From a virus (taxonomy: Duplodnaviria > Caudoviricetes), in IMG/VR virus record IMGVR_UViG_3300048855_000189, positions 1-36,829 of that record: 36,829 bases of DNA; one strand, written 5' to 3'. Shown piece by piece: positions 1 through 36,829 of the stretch; the first letter of the stretch is position 1; each line of letters begins with the position of its first letter. The position numbers and the translations under genes are program-made. The notes under the pieces were generated by a model that saw nothing but the letters and a program-made list of their open reading frames with translations, did no database searches and was not told where the DNA came from.

Positions 1-161
1 ATGCCGCAGTCCCTCACCGGACCGCGCCCCGCCAAGTACGTCCCTGCCAGGAGGGCGGGGCGCCATCCCCCTTTCACATTCGTTAGTACCTTCGTGGCGG
101 TCGCTGCCGGCTTGCCAGCCTCGGGCTGCCTCCGCTATCGGCTGCACAGCCGCTTGGCGAC

Positions 162-237
162 GGGCCTGTAGCTCAATGGTTAGAGCTGGCCGCTCATAAC
201 GGCTAGGTTGGGGGTTCGAGTCCCTCCGGGCCCACCA
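162..237 (+). tRNA. tRNA with CAT anticodon, most likely tRNA-Ile2 (lysidine-modified); prophage integration site
   Basis: GGGCCTG/CGGGCCC acceptor stem, D arm AGCTCAATGGTTAGAGC, anticodon arm GGCCG-CTCATAA-CGGCT, GTTCGAGTC T loop, encoded CCA; 76 nt. G1:C72 pairing excludes fMet; overall resemblance to ileX-type tRNAs favours Ile2 over elongator Met. Confidence 0.93.
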
Positions 238-239
238 AT

Positions 240-392
240 CTCCCATCTCATCGCAGCACATAGCGTCGCAAATGCCTTGCGATACCAAGGGGTTTTCGCT
301 TCGTAGGGGGCGGAAGGTGTCGCACCGCGTCGCACCTGATCGCGCGACGATCGGGGGCATTCTGGGGGCACCGAATCGAACAATGGGGGCAT
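240..392. promoter_or_regulatory. attL arm region: putative integrase arm sites and excisionase sites
   Basis: GGGGGCA(T/C) at 353-360, 364-371 and 385-392, plus repeated (G)TCGCA motifs at ~250-272 and 318-345, between the tRNA 3' end and the integrase start; this is the usual layout for P4-family integrases. Confidence 0.55.
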
Positions 393-396
393 CCAC

Positions 397-1686
397 ATGC
401 TGACCGATGCGCAGGCCCGCAAAGCCAAAGCTACCGAGAAGGATTACAAGCTCGCCGATTCGGGCGGGCTGTACCTGTTCGTCACCACGAAGGGCTTCAA
501 GTCCTGGCGGTTCAAATACAGGTTCGCCGAGAAGGAAAAGCGGCTGACCTTTGGCCCCTACCCCGAGGTCACGCTGGTGGAGGCCCGCGATAAGCGCGAT
601 GCCGCCCGGCGGCTGATCCGCGACCACATCGACCCCGCCGTCGAGCGCCACAAGAGCAAGGCGGCGAGCGCCGCCAGCGCGGAGACGACGTTCGAGAAGG
701 TGGCGCGGGCATGGCACGAAGCCCAGACGCCGCGCTGGTCGCCGGACTATGCCAAGCTGGTGCTGCGCGCCCTTGAGCGCGACGTGCTGCCGCTCTTCGG
801 ACGGATGCCGCTGAAGGACATCGACGCGCCGCTGGTCCTGTCCACGCTGCGCAAGATCGAGGCGCGCGGCGCGATCGAGACGGCCAAGCGGATCCGCCAG
901 CACGTGTCGGCCGTGTTCGTCTACGGGATCTCCGAAGGCATCGCGATCGCCGATCCCGCCGCGCTGGTCGGCAAGGCGCTGAAGCCGATCGCGAAGAAGG
1001 GCAAGCAGCCCGCGATCACCGATCTCGCGAAGGCGCGGCAGTTGCTGAAGGATGTCGAGGCGTCCACGGCCGGACCCGGCACCAAGCTGGCGTCACGCCT
1101 ACTCGCGCTGACCGCGGCGCGGCCGGGCATCGTGCGCGCGGCGCGCTGGGCCGAGTTCGAAGGTATCGACTGGGCGAGCCCCGATGCCCCCGCGCCGGGG
1201 GCACTCTGGCGGATCCCGGCCGACCGCATGAAGCTCGAGCTGGACCGCAAGGGCGAGGAGGCTTTCGAGCATGTCATCCCGCTGCCGCCGCAGGCAGTGG
1301 AGGTGCTGCGCGCGAACCGCCGGCTGACGGGACGGATCGCCCTGCTCTTCCCCAGCGTCCGCAGCACGATCCAGCCGATGAGCGAGAACACGATCGGCTA
1401 CATGTACAACAGGATCGGCTATCAGGGTCGGCACGTGCCCCACGGCTGGCGCGCGGCCTTCTCGACGATCATGAACGAGCGGGCGCGGGAGCATGGCACC
1501 GGCGACGATCGGGCGGTGATCGACCTGATGCTCGCGCACGTACCGCAGGGGCTGTCCGGGTCGGAGGCTGCCTACAACCGGGCATCGCACATGGCGCGTC
1601 GTCGTGAGATCGCGCAGGAATGGGCAGATCTGATCACCGACGGGTTGGAGCCTGCGGCTGATCTTGTCGGAGATGGCGATCGTTAG
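397..1686 (+). CDS. int: P4-like tyrosine integrase with N-terminal arm-binding domain
   Basis: MLTDAQARKAK...KLADSGGLYL...WRFKYRF...LTFGPYPEVTL arm domain; catalytic R (TAARPG), HGWR, LAH and Y (AAYNR). Confidence 0.96.
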   Translation: MLTDAQARKAKATEKDYKLADSGGLYLFVTTKGFKSWRFKYRFAEKEKRLTFGPYPEVTLVEARDKRDAARRLIRDHIDPAVERHKSKAASAASAETTFEKVARAWHEAQTPRWSPDYAKLVLRALERDVLPLFGRMPLKDIDAPLVLSTLRKIEARGAIETAKRIRQHVSAVFVYGISEGIAIADPAALVGKALKPIAKKGKQPAITDLAKARQLLKDVEASTAGPGTKLASRLLALTAARPGIVRAARWAEFEGIDWASPDAPAPGALWRIPADRMKLELDRKGEEAFEHVIPLPPQAVEVLRANRRLTGRIALLFPSVRSTIQPMSENTIGYMYNRIGYQGRHVPHGWRAAFSTIMNERAREHGTGDDRAVIDLMLAHVPQGLSGSEAAYNRASHMARRREIAQEWADLITDGLEPAADLVGDGDR

Positions 1687-1715
1687 AAGCGCCGGCAGGC
1701 GCGGAGGTTGGCAGC

Positions 1716-2507
1716 GTGACGTACGTTTTATTCCAGTTTAGCCCTTGGCAGAGGAGCCGCATCATCGCGGCCCATCAATTTTACGTCGATCAATCCCGCA
1801 AGCGGCTGCTTAGCCAATTCGACACAGACGCTATGAAGACGGACGCTGACGCTTATGCGCACGAGTGGGCAGCTAATTTCCCGGAGGGTGCTGATCCGGA
1901 GGGGGACGACAGCCACGTCTGGGAAATGGCTGGCGATGAGCGCGATGCATTTTACCAAGGCTTGGTAGAGCTTCGTGACGTAACACGACTCAGCATCATC
2001 TCCGGCATGTTCCACAAATGGGAAAAGGAACTGCGGGATTGGATCTCAGGGGAACTAGGCCGGCATGCCGGGGAACGCACCCGGCGCGCTATATGGCGCT
2101 GCCAGTTCGGCTGCATGATGAGCTTTCTTGAAACTTGGCAGTGGCCCATAAAAAGCCGGCCTTTCCATAAAGACCTCGAAACGTGTTCCCTCGTGGTCAA
2201 CGTCTACAAACACGGCGATGGTGATTCGTTCGACAAGCTCAAAGGTGCCGCGCCTGACCTGCTCGCGGCTGAGGAATATTGCCCGGAATGGCTCCGCAGG
2301 GATCCGATTTATTCTGATCTTAGGGTTACTGACGATGATCTTGACCGTTTCTCCAGCGCAATCATCTCCTTCTGGGAAGACGTGCCGACCGATACGCATG
2401 ATGAGCAAATCGAAACCGTAGCCAGATGGTTGAGAGACGCGCTCCAAAAAGACGAAGATGAGCGAGTGGGGAAACAGGCTACTTGGGATCAGCAACCCAC
2501 GCGTTGA
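1716..2507 (+). CDS. Accessory (moron-like) hypothetical protein, possible HEPN-like fold
   Basis: 263-aa ORF with visibly more A/T-ending codons than its neighbours, located between int and xis; contains LVVNVYKHGDG; its 3' end overlaps the convergent AlpA gene by 29 nt. Confidence 0.75.
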   Translation: MTYVLFQFSPWQRSRIIAAHQFYVDQSRKRLLSQFDTDAMKTDADAYAHEWAANFPEGADPEGDDSHVWEMAGDERDAFYQGLVELRDVTRLSIISGMFHKWEKELRDWISGELGRHAGERTRRAIWRCQFGCMMSFLETWQWPIKSRPFHKDLETCSLVVNVYKHGDGDSFDKLKGAAPDLLAAEEYCPEWLRRDPIYSDLRVTDDDLDRFSSAIISFWEDVPTDTHDEQIETVARWLRDALQKDEDERVGKQATWDQQPTR

Positions 2508-2673
2508 TCTCCGCCTCGTACCAGCCGACGCAATTCTGACTCAGCTGACGCTGCTGGGGAAAGGTGCCGGCGGCAATCTTCCGGTATATCGTGGCCCGGT
2601 GCAGGCCGGTCCGCTTCGTGACCTCCCGGAGCCGAACGATGTTGTCGGTTGCCCGAGCGAGGTTGTCGCTCAT
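2479..2673 (-). CDS. alpA: AlpA-family excisionase/regulator
   Basis: IVRLREVTKRTGLHRATIYRKIAAGTFP...LSQNCVGWYEAEINAW is the AlpA signature. Confidence 0.93.
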   Translation of the reverse strand: MSDNLARATDNIVRLREVTKRTGLHRATIYRKIAAGTFPQQRQLSQNCVGWYEAEINAWVADPK

Positions 2674-3662
2674 GCTTCATCTCCAATCGTGATCTGGTCC
2701 AGCATGTGGATGCCGGTGTCGTCTTCGAGAAAATCGAGGCCGGTGCGCTCGTCGTCGTCGCCCAGCGCCTCGTCCAGGCTCCGGGGGCCGAACTTGTTCG
2801 CCCAGTCGCGGAAGGATCCGTTGATGAAGCTCGATGCCCTGGCCTCGATGTCGGCAGGCGCAAGCCTGCCCTCCATGATCGCGAGCATCATCTCGCCCAT
2901 CGCCTCATCCCGGACGCTTGAACCTATCGCGCGCGGGAGCGCCCGGCCGACACGAGCAAGGACCGCGGCTTCATCCATGCGCCCAGCGGCGGGTGCCGCG
3001 TAGCGCGCAACAGTCCGGCGCGCGACGCCGAGCTTTCGAGCCACACCGTTGCGCGTGCCACCGGCCCGCACCAGTCGCCGGATCAGGTTACGCATGTTCT
3101 CCGGCTTCGCCGTATTCCCGCCCTCGACGCCGACGCAGGATCCGGCATGCCCCTGCTTCTGGCCGCACCTGCAAGGCGGCATCGCCGCACCCAGCTGCGC
3201 TTCCAGGCGGCGTGCATGGCGCAGGACAGTCATCGATGCCCGCCCCGTTTCGCGCTGGATCTCGCGGCGCGGTTGCCCGGCAAGGATCCTCCGCTCAAGG
3301 TCTGCGGCCTGCTCATGATCAAGATGGGTGTCGATCTGGCTGCCGCCAAACTTGCGCATGTGGTAGAGGACGGTGGATCCCGGCATTCCAAGCGCCGCTG
3401 CGATCTCCACCCCCGACTGGCCGGCGATCGTTCGACGCTCGATCTCATCCATGACGCACTTGCTCGGCCCTTGAGGTGGCCTCAGATCCACCTGAGCAGC
3501 ACTGCCCGCCTTCCGGATCATTCGCACATAGTTGCGGACGGTCGTCTGGCCGCAGCCGAGCGCGGCAGCGATCGCGGGAACGGAATCTCCGGCGAGGAGG
3601 CGGCGCTCGACGCGGGTCAGCAACCCGCGCACGACCTCGACTGACTTCGCCGCAGTCTTCAC
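2670..3662 (-). CDS. Multi-HTH protein with CxC-x5-H-x3-C motif and C-terminal sigma-like domain
   Basis: Four HTH-like repeats (e.g. ERRLLAGDSVPAIAAALGCGQTTV, ERRTIAGQSGVEIAAALGMPGSTV), then CRCGQKQGHAGSC; C-terminus is paralogous to 4263-4598; 4-nt overlaps with both neighbours. Confidence 0.8.
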   Translation of the reverse strand: MKTAAKSVEVVRGLLTRVERRLLAGDSVPAIAAALGCGQTTVRNYVRMIRKAGSAAQVDLRPPQGPSKCVMDEIERRTIAGQSGVEIAAALGMPGSTVLYHMRKFGGSQIDTHLDHEQAADLERRILAGQPRREIQRETGRASMTVLRHARRLEAQLGAAMPPCRCGQKQGHAGSCVGVEGGNTAKPENMRNLIRRLVRAGGTRNGVARKLGVARRTVARYAAPAAGRMDEAAVLARVGRALPRAIGSSVRDEAMGEMMLAIMEGRLAPADIEARASSFINGSFRDWANKFGPRSLDEALGDDDERTGLDFLEDDTGIHMLDQITIGDEA

Positions 3663-4060
3663 CCTTGCTCTCCGGCCTGCTCCAACGCCTGCGCCAGAGC
3701 TGGGCTGTCCCGCAGCTGATGCTCGCGCTGCTCCATCTCCAGCTGCTCGATGCGCAGCAGGCAGAGGTGGTTGTAGATGGCCCAGCCGAGCGCGCTCAGC
3801 CGATAGGCTGACCGGCCGCGGGTGCGTTCATGGCAGATGACGATGCCGAGGGCCGCAAGCCAATCGAGAGCGAATGCTTCCTCCAACTCCTCGTCCGTTG
3901 TCTGGCCGATCGCCGGCAGGGTGCGCGGCTCGGCCGCCAAGCCCGATATGCGGTGGAGAGAAGCTGGCGACAGCAGCCCGACGAGTTCGGCGGCCCGGCG
4001 CTGCCGAGCGGCCGGCTCCCATCGCTGGGCGAAGGGAATGACGGTGCCTGTGCTGGTCAC
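3659..4060 (-). CDS. Hypothetical protein (possible winged helix)
   Basis: Translationally coupled in the operon; ALDWLAALGIV...RSAYRLSALG resembles a wHTH wing. Confidence 0.65.
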   Translation of the reverse strand: MTSTGTVIPFAQRWEPAARQRRAAELVGLLSPASLHRISGLAAEPRTLPAIGQTTDEELEEAFALDWLAALGIVICHERTRGRSAYRLSALGWAIYNHLCLLRIEQLEMEQREHQLRDSPALAQALEQAGEQG

Positions 4061-4266
4061 AGATGCTCTCCGCTGATCTGTTCTATTGCCCCGCTGGCTG
4101 TCTCGTCCGCCCGCCCGCGCATGGCCCGCACCACGCGCTCCATCGCGAACAGGAGGGCGTCCTTACGGCTGGTGCTGCCTGTGCGAGCTATGCCCTGCTG
4201 GTGCAGATAGTCGGCAATCCGGTCGCGCATCTGCTCGCTGGCGCGGATCTGGGCGCGCCGGCTCAA
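4057..4266 (-). CDS. Hypothetical protein
   Basis: 69 aa, 4-nt overlaps on both sides. Confidence 0.65.
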   Translation of the reverse strand: MSRRAQIRASEQMRDRIADYLHQQGIARTGSTSRKDALLFAMERVVRAMRGRADETASGAIEQISGEHL

Positions 4267-4598
4267 TGCATGATCTCCTCACTGGAGAGGCGCACGCGAT
4301 CGAACGCGGCGAGCGCTCGCTCGTCTTCCAGTGCGTCCAGGAACGTGGCCGTGCTGCCGTCACCAATCGTGGCATCGAGGCTGATCGCGCCCCAACGATT
4401 CGAGAAGGCTGCGAACGCAGCGCTGATGAACTGCTTGGCGACCTGCTCGATCTCGCGCGGGTGAACCCGCCCCTCTCGGATCGCCAGGTAGACGTCGCTC
4501 ATGATGTCGTCGCGGAGCATGGGGTCCACGCCGCGCGGAACAGCGCGCGCTATCCGCCCGAAGATCGGATCTTTCAGGGCGAGCTGGGCGGCGCTCAT
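4263..4598 (-). CDS. Small sigma-like domain protein (paralog of the C-terminus of 2670-3662)
   Basis: Start reassigned to MSAAQ (ATGA overlap with the upstream gene); aligns without gaps to the paralog; contains ISLDATIGDGSTATFLDALED. Confidence 0.75.
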   Translation of the reverse strand: MSAAQLALKDPIFGRIARAVPRGVDPMLRDDIMSDVYLAIREGRVHPREIEQVAKQFISAAFAAFSNRWGAISLDATIGDGSTATFLDALEDERALAAFDRVRLSSEEIMH

Positions 4599-5473
4599 GC
4601 GGGCACCGCCTCGGCACCGACATCGTCGTATGCCATGAGGAATGCCTGCTTCAGCGCCAGGGCACGATCGTCTCCACCGCCCTTGATCCCGACCACGTAG
4701 CTCGCCCACCCCTGCTGGGTTTCCTTCAGCAGGGCGCGCAGCAGGCGGTCGCGGTCGGGCGCCTCCCGGTTGATCGACAACTTCGTCAGCGCGAGGAACG
4801 TGGACGCGCCCGCGTTCAGCACCTCATCCGGGAAAGCCTCGGCCATCAGCGTAAGTGCATCGAGGCACATCCTCTCGCCATGCTTGCGCATGGTCCGCTT
4901 GATCGATTCGACGAAGGCGACAGCGCCCGGCACCCACGAATGCGATCCGGTCGTCCGCGAGACCGTGAAGCCGGCCGCCTCGACCACCCGCCGCACGGCC
5001 AGCGCCTCCGCATCGCCGCCGGCTGCCGCCGCCTGGAAGTCGTCCAGCTGGTTGATGGCCTTACGAACGCGGTTGATCTGGACGAACATCGTGGCCTCGT
5101 CGGCGACGCCGGCATAGGTCGAGATGCAGCACGGCAGGAACTGGATGTCGCCGCGCAGCTTCGCCGCCGCGAGCCGGTGCTGACCATCGATCACGTAGAA
5201 CGCGTCTTCACGCTTGGACACGACCAGCGGCTGGCACATGCGCCAATCCCAGTTGGCCGCGATCTTCCGGATGAGCGCCTGCGACGACTTGGTATCCGTC
5301 GACCGCTGATAGCTGTCATCGATCTCCAGTTCGCTTGGATGCCGGTTCTCGATCGACGGTGGACGGCCTTTCGCCGGGGGGAACGGGCGCTGCGGCTTCG
5401 GCTCGGGTGGCGCATTCATGGCGGCCTCCTGGATTTCAGCCAGATCGCGGCTGAGAAAATGAACGCTACCCAT
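4595..5473 (-). CDS. ParB/Srx-like (DUF6551/DGQHR-type) protein
   Basis: LEIDDSYQR...IRKIAANWDW...PLVVS...FYVIDGQHRLAAA; true start may be internal (MNAPP). Confidence 0.8.
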   Translation of the reverse strand: MGSVHFLSRDLAEIQEAAMNAPPEPKPQRPFPPAKGRPPSIENRHPSELEIDDSYQRSTDTKSSQALIRKIAANWDWRMCQPLVVSKREDAFYVIDGQHRLAAAKLRGDIQFLPCCISTYAGVADEATMFVQINRVRKAINQLDDFQAAAAGGDAEALAVRRVVEAAGFTVSRTTGSHSWVPGAVAFVESIKRTMRKHGERMCLDALTLMAEAFPDEVLNAGASTFLALTKLSINREAPDRDRLLRALLKETQQGWASYVVGIKGGGDDRALALKQAFLMAYDDVGAEAVPA

Positions 5474-5714
5474 GGGGCACCGCCTTGCTGTCGCCGTCGG
5501 CGCGGGAGACCTCGTAGCGGCCTGCCCACTCTTCGGCCGTGCTCGTGCTGGTGACCGCGAGGTACAGTTCGTCGCGCACGATCTCCCGCACCCGGGCTTC
5601 CTGCTCGGGGGTGAAGGGGCGCGTTACGATCGGCGGCGTCTCAGTGCCTTCGGGGATGATCGCCCACACGCCCGGACGCTCCCCCGCGCCTACGGGGTCA
5701 CCGTTGCTGTTCAT
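5466..5714 (-). CDS. Hypothetical protein
   Basis: Start at MNSNG overlaps the upstream stop; FTPEQEARVREIVRDEL helix. Confidence 0.6.
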   Translation of the reverse strand: MNSNGDPVGAGERPGVWAIIPEGTETPPIVTRPFTPEQEARVREIVRDELYLAVTSTSTAEEWAGRYEVSRADGDSKAVPHG

Positions 5715-6181
5715 GCCGCCCTCGCCTGCCGATTGGCATATTCGGCTTCGACCTGACCCCAGGTCCAATCCGGGTGGCGGTTCCAGATCGAGGCCGTGTG
5801 GCGCATGGCGTCGCGCAGCTTCGAGAGGTGCCCGAGGTCGGCCGTTACCTGCCGCTGGCGCAGGTTGATCAGAGCCTCGAACTCGCTGCGGGTGAGCGCA
5901 TCGGTGTCCTTGACGTTGTGCGCCTCGTCGTCGAGCGCATAGGCGGCGCGCAGGCCGAACATGGACATTTGTCGGTTCGACCGATCACCGGCATTCCGGG
6001 CAACGCGGATCGCGCGCTCCTTGATGCGGCGGCCGAGGTCGGCGCGGATGCACTGGTCGGCCAGATCGGGGTTGGATTTCACCTGCTCAATCGCGGTGTT
6101 CAGGGCCTCGTGACGGTTCACGACGCCGTTGCTCTGGTTGGCCTCGGTGGCGGCCGAGATGATGTCTCCAAGGGTTTCCAT
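5711..6181 (-). CDS. Hypothetical protein (coupled to the ParB-like gene)
   Basis: Start METLG overlaps the TAA of the ParB-like gene (TAATG) and is preceded by AGGAGG. Confidence 0.7.
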   Translation of the reverse strand: METLGDIISAATEANQSNGVVNRHEALNTAIEQVKSNPDLADQCIRADLGRRIKERAIRVARNAGDRSNRQMSMFGLRAAYALDDEAHNVKDTDALTRSEFEALINLRQRQVTADLGHLSKLRDAMRHTASIWNRHPDWTWGQVEAEYANRQARAA

Positions 6182-7221
6182 TATGCGCAGTCCTCCTGAA
6201 GGCGGGCGATCAGCGCCTGCCGGTTGGTCTCGGCCGCGGGCAGGCCAGCGGCAAAATCGTTGATCCACGCGCGCGCCGCGTCGACGGTGCCGGGCTGGAA
6301 GCCCTCACCCAAGAAGCGGCCCCACCACGCCAGAAGCTCGGCAGCACTGGCGCCGGCAACCAGCGCCTCGATCGCGTCGACGGCCGCCAACATCCGGCGC
6401 CCCTCCTCGGGATCGTGGAGCGGAGGGCCGGGCTCGGCCGGCGGCTCGGGCGATGGCGGCGGGGCTGGATCGTTCGCGGGCGTGGATTTCATCCAGCCCT
6501 TCAGATCGTCCGTCTGGAATGCCCAGCTGTTGCCGTCCTTCCGCGCGCCAGGGATCGCTCCGGTGCGGGCGATCTTCGCCAGCCGAGGCGGATTGATGCC
6601 CGTCACCCGGCTCGCCTCGTTGATCAGCACCTCTTCGGAGTTGCCGAAGCGATCATCGGGGCGGCGGTCCGGCACATGGCCCGCGACCAGCGGCAGCGGC
6701 TTCGCGGCGGGCTTGCCGATCGCGGCCACCTTCATCGTGGACGTGTTGCCGTGACGATCGAGGTAGAGGCGCGTGGCGTCACTGTCAGAATTTACAGTGA
6801 CCGGCTTGGGCCGCAGCGACCCGACCAGCGGCGTACTGACGAAGCACCTCCGAGCGATCTCCCGGTCGCTCCATGCCGCCCATTCCGGATCGTTCAGGAT
6901 CGTCACCACGGCGCGGCGCTTGTCCATGTTCGTGCGCCGGTAGCCATGCGCGGCGTTGGCACCGACCGAGTGCAGCACCGCGTCGCGCTTGGTGCCTTGG
7001 CGAACATCCGCCTCGATCCGGTCCAGCTCGAGCAGCTCATGGGCCATGGCGCGGTGGAAGCCGTCCGCCAGCCAGTAGTCTGTGCCGTCGTAGAATACGG
7101 TGACCGGCGGCAGCGATGCCCCGTCAACCATAGCCTCGGCATATTCCCGGGCCACGTCCGTGCTGATGTGGTCGCGCGGCTGGGTGCCGCCGTCGCGGCG
7201 CAGCGATGTGAGGGGGATCAT
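6181..7221 (-). CDS. ParB N-terminal-like protein with HTH domains
   Basis: GGTQPR...YAEAM...LPPVTVFYDG...WLADGFHR; HTH WSDREIARRCFVS; a second, excisionase-like HTH INEASRVTGINPPRLAKIARTGAIPG. Start is ATG 7221 or GTG 7227. Confidence 0.85.
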   Translation of the reverse strand: MIPLTSLRRDGGTQPRDHISTDVAREYAEAMVDGASLPPVTVFYDGTDYWLADGFHRAMAHELLELDRIEADVRQGTKRDAVLHSVGANAAHGYRRTNMDKRRAVVTILNDPEWAAWSDREIARRCFVSTPLVGSLRPKPVTVNSDSDATRLYLDRHGNTSTMKVAAIGKPAAKPLPLVAGHVPDRRPDDRFGNSEEVLINEASRVTGINPPRLAKIARTGAIPGARKDGNSWAFQTDDLKGWMKSTPANDPAPPPSPEPPAEPGPPLHDPEEGRRMLAAVDAIEALVAGASAAELLAWWGRFLGEGFQPGTVDAARAWINDFAAGLPAAETNRQALIARLQEDCA

Positions 7222-7223
7222 CG

Positions 7224-7382
7224 TCACCGCCAGATCCCCCGCCCGCAACGGTGGCAGTGCGGGGGCAAGCCCCGGCTGACGTCCACGCCCATCCGGGCGG
7301 CGCGCCGCTTCCGTGCGATCAGATCGCTGGCGTCGAAGGCGTGGAAGCCGAGCCAGCAAAGGATGCGCTGCAGGCCGATCAT
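7224..7382 (-). CDS. Small Zn-binding protein (DUF1660-like)
   Basis: ILCWLGFH...HCHRCG pattern, 52 aa, coupled to neighbours. Confidence 0.6.
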   Translation of the reverse strand: MIGLQRILCWLGFHAFDASDLIARKRRAARMGVDVSRGLPPHCHRCGRGIWR

Positions 7383-7564
7383 TCCGACACCTCGGCACGC
7401 TGCGCCCATGCGAAGCCGACCTGCATCATGCTTACCTGGAAAGCCCCTTGGGCGATTCCGCGGAAGTAGTCGGTGACGCCGGCCCATCGGAGCAGGAGCG
7501 AAAGCAGGAGTGCCGCGAGGCACGGGACCAAAAATGCGAGCGCCCACCGCGCACGGGCGCTCAT
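7379..7564 (-). CDS. Small membrane protein
   Basis: Hydrophobic WALAFLVPCLAALLLSLLL; ATGA overlaps. Confidence 0.55.
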   Translation of the reverse strand: MSARARWALAFLVPCLAALLLSLLLRWAGVTDYFRGIAQGAFQVSMMQVGFAWAQRAEVSE

Positions 7565-7764
7565 GCCAGCACCGAGAAGGCAATGAAGCCCAGATCGAGG
7601 ATGAAGAAGACCGCGCCGGCGGTCAGCATCGCGACATCAAGGCGGCGCCAGTCGCGATCGCTGACGGGCTGGTCGATCGAGTTGAGGAAATCGTTCACTG
7701 CGGCGAGCATCTGCCGGGCGCGTGCGCCGGCCGTCGCGCCGAAGCGCTGCATGGTCATCAGCAT
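7561..7764 (-). CDS. Small protein with C-terminal transmembrane segment
   Basis: VAMLTAGAVFFILDLGFIAFSVLA; coupled to neighbours. Confidence 0.55.
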   Translation of the reverse strand: MLMTMQRFGATAGARARQMLAAVNDFLNSIDQPVSDRDWRRLDVAMLTAGAVFFILDLGFIAFSVLA

Positions 7765-8012
7765 GGGGAGATCTCCAAACCGGGGCGTTCATGGCGGCCG
7801 CACCAGCTTTCCTGGTGCGTGACCGGGAAGAGGCTGCACTGGTAGGTGGTCAGCTCAAGGTCATCGAGCGGGTTGGAGCAGAGAGCGCTCGGCATGCAGT
7901 ACCGCATGAGGGCCTCGCTGACCGTTGGAGGGCCAAGGCAGCAGTCGCCGAGCGAAGCCGCATCGCCCTCGTGGCGATCCCAGAAGCGGCAGGTTGCGCA
8001 GGTGTCAGCCAT
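7758..8012 (-). CDS. 4-Cys HiPIP-like small protein, copy 1
   Basis: MADTCATCRFW...GDCCLGPP...FPVTHQESWCG; GGAGG RBS upstream. Confidence 0.75.
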   Translation of the reverse strand: MADTCATCRFWDRHEGDAASLGDCCLGPPTVSEALMRYCMPSALCSNPLDDLELTTYQCSLFPVTHQESWCGRHERPGLEISPC

Positions 8013-8292
8013 GGGCGGCCTCCGCGCGTTTGAACTCGCCGCACCATTCGGTGCCGAAGGTCGCGGGGTAGAGCGTGGCGCGGTGGACGTCCGCCGCGCT
8101 GGCGACGTCCTCACGATCCACGACGAACCCGCCGAAGCCCGGCTGCCGGATCGCCATCCGCGCCATGTGGTCGACGATCTGCGGCGGGCGGCGGCGGCAC
8201 CATCCATGGGCGTCGTTCCCGTCGGCCTGCATGATCGACGTGATTTCGTCGTCGCACAGCCAGAAGCGACAGGAGCTGCAGCACTTAGCCAT
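8005..8292 (-). CDS. 4-Cys HiPIP-like small protein, copy 2
   Basis: CSSCRFW...GWCRRRPP...YPATFGTEWCGEF; GGAGG RBS upstream. Confidence 0.8.
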   Translation of the reverse strand: MAKCCSSCRFWLCDDEITSIMQADGNDAHGWCRRRPPQIVDHMARMAIRQPGFGGFVVDREDVASAADVHRATLYPATFGTEWCGEFKRAEAAHG

Positions 8293-8902
8293 TGTCGGCC
8301 TCCGTCGTCAGCGGCGGGTATTCCATGCTGGCCAGCGTCCGGCTGCCGAGCATGCTGGCGGTGTCCTCGATCAGGCTCCACACGATCTCGGGGTGGTGAC
8401 CGTCGAGCGAGTGGCCCTGACCGAGCATCTGCGCCAACACGAGAAGCCGGACGGTCTGCCCGGCTATCGTTTCAGCCGGCGTTCGGAGGATCTGATCCTC
8501 AAGCGCGGTAAAGGCATCGAGTGCGGCGCTGTGCGCCTCGTCGTTCACTGCGCGGTTGGCTGCTTCAATTGCGGCGTCGCGCTCGTCGAGCCATGCGCGA
8601 TGAGGGTCAGCCCCGGCGAGCAGGCGCTGGGCTTCGGCCTCCATCATGCTGTCCCAGCAGTCGGTGTCCCGTCCGCCACCGTGAGCGACAAGGTACTTCC
8701 TGGCGAACGCGAGACCGTCAGGACAGGGCTGCGCCATCAGCGCGGCCTCGGCGCTATGGCGAGCATCGGCGAGCCGGTTGCTTTCATCCCACGCGGCCCG
8801 CGGTACGGGCGGCAGTGCGCTATCGATATGCGCGGCGTCGAAGTCGCGTTCGGCGAGATCCGCGGCGAGGTAGGCCGCGTGGAGAGTGGCCCAGGCGCTC
8901 AT
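8285..8902 (-). CDS. Hypothetical helical-repeat protein
   Basis: Two units ALMAQPCPDGLAFARK and ILRTPAETIAGQTVRL; coupled. Confidence 0.7.
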   Translation of the reverse strand: MSAWATLHAAYLAADLAERDFDAAHIDSALPPVPRAAWDESNRLADARHSAEAALMAQPCPDGLAFARKYLVAHGGGRDTDCWDSMMEAEAQRLLAGADPHRAWLDERDAAIEAANRAVNDEAHSAALDAFTALEDQILRTPAETIAGQTVRLLVLAQMLGQGHSLDGHHPEIVWSLIEDTASMLGSRTLASMEYPPLTTEADNG

Positions 8903-9657
8903 GCCGCCGCTCCAATACCCAGGGCATCAGCGCTCCGGCGGGCCAGGTCGGCATCGCTGTCGATCCGGCCGATCAGATAGTGGGCGTCTCGCGCAAGCCA
9001 GATCACCGCCTCATCGCCAACGCCTTCGGCCATGACGATTTCGACTTTGCGGCGGTACGCCGCCTGATCGGGGGCGAGCGTGCAGATCAGCTTCCTGATC
9101 GCGCGCATGTTGCAGAACCGCTCGGCGAGAGCCTCGGACAGGGCTATAGCCTCTGCCAACAAGCCTGCGGGCTCTTGTCCCAGCTCGCGGAGCCGGAATG
9201 TCTCCTCGTCAGCGATGTCGCCCAAGCGAAGCACAGCGCGCAGATCGCCATGAGAGCGCTCATAGGCGGCAAGGTTCTGCTCCCATTCGATGTGGAGAAG
9301 CTCGTTCATCGCGTGGACGAGGAGGGCGTCCTTCCCATCCAGATCGTCAACTTTGCGGTAGAGGCCGTAGACGCCTGCCTCGACCATCGTGCGGTCGACC
9401 CAGCGGTCGGACATAATCGCAAGGCTTAGCTGGAGCTTTGTCAGCACGCCGGGAATCGTCGTCGCGAAGTTCTGGCCGACAACCGCCTCCAGCTCCTGCT
9501 GGGCAGCGTCCCCATCCTCTATCGCCTTCTCGATCTCCGGCTGAGGCCGGCCTGCGTCCCAGCTGTAGATCCAGGCCCGGTTCGCCCGGATATTTTCGAA
9601 CGCCTCCAAGATTGCGCCGTCGGGGTTCTCAGGATCGAATGTCGCGGGAGCGCTCAT
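8899..9657 (-). CDS. Hypothetical helical-repeat protein
   Basis: Two units NFATTIPGVLTKL and LICTLAPDQAAYRRKV; coupled. Confidence 0.7.
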   Translation of the reverse strand: MSAPATFDPENPDGAILEAFENIRANRAWIYSWDAGRPQPEIEKAIEDGDAAQQELEAVVGQNFATTIPGVLTKLQLSLAIMSDRWVDRTMVEAGVYGLYRKVDDLDGKDALLVHAMNELLHIEWEQNLAAYERSHGDLRAVLRLGDIADEETFRLRELGQEPAGLLAEAIALSEALAERFCNMRAIRKLICTLAPDQAAYRRKVEIVMAEGVGDEAVIWLARDAHYLIGRIDSDADLARRSADALGIGAAA

Positions 9658-10325
9658 GCCACCACCTGCCGAGCGGAGGCTTCCAGCACGATGCAGCCGC
9701 TACCCGCATGCAGCTTGCCAAGCATTCGGACGGCGCGGGCAATATACCGCCGGCCACGCGCGCGCGCCTTGACCCGGTGATATGCGACGCTCGCGGCCGC
9801 ATAATCGGCCTGAAGCTCGTCCGAGCCTTCGAGATAGATTTTGGTGAGACCGCCGCCCTCCACCAGTGCGCCCTTCGGCGTGATGAAGATGCGGCCCTCA
9901 GTCCGAAGGAAATCGCGAACTGCCTGCGTTATCTCGCGATCTTGCCCGGCAGCGGCGCTGGTGAGCTGGCGGCGAAGCACTTGGCGGTGGCCGGCCCAAT
10001 CGAGATGGCCGACCAACGCGTCTATACGGCGGCCGCGCTCGTCCATGTGGCGATCACAGACGCGGCCGATGCCGAGCGCGTCAGGATCGTTGGAGTTGTC
10101 GGGGATCGACACGGACCCGCCGACGGATGCGAGCGCGGCGCACCAGAGGGCGCAGTATCTCTCGGGATTGCCGACGACCTCGTCCAGCCACTCAAGCTGC
10201 TGATCGAGTGGCGGCACGCACTCGAGGGATGGCCCCCATGCATAGTCGCTGAGATTGATCTGGGGGTCTGAAGACGTCGGCGCGGATGGCGCTGCCAACG
10301 AGACGGCTGATGTAGCCACGGGCAT
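9654..10325 (-). CDS. Hypothetical protein, first gene of the leftward early operon
   Basis: AGGAG RBS directly upstream; ATGA coupling to the next gene. Confidence 0.7.
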   Translation of the reverse strand: MPVATSAVSLAAPSAPTSSDPQINLSDYAWGPSLECVPPLDQQLEWLDEVVGNPERYCALWCAALASVGGSVSIPDNSNDPDALGIGRVCDRHMDERGRRIDALVGHLDWAGHRQVLRRQLTSAAAGQDREITQAVRDFLRTEGRIFITPKGALVEGGGLTKIYLEGSDELQADYAAASVAYHRVKARARGRRYIARAVRMLGKLHAGSGCIVLEASARQVVA

Positions 10326-10460
10326 TCTCCTGCCTTCGAGAAAGCAGGATCAGACCGGAGCGTTATGGCCGCTCCACGAGACGTCGCATGGTGCGCCGGC
10401 ATGGTCCTGCATCGTCAGTTTCGGCGAACCTGCGGGCAGGTGGCGTCGGCTGATGAGCAC

Positions 10461-10488
10461 AGGATAGGCGGGCTATTTCCCGCGTCAA
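10461..10488 (-). promoter_or_regulatory. Leftward early promoter (PL-like)
   Basis: Minus strand TTGACG (10488-10483), 16-nt spacer, TATCCT (10466-10461); an operator occupies the spacer. Confidence 0.65.
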
Positions 10489-10513
10489 GCGTTAGATGCG
10501 GGCAATTGCCATC
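10468..10513. promoter_or_regulatory. OL-like operators (2 sites)
   Basis: GCGGGCTATTTCCCGC (10468-10483) and GCGGGCAATTGCCATC (10498-10513). Confidence 0.75.
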
Positions 10514-11240
10514 ATAAGGTGAGAAGCTCTGACCAAGGCAGAACACGGTGCACTGCTGAGATCCGCGATGTCTCAATCTTGAACCGTATCGGCGGGTTGA
10601 ATTGCTCCAGCTCGACGAAGGCGGCAGTACGGCGGACCAGTCGCTTCACCAGCACCGAGCGCACCTCGTGCCCTGCTTCGAAGTCAGGTTCCGCCACTTG
10701 GACGATTACGTCGTCGCCGATGTTTGGCGGGCGACGCGGGCTGACGTAGACCGCCTCGCCTGGCTCAAAGCGCGGACTCATCGACGATCCGACGACGTAG
10801 AGCGCGTAGATCTCACGCTGCCGATCAAGAGCAGGAAGCCGGCGCATGTAGCCAACGACTTCGCCGGGCTCGACGATTGTCTGCTCGATTGAGAGGGGCT
10901 GTTGGGTGTCGGTGTCGATCACTAGGTCCGCTCCGAGAGCGGTGCCAAGGATCGGCACATCGGCCGGCAGGTCTGTAGACGGGGGGATTAAGTCCTTGGG
11001 CGCCAGTACCGCCTCATCCTCGTTGAGAAGCTCAGACGCGCTAAGACCAACGACACCAGCCAACTTTGCAATGGTGTCCGCACTCGGCATTCTGCCGCGG
11101 CGCATGTCCCGTATAAGGTCAGGACGACCCGTAGCTTCGATCGAGACTTGCCGATCCGAAGAGATGTTTTTCGTCCTTGCAGCGGAGTCCATTGCGCGTT
11201 GCGCAATCAGTCGCGCTTTTTCGTCTTTGGTAATCTGCAT
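10512..11240 (-). CDS. cI: CI-like repressor, HTH + S24 peptidase
   Basis: N-terminal HTH (SDRQVSIEATGRPDLIRDMRRGRMPSADTIAKLA); S24 Ser motif VVGSSMSPRF and Lys motif LVKRL; start taken at MQITK because the upstream region carries operators. Confidence 0.92.
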   Translation of the reverse strand: MQITKDEKARLIAQRAMDSAARTKNISSDRQVSIEATGRPDLIRDMRRGRMPSADTIAKLAGVVGLSASELLNEDEAVLAPKDLIPPSTDLPADVPILGTALGADLVIDTDTQQPLSIEQTIVEPGEVVGYMRRLPALDRQREIYALYVVGSSMSPRFEPGEAVYVSPRRPPNIGDDVIVQVAEPDFEAGHEVRSVLVKRLVRRTAAFVELEQFNPPIRFKIETSRISAVHRVLPWSELLTL

Positions 11241-11258
11241 GCGGCCCTCGATGTCGAT

Positions 11259-11331
11259 GCGGGAATTATCCCGCGAATGATCGAGCTTGTCATCAGGGCA
11301 ATTGCCCGCATATATTAAGGACATGTCCCGC
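11259..11331. promoter_or_regulatory. OR-like operators (3 sites)
   Basis: GCGGGAATTATCCCGC (11259-11274), CAGGGCAATTGCCCGC (11294-11309), TAAGGACATGTCCCGC (11316-11331) between divergent cI and cro. Confidence 0.8.
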
Positions 11332-11360
11332 ACAGAGACGCCCCAGTCTGGAGAGCCGCG

Positions 11361-11612
11361 TTGAACCTCATGGCGCACCTGCGCGACCTCGCATCTGAAT
11401 GGGCGACGGCGAACGGGCGAAGCCTGGCGCGGTTAGCAACACTCGTCGCCAACGATGGCAAGCTGTTCGATCGGCTGGCGACCGGCGCTGGCTGCACGAT
11501 CGCAACTTACGAACGATTCATGCGGTTCTTTGCCGACCCGGCCAATTGGCCCGGAGATGCTCATTCTCCCGCTGTCGAGCAGAAGCTGCGAGCAGCCGGC
11601 GCCATCGAATGA
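11361..11612 (+). CDS. Cro-like HTH regulator
   Basis: Divergent from cI; GRSLARLATLVANDGKLFDRL...TIATYERFMRFF; TTG start after GGAG, or ATG 11370. Confidence 0.8.
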   Translation: MNLMAHLRDLASEWATANGRSLARLATLVANDGKLFDRLATGAGCTIATYERFMRFFADPANWPGDAHSPAVEQKLRAAGAIE

Positions 11613-12376
11613 GCCGCATCCGATCAATCCACCCCGGCCTTTGGACTGACGAACGCTTCGCTTCGCTGACGCCCCTTGCCCGCCTGCTCTTCATCGGCAT
11701 CTGGACCGAATGCGACGACCAAGGCTCGTTCGAGTGGTCACCGCTGAAATTGAAGATGCGGCTGCTGCCCGCCGACGTTGCCGATGTCGCCGCGCTCCTG
11801 ACCGAGATCGAGGCCGCCGGGTGCGTGATCAGTTACGAACTGGAGGGCCGTAAGCTCGGCGCGGTTCGGAACTTCTGCCGGTATCAACGGCCCAAAAAAC
11901 CGAACTCGACCTACCTTCAGACAGACGAAGTTCGAAACTACGTCGCCCTTCACGCCCGCATAACGCGCGACGGTTCGGAACCGGTGGGGAACCAGTCCGG
12001 AACCGATGGGGGAAATCCCCGCCTGATGAAGGAGGAAGGAGGAAGGAGGGAGAGAAGACCCTCAGTATCTAGTAGAGAGGTGGTAAGCGCCGCGACGCGC
12101 GGCACTCGCCTCCCATCTGATTTTTCCATGCCGCCCGAATGGATCCAGTGGGCGCTCGACGATCAGGGGCTTAGCCGGACCGACGCCATCCGCGAAGGCG
12201 AGAGTTTCGTCGACTTCTGGCACGGCAAACCCGGCAAGGACGGCGTGAAGGTCGACTGGCTCGCAACGTGGCGCAACTGGTGCCGGCGATCTGACCGACC
12301 CCGCAGCAACGGCAAGGGCAAAGATCCCGACGACCCGCGCATGCTCGGCGGCGGGCGCCTCAATTCGCCATGCTGA
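11609..12376 (+). CDS. Phage replication initiator (replisome-organiser-like N-terminus, DnaT-like C-terminus)
   Basis: MSRIRSIHPGLWTDERF...ARLLFIGIWTECDDQG; C-terminal RGTRLPSDF...FVDFW...DWLATWRNW; ATGA overlap with cro. Confidence 0.85.
   Translation: MSRIRSIHPGLWTDERFASLTPLARLLFIGIWTECDDQGSFEWSPLKLKMRLLPADVADVAALLTEIEAAGCVISYELEGRKLGAVRNFCRYQRPKKPNSTYLQTDEVRNYVALHARITRDGSEPVGNQSGTDGGNPRLMKEEGGRRERRPSVSSREVVSAATRGTRLPSDFSMPPEWIQWALDDQGLSRTDAIREGESFVDFWHGKPGKDGVKVDWLATWRNWCRRSDRPRSNGKGKDPDDPRMLGGGRLNSPC
11971..12057. repeat. Putative replication origin: iterons plus purine tract
   Basis: GGAACC at 11977, 11988 and 11999 (11-bp period), GGAAAT at 12011, then GAAGGAGGAAGGAGGAAGGAGGGAGAGAAG, all inside the initiator's linker as in lambdoid ori. 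Confidence 0.6.
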
Positions 12377-12918
12377 CTGCCTCGCAGATCCTTTCTGATG
12401 CCGGGATCACTCTCCGCAACCTCGGGCACGGCAACCACAAGACGACCTGCCCGCAATGCTCGGCAGCCCGGAAGAACAAGAGGGATCCATGCCTCTCCGT
12501 GAAGATCGACGCGGACGGTGTCCGCTGGAATTGCTGGAACTGCCCATGGAAAGGAGGACGAAGCTTTGACCCTACATCCGAGGCACATGGAATGGCTCGA
12601 GGCGCGTCTGCTGAGCGTCGAAGAAATCGATCGCCTGGGCATCACCTCGACCAGCGCAGGCGACAAATTCTGGCTGACGCTGCCCTACGTCGAGCACGGC
12701 AAGGTGGTGAACCACAAATACCGGCTGACGGGCGCCAAGCGGCACCGGATGGACCCGGGCGCGCCCCTCTGCCTGTGGAACCACGACGTGCTGCTATCGG
12801 AGGCGGTGAGCAGCGGTCAGGCGCCGGTGATAATCACGGAGGGGGAGTGGGACGCGATTGCCGCGATCCAATCCGGGTTCGAGCACACCGTGTCAGTACC
12901 CAATGGCGGCCCGAATGA
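12370..12918 (+). CDS. Primase zinc-binding domain (first ~65 aa); the remainder overlaps the helicase gene out of frame
   Basis: KTTCPQCS..RKNKRDPCLSVKID..GVRWNCWNCPWKGG is a gp4/Twinkle-type Cys4 ZBD. Confidence 0.7.
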   Translation: MLTASQILSDAGITLRNLGHGNHKTTCPQCSAARKNKRDPCLSVKIDADGVRWNCWNCPWKGGRSFDPTSEAHGMARGASAERRRNRSPGHHLDQRRRQILADAALRRARQGGEPQIPADGRQAAPDGPGRAPLPVEPRRAAIGGGEQRSGAGDNHGGGVGRDCRDPIRVRAHRVSTQWRPE

Positions 12919-14056
12919 GCCCTATCGCGGCGACATCGACGAGGACAACGACGCGGAGCGGTATCGCTTCCTGTGGCGCGCCAAGGCGCTGCTGGAACCC
13001 GTCGCCCGATTCATCCTGGCAGTCGACAGCGACGATGTAGGGCGGCTGCTCGCGGCTGAGCTAGCGCGCCGACTGGGGCCGGAGCGGTGCTGGTTCGTCG
13101 TGTACCCGGAAGGCTGCAAGGATCTGAACGAGGTTCTGGTGGCGCACGGGTCCGGCGCAGTGGCGCGCGTACTGAACGCCGCGAAGCCTTACCCCGTGAA
13201 GGGCCTGTACCGGCTCAGCGACTTTCCCGATCCGCCCCCCATGGAGGCTGCCGACCTCGGCATACCGGGCATGGATGATCCACCGCAGCTCGTTTTCGGC
13301 ACGCTAAGCGTGTGGACCGGCTATGCAGGCGCCGGGAAGACCTCGCTCATGATGTTCATCATCGCCCATCTGCTCCGAAGAGGGATCAGCATCGCGATGG
13401 GCAGCTTCGAGACGCAGGTGAAGCCAATCCTACAAACGAAGCTCCGAGCGGCGCTTCTGCGGTGTTCGGACAAGGACACCACCAACCCCGCCTATGTGAC
13501 CCCGGAGCGGCTCGCCGAGGCCGATCGCTTGCTGGAAGACCGTTTCCAGCTGATCGCCCAGGATCTGGCCGACGAAGAGCACGAGCTGACGCTTGAGGAG
13601 CTGCTGGAAAACTGCCGGGTAGCCGTCCTACGCGATGCGACGCGCCTGTTCATCATCGACCCCTGGAACGAGCTTGAGCACAAGCGCCGGGAGAACGAGA
13701 CCGAGACCGACTACATTGGTCGAGCGATTCGGGCCTTGAAGTCGTTCGCCAGGTTGTACGGCGTTGCCGTCTGGATTGTCGCTCATCCGAAGAAGCCGAT
13801 GAGTTGGGGGCAAAAGCCGGCGGCGCCGGGCCTCTACGACATCAGTGGATCGTCGCACTGGGCGAACAAGGCGGACTACGGCTTCGTCATCGACCGCCCG
13901 AACAAGGAGCGGCCGATCACCCACCTGTACGTGGTCAAGGTCCGCATGGGCCTCCCCGGTCGCGAGCAGCACGTGAAGCTGGAGTGGCACTGGCAGAACA
14001 GCAACTACCTGCCGCCAGCGGGTGCATTTCATGACAGCGAGGCAGAAGATGGATGA
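12566..14056 (+). CDS. TOPRIM primase + DnaB-like (T7 gp4/Twinkle-type) helicase
   Basis: IITEGEWDAIA, SVPNGG, AVDSDDVG, CKDLNE; Walker A TGYAGAGKT, FIIDPWNE, VAHP, YDISGSSHW; TTG start 8 nt after AGGAGG (12552-12557). Confidence 0.92.
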   Translation: MTLHPRHMEWLEARLLSVEEIDRLGITSTSAGDKFWLTLPYVEHGKVVNHKYRLTGAKRHRMDPGAPLCLWNHDVLLSEAVSSGQAPVIITEGEWDAIAAIQSGFEHTVSVPNGGPNEPYRGDIDEDNDAERYRFLWRAKALLEPVARFILAVDSDDVGRLLAAELARRLGPERCWFVVYPEGCKDLNEVLVAHGSGAVARVLNAAKPYPVKGLYRLSDFPDPPPMEAADLGIPGMDDPPQLVFGTLSVWTGYAGAGKTSLMMFIIAHLLRRGISIAMGSFETQVKPILQTKLRAALLRCSDKDTTNPAYVTPERLAEADRLLEDRFQLIAQDLADEEHELTLEELLENCRVAVLRDATRLFIIDPWNELEHKRRENETETDYIGRAIRALKSFARLYGVAVWIVAHPKKPMSWGQKPAAPGLYDISGSSHWANKADYGFVIDRPNKERPITHLYVVKVRMGLPGREQHVKLEWHWQNSNYLPPAGAFHDSEAEDG

Positions 14057-14276
14057 GATGATCTGCGGCATTTGCCGGTTCTGGAAGGCTGTCGACCACC
14101 GCGGCGATGACGGTGAGTGCCGCAAGCTGCCGCCCCGGATCGTAGACCAAGCTTTGGCTCATGACCTGGCCGACGAACCCGGCCTAGACCACGGAAGCAT
14201 CTCGATAGCGACCCGCTTCCCCATCACCGACGTAGGAGACTGGTGTGGTGCTTTCGAGGCTCGACCGGCCCGATGA
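14049..14276 (+). CDS. 4-Cys HiPIP-like small protein, copy 3
   Basis: CGICRFW...GECRKLPP...FPITDVGDWCGAF. Confidence 0.8.
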   Translation: MDEMICGICRFWKAVDHRGDDGECRKLPPRIVDQALAHDLADEPGLDHGSISIATRFPITDVGDWCGAFEARPAR

Positions 14277-14473
14277 CAGCACCACGATCCTGCCTTGCCG
14301 GCGCAGCCGCCGGCATGCGCGACCCGAACCCGGCGAATGCCCGGGCCGAGGCGAAGAAGGCGTGGCACCGCGACGGCCTGATCCTGATCAACCCTGAGTG
14401 GCTGAACAGCTGGGCCGACAAGCGCCAGGCCGAGATGCTGGCGGAGAAGCTGCATGGAAGGCGGGGGCGATGA
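14273..14473 (+). CDS. Hypothetical protein
   Basis: ATGA overlaps on both sides; AWHRDGLILINPEWL. Confidence 0.65.
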   Translation: MTAPRSCLAGAAAGMRDPNPANARAEAKKAWHRDGLILINPEWLNSWADKRQAEMLAEKLHGRRGR

Positions 14474-14691
14474 GCTGGCGCCCCTCCAACGAGCGCGTTC
14501 TGATGCCGCGCATCGATACCCAGATCCGGATCCAGTGCCGTTCCTGCCTGGGCGACGGATGGTGCGATCCGCTGACGATGACGCGGCGCATGCAGCTGCG
14601 GTGCGTCACGTGCCGCGGAACGGGCGTGCAGACGATCATGATGATCGAACGGCGGGGCACCGACGAGCCTGCGGGGCAGCCGAAGAAATGA
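14470..14691 (+). CDS. Small DnaJ-type zinc-finger protein
   Basis: CRSCLGDG and CVTCRGTG (two CxxCxGxG). Confidence 0.65.
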   Translation: MSWRPSNERVLMPRIDTQIRIQCRSCLGDGWCDPLTMTRRMQLRCVTCRGTGVQTIMMIERRGTDEPAGQPKK

Positions 14692-14721
14692 ACCAGTTCA
14701 GCGTAGGGTGGGAGTAGCGGC

Positions 14722-15678
14722 ATGGCGCGCAAGGGACGGAGTACCCGGCGGATCAGCAGGGCGACGGCGCAGGCGGCGCAGGCACCCGCACCGCCCAAGA
14801 AGGACGACGACAAGCTGGTCGGGCCGACGCCCGAGCAGGAGCAGCGCGGCAAGTTCGAGAAGAAGGCGCACACCAGCGAGATGGGGCAGCGCGTCGGTTT
14901 CGGATACCGGCGCCTGCCGCTGTTCGAAACCATGGCGACCGACCAGCGCCACGACATCTCGCGAGACGAACTGTCCGCATTGCGGTTCTACCGGACCGCG
15001 CACGACCGCAGCGACAGGTCGGCGACCCGCTCCTGCCTGGCGGTCGGCGCGGGTGGTGGCCAGCGCGGGAGCAGCGAAGCCACGGTGATGTCCGACGTGC
15101 CGTCGATCGTGGCGGCTCGCCAAAAGGTCCGCCTTTGCGAGCAGGCGCTGGGCAGCACCCTTGCGACGATCCGGGCGGTGGTTCTGGACGATCGATCGTT
15201 CAGCGACATCGCCATGGAGCGGTACGGCACCCGGAAGCGGGAGGGCACCATTCGGCAGGTGCCCACGATGTACCGGGGGAAGCCGCTGGTGATCGACGGC
15301 AAGCCGATCACGCGGACGGTCTACAGCGAGAAGATCCAACCCCGAAGCGGGCGCCACCGCGAGATCGTCCGGCGGGAGTTCCTGCTGGGCCTGAAGCTGC
15401 TCGCCGATCGCGTCCGGTCGCTGGTGTCAACGGCGGGCGATGAGGAGGTATGGATCCAGCCGGGAAGCGCCGGGGCGCGCATAGAGCGCGGCGCATGCGC
15501 GCCGAACGGCCTGTACCGCATGTGGGGCAAGAGCGGCGCGGTGGATGCCGTGATGCGGGATCTGCGGACCGAGCATGGTGACGAGTTGGCGTTCGCCACC
15601 CCCGAAGCAGCCAAGGCCGCGCTTGAGGCCGCCGGCACGAACCTGTCCCGCCTGGGTGAGGAGGAATTGAAGGTATGA
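14722..15678 (+). CDS. Probable late transcription regulator (Q position; DUF6456-like)
   Basis: Located at the end of the replication operon; AARQKV..CEQALG..LATIRAVVLDDRSFSDIA HTH-like block; GGGAG RBS. Confidence 0.6.
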   Translation: MARKGRSTRRISRATAQAAQAPAPPKKDDDKLVGPTPEQEQRGKFEKKAHTSEMGQRVGFGYRRLPLFETMATDQRHDISRDELSALRFYRTAHDRSDRSATRSCLAVGAGGGQRGSSEATVMSDVPSIVAARQKVRLCEQALGSTLATIRAVVLDDRSFSDIAMERYGTRKREGTIRQVPTMYRGKPLVIDGKPITRTVYSEKIQPRSGRHREIVRREFLLGLKLLADRVRSLVSTAGDEEVWIQPGSAGARIERGACAPNGLYRMWGKSGAVDAVMRDLRTEHGDELAFATPEAAKAALEAAGTNLSRLGEEELKV

Positions 15679-16229
15679 GCGAGCCGGAGCTTCTGCGGCT
15701 GGCGGAGAACCCGACCATCGCCACCATCGAACGGATGATGGACATTCGCGGCATCGAGTGGCGGGCCGATTTCGAGGCCACGTGCGACGCCGCGTCCATC
15801 GCCCTGTTCGGGATCACGCGCGCCGACACGATCCGGCCGGAGCCGCACCCGGACCAGTTCGGCGGGAACCGCGGGCTGGCGCGGTATCACTTCGGCGGCA
15901 AGGATCTGGCCGACTATTCCGCCGTGATGGAGGCTTGGTTCCAGTGGGAGGCGGACACCGCCGTGCCCACGAGGGCCAAGGATGACGAGCTGGACGTGTT
16001 CGAGTTCTGGGAGGTGCTCGGCATCGACGTCATGTCCGATGATAGCCCGGTGCTGCGCTGCCTCCACTGCTTCGAGCGCCAGATGTTCATCGCCCTCAAG
16101 GGCCTCATGCCCGAAGCTAAGCTGACGTGGGACGGATCGGGATCGCGGGCGGCGCAGGACGCGGAGAGCTGGGGCGCGTCGCTCGCCGCCGAGGCGGCGA
16201 ACTTCAGGTCGCGGCGGAACGTCCGCTAA
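15675..16229 (+). CDS. Hypothetical protein
   Basis: ATGA-coupled, acidic, 184 aa; its stop codon lies inside the left palindromic site. Confidence 0.7.
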   Translation: MSEPELLRLAENPTIATIERMMDIRGIEWRADFEATCDAASIALFGITRADTIRPEPHPDQFGGNRGLARYHFGGKDLADYSAVMEAWFQWEADTAVPTRAKDDELDVFEFWEVLGIDVMSDDSPVLRCLHCFERQMFIALKGLMPEAKLTWDGSGSRAAQDAESWGASLAAEAANFRSRRNVR

Positions 16230-16247
16230 CGCCCAGTTGCGGACATT
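16218..16247. repeat. 30-bp imperfect palindrome, left flank of the Imm53 gene
   Basis: AACGTCCGCTAACGCCCAGTTGCGGACATT; 22/30 identical to 16593-16622 (manual count). Confidence 0.75.
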
Positions 16248-16271
16248 AGCCGGTTCGCCGATAACTGCGTT

Positions 16272-16604
16272 ATGAGCGACGACAATCTGAGCTGGCTGGC
16301 CTCTTGGTATCTCGCCGAATGTAATGAGGACTGGGAGCACTCCTACGGCGTTAAGATTGACACGTTAGATAACCCCGGCTGGACGCTCGTCATCGATCTG
16401 AGGGAGACAAGTCTTGAGGGGCACCCGTTCGAGAAGTTGTCCGTAGGTGATCCCGCCAGCGATCTGAGCGAATGGAGGCGCTTAGGTAGTTGGTGGGTTG
16501 CCGAAGTCAGAGGTGGCAAGTTCGAAGCGTCGTGCGGACCTCTCGATCTTAGCGACGTGATCGGCGTGTTTCGGTCATGGGCTGAACTGGCGAACGGCAG
16601 CTAA
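16272..16604 (+). CDS. Immunity protein 53 (Imm53) family
   Basis: LSWLASWYLAECNEDWEHSYGVKIDTLDNPGWTLVIDL...CGPLDL is the Imm53 signature; lower-GC codon usage than neighbours. Confidence 0.9.
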   Translation: MSDDNLSWLASWYLAECNEDWEHSYGVKIDTLDNPGWTLVIDLRETSLEGHPFEKLSVGDPASDLSEWRRLGSWWVAEVRGGKFEASCGPLDLSDVIGVFRSWAELANGS

Positions 16605-16622
16605 CCACCAATGTCGGACGTT
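16593..16622. repeat. 30-bp imperfect palindrome, right flank of the Imm53 gene
   Basis: AACGGCAGCTAACCACCAATGTCGGACGTT; contains the Imm53 TAA at the same offset as the stop in the left site. Confidence 0.75.
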
Positions 16623-16632
16623 GAGACTGCCC

Positions 16633-16714
16633 TTGCGCGGGGGCAACGCATGTGCCAAAGTAATCACCGTCGCTCATTGCGCCTCGAAGCCCTCCCTAGC
16701 CGGTGGGGCTTTCG
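16633..16714 (+). promoter_or_regulatory. Candidate late promoter and downstream hairpin (pR'/tR'-like)
   Basis: TTGCGC-N17-CAAAGT, then stem GAAGCCCT...GGGGCTTTC ahead of the HNH RBS. Confidence 0.35.
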
Positions 16715-16731
16715 CATATCTGGAGTTCGGG

Positions 16732-17091
16732 ATGGGTCGTCTTTCAACGGCGCCGTCCCTCTTGGGCAAGCCGCCCCCTACCCTGTCGTCGCTCCCTGTT
16801 GATCCTGCTGGCGTCGAGCGCCAACGCAACGCCTTCAACCCACTGCGTGCCCTATACCGCACCGCCCGCTGGGCGCGCCTGCGCTGGGCCACGCTGACCC
16901 GGGATCGCTTCACGTGCCAGATGTGCGGCCGCCTGGTGGGCGACACGTCCAAGCTGGTCGCCGATCACCGTCGCCCGCATCGCGGCGACCTCGCCCTGTT
17001 CTGGGATCCCGAGAACCTGTGGACGCTCTGCGCGTCCCCCTGCCACTCGAAGCACAAGCAGCGGATGGAGCAGGCGCCGGAGATGCGGTGA
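16732..17091 (+). CDS. HNH endonuclease (terminase-associated, HK97 gp74-like)
   Basis: RDRFTCQMCG...VADHRRPHRGDLALFWDPENLWTLCASPCHSKHKQ; start after GGAG. Confidence 0.9.
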   Translation: MGRLSTAPSLLGKPPPTLSSLPVDPAGVERQRNAFNPLRALYRTARWARLRWATLTRDRFTCQMCGRLVGDTSKLVADHRRPHRGDLALFWDPENLWTLCASPCHSKHKQRMEQAPEMR

Positions 17092-17237
17092 CCTAAGGCC
17101 TAGGTCTCGGCCGCGGTGATGGCGGCGGAGACGTCGGCGGAGTAGGTCGGGGCGGTTGCGGCACCGGCCGAGGGGGCGGTGGCTCGCCGCGGGCTCCTCC
17201 CCCTCCCCAGCCGGGGGTCGTCTGATAGGATGGCGAC

Positions 17238-17735
17238 ATGACGACTCCCAACTACGCAAGCGCAGATCCGAAGGTGTTGGAAGAGATCATCCGAGAGGCT
17301 GAGTCGCTTCTTGCCGGTCAGCTTACGGCGGCCACCGCGGCTGATCAACGCGCCCTTACCTTCGCCGGCCTGCTGGTGGCATCGGTTGCTGCCTTCCTAA
17401 GCTTCTCCGGCACCGCGAAACTCGCGACGCAGCCATCTCTTCTCGTCAGCGGAACGCTCTTAGCGGCCGCGGCTATCATCGCGTTCTGGAGCGCCGCTCC
17501 GGGCTCTTGGGACTACACGGGCAACATGCCAAGCGAGTGGAAGCACGACATCGATGGACGGCGAGCGCTGGGGTCTTCCATGGCTGAGATGGCCGAGCAC
17601 TACGATGCTGCGATAGCGCGGAATTACAGGCGCATGCGCCGCGCTGCCATCGCGATCCGCACGAGCATGGCGGCCGCGGGCCTCGCGATGATCGTCGCCA
17701 TCCTGACCCTGTGGGCGCGCTACCTGGCCGCGTAG
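17238..17735 (+). CDS. Accessory 3-TM membrane protein (moron)
   Basis: ADQRA followed by two hydrophobic helices, a soluble loop and a C-terminal helix; inserted between HNH and terS. Confidence 0.75.
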   Translation: MTTPNYASADPKVLEEIIREAESLLAGQLTAATAADQRALTFAGLLVASVAAFLSFSGTAKLATQPSLLVSGTLLAAAAIIAFWSAAPGSWDYTGNMPSEWKHDIDGRRALGSSMAEMAEHYDAAIARNYRRMRRAAIAIRTSMAAAGLAMIVAILTLWARYLAA

Positions 17736-17744
17736 GCAAACTCA

Positions 17745-17830
17745 TCAAGGGCGGGGGGCGGGTCAAAAGTCCGGCAAGCCCCGGTCTCCTGAACCGCCCC
17801 TCGTCCCACGCAGAGATTATTTCCTCGCTC
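17745..17830. other. Candidate cos/packaging-initiation region
   Basis: G-run GGGCGGGGGGCGGGTCAAAAGTCC and CCCACGCAGAGATTATTTCC in the HNH-terS interval, the expected cos position in HK97-like phages. Confidence 0.45.
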
Positions 17831-17870
17831 ACGTTCGAGGGTGCGTACTTTTCGCCGGAGGTGACCGCCC

Positions 17871-18431
17871 ATGGCGAACCGTAAAACTGCTTCCGACTGG
17901 ATGCGGATCGAGCTGGAATACTTGGCCGGTGAGGATTCGATCCGCGAAATAGCTGATCGATATGACATTTCCGAAGCCACTATTCGGAAGCGCGCGAAGG
18001 CCGCCGGGTGGCTGCGGGCGGCCAAAAAGGTACGCAAACCGCTCCCGGTGCGTACTTTGCTGGTTCCCGCCGGTGAGCGCCCCGAACCCGCCCCGGTGCC
18101 CGATGCCAGCGCCATCGCCGAGCGTGGGCGCGGTCTGGTTGCCCGCATGCTGGACGAACTGGACGCGACGACGACGCACCAGGGCGAGCTTGAGGATGCG
18201 ATCTGCGCCGAAACCGACGACGACGAGAACGACCGGCGCCGCGACGGCATGATGGCCGCGATCAGCCTCGGCGGCCGGGCCAAGACGCTGAAGGAACTCG
18301 CCACCGCGTTCAAGACGCTGAACGAAGCCGCCGCGCCGCAAGGCAAGAAGGCCCAGCAGCAGGACAGGGCCGGCAATGTCGCTGCTCGATACCGCCCGAT
18401 CGCCCCGCCCAGCCGGGGCTTGGTGAACTAG
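17871..18431 (+). CDS. terS: Terminase small subunit
   Basis: N-terminal HTH DWMRIELEYLAG..SIREIADRYDISEATIRKRAKAAGW; directly upstream of terL; GGAGG RBS. Confidence 0.85.
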   Translation: MANRKTASDWMRIELEYLAGEDSIREIADRYDISEATIRKRAKAAGWLRAAKKVRKPLPVRTLLVPAGERPEPAPVPDASAIAERGRGLVARMLDELDATTTHQGELEDAICAETDDDENDRRRDGMMAAISLGGRAKTLKELATAFKTLNEAAAPQGKKAQQQDRAGNVAARYRPIAPPSRGLVN

Positions 18432-18432
18432 C

Positions 18433-20124
18433 GTGGCAACCTGGACGACTGCATGCCCAGACTGGCGGGATCGCATCCGCCAGCGACGTTCGCTGATCCC
18501 ATTCGCACCCCTGTTTCCCGATACTGCCGCCGCAAAGATGGCCGTGTTCACGTCGCTGCGGATCACCGACCTGCCCGGCCAGCCCACGATCGGCGAAGCC
18601 TGCGAGCCTTGGATCCTCGACTTCGCCGCCGCCATCTTCGGCGCCTATGACGAGGTCACCGGCGAGCAGCTGATCACCAACGCCCTGCTGCTGGTCAGCA
18701 AGAAGAACACCAAGTCCACCATCGCCGCGGGCGTGATGGTAACCGAGCTGATCTGCGGCTGGCGCCACCACGACGAGAACCTGATCCTCGCCCCCACCAA
18801 GGAAGTGGCGGACAACAGCTTCGGGCCGGCCGCTGCGATGATCCGGGCCGACCCGGATTTTAACGACCTTCTGCAGATCCAGGACCACCTGCGGTTGATC
18901 ACGAACCGCGACACGAAGGCGAAGCTGAAGGTCGTCGCGGCCGACAAGAAGACGGTCGCCGGCAAGAAGGCCAGCCGGGTGCTGGTCGATGAGCTATGGC
19001 TGTTCGGCGAGATTGCCGGCGCCAGTGCAATGCTTGGTGAAGCGACCGGAGGGCAGATCGGGCGGCCGGAGGGGTACAGCCTCTTCCTCACCACCCAGTC
19101 CGACAAGCCCCCGGCCGGGATGTTCAAGGACAAGCTGACCTACGCGCGCGAAGTCCGCGACGGGGCCGTTGACGATCCGAAGTTCCTGCCGGTCCTGTAC
19201 GAGTTCCCGCCGGAGATGCTGGCGGCGGGCGAGCATCGCGATCCGGCCAACTTCTACATCACGAACCCGAACCTCGGCGTTTCGGTCAGGCAGGACTGGC
19301 TGGAGGAGGAGTTCGTAAAGGCGGAGGCCGCCGATCCCGGCGAGCGCCAGGTATTCTACGCGAAGCACCTGAACGTCGAGATCGGCGTGGGGCTTCTGCA
19401 CGATGCCTGGGCCGGGGCCGGCTACTGGGAGAAGGCTACCGACGAGACGCTGACGTTCGACGAGCTGCTGCGGCGTTCGGAGGTGATCGTTGCCGGCATT
19501 GACGGCGGCGGGCTGGACGATCTGCTCGGCCTCACCCTGCTCGGGCGGGAGAAGGACACCAACATCTGGCTCTCATGGTCCCACGCATGGGGGCACCTCG
19601 ACGTCTGGGAGCGCCGGAAGGAAATCGTGCCGGCGCTCGACGGGTTCGTTCGCGATGGCGATCTGACCAAGTGCGAGGATCCGACGCAGGACATCATCGG
19701 CCTCGCCGATCGATTGCAGACGGTGCTGGAGGCGGGGCTGTTCCCCGAAAAATACGCGGTTGGCCTCGATCCGATCGGCGTCGCGGCAATTATCGACGAA
19801 CTGATTTCCCGGGGCTTCACGCAGGACCAGCTCAGCGCCGTTGCGCAGGGCTTCCGGCTGAATGGCGCGGTGATCGGCAGCGAGCGGAAGCTCAAGGACG
19901 GCACGCTGCGCCATGCGCCCCAGCCCCTGATGGCGTGGTGCGTCGGCAATGCGAAGGCCGAGCAACGGAGTAACGCCGTGGTGATCACCAAGCAGATCTC
20001 GGGCAAGGCGAAAATCGATCCGCTGATGGCGCTGTTCGATGCCGTCACGCTGATGACCCGCAACCCGGAATCGGGCGGCGGCTCACTGGACGACTTCATC
20101 ACGCAGATGAAGAGCGCTGCCTGA
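18433..20124 (+). CDS. terL: Terminase large subunit
   Basis: Walker A VSKKNTKS, Walker B VLVDELW, TTQS, nuclease GIDGGGLDDL, KIDPLMA. Confidence 0.96.
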   Translation: MATWTTACPDWRDRIRQRRSLIPFAPLFPDTAAAKMAVFTSLRITDLPGQPTIGEACEPWILDFAAAIFGAYDEVTGEQLITNALLLVSKKNTKSTIAAGVMVTELICGWRHHDENLILAPTKEVADNSFGPAAAMIRADPDFNDLLQIQDHLRLITNRDTKAKLKVVAADKKTVAGKKASRVLVDELWLFGEIAGASAMLGEATGGQIGRPEGYSLFLTTQSDKPPAGMFKDKLTYAREVRDGAVDDPKFLPVLYEFPPEMLAAGEHRDPANFYITNPNLGVSVRQDWLEEEFVKAEAADPGERQVFYAKHLNVEIGVGLLHDAWAGAGYWEKATDETLTFDELLRRSEVIVAGIDGGGLDDLLGLTLLGREKDTNIWLSWSHAWGHLDVWERRKEIVPALDGFVRDGDLTKCEDPTQDIIGLADRLQTVLEAGLFPEKYAVGLDPIGVAAIIDELISRGFTQDQLSAVAQGFRLNGAVIGSERKLKDGTLRHAPQPLMAWCVGNAKAEQRSNAVVITKQISGKAKIDPLMALFDAVTLMTRNPESGGGSLDDFITQMKSAA

Positions 20125-21485
20125 TGGGTATCGGCACCTGGGTAGGGTCCACCCTCCGCTGGCTCGGCGGCGGCGACAATAACGGGAAGCTCAGCGGCGC
20201 GCCGGAGGATGAACCATCGCGCCGCGCGATCAAGTACGGGTCGTCGATCGACAGCGCCGGGCAAGCGGTCAATCAGAAGACATCGCTCGGCCTGCCCGCT
20301 GCATGGGCCTGCGTGAAGCTGAAGTCCGAGGTCGTCGGCTCGATGGGTATGGGCGTCCACGAGAAGGCGAACGACGGCGGCCGGATCGATCGCGGCGACC
20401 ACTGGCTTTACGATCTCGTCCATGAGGAGCCGAACCGGGATCAAACACCGGCCGAGTTCTGGTCGGGCATGGTCGCCTGCATGGATCTCTGGGGCAACGG
20501 GTACGCGGAGAAGGAAACGCTCGGCCTGCGCACCACCGCGCTGACGCCGCTCGCGCCGGATCTGGTGACCGTCGCCCGCAACAGCAGCAACGAGCGCGTC
20601 TATCGCTATTCCGACCGCGGCAAGATCGAGGAACTGCCTGCCCAGAAGATCCTGCACCTGCGCGGCATGACGCTGGGCGGCGACGTGGGCCTGTCCGCCA
20701 TCGAATACGGCCGGCGCACGCTGGGCGGGGCGATGGCCGCCAATCGCACCGCCGCCGACACGTTCCGCAGCGGCTTGCAGATGGCCGGTTTCATGGACGT
20801 CGGGCACGGCCGGCTCAGCCCGGAGCAGCGTGCCGACCTGATTGAGATCTTCGATGCGTTCACCGGCCAGGCAATGCGCGGCCGGATCGTTCCGCTGGAG
20901 AAGGACTTCAAGTTCAACCCGCTGAAGATGAACCCGGCGGAGGTGCAGCTGCTCGAATCGCGGGCGTGGGACATAGAGGAAATTTGCCGGTGGTTCGGCA
21001 TGTTCCCGATCCTGATCGGGCACGCCGCCAAGGGCCAGACGATGTGGGGATCCGGCGTCGAGCAGATCCTGCTCGGCTGGCAGACGCTCCTGCTGAACCC
21101 GTTGCTGCGGAACATCGAGCAGTCGGTGAAGAAGCAGCTGCTCCCGATGGCGGATCGCAAGAGGATCTATCCGGAGATCAACCGCGAGGCGTTGATGGCT
21201 GCCGACAGCGCGGCCCGCGCCGCGCTCTATTCGGCCTTCGGCCAGAACGGCGTCATGTCGCGTGAAGAAATGCGCGCGAAGGAGAATATGCCGGCGAGGC
21301 CCGCGAACGGCTTCCTGACCGTGCAATCGAACCTCGTGGCGCTGGACGATCTCGGCAACGGGCCGAGCGCGGAGCAAGGCGCGCGATCGGCGCTGATGAA
21401 CATGCTCGGCGGAGACGTCGAGGCGCTGATCGACGCCAAGCTGCGGGCAATCGGCCAGCCTCAACCACCATTTCCCGGGGAATGA
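20124..21485 (+). CDS. HK97-family portal protein
   Basis: AWACV, EPNRDQTPAEFW, LWGNGY, ILHLR, GLSAI, QLLESR..IEEICRWFG. Confidence 0.96.
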   Translation: MGIGTWVGSTLRWLGGGDNNGKLSGAPEDEPSRRAIKYGSSIDSAGQAVNQKTSLGLPAAWACVKLKSEVVGSMGMGVHEKANDGGRIDRGDHWLYDLVHEEPNRDQTPAEFWSGMVACMDLWGNGYAEKETLGLRTTALTPLAPDLVTVARNSSNERVYRYSDRGKIEELPAQKILHLRGMTLGGDVGLSAIEYGRRTLGGAMAANRTAADTFRSGLQMAGFMDVGHGRLSPEQRADLIEIFDAFTGQAMRGRIVPLEKDFKFNPLKMNPAEVQLLESRAWDIEEICRWFGMFPILIGHAAKGQTMWGSGVEQILLGWQTLLLNPLLRNIEQSVKKQLLPMADRKRIYPEINREALMAADSAARAALYSAFGQNGVMSREEMRAKENMPARPANGFLTVQSNLVALDDLGNGPSAEQGARSALMNMLGGDVEALIDAKLRAIGQPQPPFPGE

Positions 21486-22192
21486 CGATGAACATTCTGT
21501 CCGCCTTCGGGCGTAAGCACAGCGGTGCCCTGAAGGTCCGCGACTTTGATTTCGAGATCAAGGCCGTCGCCGATGATGGCGGCTTCAACGGCTACGGCTC
21601 GGTATGGGACGTGGTCGACAGCTACCAGGAGATCGTCGCCCGCGGCGCGTTCACTGATAGCCTTGCCGACATCGCCGCCAAGGGTCGCCCGGTCCCGGTG
21701 CTGTGGCAGCACCGCAGCAGCGAGCCGATCGGCATCTGGACCAACCTGCGCGAAGACGATCACGGCCTGTTCGGCGACGGCAAGATCCTGCTGGATGCCG
21801 GCGAAATGGAGCGCCGCGCCTACGCGCACATGAAGGCCCGCACGGTCACTGGCTTGTCGATCGGCTACTGGGTCCGCGAGAGCAGCTACGACGAAAAAAC
21901 CGGCATCCGCACGCTGACCAAGCTGGATCTGGTGGAAATTAGCCTCGTCACCTTCCCGGCGAATGATGACGCCCGGGTCGAGGCGGTGAAGTTCAAGCTC
22001 GCGCACGGCGAACTGCCTAGCGAGCGGGAAATGGAGAAGTACCTGCGGGAGGTAGGCTTCTCCAAAACGCGGGCCGCCGGCTTCGTCGCCCACGGCCTGT
22101 CGGAACTGCGTCGGAGGGAGTCCGAACGCGATGCGACGGAAGCACCGGGCCTGAAGGCCCTTTCGGACACCCTGGCCAGCTTCAAGCTGTAG
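21482..22192 (+). CDS. HK97-family prohead protease (S78)
   Basis: FNGYGSVW, VLWQH, PIGIW, GLSIGY, LVEISLVTFPAN. Confidence 0.96.
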   Translation: MTMNILSAFGRKHSGALKVRDFDFEIKAVADDGGFNGYGSVWDVVDSYQEIVARGAFTDSLADIAAKGRPVPVLWQHRSSEPIGIWTNLREDDHGLFGDGKILLDAGEMERRAYAHMKARTVTGLSIGYWVRESSYDEKTGIRTLTKLDLVEISLVTFPANDDARVEAVKFKLAHGELPSEREMEKYLREVGFSKTRAAGFVAHGLSELRRRESERDATEAPGLKALSDTLASFKL

Positions 22193-22214
22193 CCACCCTT
22201 CCAAGGACAACGAC

Positions 22215-23465
22215 ATGACGAAGATGGTTTCCGCCGCGGCGATGTACGCCGGGGCTGCTCTGGCCGTGAGCAACGCCCCCGAGTTCGGCCGCAAGGATGG
22301 CGCGGGCGAAGGCCCGTCGCTCGATCAGAAGCTGGCGACCGCGCTGGGCGAGGTGAAGGCGTTCGCCGAGGAGTTCAAAGCCAAGAACGCCAGCGGCGAG
22401 CAGATCTCCCAGTCGGCCAAGGAGAAGGCGGACGAGGCGATCGTCAAGCTGACCGAGGTCCGTGGCGAGGTCACGGAACTGTCGCAGAAGCTCGCGCAGA
22501 TGCGGCGTGGTGGCGAGGATGAAGCGCCGCAGCTGAAGACGCTCGGCCATGAGGTCGCCAACAACCAGGAGGTGAAGGACTATGCGGCCAACGGCTGCAA
22601 GGGCACCATCGGCTTCTCGGTCAAGGCGATCACCAGTGCGAGCGGTTCGGCCGGCAGCCTGATCCGTCCCGATCGGCAGACGGACATCGTCGGCTTCCAG
22701 CGCATGGGCCTTCGCGTCCGCGATCTGCTGACGCCGGGCCGGACCGAGGGCAACTCGATCGAGTATGCCTACCAGACGGTGCGGACCAACAATGCCGCCG
22801 GCACGGCGGAAACCACGCAGAAGCCGGAGTCGGCCTATGGGTGGGACGTCGCGCAGTCCCCGGTGAAGACGATCGCCCACTGGGTGCCTGTCTCGCGGCA
22901 GGCCATGGACGACGTGCCGCAGCTGGAAAGCCTGATCGACGGCGAACTGCGCTGGGGCCTGGACGACGCGGAGGATGCCGAACTGCTGCTCGGCGACAAC
23001 ACCGGCGCGCATCTGAACGGCCTTTATACGCAGGCCACCGCCTACTCGGCCCCGCTCACGATCGCCGGCGCCACCCGCATCGATCAGCTGCGCCTCGCTC
23101 TCCTGCAGGTGGAACTGGCCGATTATGCGCCGGACGCGACCGTGATCCATCCCACTGCATGGGCGGGCATCGAGCTGACCAAGGATGCGGCTGGCGGATA
23201 TATCTTCGCCAACCCGCAGGGCCTGGCCGGTCCCGTTCTCTGGGGCCGCCCGGTGGTGTCCACCAAGCGCATCGGCGTCGGCAACTTCCTGGTCGGCGCG
23301 TTCAAGCTCGCCGGTCAGATCTTCGATCGAATGGATACCGAGGTCCGCATCTCCGATCAGGACCGCGACAACTTCATCAAGAACATGCTGACCGTGCGGG
23401 CAGAAAAGCGCCTGGCGCTCGTCGTCCGCCGCCCCGGCGCGCTGGTGAAGGGCGCGCTGATCTAA
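22215..23465 (+). CDS. HK97-fold major capsid protein with N-terminal delta domain
   Basis: Coiled-coil N-terminus; VKTIAHW..VSRQAMDD, LLLGD..G..LNG, LWGRPVV, F.KNMLTVRAEKR. Confidence 0.96.
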   Translation: MTKMVSAAAMYAGAALAVSNAPEFGRKDGAGEGPSLDQKLATALGEVKAFAEEFKAKNASGEQISQSAKEKADEAIVKLTEVRGEVTELSQKLAQMRRGGEDEAPQLKTLGHEVANNQEVKDYAANGCKGTIGFSVKAITSASGSAGSLIRPDRQTDIVGFQRMGLRVRDLLTPGRTEGNSIEYAYQTVRTNNAAGTAETTQKPESAYGWDVAQSPVKTIAHWVPVSRQAMDDVPQLESLIDGELRWGLDDAEDAELLLGDNTGAHLNGLYTQATAYSAPLTIAGATRIDQLRLALLQVELADYAPDATVIHPTAWAGIELTKDAAGGYIFANPQGLAGPVLWGRPVVSTKRIGVGNFLVGAFKLAGQIFDRMDTEVRISDQDRDNFIKNMLTVRAEKRLALVVRRPGALVKGALI

Positions 23466-23490
23466 GCCACTCGCCTCCCCCGCGAGAGCC

Positions 23491-23527
23491 TGAAGGGCGG
23501 TCCTGGTTGGGCCGCCCTTCCATTTTC
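23491..23527 (+). terminator. Hairpin/terminator after the capsid gene
   Basis: GAAGGGCGGTCC-TGGTT-GGGCCGCCCTTC followed by CATTTT. Confidence 0.65.
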
Positions 23528-23538
23528 GGAGATCCGAT

Positions 23539-23811
23539 ATGAGCAAGAACGCATTCGTGCTGGACGATCATTATGGCGACGACGGCTACGTCACGCCGGG
23601 GATGATCCTCCGCGACGTCACCAGCAAGCGGTTCGAGGTGCTGGAGAAGCAGGGCCTCGTCCGGGAAGCCACCAGCGAGGAACTGAAGGACGGGTACACG
23701 CCCCCGTTCGAGGCCGGCGCTGCCGAGAAGGAAGCGGCGAAGCCCGACAACAAGCAGGCTCCGGAGGCCCCGAACAAGGCCGCGCCGAAGCCTGCGACCA
23801 AGGCCGCCTGA
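23539..23811 (+). CDS. Small head-associated protein
   Basis: GGAG RBS; Lys/Ala/Pro-rich tail (PDNKQAPEAPNKAA) typical of post-capsid genes. Confidence 0.75.
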   Translation: MSKNAFVLDDHYGDDGYVTPGMILRDVTSKRFEVLEKQGLVREATSEELKDGYTPPFEAGAAEKEAAKPDNKQAPEAPNKAAPKPATKAA

Positions 23812-23813
23812 TC

Positions 23814-24125
23814 GTGGCCCGGTCAGCGGCTCGCTCGCGCGGCTATATGGTCGTGAGTACCTTCACGACCCTGCCGACGATCACCGGCACTGCGCAGGTC
23901 GGGCAGACCCTGACCGGCACCACCGGCACCATCGTCGGCGGCACGTTCACCAGTCGCCGCTGGCTGCGTGATGGGGTCGCGATCAGCGGCGCCACCGCCG
24001 CCACCTACGTCGTGCAGGCGGCGGATGTCGGCAAGCGCATCTCGCAGGAGGTCACCGCCACAGTGACGGCGACCGGCGGCAAGGTGTCGCGGCTGTCCGC
24101 GATGACCGCGATCGTGATCGCCTGA
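23814..24125 (+). CDS. Ig-like virion decoration protein
   Basis: PTITGTAQVGQTLT...W.RDG.AISGATAATYVVQAADVGKRI Ig-like pattern. Confidence 0.75.
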   Translation: MARSAARSRGYMVVSTFTTLPTITGTAQVGQTLTGTTGTIVGGTFTSRRWLRDGVAISGATAATYVVQAADVGKRISQEVTATVTATGGKVSRLSAMTAIVIA

Positions 24126-24706
24126 TGCGTGTCTTCGTCGTCACCCCGCCCACCTCCGAGAGCCTCGAATACGACTTCAAGCGGCATGTCGGGTTTGAGG
24201 TGGACGAGGATGACGACGGCGCGGGCATCTACTTGGCGGCTGCGCTGCGGCATCTGGACGGACCCGGCAAATGGCTCGGCCGCTGTATCGGCGAGCAGAC
24301 GCTGGAAGCCCGCCTGGACGGGTTCGGCTTGGGTGAGATCCGCCTGCCCTATCCGGAGATCCTCGCCGTGGCATCGGTGAAGTACGTCGATCCGGCAGGT
24401 GTGGAACAGACGATCGATCCAGCAGCTTACGAGCTGCTCGGCCATCACCTGGCGCCGGTCTATGGCGCCGCTTGGCCGACGCCGCGGATGCAGCGGGAGG
24501 CGGTCCGGATCCGCTATCAGGCAGGATACCGCGATCCTGCGCCGGGCACGTCCGGGATCCCGTCCGATCTGCAGGCCGCCATCTTCCTGATGGCCGCCGA
24601 CCTGTTCCGCTCGCGCGAAACCTTCACCGCGGGCGTGTCCGTCGCCACGGTGCCCATGTCCACGCCGGTGGAAACGTTGCTCTGGCCTTACCGGGTGTTC
24701 CACTGA
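24125..24706 (+). CDS. Head-tail connector (gp6/gp15-like)
   Basis: KRHV, YLAAA..HLD, QTLE, VRIRYQAGY, IPSDLQAAIFLMAADLF..RE, LLWPYR. Confidence 0.9.
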   Translation: MRVFVVTPPTSESLEYDFKRHVGFEVDEDDDGAGIYLAAALRHLDGPGKWLGRCIGEQTLEARLDGFGLGEIRLPYPEILAVASVKYVDPAGVEQTIDPAAYELLGHHLAPVYGAAWPTPRMQREAVRIRYQAGYRDPAPGTSGIPSDLQAAIFLMAADLFRSRETFTAGVSVATVPMSTPVETLLWPYRVFH

Positions 24707-25053
24707 TGCGCCCGGCAGCAGGCAGCCTGCGCAGCCGCATCACGTTCCAGCAGAAGCTGGTGCCGGAGGGCCTGACCAGCGCCGGCAAGGAAGGATGGGT
24801 GCCCGTCGTAACGGTTCGCGCCGAGGTACGTGACGTCCTGCCCAGCCGTAGCGAGCGGCTGTCGGAGGGAATGACGATCGCCGCCCGCCCCGCCCGCATC
24901 CGGATGCGCTACCGCACCGACATCACCTCCGACATGCGGATCCTCCACGGCAACCGCGTGATGCAGATCACCGCCGGGCCGGCTGAGATTGGCAATCGCG
25001 AGGCCCTCGAATTGATGGCCGAGGATTATTCCACCGCGGGTGGTGACGCATGA
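24706..25053 (+). CDS. Head closure / head-tail adaptor (SPP1 gp16-like)
   Basis: AGSLRSRITFQQ...RIRMRYRTDITSDMRI; TGATG overlap. Confidence 0.9.
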   Translation: MRPAAGSLRSRITFQQKLVPEGLTSAGKEGWVPVVTVRAEVRDVLPSRSERLSEGMTIAARPARIRMRYRTDITSDMRILHGNRVMQITAGPAEIGNREALELMAEDYSTAGGDA

Positions 25054-25598
25054 GCGCGACCATGAAGGGCCTGAGCGAAGCCCTCGCCGCGCTCGCATCG
25101 CTGCCGGAGAACCTGGAGCGCAACATCCTGCGCGGCGCGGTGCGTGCCGGTGCTGAAGAATATGCCGAAGGCGCCCGGGAGGGATGCCGTTCGGCCGAGG
25201 TTCGGGCGACGATCAAGGTCAGCACCCGCGCGGAACCCGGCGTCGTTACCGCCAAGGTCCAGACGAAGGGGCCGGGATCGTACAAGGCTCCCTGGCTCGA
25301 GTTTGGCACCGATCCCCATTTCATCAGCGTCGATCCGGAAATCAGCGGCGGGCGAACGGCGCGGCGCGTGAACCGGCTTGTTGAGGACGGCAAGACGGGC
25401 GTTGCCGACACGCTGGTGATCAACGGGAAGCCTGTCGGCAAAACCGTGGAGCATCCCGGCGCCCAGGACTTCCCGTTCATGCGCCCGGCGGCCGACACGC
25501 GCGGCCCCGCCGCGATCGCCGCAGTCGGCAACTATATCGGCGCCCGGCTCACGAAGGAGGGCCTTACCACCCCCGCCCCGCCGGAGCCTGAAGAATGA
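25050..25598 (+). CDS. HK97 gp10-like neck protein
   Basis: GLSE..AAL..LP...LEFGT...HPG...PFMRPA. Confidence 0.9.
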   Translation: MSATMKGLSEALAALASLPENLERNILRGAVRAGAEEYAEGAREGCRSAEVRATIKVSTRAEPGVVTAKVQTKGPGSYKAPWLEFGTDPHFISVDPEISGGRTARRVNRLVEDGKTGVADTLVINGKPVGKTVEHPGAQDFPFMRPAADTRGPAAIAAVGNYIGARLTKEGLTTPAPPEPEE

Positions 25599-25999
25599 GC
25601 GGCGTTGTCATCGCAGGCGGCCTTCTGCACGCCCACGCGCCGCTCGTCGCCGTGGTTCCCCGCGCCCAGATCAAGGCGTGGCAACTTCCGCTCGGCGCTG
25701 AGCTGCCCTCGATCATGATCAAGCGGGTGAGCCGGACGGAGCATCAGTTCCTTGCCGAGCAGCGCGTGCGGCTGGTGACGGAACGGGTGCAGGCGACGAT
25801 CCGCGCCGCCTATGGCGAGCAGCGCTCGACGATCGAGGGGCTGATCCGTGCCGCGTGGGCCGGGAAGTCCGGCACCATCTCCGGGTTCGCCAATGTCGCG
25901 GTGCTGCTGGCCGGCACAGGCCCTGATTTCGAGGACGAGGCCGCGACGATCTTCATGAGCAGCGTCGACGCCCGCGTGAGCTTCAACGAACCCGCCTGA
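25595..25999 (+). CDS. Tail completion/terminator protein (DUF3168-like)
   Basis: Position; LP...LPSI, RVQATI. Confidence 0.75.
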   Translation: MSGVVIAGGLLHAHAPLVAVVPRAQIKAWQLPLGAELPSIMIKRVSRTEHQFLAEQRVRLVTERVQATIRAAYGEQRSTIEGLIRAAWAGKSGTISGFANVAVLLAGTGPDFEDEAATIFMSSVDARVSFNEPA

Positions 26000-26027
26000 T
26001 CCACCCTCAACATTGCTGGAGACGACC

Positions 26028-26246
26028 ATGAAGAAGCACGCCACGGCGCTGCGCGCCTTTTCGCATGCCGGTGACACCTTCGCGGACAAGCAGGTGATCC
26101 TGAACATGGACCCCGGCCAGTTCGCCGACTGGTCCGCCCCCGGTGTCGACCTCGTCCGTGAGGCGACCGACGCCGAGGTGGAAGCCGCGCGCGCCAAGGA
26201 TGCGCCCAGCAAGCCGGCCTCGTCCAAGTCGAAGGACGCCGCCTAA
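26028..26246 (+). CDS. Small hypothetical virion-region protein
   Basis: GGAG RBS; ALRAFSHAG...LVREAT; shares LVREAT with 23539-23811. Confidence 0.65.
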   Translation: MKKHATALRAFSHAGDTFADKQVILNMDPGQFADWSAPGVDLVREATDAEVEAARAKDAPSKPASSKSKDAA

Positions 26247-26308
26247 CCCCTTCCGCCCGCCGGGCAGAAAACCCCCGCTGATGCGGGTCACCACCCAGGA
26301 GAAATGAG

Positions 26309-26764
26309 ATGCCAGGTTCTTCGACTTCGGCGGGCACCAAGATCGCCATCTCGGCGACGCTGCCCACCACCCCCGACGCGGCCGGCTACGGCGCCCTGTC
26401 CGCAATGACCGACATCGGCGGCGTCGAGAGCATTCCCGCCTTCGGCCCGAGCATCGCCGTCAACAGCTTCCAGCCGCTGGCCGGTCCGGTGGAAAAGCAC
26501 AAAGGGCCGGTGAATTACGGATCCCTCCAGATTCCGATGGCGCTGGATAAGTCCGATGCCGGCCAGATCCTGCTGCGCACGGCGGCCGAGCCGGACAATA
26601 ACGCGATGTATTCGGTCCGCGTGACCTATCCGAACGGCGACAAGCGGTATTTTCAGGGCCGCGTGTTCGGCTGGACCGAGACGCCCGGCGCCGCGACCAA
26701 CGTGCTGATGGGGAACACCACGATCGAGGTGAACACCAAGGTCGTCAAGGTCGACGCCGCCTAA
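26309..26764 (+). CDS. Major tail (tube) protein
   Basis: TSAGTKIAISATLP...IGGVESIPAFG...KHKG..NYG...DAGQ...YFQGRV; AGGAG RBS. Confidence 0.88.
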   Translation: MPGSSTSAGTKIAISATLPTTPDAAGYGALSAMTDIGGVESIPAFGPSIAVNSFQPLAGPVEKHKGPVNYGSLQIPMALDKSDAGQILLRTAAEPDNNAMYSVRVTYPNGDKRYFQGRVFGWTETPGAATNVLMGNTTIEVNTKVVKVDAA

Positions 26765-26777
26765 CCCATCCCGAGAT

Positions 26778-26868
26778 CCGGCGCCGCGACGCCGGCAATG
26801 CCCTCTGCACCGGCTCGCCCCGCTGTCGCGGCTATGGGGCGGGTCGGTGCGCCATCCTCCGCGAAGGA
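26778..26868 (+). promoter_or_regulatory. Structured RNA leader of the tail chaperone gene
   Basis: 6-bp hairpin 26778-26795 with loop CCGCGA; 15-bp hairpin 26807-26850 whose loop contains TCGCGG; a second CCGCGA (26859-26864) abuts the SD AAGGA. Confidence 0.55.
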
Positions 26869-26874
26869 AACCCC

Positions 26875-27294
26875 ATGGATATTACTCGTTTCAAGCCGTC
26901 CGCCACGGCGTTCATGCACCTCAAGTCGCCGGTGGACGAAGAGCCGCTGTTCGAGGCGGTGGGCGACGCCAAGGAGCCGGTCGGCATCACGTTCCACAGC
27001 GCCGGGAGCGCGGCCTATGAGGCCGCCTCGCAGAAGCGCACGAACCGCTCGCTGGTCCGCAGCAAGAAGAAGGTCGAGCTGACCGCCGATCTGCTCCGCT
27101 CCGACACGATCAACTTCCTCGTCGACGTCACGGTTTCGTTCCAGCACCTCGAATATCCGCCAGCGGAGGGTGCAACGGGCGAGGATCTGTTCAAGGCGCT
27201 CTACGGTGACCGCGAATATGGCTGGGTGGTCGAGCAGGCCAACGCGCACCTCGGCGACTGGTCCAGTTTTACGAAGGGCTCGGCGAAGAGCTGA
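26875..27294 (+). CDS. Tail assembly chaperone (gpG-like)
   Basis: Position between tube and tape measure genes; HLKSP..EPL...PVGIT..GS..Y. Confidence 0.85.
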   Translation: MDITRFKPSATAFMHLKSPVDEEPLFEAVGDAKEPVGITFHSAGSAAYEAASQKRTNRSLVRSKKKVELTADLLRSDTINFLVDVTVSFQHLEYPPAEGATGEDLFKALYGDREYGWVVEQANAHLGDWSSFTKGSAKS

Positions 27295-27722
27295 GCCTTT
27301 ACGCACGGCAAACCGCCTGGCTCCACGCCGTTCCGAGACGGAAGGATGCCAGCGGCAAGGAGACTGCGCTTCCCGCGCGATCTGAATCCTTCAAGCTGAC
27401 GGGCGCGGAACCACCGTACCCGCCGCTCTCTGCAGAGGACGCCCAGCTCCGCATCTTCAACTGGCTCATGGAAATTGGCCCCGTGGAAGCCAACGGGATG
27501 GGCCGCTCGCCGATCGGGTGGCAGGCGATCGACGCATGGGCGAGGCAAACCCTCGCCCAGCCCACACCTTGGGAAGCGCGTCTCCTGCGGCGGCTCTCGG
27601 CTGATTATCTGGCCGAGAGCCACCGTGCCGAAGATTGTCACCATCCAGCGCCTTGGTGGCCGGAAAGCCTTGAGGTTGACCAGGAGGCCAACGAGCGCCA
27701 GCTTCGCGCCGTTCTAGGCTGA
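27267..27722 (+). CDS. gpGT-like chaperone extension in the -1 frame
   Basis: The -1 frame is open across the gpG stop (ELSLYARQTAWLHAVP...WLMEIGP...IGWQAIDAW...PWEARLLRRLS); 5' coordinate set at the candidate slip site. Confidence 0.75.
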   Translation, partial: FYEGLGEELSLYARQTAWLHAVPRRKDASGKETALPARSESFKLTGAEPPYPPLSAEDAQLRIFNWLMEIGPVEANGMGRSPIGWQAIDAWARQTLAQPTPWEARLLRRLSADYLAESHRAEDCHHPAPWWPESLEVDQEANERQLRAVLG

Positions 27723-27729
27723 GGGGCTG

Positions 27730-28092
27730 GTGATGCGGGCATGGTTGGTGATGGCGGCGGCGGTCGCAACTGTCGCTTGCGGCCCGAGCGAGGTTGATCA
27801 AGCCATCAAGCGGTATGATACCGCCGTGGAAGCCGACGATCCTGCGGAACAAGTGCGCCAAGCCGAGCAAGTTGCTGCCGCCTATCTACAGGCAGGTGAC
27901 GCCTCGGCCTTCAATGAATGGAAGATCCGGGCCGCCGCGGCGAGAACTGCAAGTTCCGTGCGGGCGATGGCGCCAGCAGACTCACTCGATGTGGATGATG
28001 CTGTCAGCGTCGGAAACCTCACGCCCGGATCCGCTGCTGAAAATGAGCGCAGTGGGGCCGAGATCGGGCGCGGCCAATACCGCGGCGAATAA
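27730..28092 (+). CDS. Putative lipoprotein (moron)
   Basis: MRAWLVMAAAVATVA|CG signal peptide with lipobox; inserted between chaperone and tape measure genes. Confidence 0.7.
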   Translation: MMRAWLVMAAAVATVACGPSEVDQAIKRYDTAVEADDPAEQVRQAEQVAAAYLQAGDASAFNEWKIRAAAARTASSVRAMAPADSLDVDDAVSVGNLTPGSAAENERSGAEIGRGQYRGE

Positions 28093-28114
28093 ACACCTAC
28101 CTATCGAGATGGTA

Positions 28115-28150
28115 TGAAGGGCGGTCCCGCGCGGGCCGCCCTTTTTATTT
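28115..28150 (+). terminator. Rho-independent terminator
   Basis: AAGGGCGGTCC-CGCGC-GGGCCGCCCTT followed by TTTATTT. Confidence 0.8.
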
Positions 28151-28162
28151 GAGGAGGCGCAC

Positions 28163-31100
28163 ATGGGCACCAAGATCGCCTCTCTCGAAATCGAACTTGC
28201 CATGGCCACCGGCGGGGCCATTGCCGATGTGAACCGCTTCGGCGGCGTCGTGGACAAGGTGAGCGCCGAGGCGATCCGCGAACTCGATCGCATCGACACC
28301 GCGATGAAGAACGTCGGCGGCCTTGATGCTGCCACCGCCAGTATGGTCCGCATGGCAGGCGCATCCGCCAAGACGGCTGTGGAGACTGCCCGCGAGCTGG
28401 CGCGGATCGAGCGCGCGGGCGAATCCATGGCCACTGGGCTTGAGCGGCAGCTATCCGTATTCGGCAAGACGGCGGAGGAGGTGCGCGCGCTAAAGGCCGA
28501 GACGGCCGCCTATGCCGCGAGCATCGCCAACATGCCTGAGCTGGCCGCTCGCATTCGCGAAACGGAGCAGGCCCTGGAGCGTGAGGAGCGCGCCGTCCGC
28601 CAAGCGGCAAGCGCCTATGAGATGTTCGAGGCGCGCGCCCGACAGGCGATGCAGGTCTATCAGAGCCAGCAGGCCGTCGAAGCAGCCGCCGCGAAGGAGC
28701 GCGAGGCGGTCGCCGTGCGCAATGCGGGCGTCGCCTATCAGATGTTCGAAGCCCGCGTGCGTGCCGGCGCAGAGGCCATGCGGGAGCAGGAAGCGGCGGC
28801 CGTGCGCGACGCGGCGGCTGTGGCGCGGCTTCGGGAACTGCTGGATCCGGCGGCCGCAGCTCAGGATCGGCTCAACCGTGAGATCGAGGAAGCCCGCCGC
28901 GTGATGATCGCGGCCGGCGCGAGCGCAGAGGAACTGGCGCGGGCCGAAGCCCTACTGACCCAGCGCTCGATCGGCGTCGTCGGTTCAACCGGCAACATGA
29001 AGATCGGCATGCAGCAGATGTCGTTCCAGCTGAACGACATTGCCACCATGTGGGCGATGCAGGCTCGGCCGATGCAGATCTTCGCCAGCCAAGCGGGGCA
29101 GGTCATCCAGTCCATGCAGCTGATGGCCGGCGAGTCGAAGGGCCTGCTCGGTCTACTCGGCGGCCAGTGGGGCATGCTCATCACCACCGCCGCCGTGGTT
29201 CTCGTTCCCCTGATCAGCAACATGATCAAGCTCGGCGACAAGACGGCTGAGGCAACGGACAAGCTCAAGAAAGAGGCCGAGGAGACCGAACGGTCCCGCG
29301 TTGCCCATGATCGTTTCAAAGCCAGCGCCGAGGGCGTCGCTGCGGCCATCCGTGATGGCACCGAGGCTACGCGGCAGTCGATCGCGGCAATGAACAGTTC
29401 CGCAGAGGCTGCGAACATCGAGGCGAACGCCAACCTTCGCCACGAGATCAGCATCCGCAAGAGGACGTCGGCTAACCTTGAGGCTGCGATCGCCGAGGAG
29501 AACCTGAACAAAATCCGTGCGCAGGGCATCGGCGAGCGGGGCGACATGGGGGCGCTCGCTGCCAACGAGTCGGCCCGGCGCGTCGCGGATCTCCGCCAGC
29601 AATTGGACCAGCAGACGAAGCTGATCGGGGATGCCGAGAAGCGTGTTCAGGCTACGCGTGTCGACTTGGCCGTCGAGGCCGCTCAGCGCGCCGCCGATCC
29701 CATGGAGCGGATCAAGCACCTGTACGACGAACACGCCGAGGCCGCGAAGCGGGCGGCGCACGCGCAGGCTGCTGCCGGCAAAGAGGTCACGGCCGCCTTG
29801 ACCCGCGAACTGACCATGATCGAGCGCAACCGACAGGCCGCCATCAAGGCTGAGCAGGATCGGACCGCCGCCGCCAAGCAGACGGCCAACCAGATCGGGC
29901 GCAACATCACGCTCTCCGAGGCGCGCGGCATCGCCGAGGGCGTGGGTGGCCGGGTCACCAGCGATCACCGCACCTTGGCCGAGCAGACGGCGCTCTATGC
30001 GAAATATAGCGCGTACAAGGCCGGCACCGGCCCTTGGGCGGCGCTGGCGGCGAAGCCCGGCACTAGCAACCACGAGCTGGATCAGGCGCTCGACGTCGCG
30101 AAGACCGACGGCATGACGCTGAAGAAACTGGTCAGCGCCTATCGTGCGGCTGGCGTGAAGCTGGTCGAGGCACTGGACGAGGGCAGCCACTTCCATATCG
30201 CCTGGGCGAAGGTCGGCGAGGCGGCGAAGCAGCCGACGGCGGAACGGACCGCTGCGGCGCGCGCGATCCGCGAGGCGGCCGAGTTCGATCTGAAAATGGC
30301 AGCCGAGCGGCTGACCAATATGGGCCAGCTGCACGCCGAAGTCGTGAAGCTGATGGAAGACGCCGCAAAGCCGTTTGACCTTCGTGGGCTTGATCGAGCG
30401 ATGGATCGCATCGGCGACGCCAACGCCAAAGACCTCGATAAGAACGGCCCGCTTGCCCAGGTGGAGCAGGCGAGCGCCATCGGGGCAGCTGTCGAGAACG
30501 CCATGTCTGGCGGGTTTCGTGACGTAACCCGGTCCATCCTCGGCATGCAGGACGTCGTGGGCCTGGCATTTGGCCCCGCCAGCCCCTTGGTCCGGACGCT
30601 GGGCGATCTGGCCAGCGGTGCGGGGATCGGATCGTCCGTGGCGGGCGCAATGGGTGGCTCGAAGGTGCTGGGCGCTCTGGGCGGCGCGATCGGTGGCGAG
30701 GTCGGCAAGCAATTCCTGACGACCGGGCTGACCAGCATATCATCGCAGTTGGGCGGCATGGCCGGTCCGCTCGGCAGCATCGCCGGAGGCGTGATCGCCA
30801 GCTTCGCCGGCAGCTTGCTGACGTCCACGAAGAAGGCGGCCACCACTATCGGCGCGATCGGCGATCAGCTGGGCGTGATCGAAACCGTCGGCAACAGCGC
30901 CAAGCGCGAGAAGGCCACCGCCGCCGCGGCGAACGACCTGCTTTCGTCCCTCGGGGATCTCGCCACCCAGCTCGGCGGCGAACTCGGCTCTGGCGGTCGC
31001 GTGTCGATCGGCATCCGCGACAAGAATTACCGCGTGGATCCGACCGGCGGCGGCGCCACGAAGGTGAAGAAAGGCGCCATCGACTTCGGCGAGGATCAGC

Positions 31101-32161
31101 AGGCGGCGATCGAATACGCCCTGCGCGACCTGATCGCCGATGGTGCCATCACCGGGCTGCGTGCTGCCACGTCCCGGCTGCTGAACAGCGGGACTGACCT
31201 GGAGCGCCAGGTGCAGAAGGCGATGGATTTCGAGGGCGTGTTCTCGGCGCTCAAGCAGGCGACCGACCCGATGGGCTATGCCGTCGAGCAGCTCGACAAG
31301 CAGTTCTCGAGCCTGCGCGCGACATTCCGGGAAGCGGGTGCCTCGATCGAGGAAACCACCCAGCTGGAACAGCTGTACCAGATCCGCCGCGACGCCATCG
31401 CCAAGCAGGACGAGGATCGGATTGCCGATCGCCGCCGGCTGGAGGCGCGGCTGCTGGAAGCGCAGGGCGACACGGCCGGCGCTCTCGCGATCACCCGGCA
31501 GATCGAGCTGGCCAGCACGGACGCGAGCCTGCGCACGTTGCAGCAGCAGATCTATGCGGCGGAGGATGGCCAGGAAGCCGTGAAGGCGGCCGAGCAACTG
31601 CGCGATGCTTGGAAGTCCGTGGGCGACACGATCATGGACGAGGTCCGCCGGATCCGCGGCCTGGGCGATGCCACCGGCGGTAACAGCTTCGCTACCTTGC
31701 TGGGCCAGTTCAACGCCGCGAACGCTGCGGCGCGCACGGGCGACATCGATGCCGCCAAGAACCTGCCCCAGCTGTCCAAGTCGCTGCTCGATGCGGCGGC
31801 GCAGGCGGCAACGAGCCGGCAGGAACTGGACCGGGTGCAGGCCCAGACAGCGGCCATGCTGGAGGCCACCTACGCGGCGATCGGAGGCGGGAGCCCCGCC
31901 GAGGCCCCGACTGCCGCCAACACCGCCGCGGCGCTGGCCAACCTGTCCGCCGTGCAGGCGGCAACCGGCAGCGCGGCGGCGAGCAACGACATGGTGAGCG
32001 AGCTGCGTGCGCTGCGTGAGGAGATGGCCGGTATGCGGACCGAGAACAAGGCAGGCCACGCGGCCACTGCCGGCAACACCGGCAGCATCGATCGACGGCT
32101 TGCGGCGGTGACCGAGGCAAGCAGCGGTGAGGCGATCACCGTCGCGTCGGTGGCGGCATGA
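28163..32161 (+). CDS. Tape measure protein with embedded M15-type peptidase domain
   Basis: 1332 aa, Ala-rich helical; lambda-type TMP motif QQMSFQLNDIATM...PMQIFASQAGQ; Gly-rich hydrophobic region; TSDHRT..EQ..LY...AAKPGTSNHE..ALDV...HFHIAW. Confidence 0.95.
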   Translation: MGTKIASLEIELAMATGGAIADVNRFGGVVDKVSAEAIRELDRIDTAMKNVGGLDAATASMVRMAGASAKTAVETARELARIERAGESMATGLERQLSVFGKTAEEVRALKAETAAYAASIANMPELAARIRETEQALEREERAVRQAASAYEMFEARARQAMQVYQSQQAVEAAAAKEREAVAVRNAGVAYQMFEARVRAGAEAMREQEAAAVRDAAAVARLRELLDPAAAAQDRLNREIEEARRVMIAAGASAEELARAEALLTQRSIGVVGSTGNMKIGMQQMSFQLNDIATMWAMQARPMQIFASQAGQVIQSMQLMAGESKGLLGLLGGQWGMLITTAAVVLVPLISNMIKLGDKTAEATDKLKKEAEETERSRVAHDRFKASAEGVAAAIRDGTEATRQSIAAMNSSAEAANIEANANLRHEISIRKRTSANLEAAIAEENLNKIRAQGIGERGDMGALAANESARRVADLRQQLDQQTKLIGDAEKRVQATRVDLAVEAAQRAADPMERIKHLYDEHAEAAKRAAHAQAAAGKEVTAALTRELTMIERNRQAAIKAEQDRTAAAKQTANQIGRNITLSEARGIAEGVGGRVTSDHRTLAEQTALYAKYSAYKAGTGPWAALAAKPGTSNHELDQALDVAKTDGMTLKKLVSAYRAAGVKLVEALDEGSHFHIAWAKVGEAAKQPTAERTAAARAIREAAEFDLKMAAERLTNMGQLHAEVVKLMEDAAKPFDLRGLDRAMDRIGDANAKDLDKNGPLAQVEQASAIGAAVENAMSGGFRDVTRSILGMQDVVGLAFGPASPLVRTLGDLASGAGIGSSVAGAMGGSKVLGALGGAIGGEVGKQFLTTGLTSISSQLGGMAGPLGSIAGGVIASFAGSLLTSTKKAATTIGAIGDQLGVIETVGNSAKREKATAAAANDLLSSLGDLATQLGGELGSGGRVSIGIRDKNYRVDPTGGGATKVKKGAIDFGEDQQAAIEYALRDLIADGAITGLRAATSRLLNSGTDLERQVQKAMDFEGVFSALKQATDPMGYAVEQLDKQFSSLRATFREAGASIEETTQLEQLYQIRRDAIAKQDEDRIADRRRLEARLLEAQGDTAGALAITRQIELASTDASLRTLQQQIYAAEDGQEAVKAAEQLRDAWKSVGDTIMDEVRRIRGLGDATGGNSFATLLGQFNAANAAARTGDIDAAKNLPQLSKSLLDAAAQAATSRQELDRVQAQTAAMLEATYAAIGGGSPAEAPTAANTAAALANLSAVQAATGSAAASNDMVSELRALREEMAGMRTENKAGHAATAGNTGSIDRRLAAVTEASSGEAITVASVAA

Positions 32162-35100
32162 GGGTCGAACTCGATAGCGGCGAGATCGTCGCGCTCGGCA
32201 CCGTCGAGACGGCCCCCACGATCAGCATCACCGACTACAGCAGGCGCGAGACCGACGAGTTCGGCGTGACGAAAGTCACCAAGCGCGGATTCGCTCGTCG
32301 CATGTCGGTGCGCCTCTCGCTGCCGACCAGCAGCGTGGACAACGTCCAGCGCCGGCTGGCGGATCTCCGCGCCACGGCGGCCCTGTGGGTTGCGGACGAG
32401 CGGTTCGCCAGCCTGAGCGTGCGCGGCTTCTACAAGGAGTTCGCGATCGATGTGGCCTATCCTCCGCAGAGCTTCGCCACCCTGACCGTCGAAAGCCTGG
32501 CGTCTCCGGACGTACCAGCGGACACCGGCGCCGATCCCGCACCTGACGGCCGCGCCTCCACCCTCCGCGTCATCCCGCCTGTGCAGGTGACCGATGCCAT
32601 GCTGGTGAGCAGCAGCATCGGCGAGAATGAACATCCCCAGTGGTCGGCAACCGCTACCTATGCGGCCGGCGCGCGCGTCATCAAGGTGGCGACGCACCGG
32701 ATCTATGAGAGCGTTACCGGCGGGAACGTCGGCAACGATCCTGCGGGCACGTCGGGCAAGTGGCTGGACGTGGGACCGACGAACCGCTGGGCGATGTTTG
32801 ACCAAGCGCTCGGCACGGTCACTTCCCGCAGCGGGCCGGTCAACGTCACCATCGCTCCGGGTCAGACGATCAACGCGGTCGCCGTGCTGGACATCGTCGG
32901 GGCGCAGGTTCGGGTGCAGGCCCCTGGCTTCGATCAAACGAAGACCACCGCCGCGCCAGAGGGCGGAAAGCGGACCGCACTGCTGTTCAGCCTCCCGCCC
33001 ACCGCCGGCAATGTCATCGTGACGACCACCGGCGTCGGCACTGTTTCTGTGGGCACCCTGATCCTCGGGCAGGCGCTCGGCCTCGGCATCACCGAACAGT
33101 CGCCCACGGCCGGCATCACCGACTACAGCCGCAAGGACGTTGACGATTTCGGCGAACAGACGATCATCGAGCGTGCATGGGCCAAGCGCATGGCGGTGCG
33201 ATCGCTGATCCGCAGCGACGCGGTTGAGCTGGTGCAGAACCGCATCGCCAGCGTCCGCGGCCAGCCCTCTCTCTGGATTGGCAGCGACGCACTGGACACG
33301 CTGACCGTCTACGGCTTCTTCAAGGATTTCTCGGCCGTCCTGGGCGAAAACGTCAGCACGGTGAGCCTGTCGATCGAAGGGTTGAGCGCAGCCGCCAAGG
33401 TGGGGCCGCTCTCGCTGGTGACCGACTGGGCGGATCTGACGGACCGGACTGGAACGAAGCCGCAGCCGAACGCTACCGATGGCGCCGTACTAGACCCGAC
33501 CGCGCCTTACGGGACGCTCCGCGATTTCGCCGGCCAGCCATTCTACCCTGAGGAGCTGCGCAACGCCGATCTGAGCCTGTCGCCATCTGGCAGGCTCACC
33601 GCCCTGGTGCGCGGCCTCGCGGGCAATCTGGAGACGAAGGAACTTGGCCTCCTCAACCCGATCGACCTCGGCGCGGCGAGCGCGGGTGCGCAGCGCCAGT
33701 TCGATGGGGCGCTGGAGAAACTGGCGATCGCCGTCACCAGGGCCACCACGGATACGGCGGCGATCCGGCAGATCATGCGCGATGCCGGGATCTCGATCGA
33801 CCCCGCCTCGGGCAAGGTATCGATCTATGCGACCGAGCAGCTGGATGCCGTGGCGATTACGCTGGATGCGCAGGCCAAGCGGCTCGCGCTGACCGCGACC
33901 AGCACGCAGGTCGATGAGAAGATCCTGGCGGCCATCCTGGACCCGGCACAGGTCGCTCAACTGGAAGGGATATACGCCCAGATCGACCAGCTGGGGATCG
34001 ACCTGGACGCTGCTGAAGGCACGATAAGCCTCAAGGCAGATACGACGGCGCTGACCGCTCTTGGCGCGCGCGTCACCAGCGCGGAGGAGGTGATCCAATC
34101 GCTGCCGGACGGTGCGTTGATCCGCCAGGAAGTGACGGCGGCACGCTACGCCTACGACAAGACGGCCGAGGCGACACTGCGGGCAATCCTCACCGGCGAT
34201 CGCACGAGCCTTCTGACGCAGCAGGCGATTGCAGCGGGGCGGCAGGAACTCAGCGCGCGGATCCTCGAAAACGAAGCGGCCGAGGCGAAGCAGCGGCTGG
34301 AACTCGGCGTCCAGATCGGCGCGGTGAGGGCGACGGCGACGCAGGAAACGCTTGCCCGGATCGAGGCCGACCAGGCGATCTCGGGCCGCATCGACGACTT
34401 CGTGATCAGCACGGACGAGGGGATCGCGGCTGCTAACTCTGCGATCGGGGTGCAGTCCACCAACCTGGGCAAGGTTGCTGGCTCCGTCGCAAGCCTGACC
34501 ACGACGGTGGGCGATCACACGGCATCCCTGACCACCTACGGCCAGTCGATCGACGGCCTGAACGCCAAGTGGGGCGTCGAGATGGACATTGGCGGCCGGG
34601 TGTCCGGGCTGGCGCTGAATGGCACCGGCCAGCGAACCGACTTCGTGGTCCGGGTCGATCGCTTCTATCTCAGCCGCCCCGGCGCGCCGTCCAGTGAAGC
34701 GCCATTTGCGGTCTTCGATGTGACCGGCGGCATCTTCTACCTCAACGGCAAGTTGAAGGCGCAATCGATCGACACGCCGATGTTCAACGGCCGGGTCGTG
34801 ACGCGGCGCGCGGCGGTGGATCTCGGTTCGCAGGTGGCGGGCGCAGGCGGCGGGTTGGGCGACGTGCTGACCTTCATGCTCGACCTGCCCTACGCGGCCG
34901 ACGTGATCGTGCAGTTCATCGGCAGCCAGACCTACAGCGGGTCGCCGGTGCCCGACTGGGGGGCCGACATCATCGTCAACGGGCAAACCCGATCGGTGCA
35001 GGGTGGCGGCGCCGGGATCTACAGCTCGGGCTTCGCGCTGGCGTGCAAGGTTTCCCTGCCGGCCAATCCCGCAGGGCAGCCGCAGACGGTCACCGCGCGC

Positions 35101-35169
35101 TGGTCCGGCGGCAACGGCAACATCACCCTCAAGAACGCGACCCTGATCGTCGATGGAGCTTTCGCATGA
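32158..35169 (+). CDS. Fused tail-tip protein: duplicated Dit-like domain, CBM-like insert, coiled coil, lambda J-like (DUF1983) C-terminus
   Basis: Two ITDYSR..D.FG...RM.VR units; WSATATYAAGARVI...HRIYES...W.DVGPTNRW; AKWGVEMDIGGRVSG...DFVVRVDRF. Confidence 0.8.
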   Translation: MRVELDSGEIVALGTVETAPTISITDYSRRETDEFGVTKVTKRGFARRMSVRLSLPTSSVDNVQRRLADLRATAALWVADERFASLSVRGFYKEFAIDVAYPPQSFATLTVESLASPDVPADTGADPAPDGRASTLRVIPPVQVTDAMLVSSSIGENEHPQWSATATYAAGARVIKVATHRIYESVTGGNVGNDPAGTSGKWLDVGPTNRWAMFDQALGTVTSRSGPVNVTIAPGQTINAVAVLDIVGAQVRVQAPGFDQTKTTAAPEGGKRTALLFSLPPTAGNVIVTTTGVGTVSVGTLILGQALGLGITEQSPTAGITDYSRKDVDDFGEQTIIERAWAKRMAVRSLIRSDAVELVQNRIASVRGQPSLWIGSDALDTLTVYGFFKDFSAVLGENVSTVSLSIEGLSAAAKVGPLSLVTDWADLTDRTGTKPQPNATDGAVLDPTAPYGTLRDFAGQPFYPEELRNADLSLSPSGRLTALVRGLAGNLETKELGLLNPIDLGAASAGAQRQFDGALEKLAIAVTRATTDTAAIRQIMRDAGISIDPASGKVSIYATEQLDAVAITLDAQAKRLALTATSTQVDEKILAAILDPAQVAQLEGIYAQIDQLGIDLDAAEGTISLKADTTALTALGARVTSAEEVIQSLPDGALIRQEVTAARYAYDKTAEATLRAILTGDRTSLLTQQAIAAGRQELSARILENEAAEAKQRLELGVQIGAVRATATQETLARIEADQAISGRIDDFVISTDEGIAAANSAIGVQSTNLGKVAGSVASLTTTVGDHTASLTTYGQSIDGLNAKWGVEMDIGGRVSGLALNGTGQRTDFVVRVDRFYLSRPGAPSSEAPFAVFDVTGGIFYLNGKLKAQSIDTPMFNGRVVTRRAAVDLGSQVAGAGGGLGDVLTFMLDLPYAADVIVQFIGSQTYSGSPVPDWGADIIVNGQTRSVQGGGAGIYSSGFALACKVSLPANPAGQPQTVTARWSGGNGNITLKNATLIVDGAFA

Positions 35170-35711
35170 AGTGGTGGGCGATGGGGCCGGCCGGTGAGCC
35201 GGTGCGGCAGTATATCGACAGCGATCTTCGGCCACTCGGCCCGAACGGATGGGCGACGGTCCTGATTGACGGGCGTCCCGAGACGAACCGCTGGCGGATC
35301 GCCGCCGATGGTGCGGCGATCGAGCCGCTTCCGGTGGACGTGTCCGAGCTGCGCGCGCTGCGGTGGGAGGCGGCGAAGGCTTACCGCGACGAGGTCATTG
35401 CGAGCGGCTGCATGGGGCCAAACGGCCGCGTAGACGCCGACGACAAGAGCCTCGTCCGAATCCTCGGCGCGATCAAGCTGCTGGAGGAACTCGCGGGCAC
35501 CGACCCGGCGCCGGCGATCAACTGGACCATGCAGGACAACAGTGAGGTTCCCCACGACCTTGCCGACATGCGGCAGATGGGGATCGCGGTCGGCCTGTTC
35601 ATCGACGCCTGCCAGTCCAACGGCAACGCCATTCGTCGCGCGATCAATGCGGCCGACGATCCCGCCAACATCGACATCACCGCCGGCTACCCGGCCCAGG
35701 AGGCAGCATAA
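35166..35711 (+). CDS. DUF4376-like tail-fibre-associated protein
   Basis: KAYRDE...VDADDKSLVRI...INWTMQDNS.V; ATGA overlap. Confidence 0.75.
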   Translation: MKWWAMGPAGEPVRQYIDSDLRPLGPNGWATVLIDGRPETNRWRIAADGAAIEPLPVDVSELRALRWEAAKAYRDEVIASGCMGPNGRVDADDKSLVRILGAIKLLEELAGTDPAPAINWTMQDNSEVPHDLADMRQMGIAVGLFIDACQSNGNAIRRAINAADDPANIDITAGYPAQEAA

Positions 35712-36829
35712 TGGCTTGGTACAATAACGGCACCGTCTCGGTCACGAACGGCTCGAACGTCGTCAACGCCGCGGGCGCGCAGTGGGTGATCAACGGCATC
35801 CAGGCTGGGTGGGGCCTCATCGTTGGCGATCTGGCACCGCGGGAGATCCTGTCGGTCAACTCCGACAATTCGCTCACGCTGCGCTCGCCGTGGACCGGCC
35901 CAACCCTTTCTGGTCAGCCCTACGCCATCATGCCTACCAGCAGCCTGGCGGGCGATCTGGCTGTCGGGGTCGGCAACCTGATCGCTGGTTTCGTCGCGGT
36001 GCGCGATGGTCCGGGCGCCGGCAAGTTTCCGGACGGCACTGGCGTCGCGCCCAGCGTGACCTTCGCGAACGACCAGGACACTGGCATCTACCGCGCCGAC
36101 AATAACATCCTCGGCCTCACAGCTGGCGGTGCGGCCAGTTTCGTCTCCCCGCAGGGGATCAGCTTCAACGCAGCCGATGGCAAGGGTGCGGGCTTCCTGA
36201 TCGCGACAGAGCGCTTTTTCCCCGCTGGTGGCGTCTCGATCGCGCGGTTCGGCATCAGCTACAACCCGTACATCGGGCAGGGCTCGGTCGGGATGTCCGC
36301 GTTCGGTGCCCTGCATTTCTTCACGAACGACGCCTTGCGCTGGTCGATCGTCCAGGCCGGGCATCTCGCGCCCGCCGTGGACAACACGATGGCGGTCGGT
36401 GGGATCAACAACCGTGTCTCGGTGATCTACGCCGCCTCGGGCACGATCAACACGTCGGATGAGCGGGAGAAGGAATGGCGCGGTGCCCTGACGCCCGCCG
36501 AACTCGCCGCGGCGCGTGAAATCAGCAAGGAGATTGGCATCTATCGCTGGCTGGACGCGATTGCCGAGAAGGGCCAGGCGGCGCGGCTGCACTGCGGCGT
36601 GCGCGCCCAGCGGGTCATCGCCGCCCTGGAGGCGCAGGGCCTCGACCCAATGCGCTACGGCTTCATCTGTTATGACGAGTGGAAAGCGACCGTCGGTGGC
36701 AAGGACAAGGACGGGTTCGTTACCGCGCCGAGCGGGCGGGCGGGTGATCGGTACGGCATTCGCCCCGACGAGCTGCTGTTCTTCCTGCTGGCCGCGCAGG
36801 AGCAGCGCTTGGCCGCGCTGGAGGCGTGA
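35711..36829 (+). CDS. Tail fibre/spike with C-terminal S74 intramolecular chaperone
   Basis: MAWY..GTVSVTNGS N-terminus; APSVTFANDQDTGIYR; INTSDEREK...ARLHCGVRAQ...YGIRPDEL...RLAALE. Confidence 0.92.
   Translation: MAWYNNGTVSVTNGSNVVNAAGAQWVINGIQAGWGLIVGDLAPREILSVNSDNSLTLRSPWTGPTLSGQPYAIMPTSSLAGDLAVGVGNLIAGFVAVRDGPGAGKFPDGTGVAPSVTFANDQDTGIYRADNNILGLTAGGAASFVSPQGISFNAADGKGAGFLIATERFFPAGGVSIARFGISYNPYIGQGSVGMSAFGALHFFTNDALRWSIVQAGHLAPAVDNTMAVGGINNRVSVIYAASGTINTSDEREKEWRGALTPAELAAAREISKEIGIYRWLDAIAEKGQAARLHCGVRAQRVIAALEAQGLDPMRYGFICYDEWKATVGGKDKDGFVTAPSGRAGDRYGIRPDELLFFLLAAQEQRLAALEA

Follow-up and report, generated by a model that had tools for sequence, protein, structure and literature searches.

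A phage immunity gene between two 30-bp sites

The window, by which we mean the whole stretch analysed here (36,829 nt, IMG/VR record IMGVR_UViG_3300048855_000189), has the gene content of a temperate phage, with a tRNA, an integrase, a repressor, a primase–helicase, an HNH endonuclease, a terminase, and head and tail genes. The nearest prophages found reside in Sphingomonadaceae, with terminases 71–74% identical, and the best named homologues of its Imm53 protein come from Sphingomonadales, so the host is likely a sphingomonad. Imm53, predicted from its Pfam family only to guard the lysogen against a competitor's polymorphic toxin, is the only gene between two 30-bp sites (Table 1), on DNA of 57% GC compared with 66% for the window. 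No promoters or terminators were found at 16100–16800. Elsewhere in the window, a low-GC (55%) gene directly 3′ of the integrase (1716–2507, phrog_19541) and a moron-like 165-aa gene of unknown function between the HNH and terminase small-subunit genes (17238–17735) have no flanking sites; the tape measure protein (28163–32161) carries a VanY-like peptidase domain, and a tail spike with endosialidase-like and chaperone domains lies at the window end (35711–36829).

Table 1 Features of the Imm53 locus and its context, with positions in the window
Feature	Positions	Strand	Remarks
tRNA	162–234		Only Rfam match in the window
Prophage integrase with arm-binding domain	397–1686	+	Adjoins the tRNA; context, unlinked to the sites
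Upstream 184-aa gene, family unknown	15675–16229	+	Last three codons and stop come from the site 1 left arm
Site 1, flavour A	16218–16247	+	45.1 bits, A model
Site 1 left arm	16218–16228	+	
Site 1 spacer	16229–16236	+	ACGCCCAG
Site 1 right arm	16237–16247	+	
Stretch common to the window and a Sphingomonas copy (L254, G405)	16231–16622	+	80% nucleotide identity; site 1 position 14 to last base of site 2
Imm53 family cargo gene, 110 aa	16272–16604	+	PF15580, E = 1e-30; stop inside site 2
Site 2, flavour B	16593–16622	+	34.4 bits, B model
Site 2 left arm	16593–16603	+	
Site 2 spacer	16604–16611	+	ACCACCAA
Site 2 right arm	16612–16622	+	
Downstream phage HNH endonuclease gene	16732–17091	+	Right flank, outside the cassette; ORF listed from TTG at 16621, ATG at 16732

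The preliminary description of this DNA had picked out two 30-mers that share a strand, start 375 nt apart and agree at 22/30 positions, and we confirm the pair. Identity of this degree is not rare in itself, as the window contains 15 pairs that match at 22/30 positions or more and are no more than 600 nt apart, and we reject identity alone as a measure of significance. The sites do, however, match a family better than chance allows. Under models trained on genomes other than this one, the scores in Table 1 compare with maxima of 19.1 bits (A) and 14.6 bits (B) in 20 shuffled windows. The same models, run over the whole window, find no third site, and none near the prophage integrase.

As described before, the stop codons of the genes preceding the two sites lie inside them: the TAA of the upstream gene and that of Imm53 both end at site position 12. 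This arrangement, with the stop in GCTAAC, recurs in a Sphingomonas plasmid, where ynfA is flanked by a pair of these sites with the same 375-nt spacing and has its stop at that site position too, and that cassette is the first independent sign of the family beyond the window. The upstream gene belongs to a rare family: a search of 5.8 billion proteins, limited to a length range, yields 8 homologues, and there is no Pfam or PHROG match. Its homologues end 0–4 residues earlier, and at 6/6 homologue loci the gene has its own stop without a site; the idea that the family itself is cassette-borne is thus unsupported (sites at 0/6 of these loci). The left arm of site 1 falls at about the natural stop position and encodes NVR-stop, and site 2 encodes NGS-stop at the end of Imm53, a hint that a site can be added to the end of a gene, although a stop in GCTAAC is not general (6/114 A and B sites at sphingomonad loci).

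A widespread family of sites with fixed spacer flavours

The two sites belong to a widespread 30-bp family composed of two 11-bp arms around an 8-bp spacer (11 + 8 + 11), with the arm consensus AAYGTCCGCWW. An exact scan for two 9-bp arms separated by 12 free bases yields 40 viral loci, in which the free bases are conserved and asymmetric, a result that is partly circular because orientation was chosen on them. A matrix scan returns 114 sites of at least 14 bits in 352 kb, about 42 of them seeds, compared with 2 in a shuffle. Grouped around prototypes picked from the same data, 43 sphingomonad spacers are of flavour A, 35 of B and 14 of C, and 10 stay unassigned. Within these loci the sites are co-oriented and mostly frame cargo as A-cargo-B, with short B-linker-A doublets separating the cassettes. 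Adjacent co-oriented pairs (n = 77, from sphingomonad loci of which some overlap) include 32 long A-to-B, 10 short B-to-A, 5 long B-to-A, 10 long A–A and 9 long B–B intervals. Cargo lies in either direction (20 forward and 9 reverse, by longest ORF), and 26/34 cargo ORFs tested have no Pfam match.

Site-gene-site arrays, which the preliminary description had suggested looking for, do exist: one locus (L117) holds 19 sites in 20 kb and another (L033) 12 sites in 10 kb. The latter array lies in a P2-like prophage (IMGVR_UViG_3300025292_000114, L033:2465–8772), at a position typical of accessory hotspots, with the late-control D gene on one side and the repressor on the other. In one genome (G001, L066–L074), arrays are closed by the third spacer flavour, in the order A, B(n), C.

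The consensus pattern matches 46/151 Sphingomonadaceae genomes and 18/251 Alphaproteobacteria, with up to 46 copies in one; a reversed control matches 6/251, once or twice each. Enterobacterial loci have A and B spacers of their own in the same layout as sphingomonads. The arms are symmetric, and they resemble each other across the range from Sphingomonas to E. coli. Match counts for E. coli genomes include IS and core-gene matches and were dropped as site counts. A lone A-type site occurs in E. coli K-12 beside yfjW (L195:11992–12021), in a cryptic prophage region carrying rnlAB and abpAB that we take to be CP4-57. The motif recurs at gene boundaries, as anticipated, with family sites bounding cargo in phages and bacteria.

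Both window sites had been described as imperfect hairpins. Site 1 does fold (−12.5 kcal/mol as DNA), but site 2 folds poorly (−4.2) and is self-complementary at 14/30 positions. A single-strand element processed like an integron attC site by IntI, or like REP/BIME by an HUH transposase, would be consistent with the fold of site 1 (about −13 kcal/mol), with the stops inside the site at some loci and with a slight covariation of the arms (7.96 versus 7.68 paired positions of 11). Integron attC cores have the form RYYYAAC...GTTRRRY; contrary to the resemblance claimed before, a search of both strands up to 150 nt from each site finds no such pair. IntI is absent from the 47 window ORFs scanned, as first described, and the IntI model TIGR02249 exceeds its cut-off in 0/5 site-rich genomes. 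As opposed to REP/BIME with RAYT, the sites here bound exchanged cargo, and the Y1_Tnp domain (PF01797) is found in 1/5 site-rich genomes; neither site matched in an Rfam search of the window. We give the hairpin explanation almost no weight. Changes in the arms are mostly uncompensated, 315 being one-sided and 39 two-sided, of which 15 restore pairing, and this favours a site that would act by protein binding to duplex DNA.

Cassette boundaries coincide with sites

Imm53 homologues occur in 13/351 Sphingomonas genomes. The closest copy found (G405, 82% identical in amino acids) lies near recA between unrelated flanks and is followed by a linker and an A site, and its match to the window extends from the site 1 spacer to the end of site 2. 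This copy supports the earlier proposal of a mobile single-gene cassette between short palindromic recombination-type sites, and comparison of the sequences makes it very probable that the Imm53 unit is one. The right-arm core of A occurs at most 60 nt upstream of the gene at 14/18 Imm53 loci, as opposed to 4/273 control windows, with full sites often absent.

Other cassettes share this behaviour. In one genome (G089), a 356-nt cassette is present twice with only 3 bases different from A position 13 to B position 19, and the outer arms and flanks of the two copies differ. A VOC cassette is found at 5 unrelated loci and ends in or near sites, which are degenerate in two or three; a 29-bp site-like palindrome is seen just inside its B site (L044:6520–6575 and homologues). 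Related viral loci diverge within sites in the pairs L004/L031, L008/L023 and L010/L036. One locus (L196) has a hybrid B/B site, its left arm being that of the first B of L028 and its right arm that of the last B, with the intervening 2.9 kb absent. No excision joint was seen at the sites in one sequencing run containing window DNA, probably its source, for which contigs only were available and which is uninformative for rare events.

A prophage slot with exchangeable cargo

In E. coli, a slot at the right end of a prophage consists of a constant short flank and A, varying cargo, and B with a second constant short flank. Loci were picked by one flank, which leaves only the opposite breakpoint independent; it falls in the other site in most loci. 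A left-flank motif scan gave 32 viral contigs of this slot, which are related and not independent. The 31 usable contigs hold 14 cargo clusters, in agreement with the suggestion that the sites supply cargo to phages. Right arms vary with the cargo, and the left arm is fixed by the search pattern. The B flank is reached 754–4924 nt on in 20 contigs, and 11 end before it or lack it in the available sequence. Internal B-linker-A doublets are present in 5 contigs. In three contigs the last cassette is a common one of 580 nt, whereas the first cassettes differ or are extended, a pattern that entry of new units at the first A would produce.

The enterobacterial slot flanks are 75–99% identical over 100–200 nt. 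The repeats and about 150 nt of conserved flank could in principle provide the linker homology on which RecA or a phage Red-type system would exchange DNA, with no dedicated enzyme at all, but breakpoints fall inside the 30-bp sites, copies with unrelated flanks start in the spacer, and both spacer flavour and orientation are conserved, which makes exchange by homology very improbable.

The preliminary description explained the pair differently, by a 375-bp cassette inserted at a short palindromic target that can be reconstituted empty. In the terms used here, a 375-bp circle would enter one palindromic target by a single crossover, and A-by-B recombination, tolerant of mismatched overlaps, would restore the empty site. 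Inner arms do travel with the cargo while outer arms differ between copies, and lone A-gene-B units are scattered in one genome (G089), as this scheme would have it. The reconstituted target itself did not appear. A single A-left/B-right site is present in 0/32 slot contigs, where L220 is a slot deletion ending outside B; any site is present at 0/14 loci orthologous to the G405 Imm53 locus; and sites near the HNH gene occur in 0/5 related prophages. The perfect 8-bp arms obtained by joining the two outer arms, read as the sign of an empty target, reflect that both are near consensus, and the spacers represent two distinct conserved flavours. The order is strongly A then B (32 versus 5), and the sole hybrid seen is B/B. 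We therefore regard the single-target scheme as improbable. With no A-left/B-right empty site found, a 375-bp A-by-B circle is unlikely, and a like-with-like crossover fits better. The absence of A/B empties among these loci, together with the B/B hybrid, makes exchange of A with A and B with B the probable mode, one in which we have good confidence from the comparison of loci.

Searches of viral sequences, with Imm53, the upstream protein, an alignment of the upstream gene and the small recombinase described below as queries, returned no close relatives of the window phage. A phage collection search returned HNH and terminase pieces only and no close relative, and 401 Sphingomonadaceae genomes returned distant prophages only (terminase 50–74% identical), without sites.

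A small tyrosine recombinase as candidate enzyme

The earlier proposal of a recombinase acting in trans is supported. The candidate is a tyrosine recombinase of 200–210 aa with the catalytic domain only (PF00589, E = 1.6e-21, residues 31–196 of 210). R61, K89, R161, H184 and Y193 are invariant in 7/7 aligned copies, and H158 is present in 6/7 (the R-K-H-R-H-Y set); on this alignment, the small protein is a tyrosine recombinase with catalytic residues intact. It scores 22.8 against the IntI model TIGR02249, for which the cut-off is 265. The gene is found in 39/151 Sphingomonadaceae genomes and on 325 plasmids of many genera. Half-sites lie at most 300 nt from it at 17/31 loci, as opposed to 2/87 control windows and 0/93 shuffles.

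A recombinase linked to the sites, which the preliminary description had suggested looking for, is seen at enterobacterial loci, but co-occurrence across whole genomes is not significant. At 5/5 enterobacterial loci (L031, L198 and L317–L319) the small gene is framed by sites, with B upstream and A 15 nt past the stop; two of these sites are degenerate and were read by eye. It thus takes the B-to-A linker position, not the A-to-B cargo position. Sphingomonad half-sites flanking the gene are split and oriented unlike the enterobacterial layout, and a full flanking site of at least 11 bits accompanies 0/6 non-enterobacterial plasmid copies. Among genomes, the recombinase occurs in 14/46 site-positive and 25/105 site-negative members (p = 0.42) and in 4/11 site-rich ones (p = 0.48). 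An intact gene is absent from ten site-bearing genomes, one of them with 46 sites, with fragments in 2, in assemblies that may be incomplete, and of 97 loci selected by site or slot, only 4 include the recombinase gene, whole or in part.

This lack of co-occurrence leaves room for the same cassette system run by a host or other recombinase, such as XerC/XerD or a further family, with the small gene a mere passenger between sites; the site-rich genomes that lack the small gene all carry other tyrosine recombinases of about 300 aa. The linker position of the small gene, however, is not that of cargo, and the symmetry of the arms and their likeness between E. coli and Sphingomonas speak against another enzyme. 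The window sites match the XerC and XerD arms of pdif at best at 10/22 positions each (arms from Table 1 of PMC13141974). A missing trans-acting enzyme also has precedent in the available text on integrons, where many integron-type arrays lack the enzyme and half of the genomes with CALINs lack IntI (PMC4889954). We consider a different enzyme unlikely and the small tyrosine recombinase, acting transiently in trans, the best candidate, with odds somewhat better than even. The prophage integrase and other tyrosine recombinases of five genomes were set aside as partners, having sites near only 2/30 loci. One of these two encodes a 192-aa tyrosine recombinase distinct from the candidate, with a 7-site array about 500 nt away and a tRNA nearby (G003, L143:1456–2034); it might be an alternative enzyme for the sites or might simply serve its island.

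Proposed mechanism of cargo exchange

We propose, with a probability of about 0.68, that the Imm53 cassette moves when a recombinase supplied in trans, probably the tyrosine recombinase of about 200 residues, crosses A with A and B with B. One protein would bind both arms on double-stranded DNA. Strand exchange would require matching spacers, so a lone A-gene-B unit could not simply excise and would be stable. An A-gene-B-linker circle would enter a slot by A-by-A crossover to give A-new-B-linker-A-old-B, and a B-by-B crossover would then remove the old cargo, replacing it with both sites kept. New slots, probably including that of the window phage, may be founded by rare insertion at poor, non-canonical targets. 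The enzyme would act in trans from a mobile B-recombinase-A unit.

Relation to known systems and implications

Heterospecific loxP/FRT recombinase-mediated cassette exchange is an engineered tool. The family resembles it in having two symmetric arms, an asymmetric 8-bp spacer and non-matching spacers flanking the cargo, and differs in being natural, in its 11-bp arms and in a candidate enzyme without core-binding domain.

Acinetobacter dif modules are bounded by 28-bp pdif sites with distinct XerC and XerD arms, a 6-bp spacer and inverse orientation; crossover occurs within the site at identical or near-identical spacers, and single modules are replaced in two steps with spacers kept, according to the text available (PMC13141974). 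The family is similar in that short two-arm sites bound the cargo and in the two-step replacement proposed for it; the evidence for a spacer-matched crossover inside the sites is comparative and comes from the L196 hybrid, the E. coli slot loci and contigs, and the G089 pair. Unlike dif modules, its sites are 30 bp long (11 + 8 + 11), with symmetric arms, co-orientation and a few fixed spacer flavours; phages, islands and chromosomes all carry them, in Alpha- and Gammaproteobacteria at least, and the candidate enzyme is mobile and not a host Xer.

Similar to integrons and CALINs, the family forms arrays in which the cassettes are short, mostly hold one gene and have no known function; the enzyme is absent from many arrays (PMC4889954). 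New cassettes seem to enter at the first site, and the stop sometimes lies inside the site, as in integrons. The system is nonetheless not an integron by its sequence features: it lacks attC cores and IntI, has two site types per cassette and cargo in either orientation, and is present in Alphaproteobacteria, where the survey text reports no integrons in 243 genomes (PMC4889954). Gamma-Mobile-Trio islands also insert at inverted-repeat sites of about 30 bp and carry defence cargo, but, as far as the accessible preprint goes, they are large islands at a single naive site that need three GMT proteins and have island-specific sites, as opposed to two-flavour cassette arrays (bioRxiv 10.1101/2023.03.28.534373). 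In the available text of a tyrosine recombinase survey, simple enzymes consist of a core-binding and a catalytic domain and no group matches the small enzyme, a family that its supplements may list (PMC8138268). No description of these sites was found in the literature covered, which excludes subscription journals and preprint supplements. We take the family to be real and to be a variant of recombinase-driven gene cassettes that has apparently not been described.

To this the window adds a phage-borne lone cassette with comparative evidence of mobility, the logic of A and B flavours, and a case in which the empty-site model was tested directly, with a negative outcome. We lean slightly towards a broader reading, in which the family would join integrons and dif modules as a third kind of natural gene-cassette system. 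This would be an exchange with two addresses, present throughout the proteobacteria, and a minimal 200-aa tyrosine recombinase, mobile in the form B-recombinase-A, would reload the A...B slots of prophages, plasmids and islands. If true, this would explain precise cargo swapping at phage accessory and defence hotspots, would mean that sites are appended at stop codons during cassette making, and would have the system stand in for integrons in Alphaproteobacteria, a candidate answer to their reported absence there (PMC4889954). The sites provide a sequence handle for cargo mining, and genome engineering could gain a tool from so small a recombinase, whose natural site pairs would not cross-react. 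For prophage biology, the scheme offers a concrete, testable mechanism for accessory gene swaps at hotspots, including an E. coli slot with many cargos.
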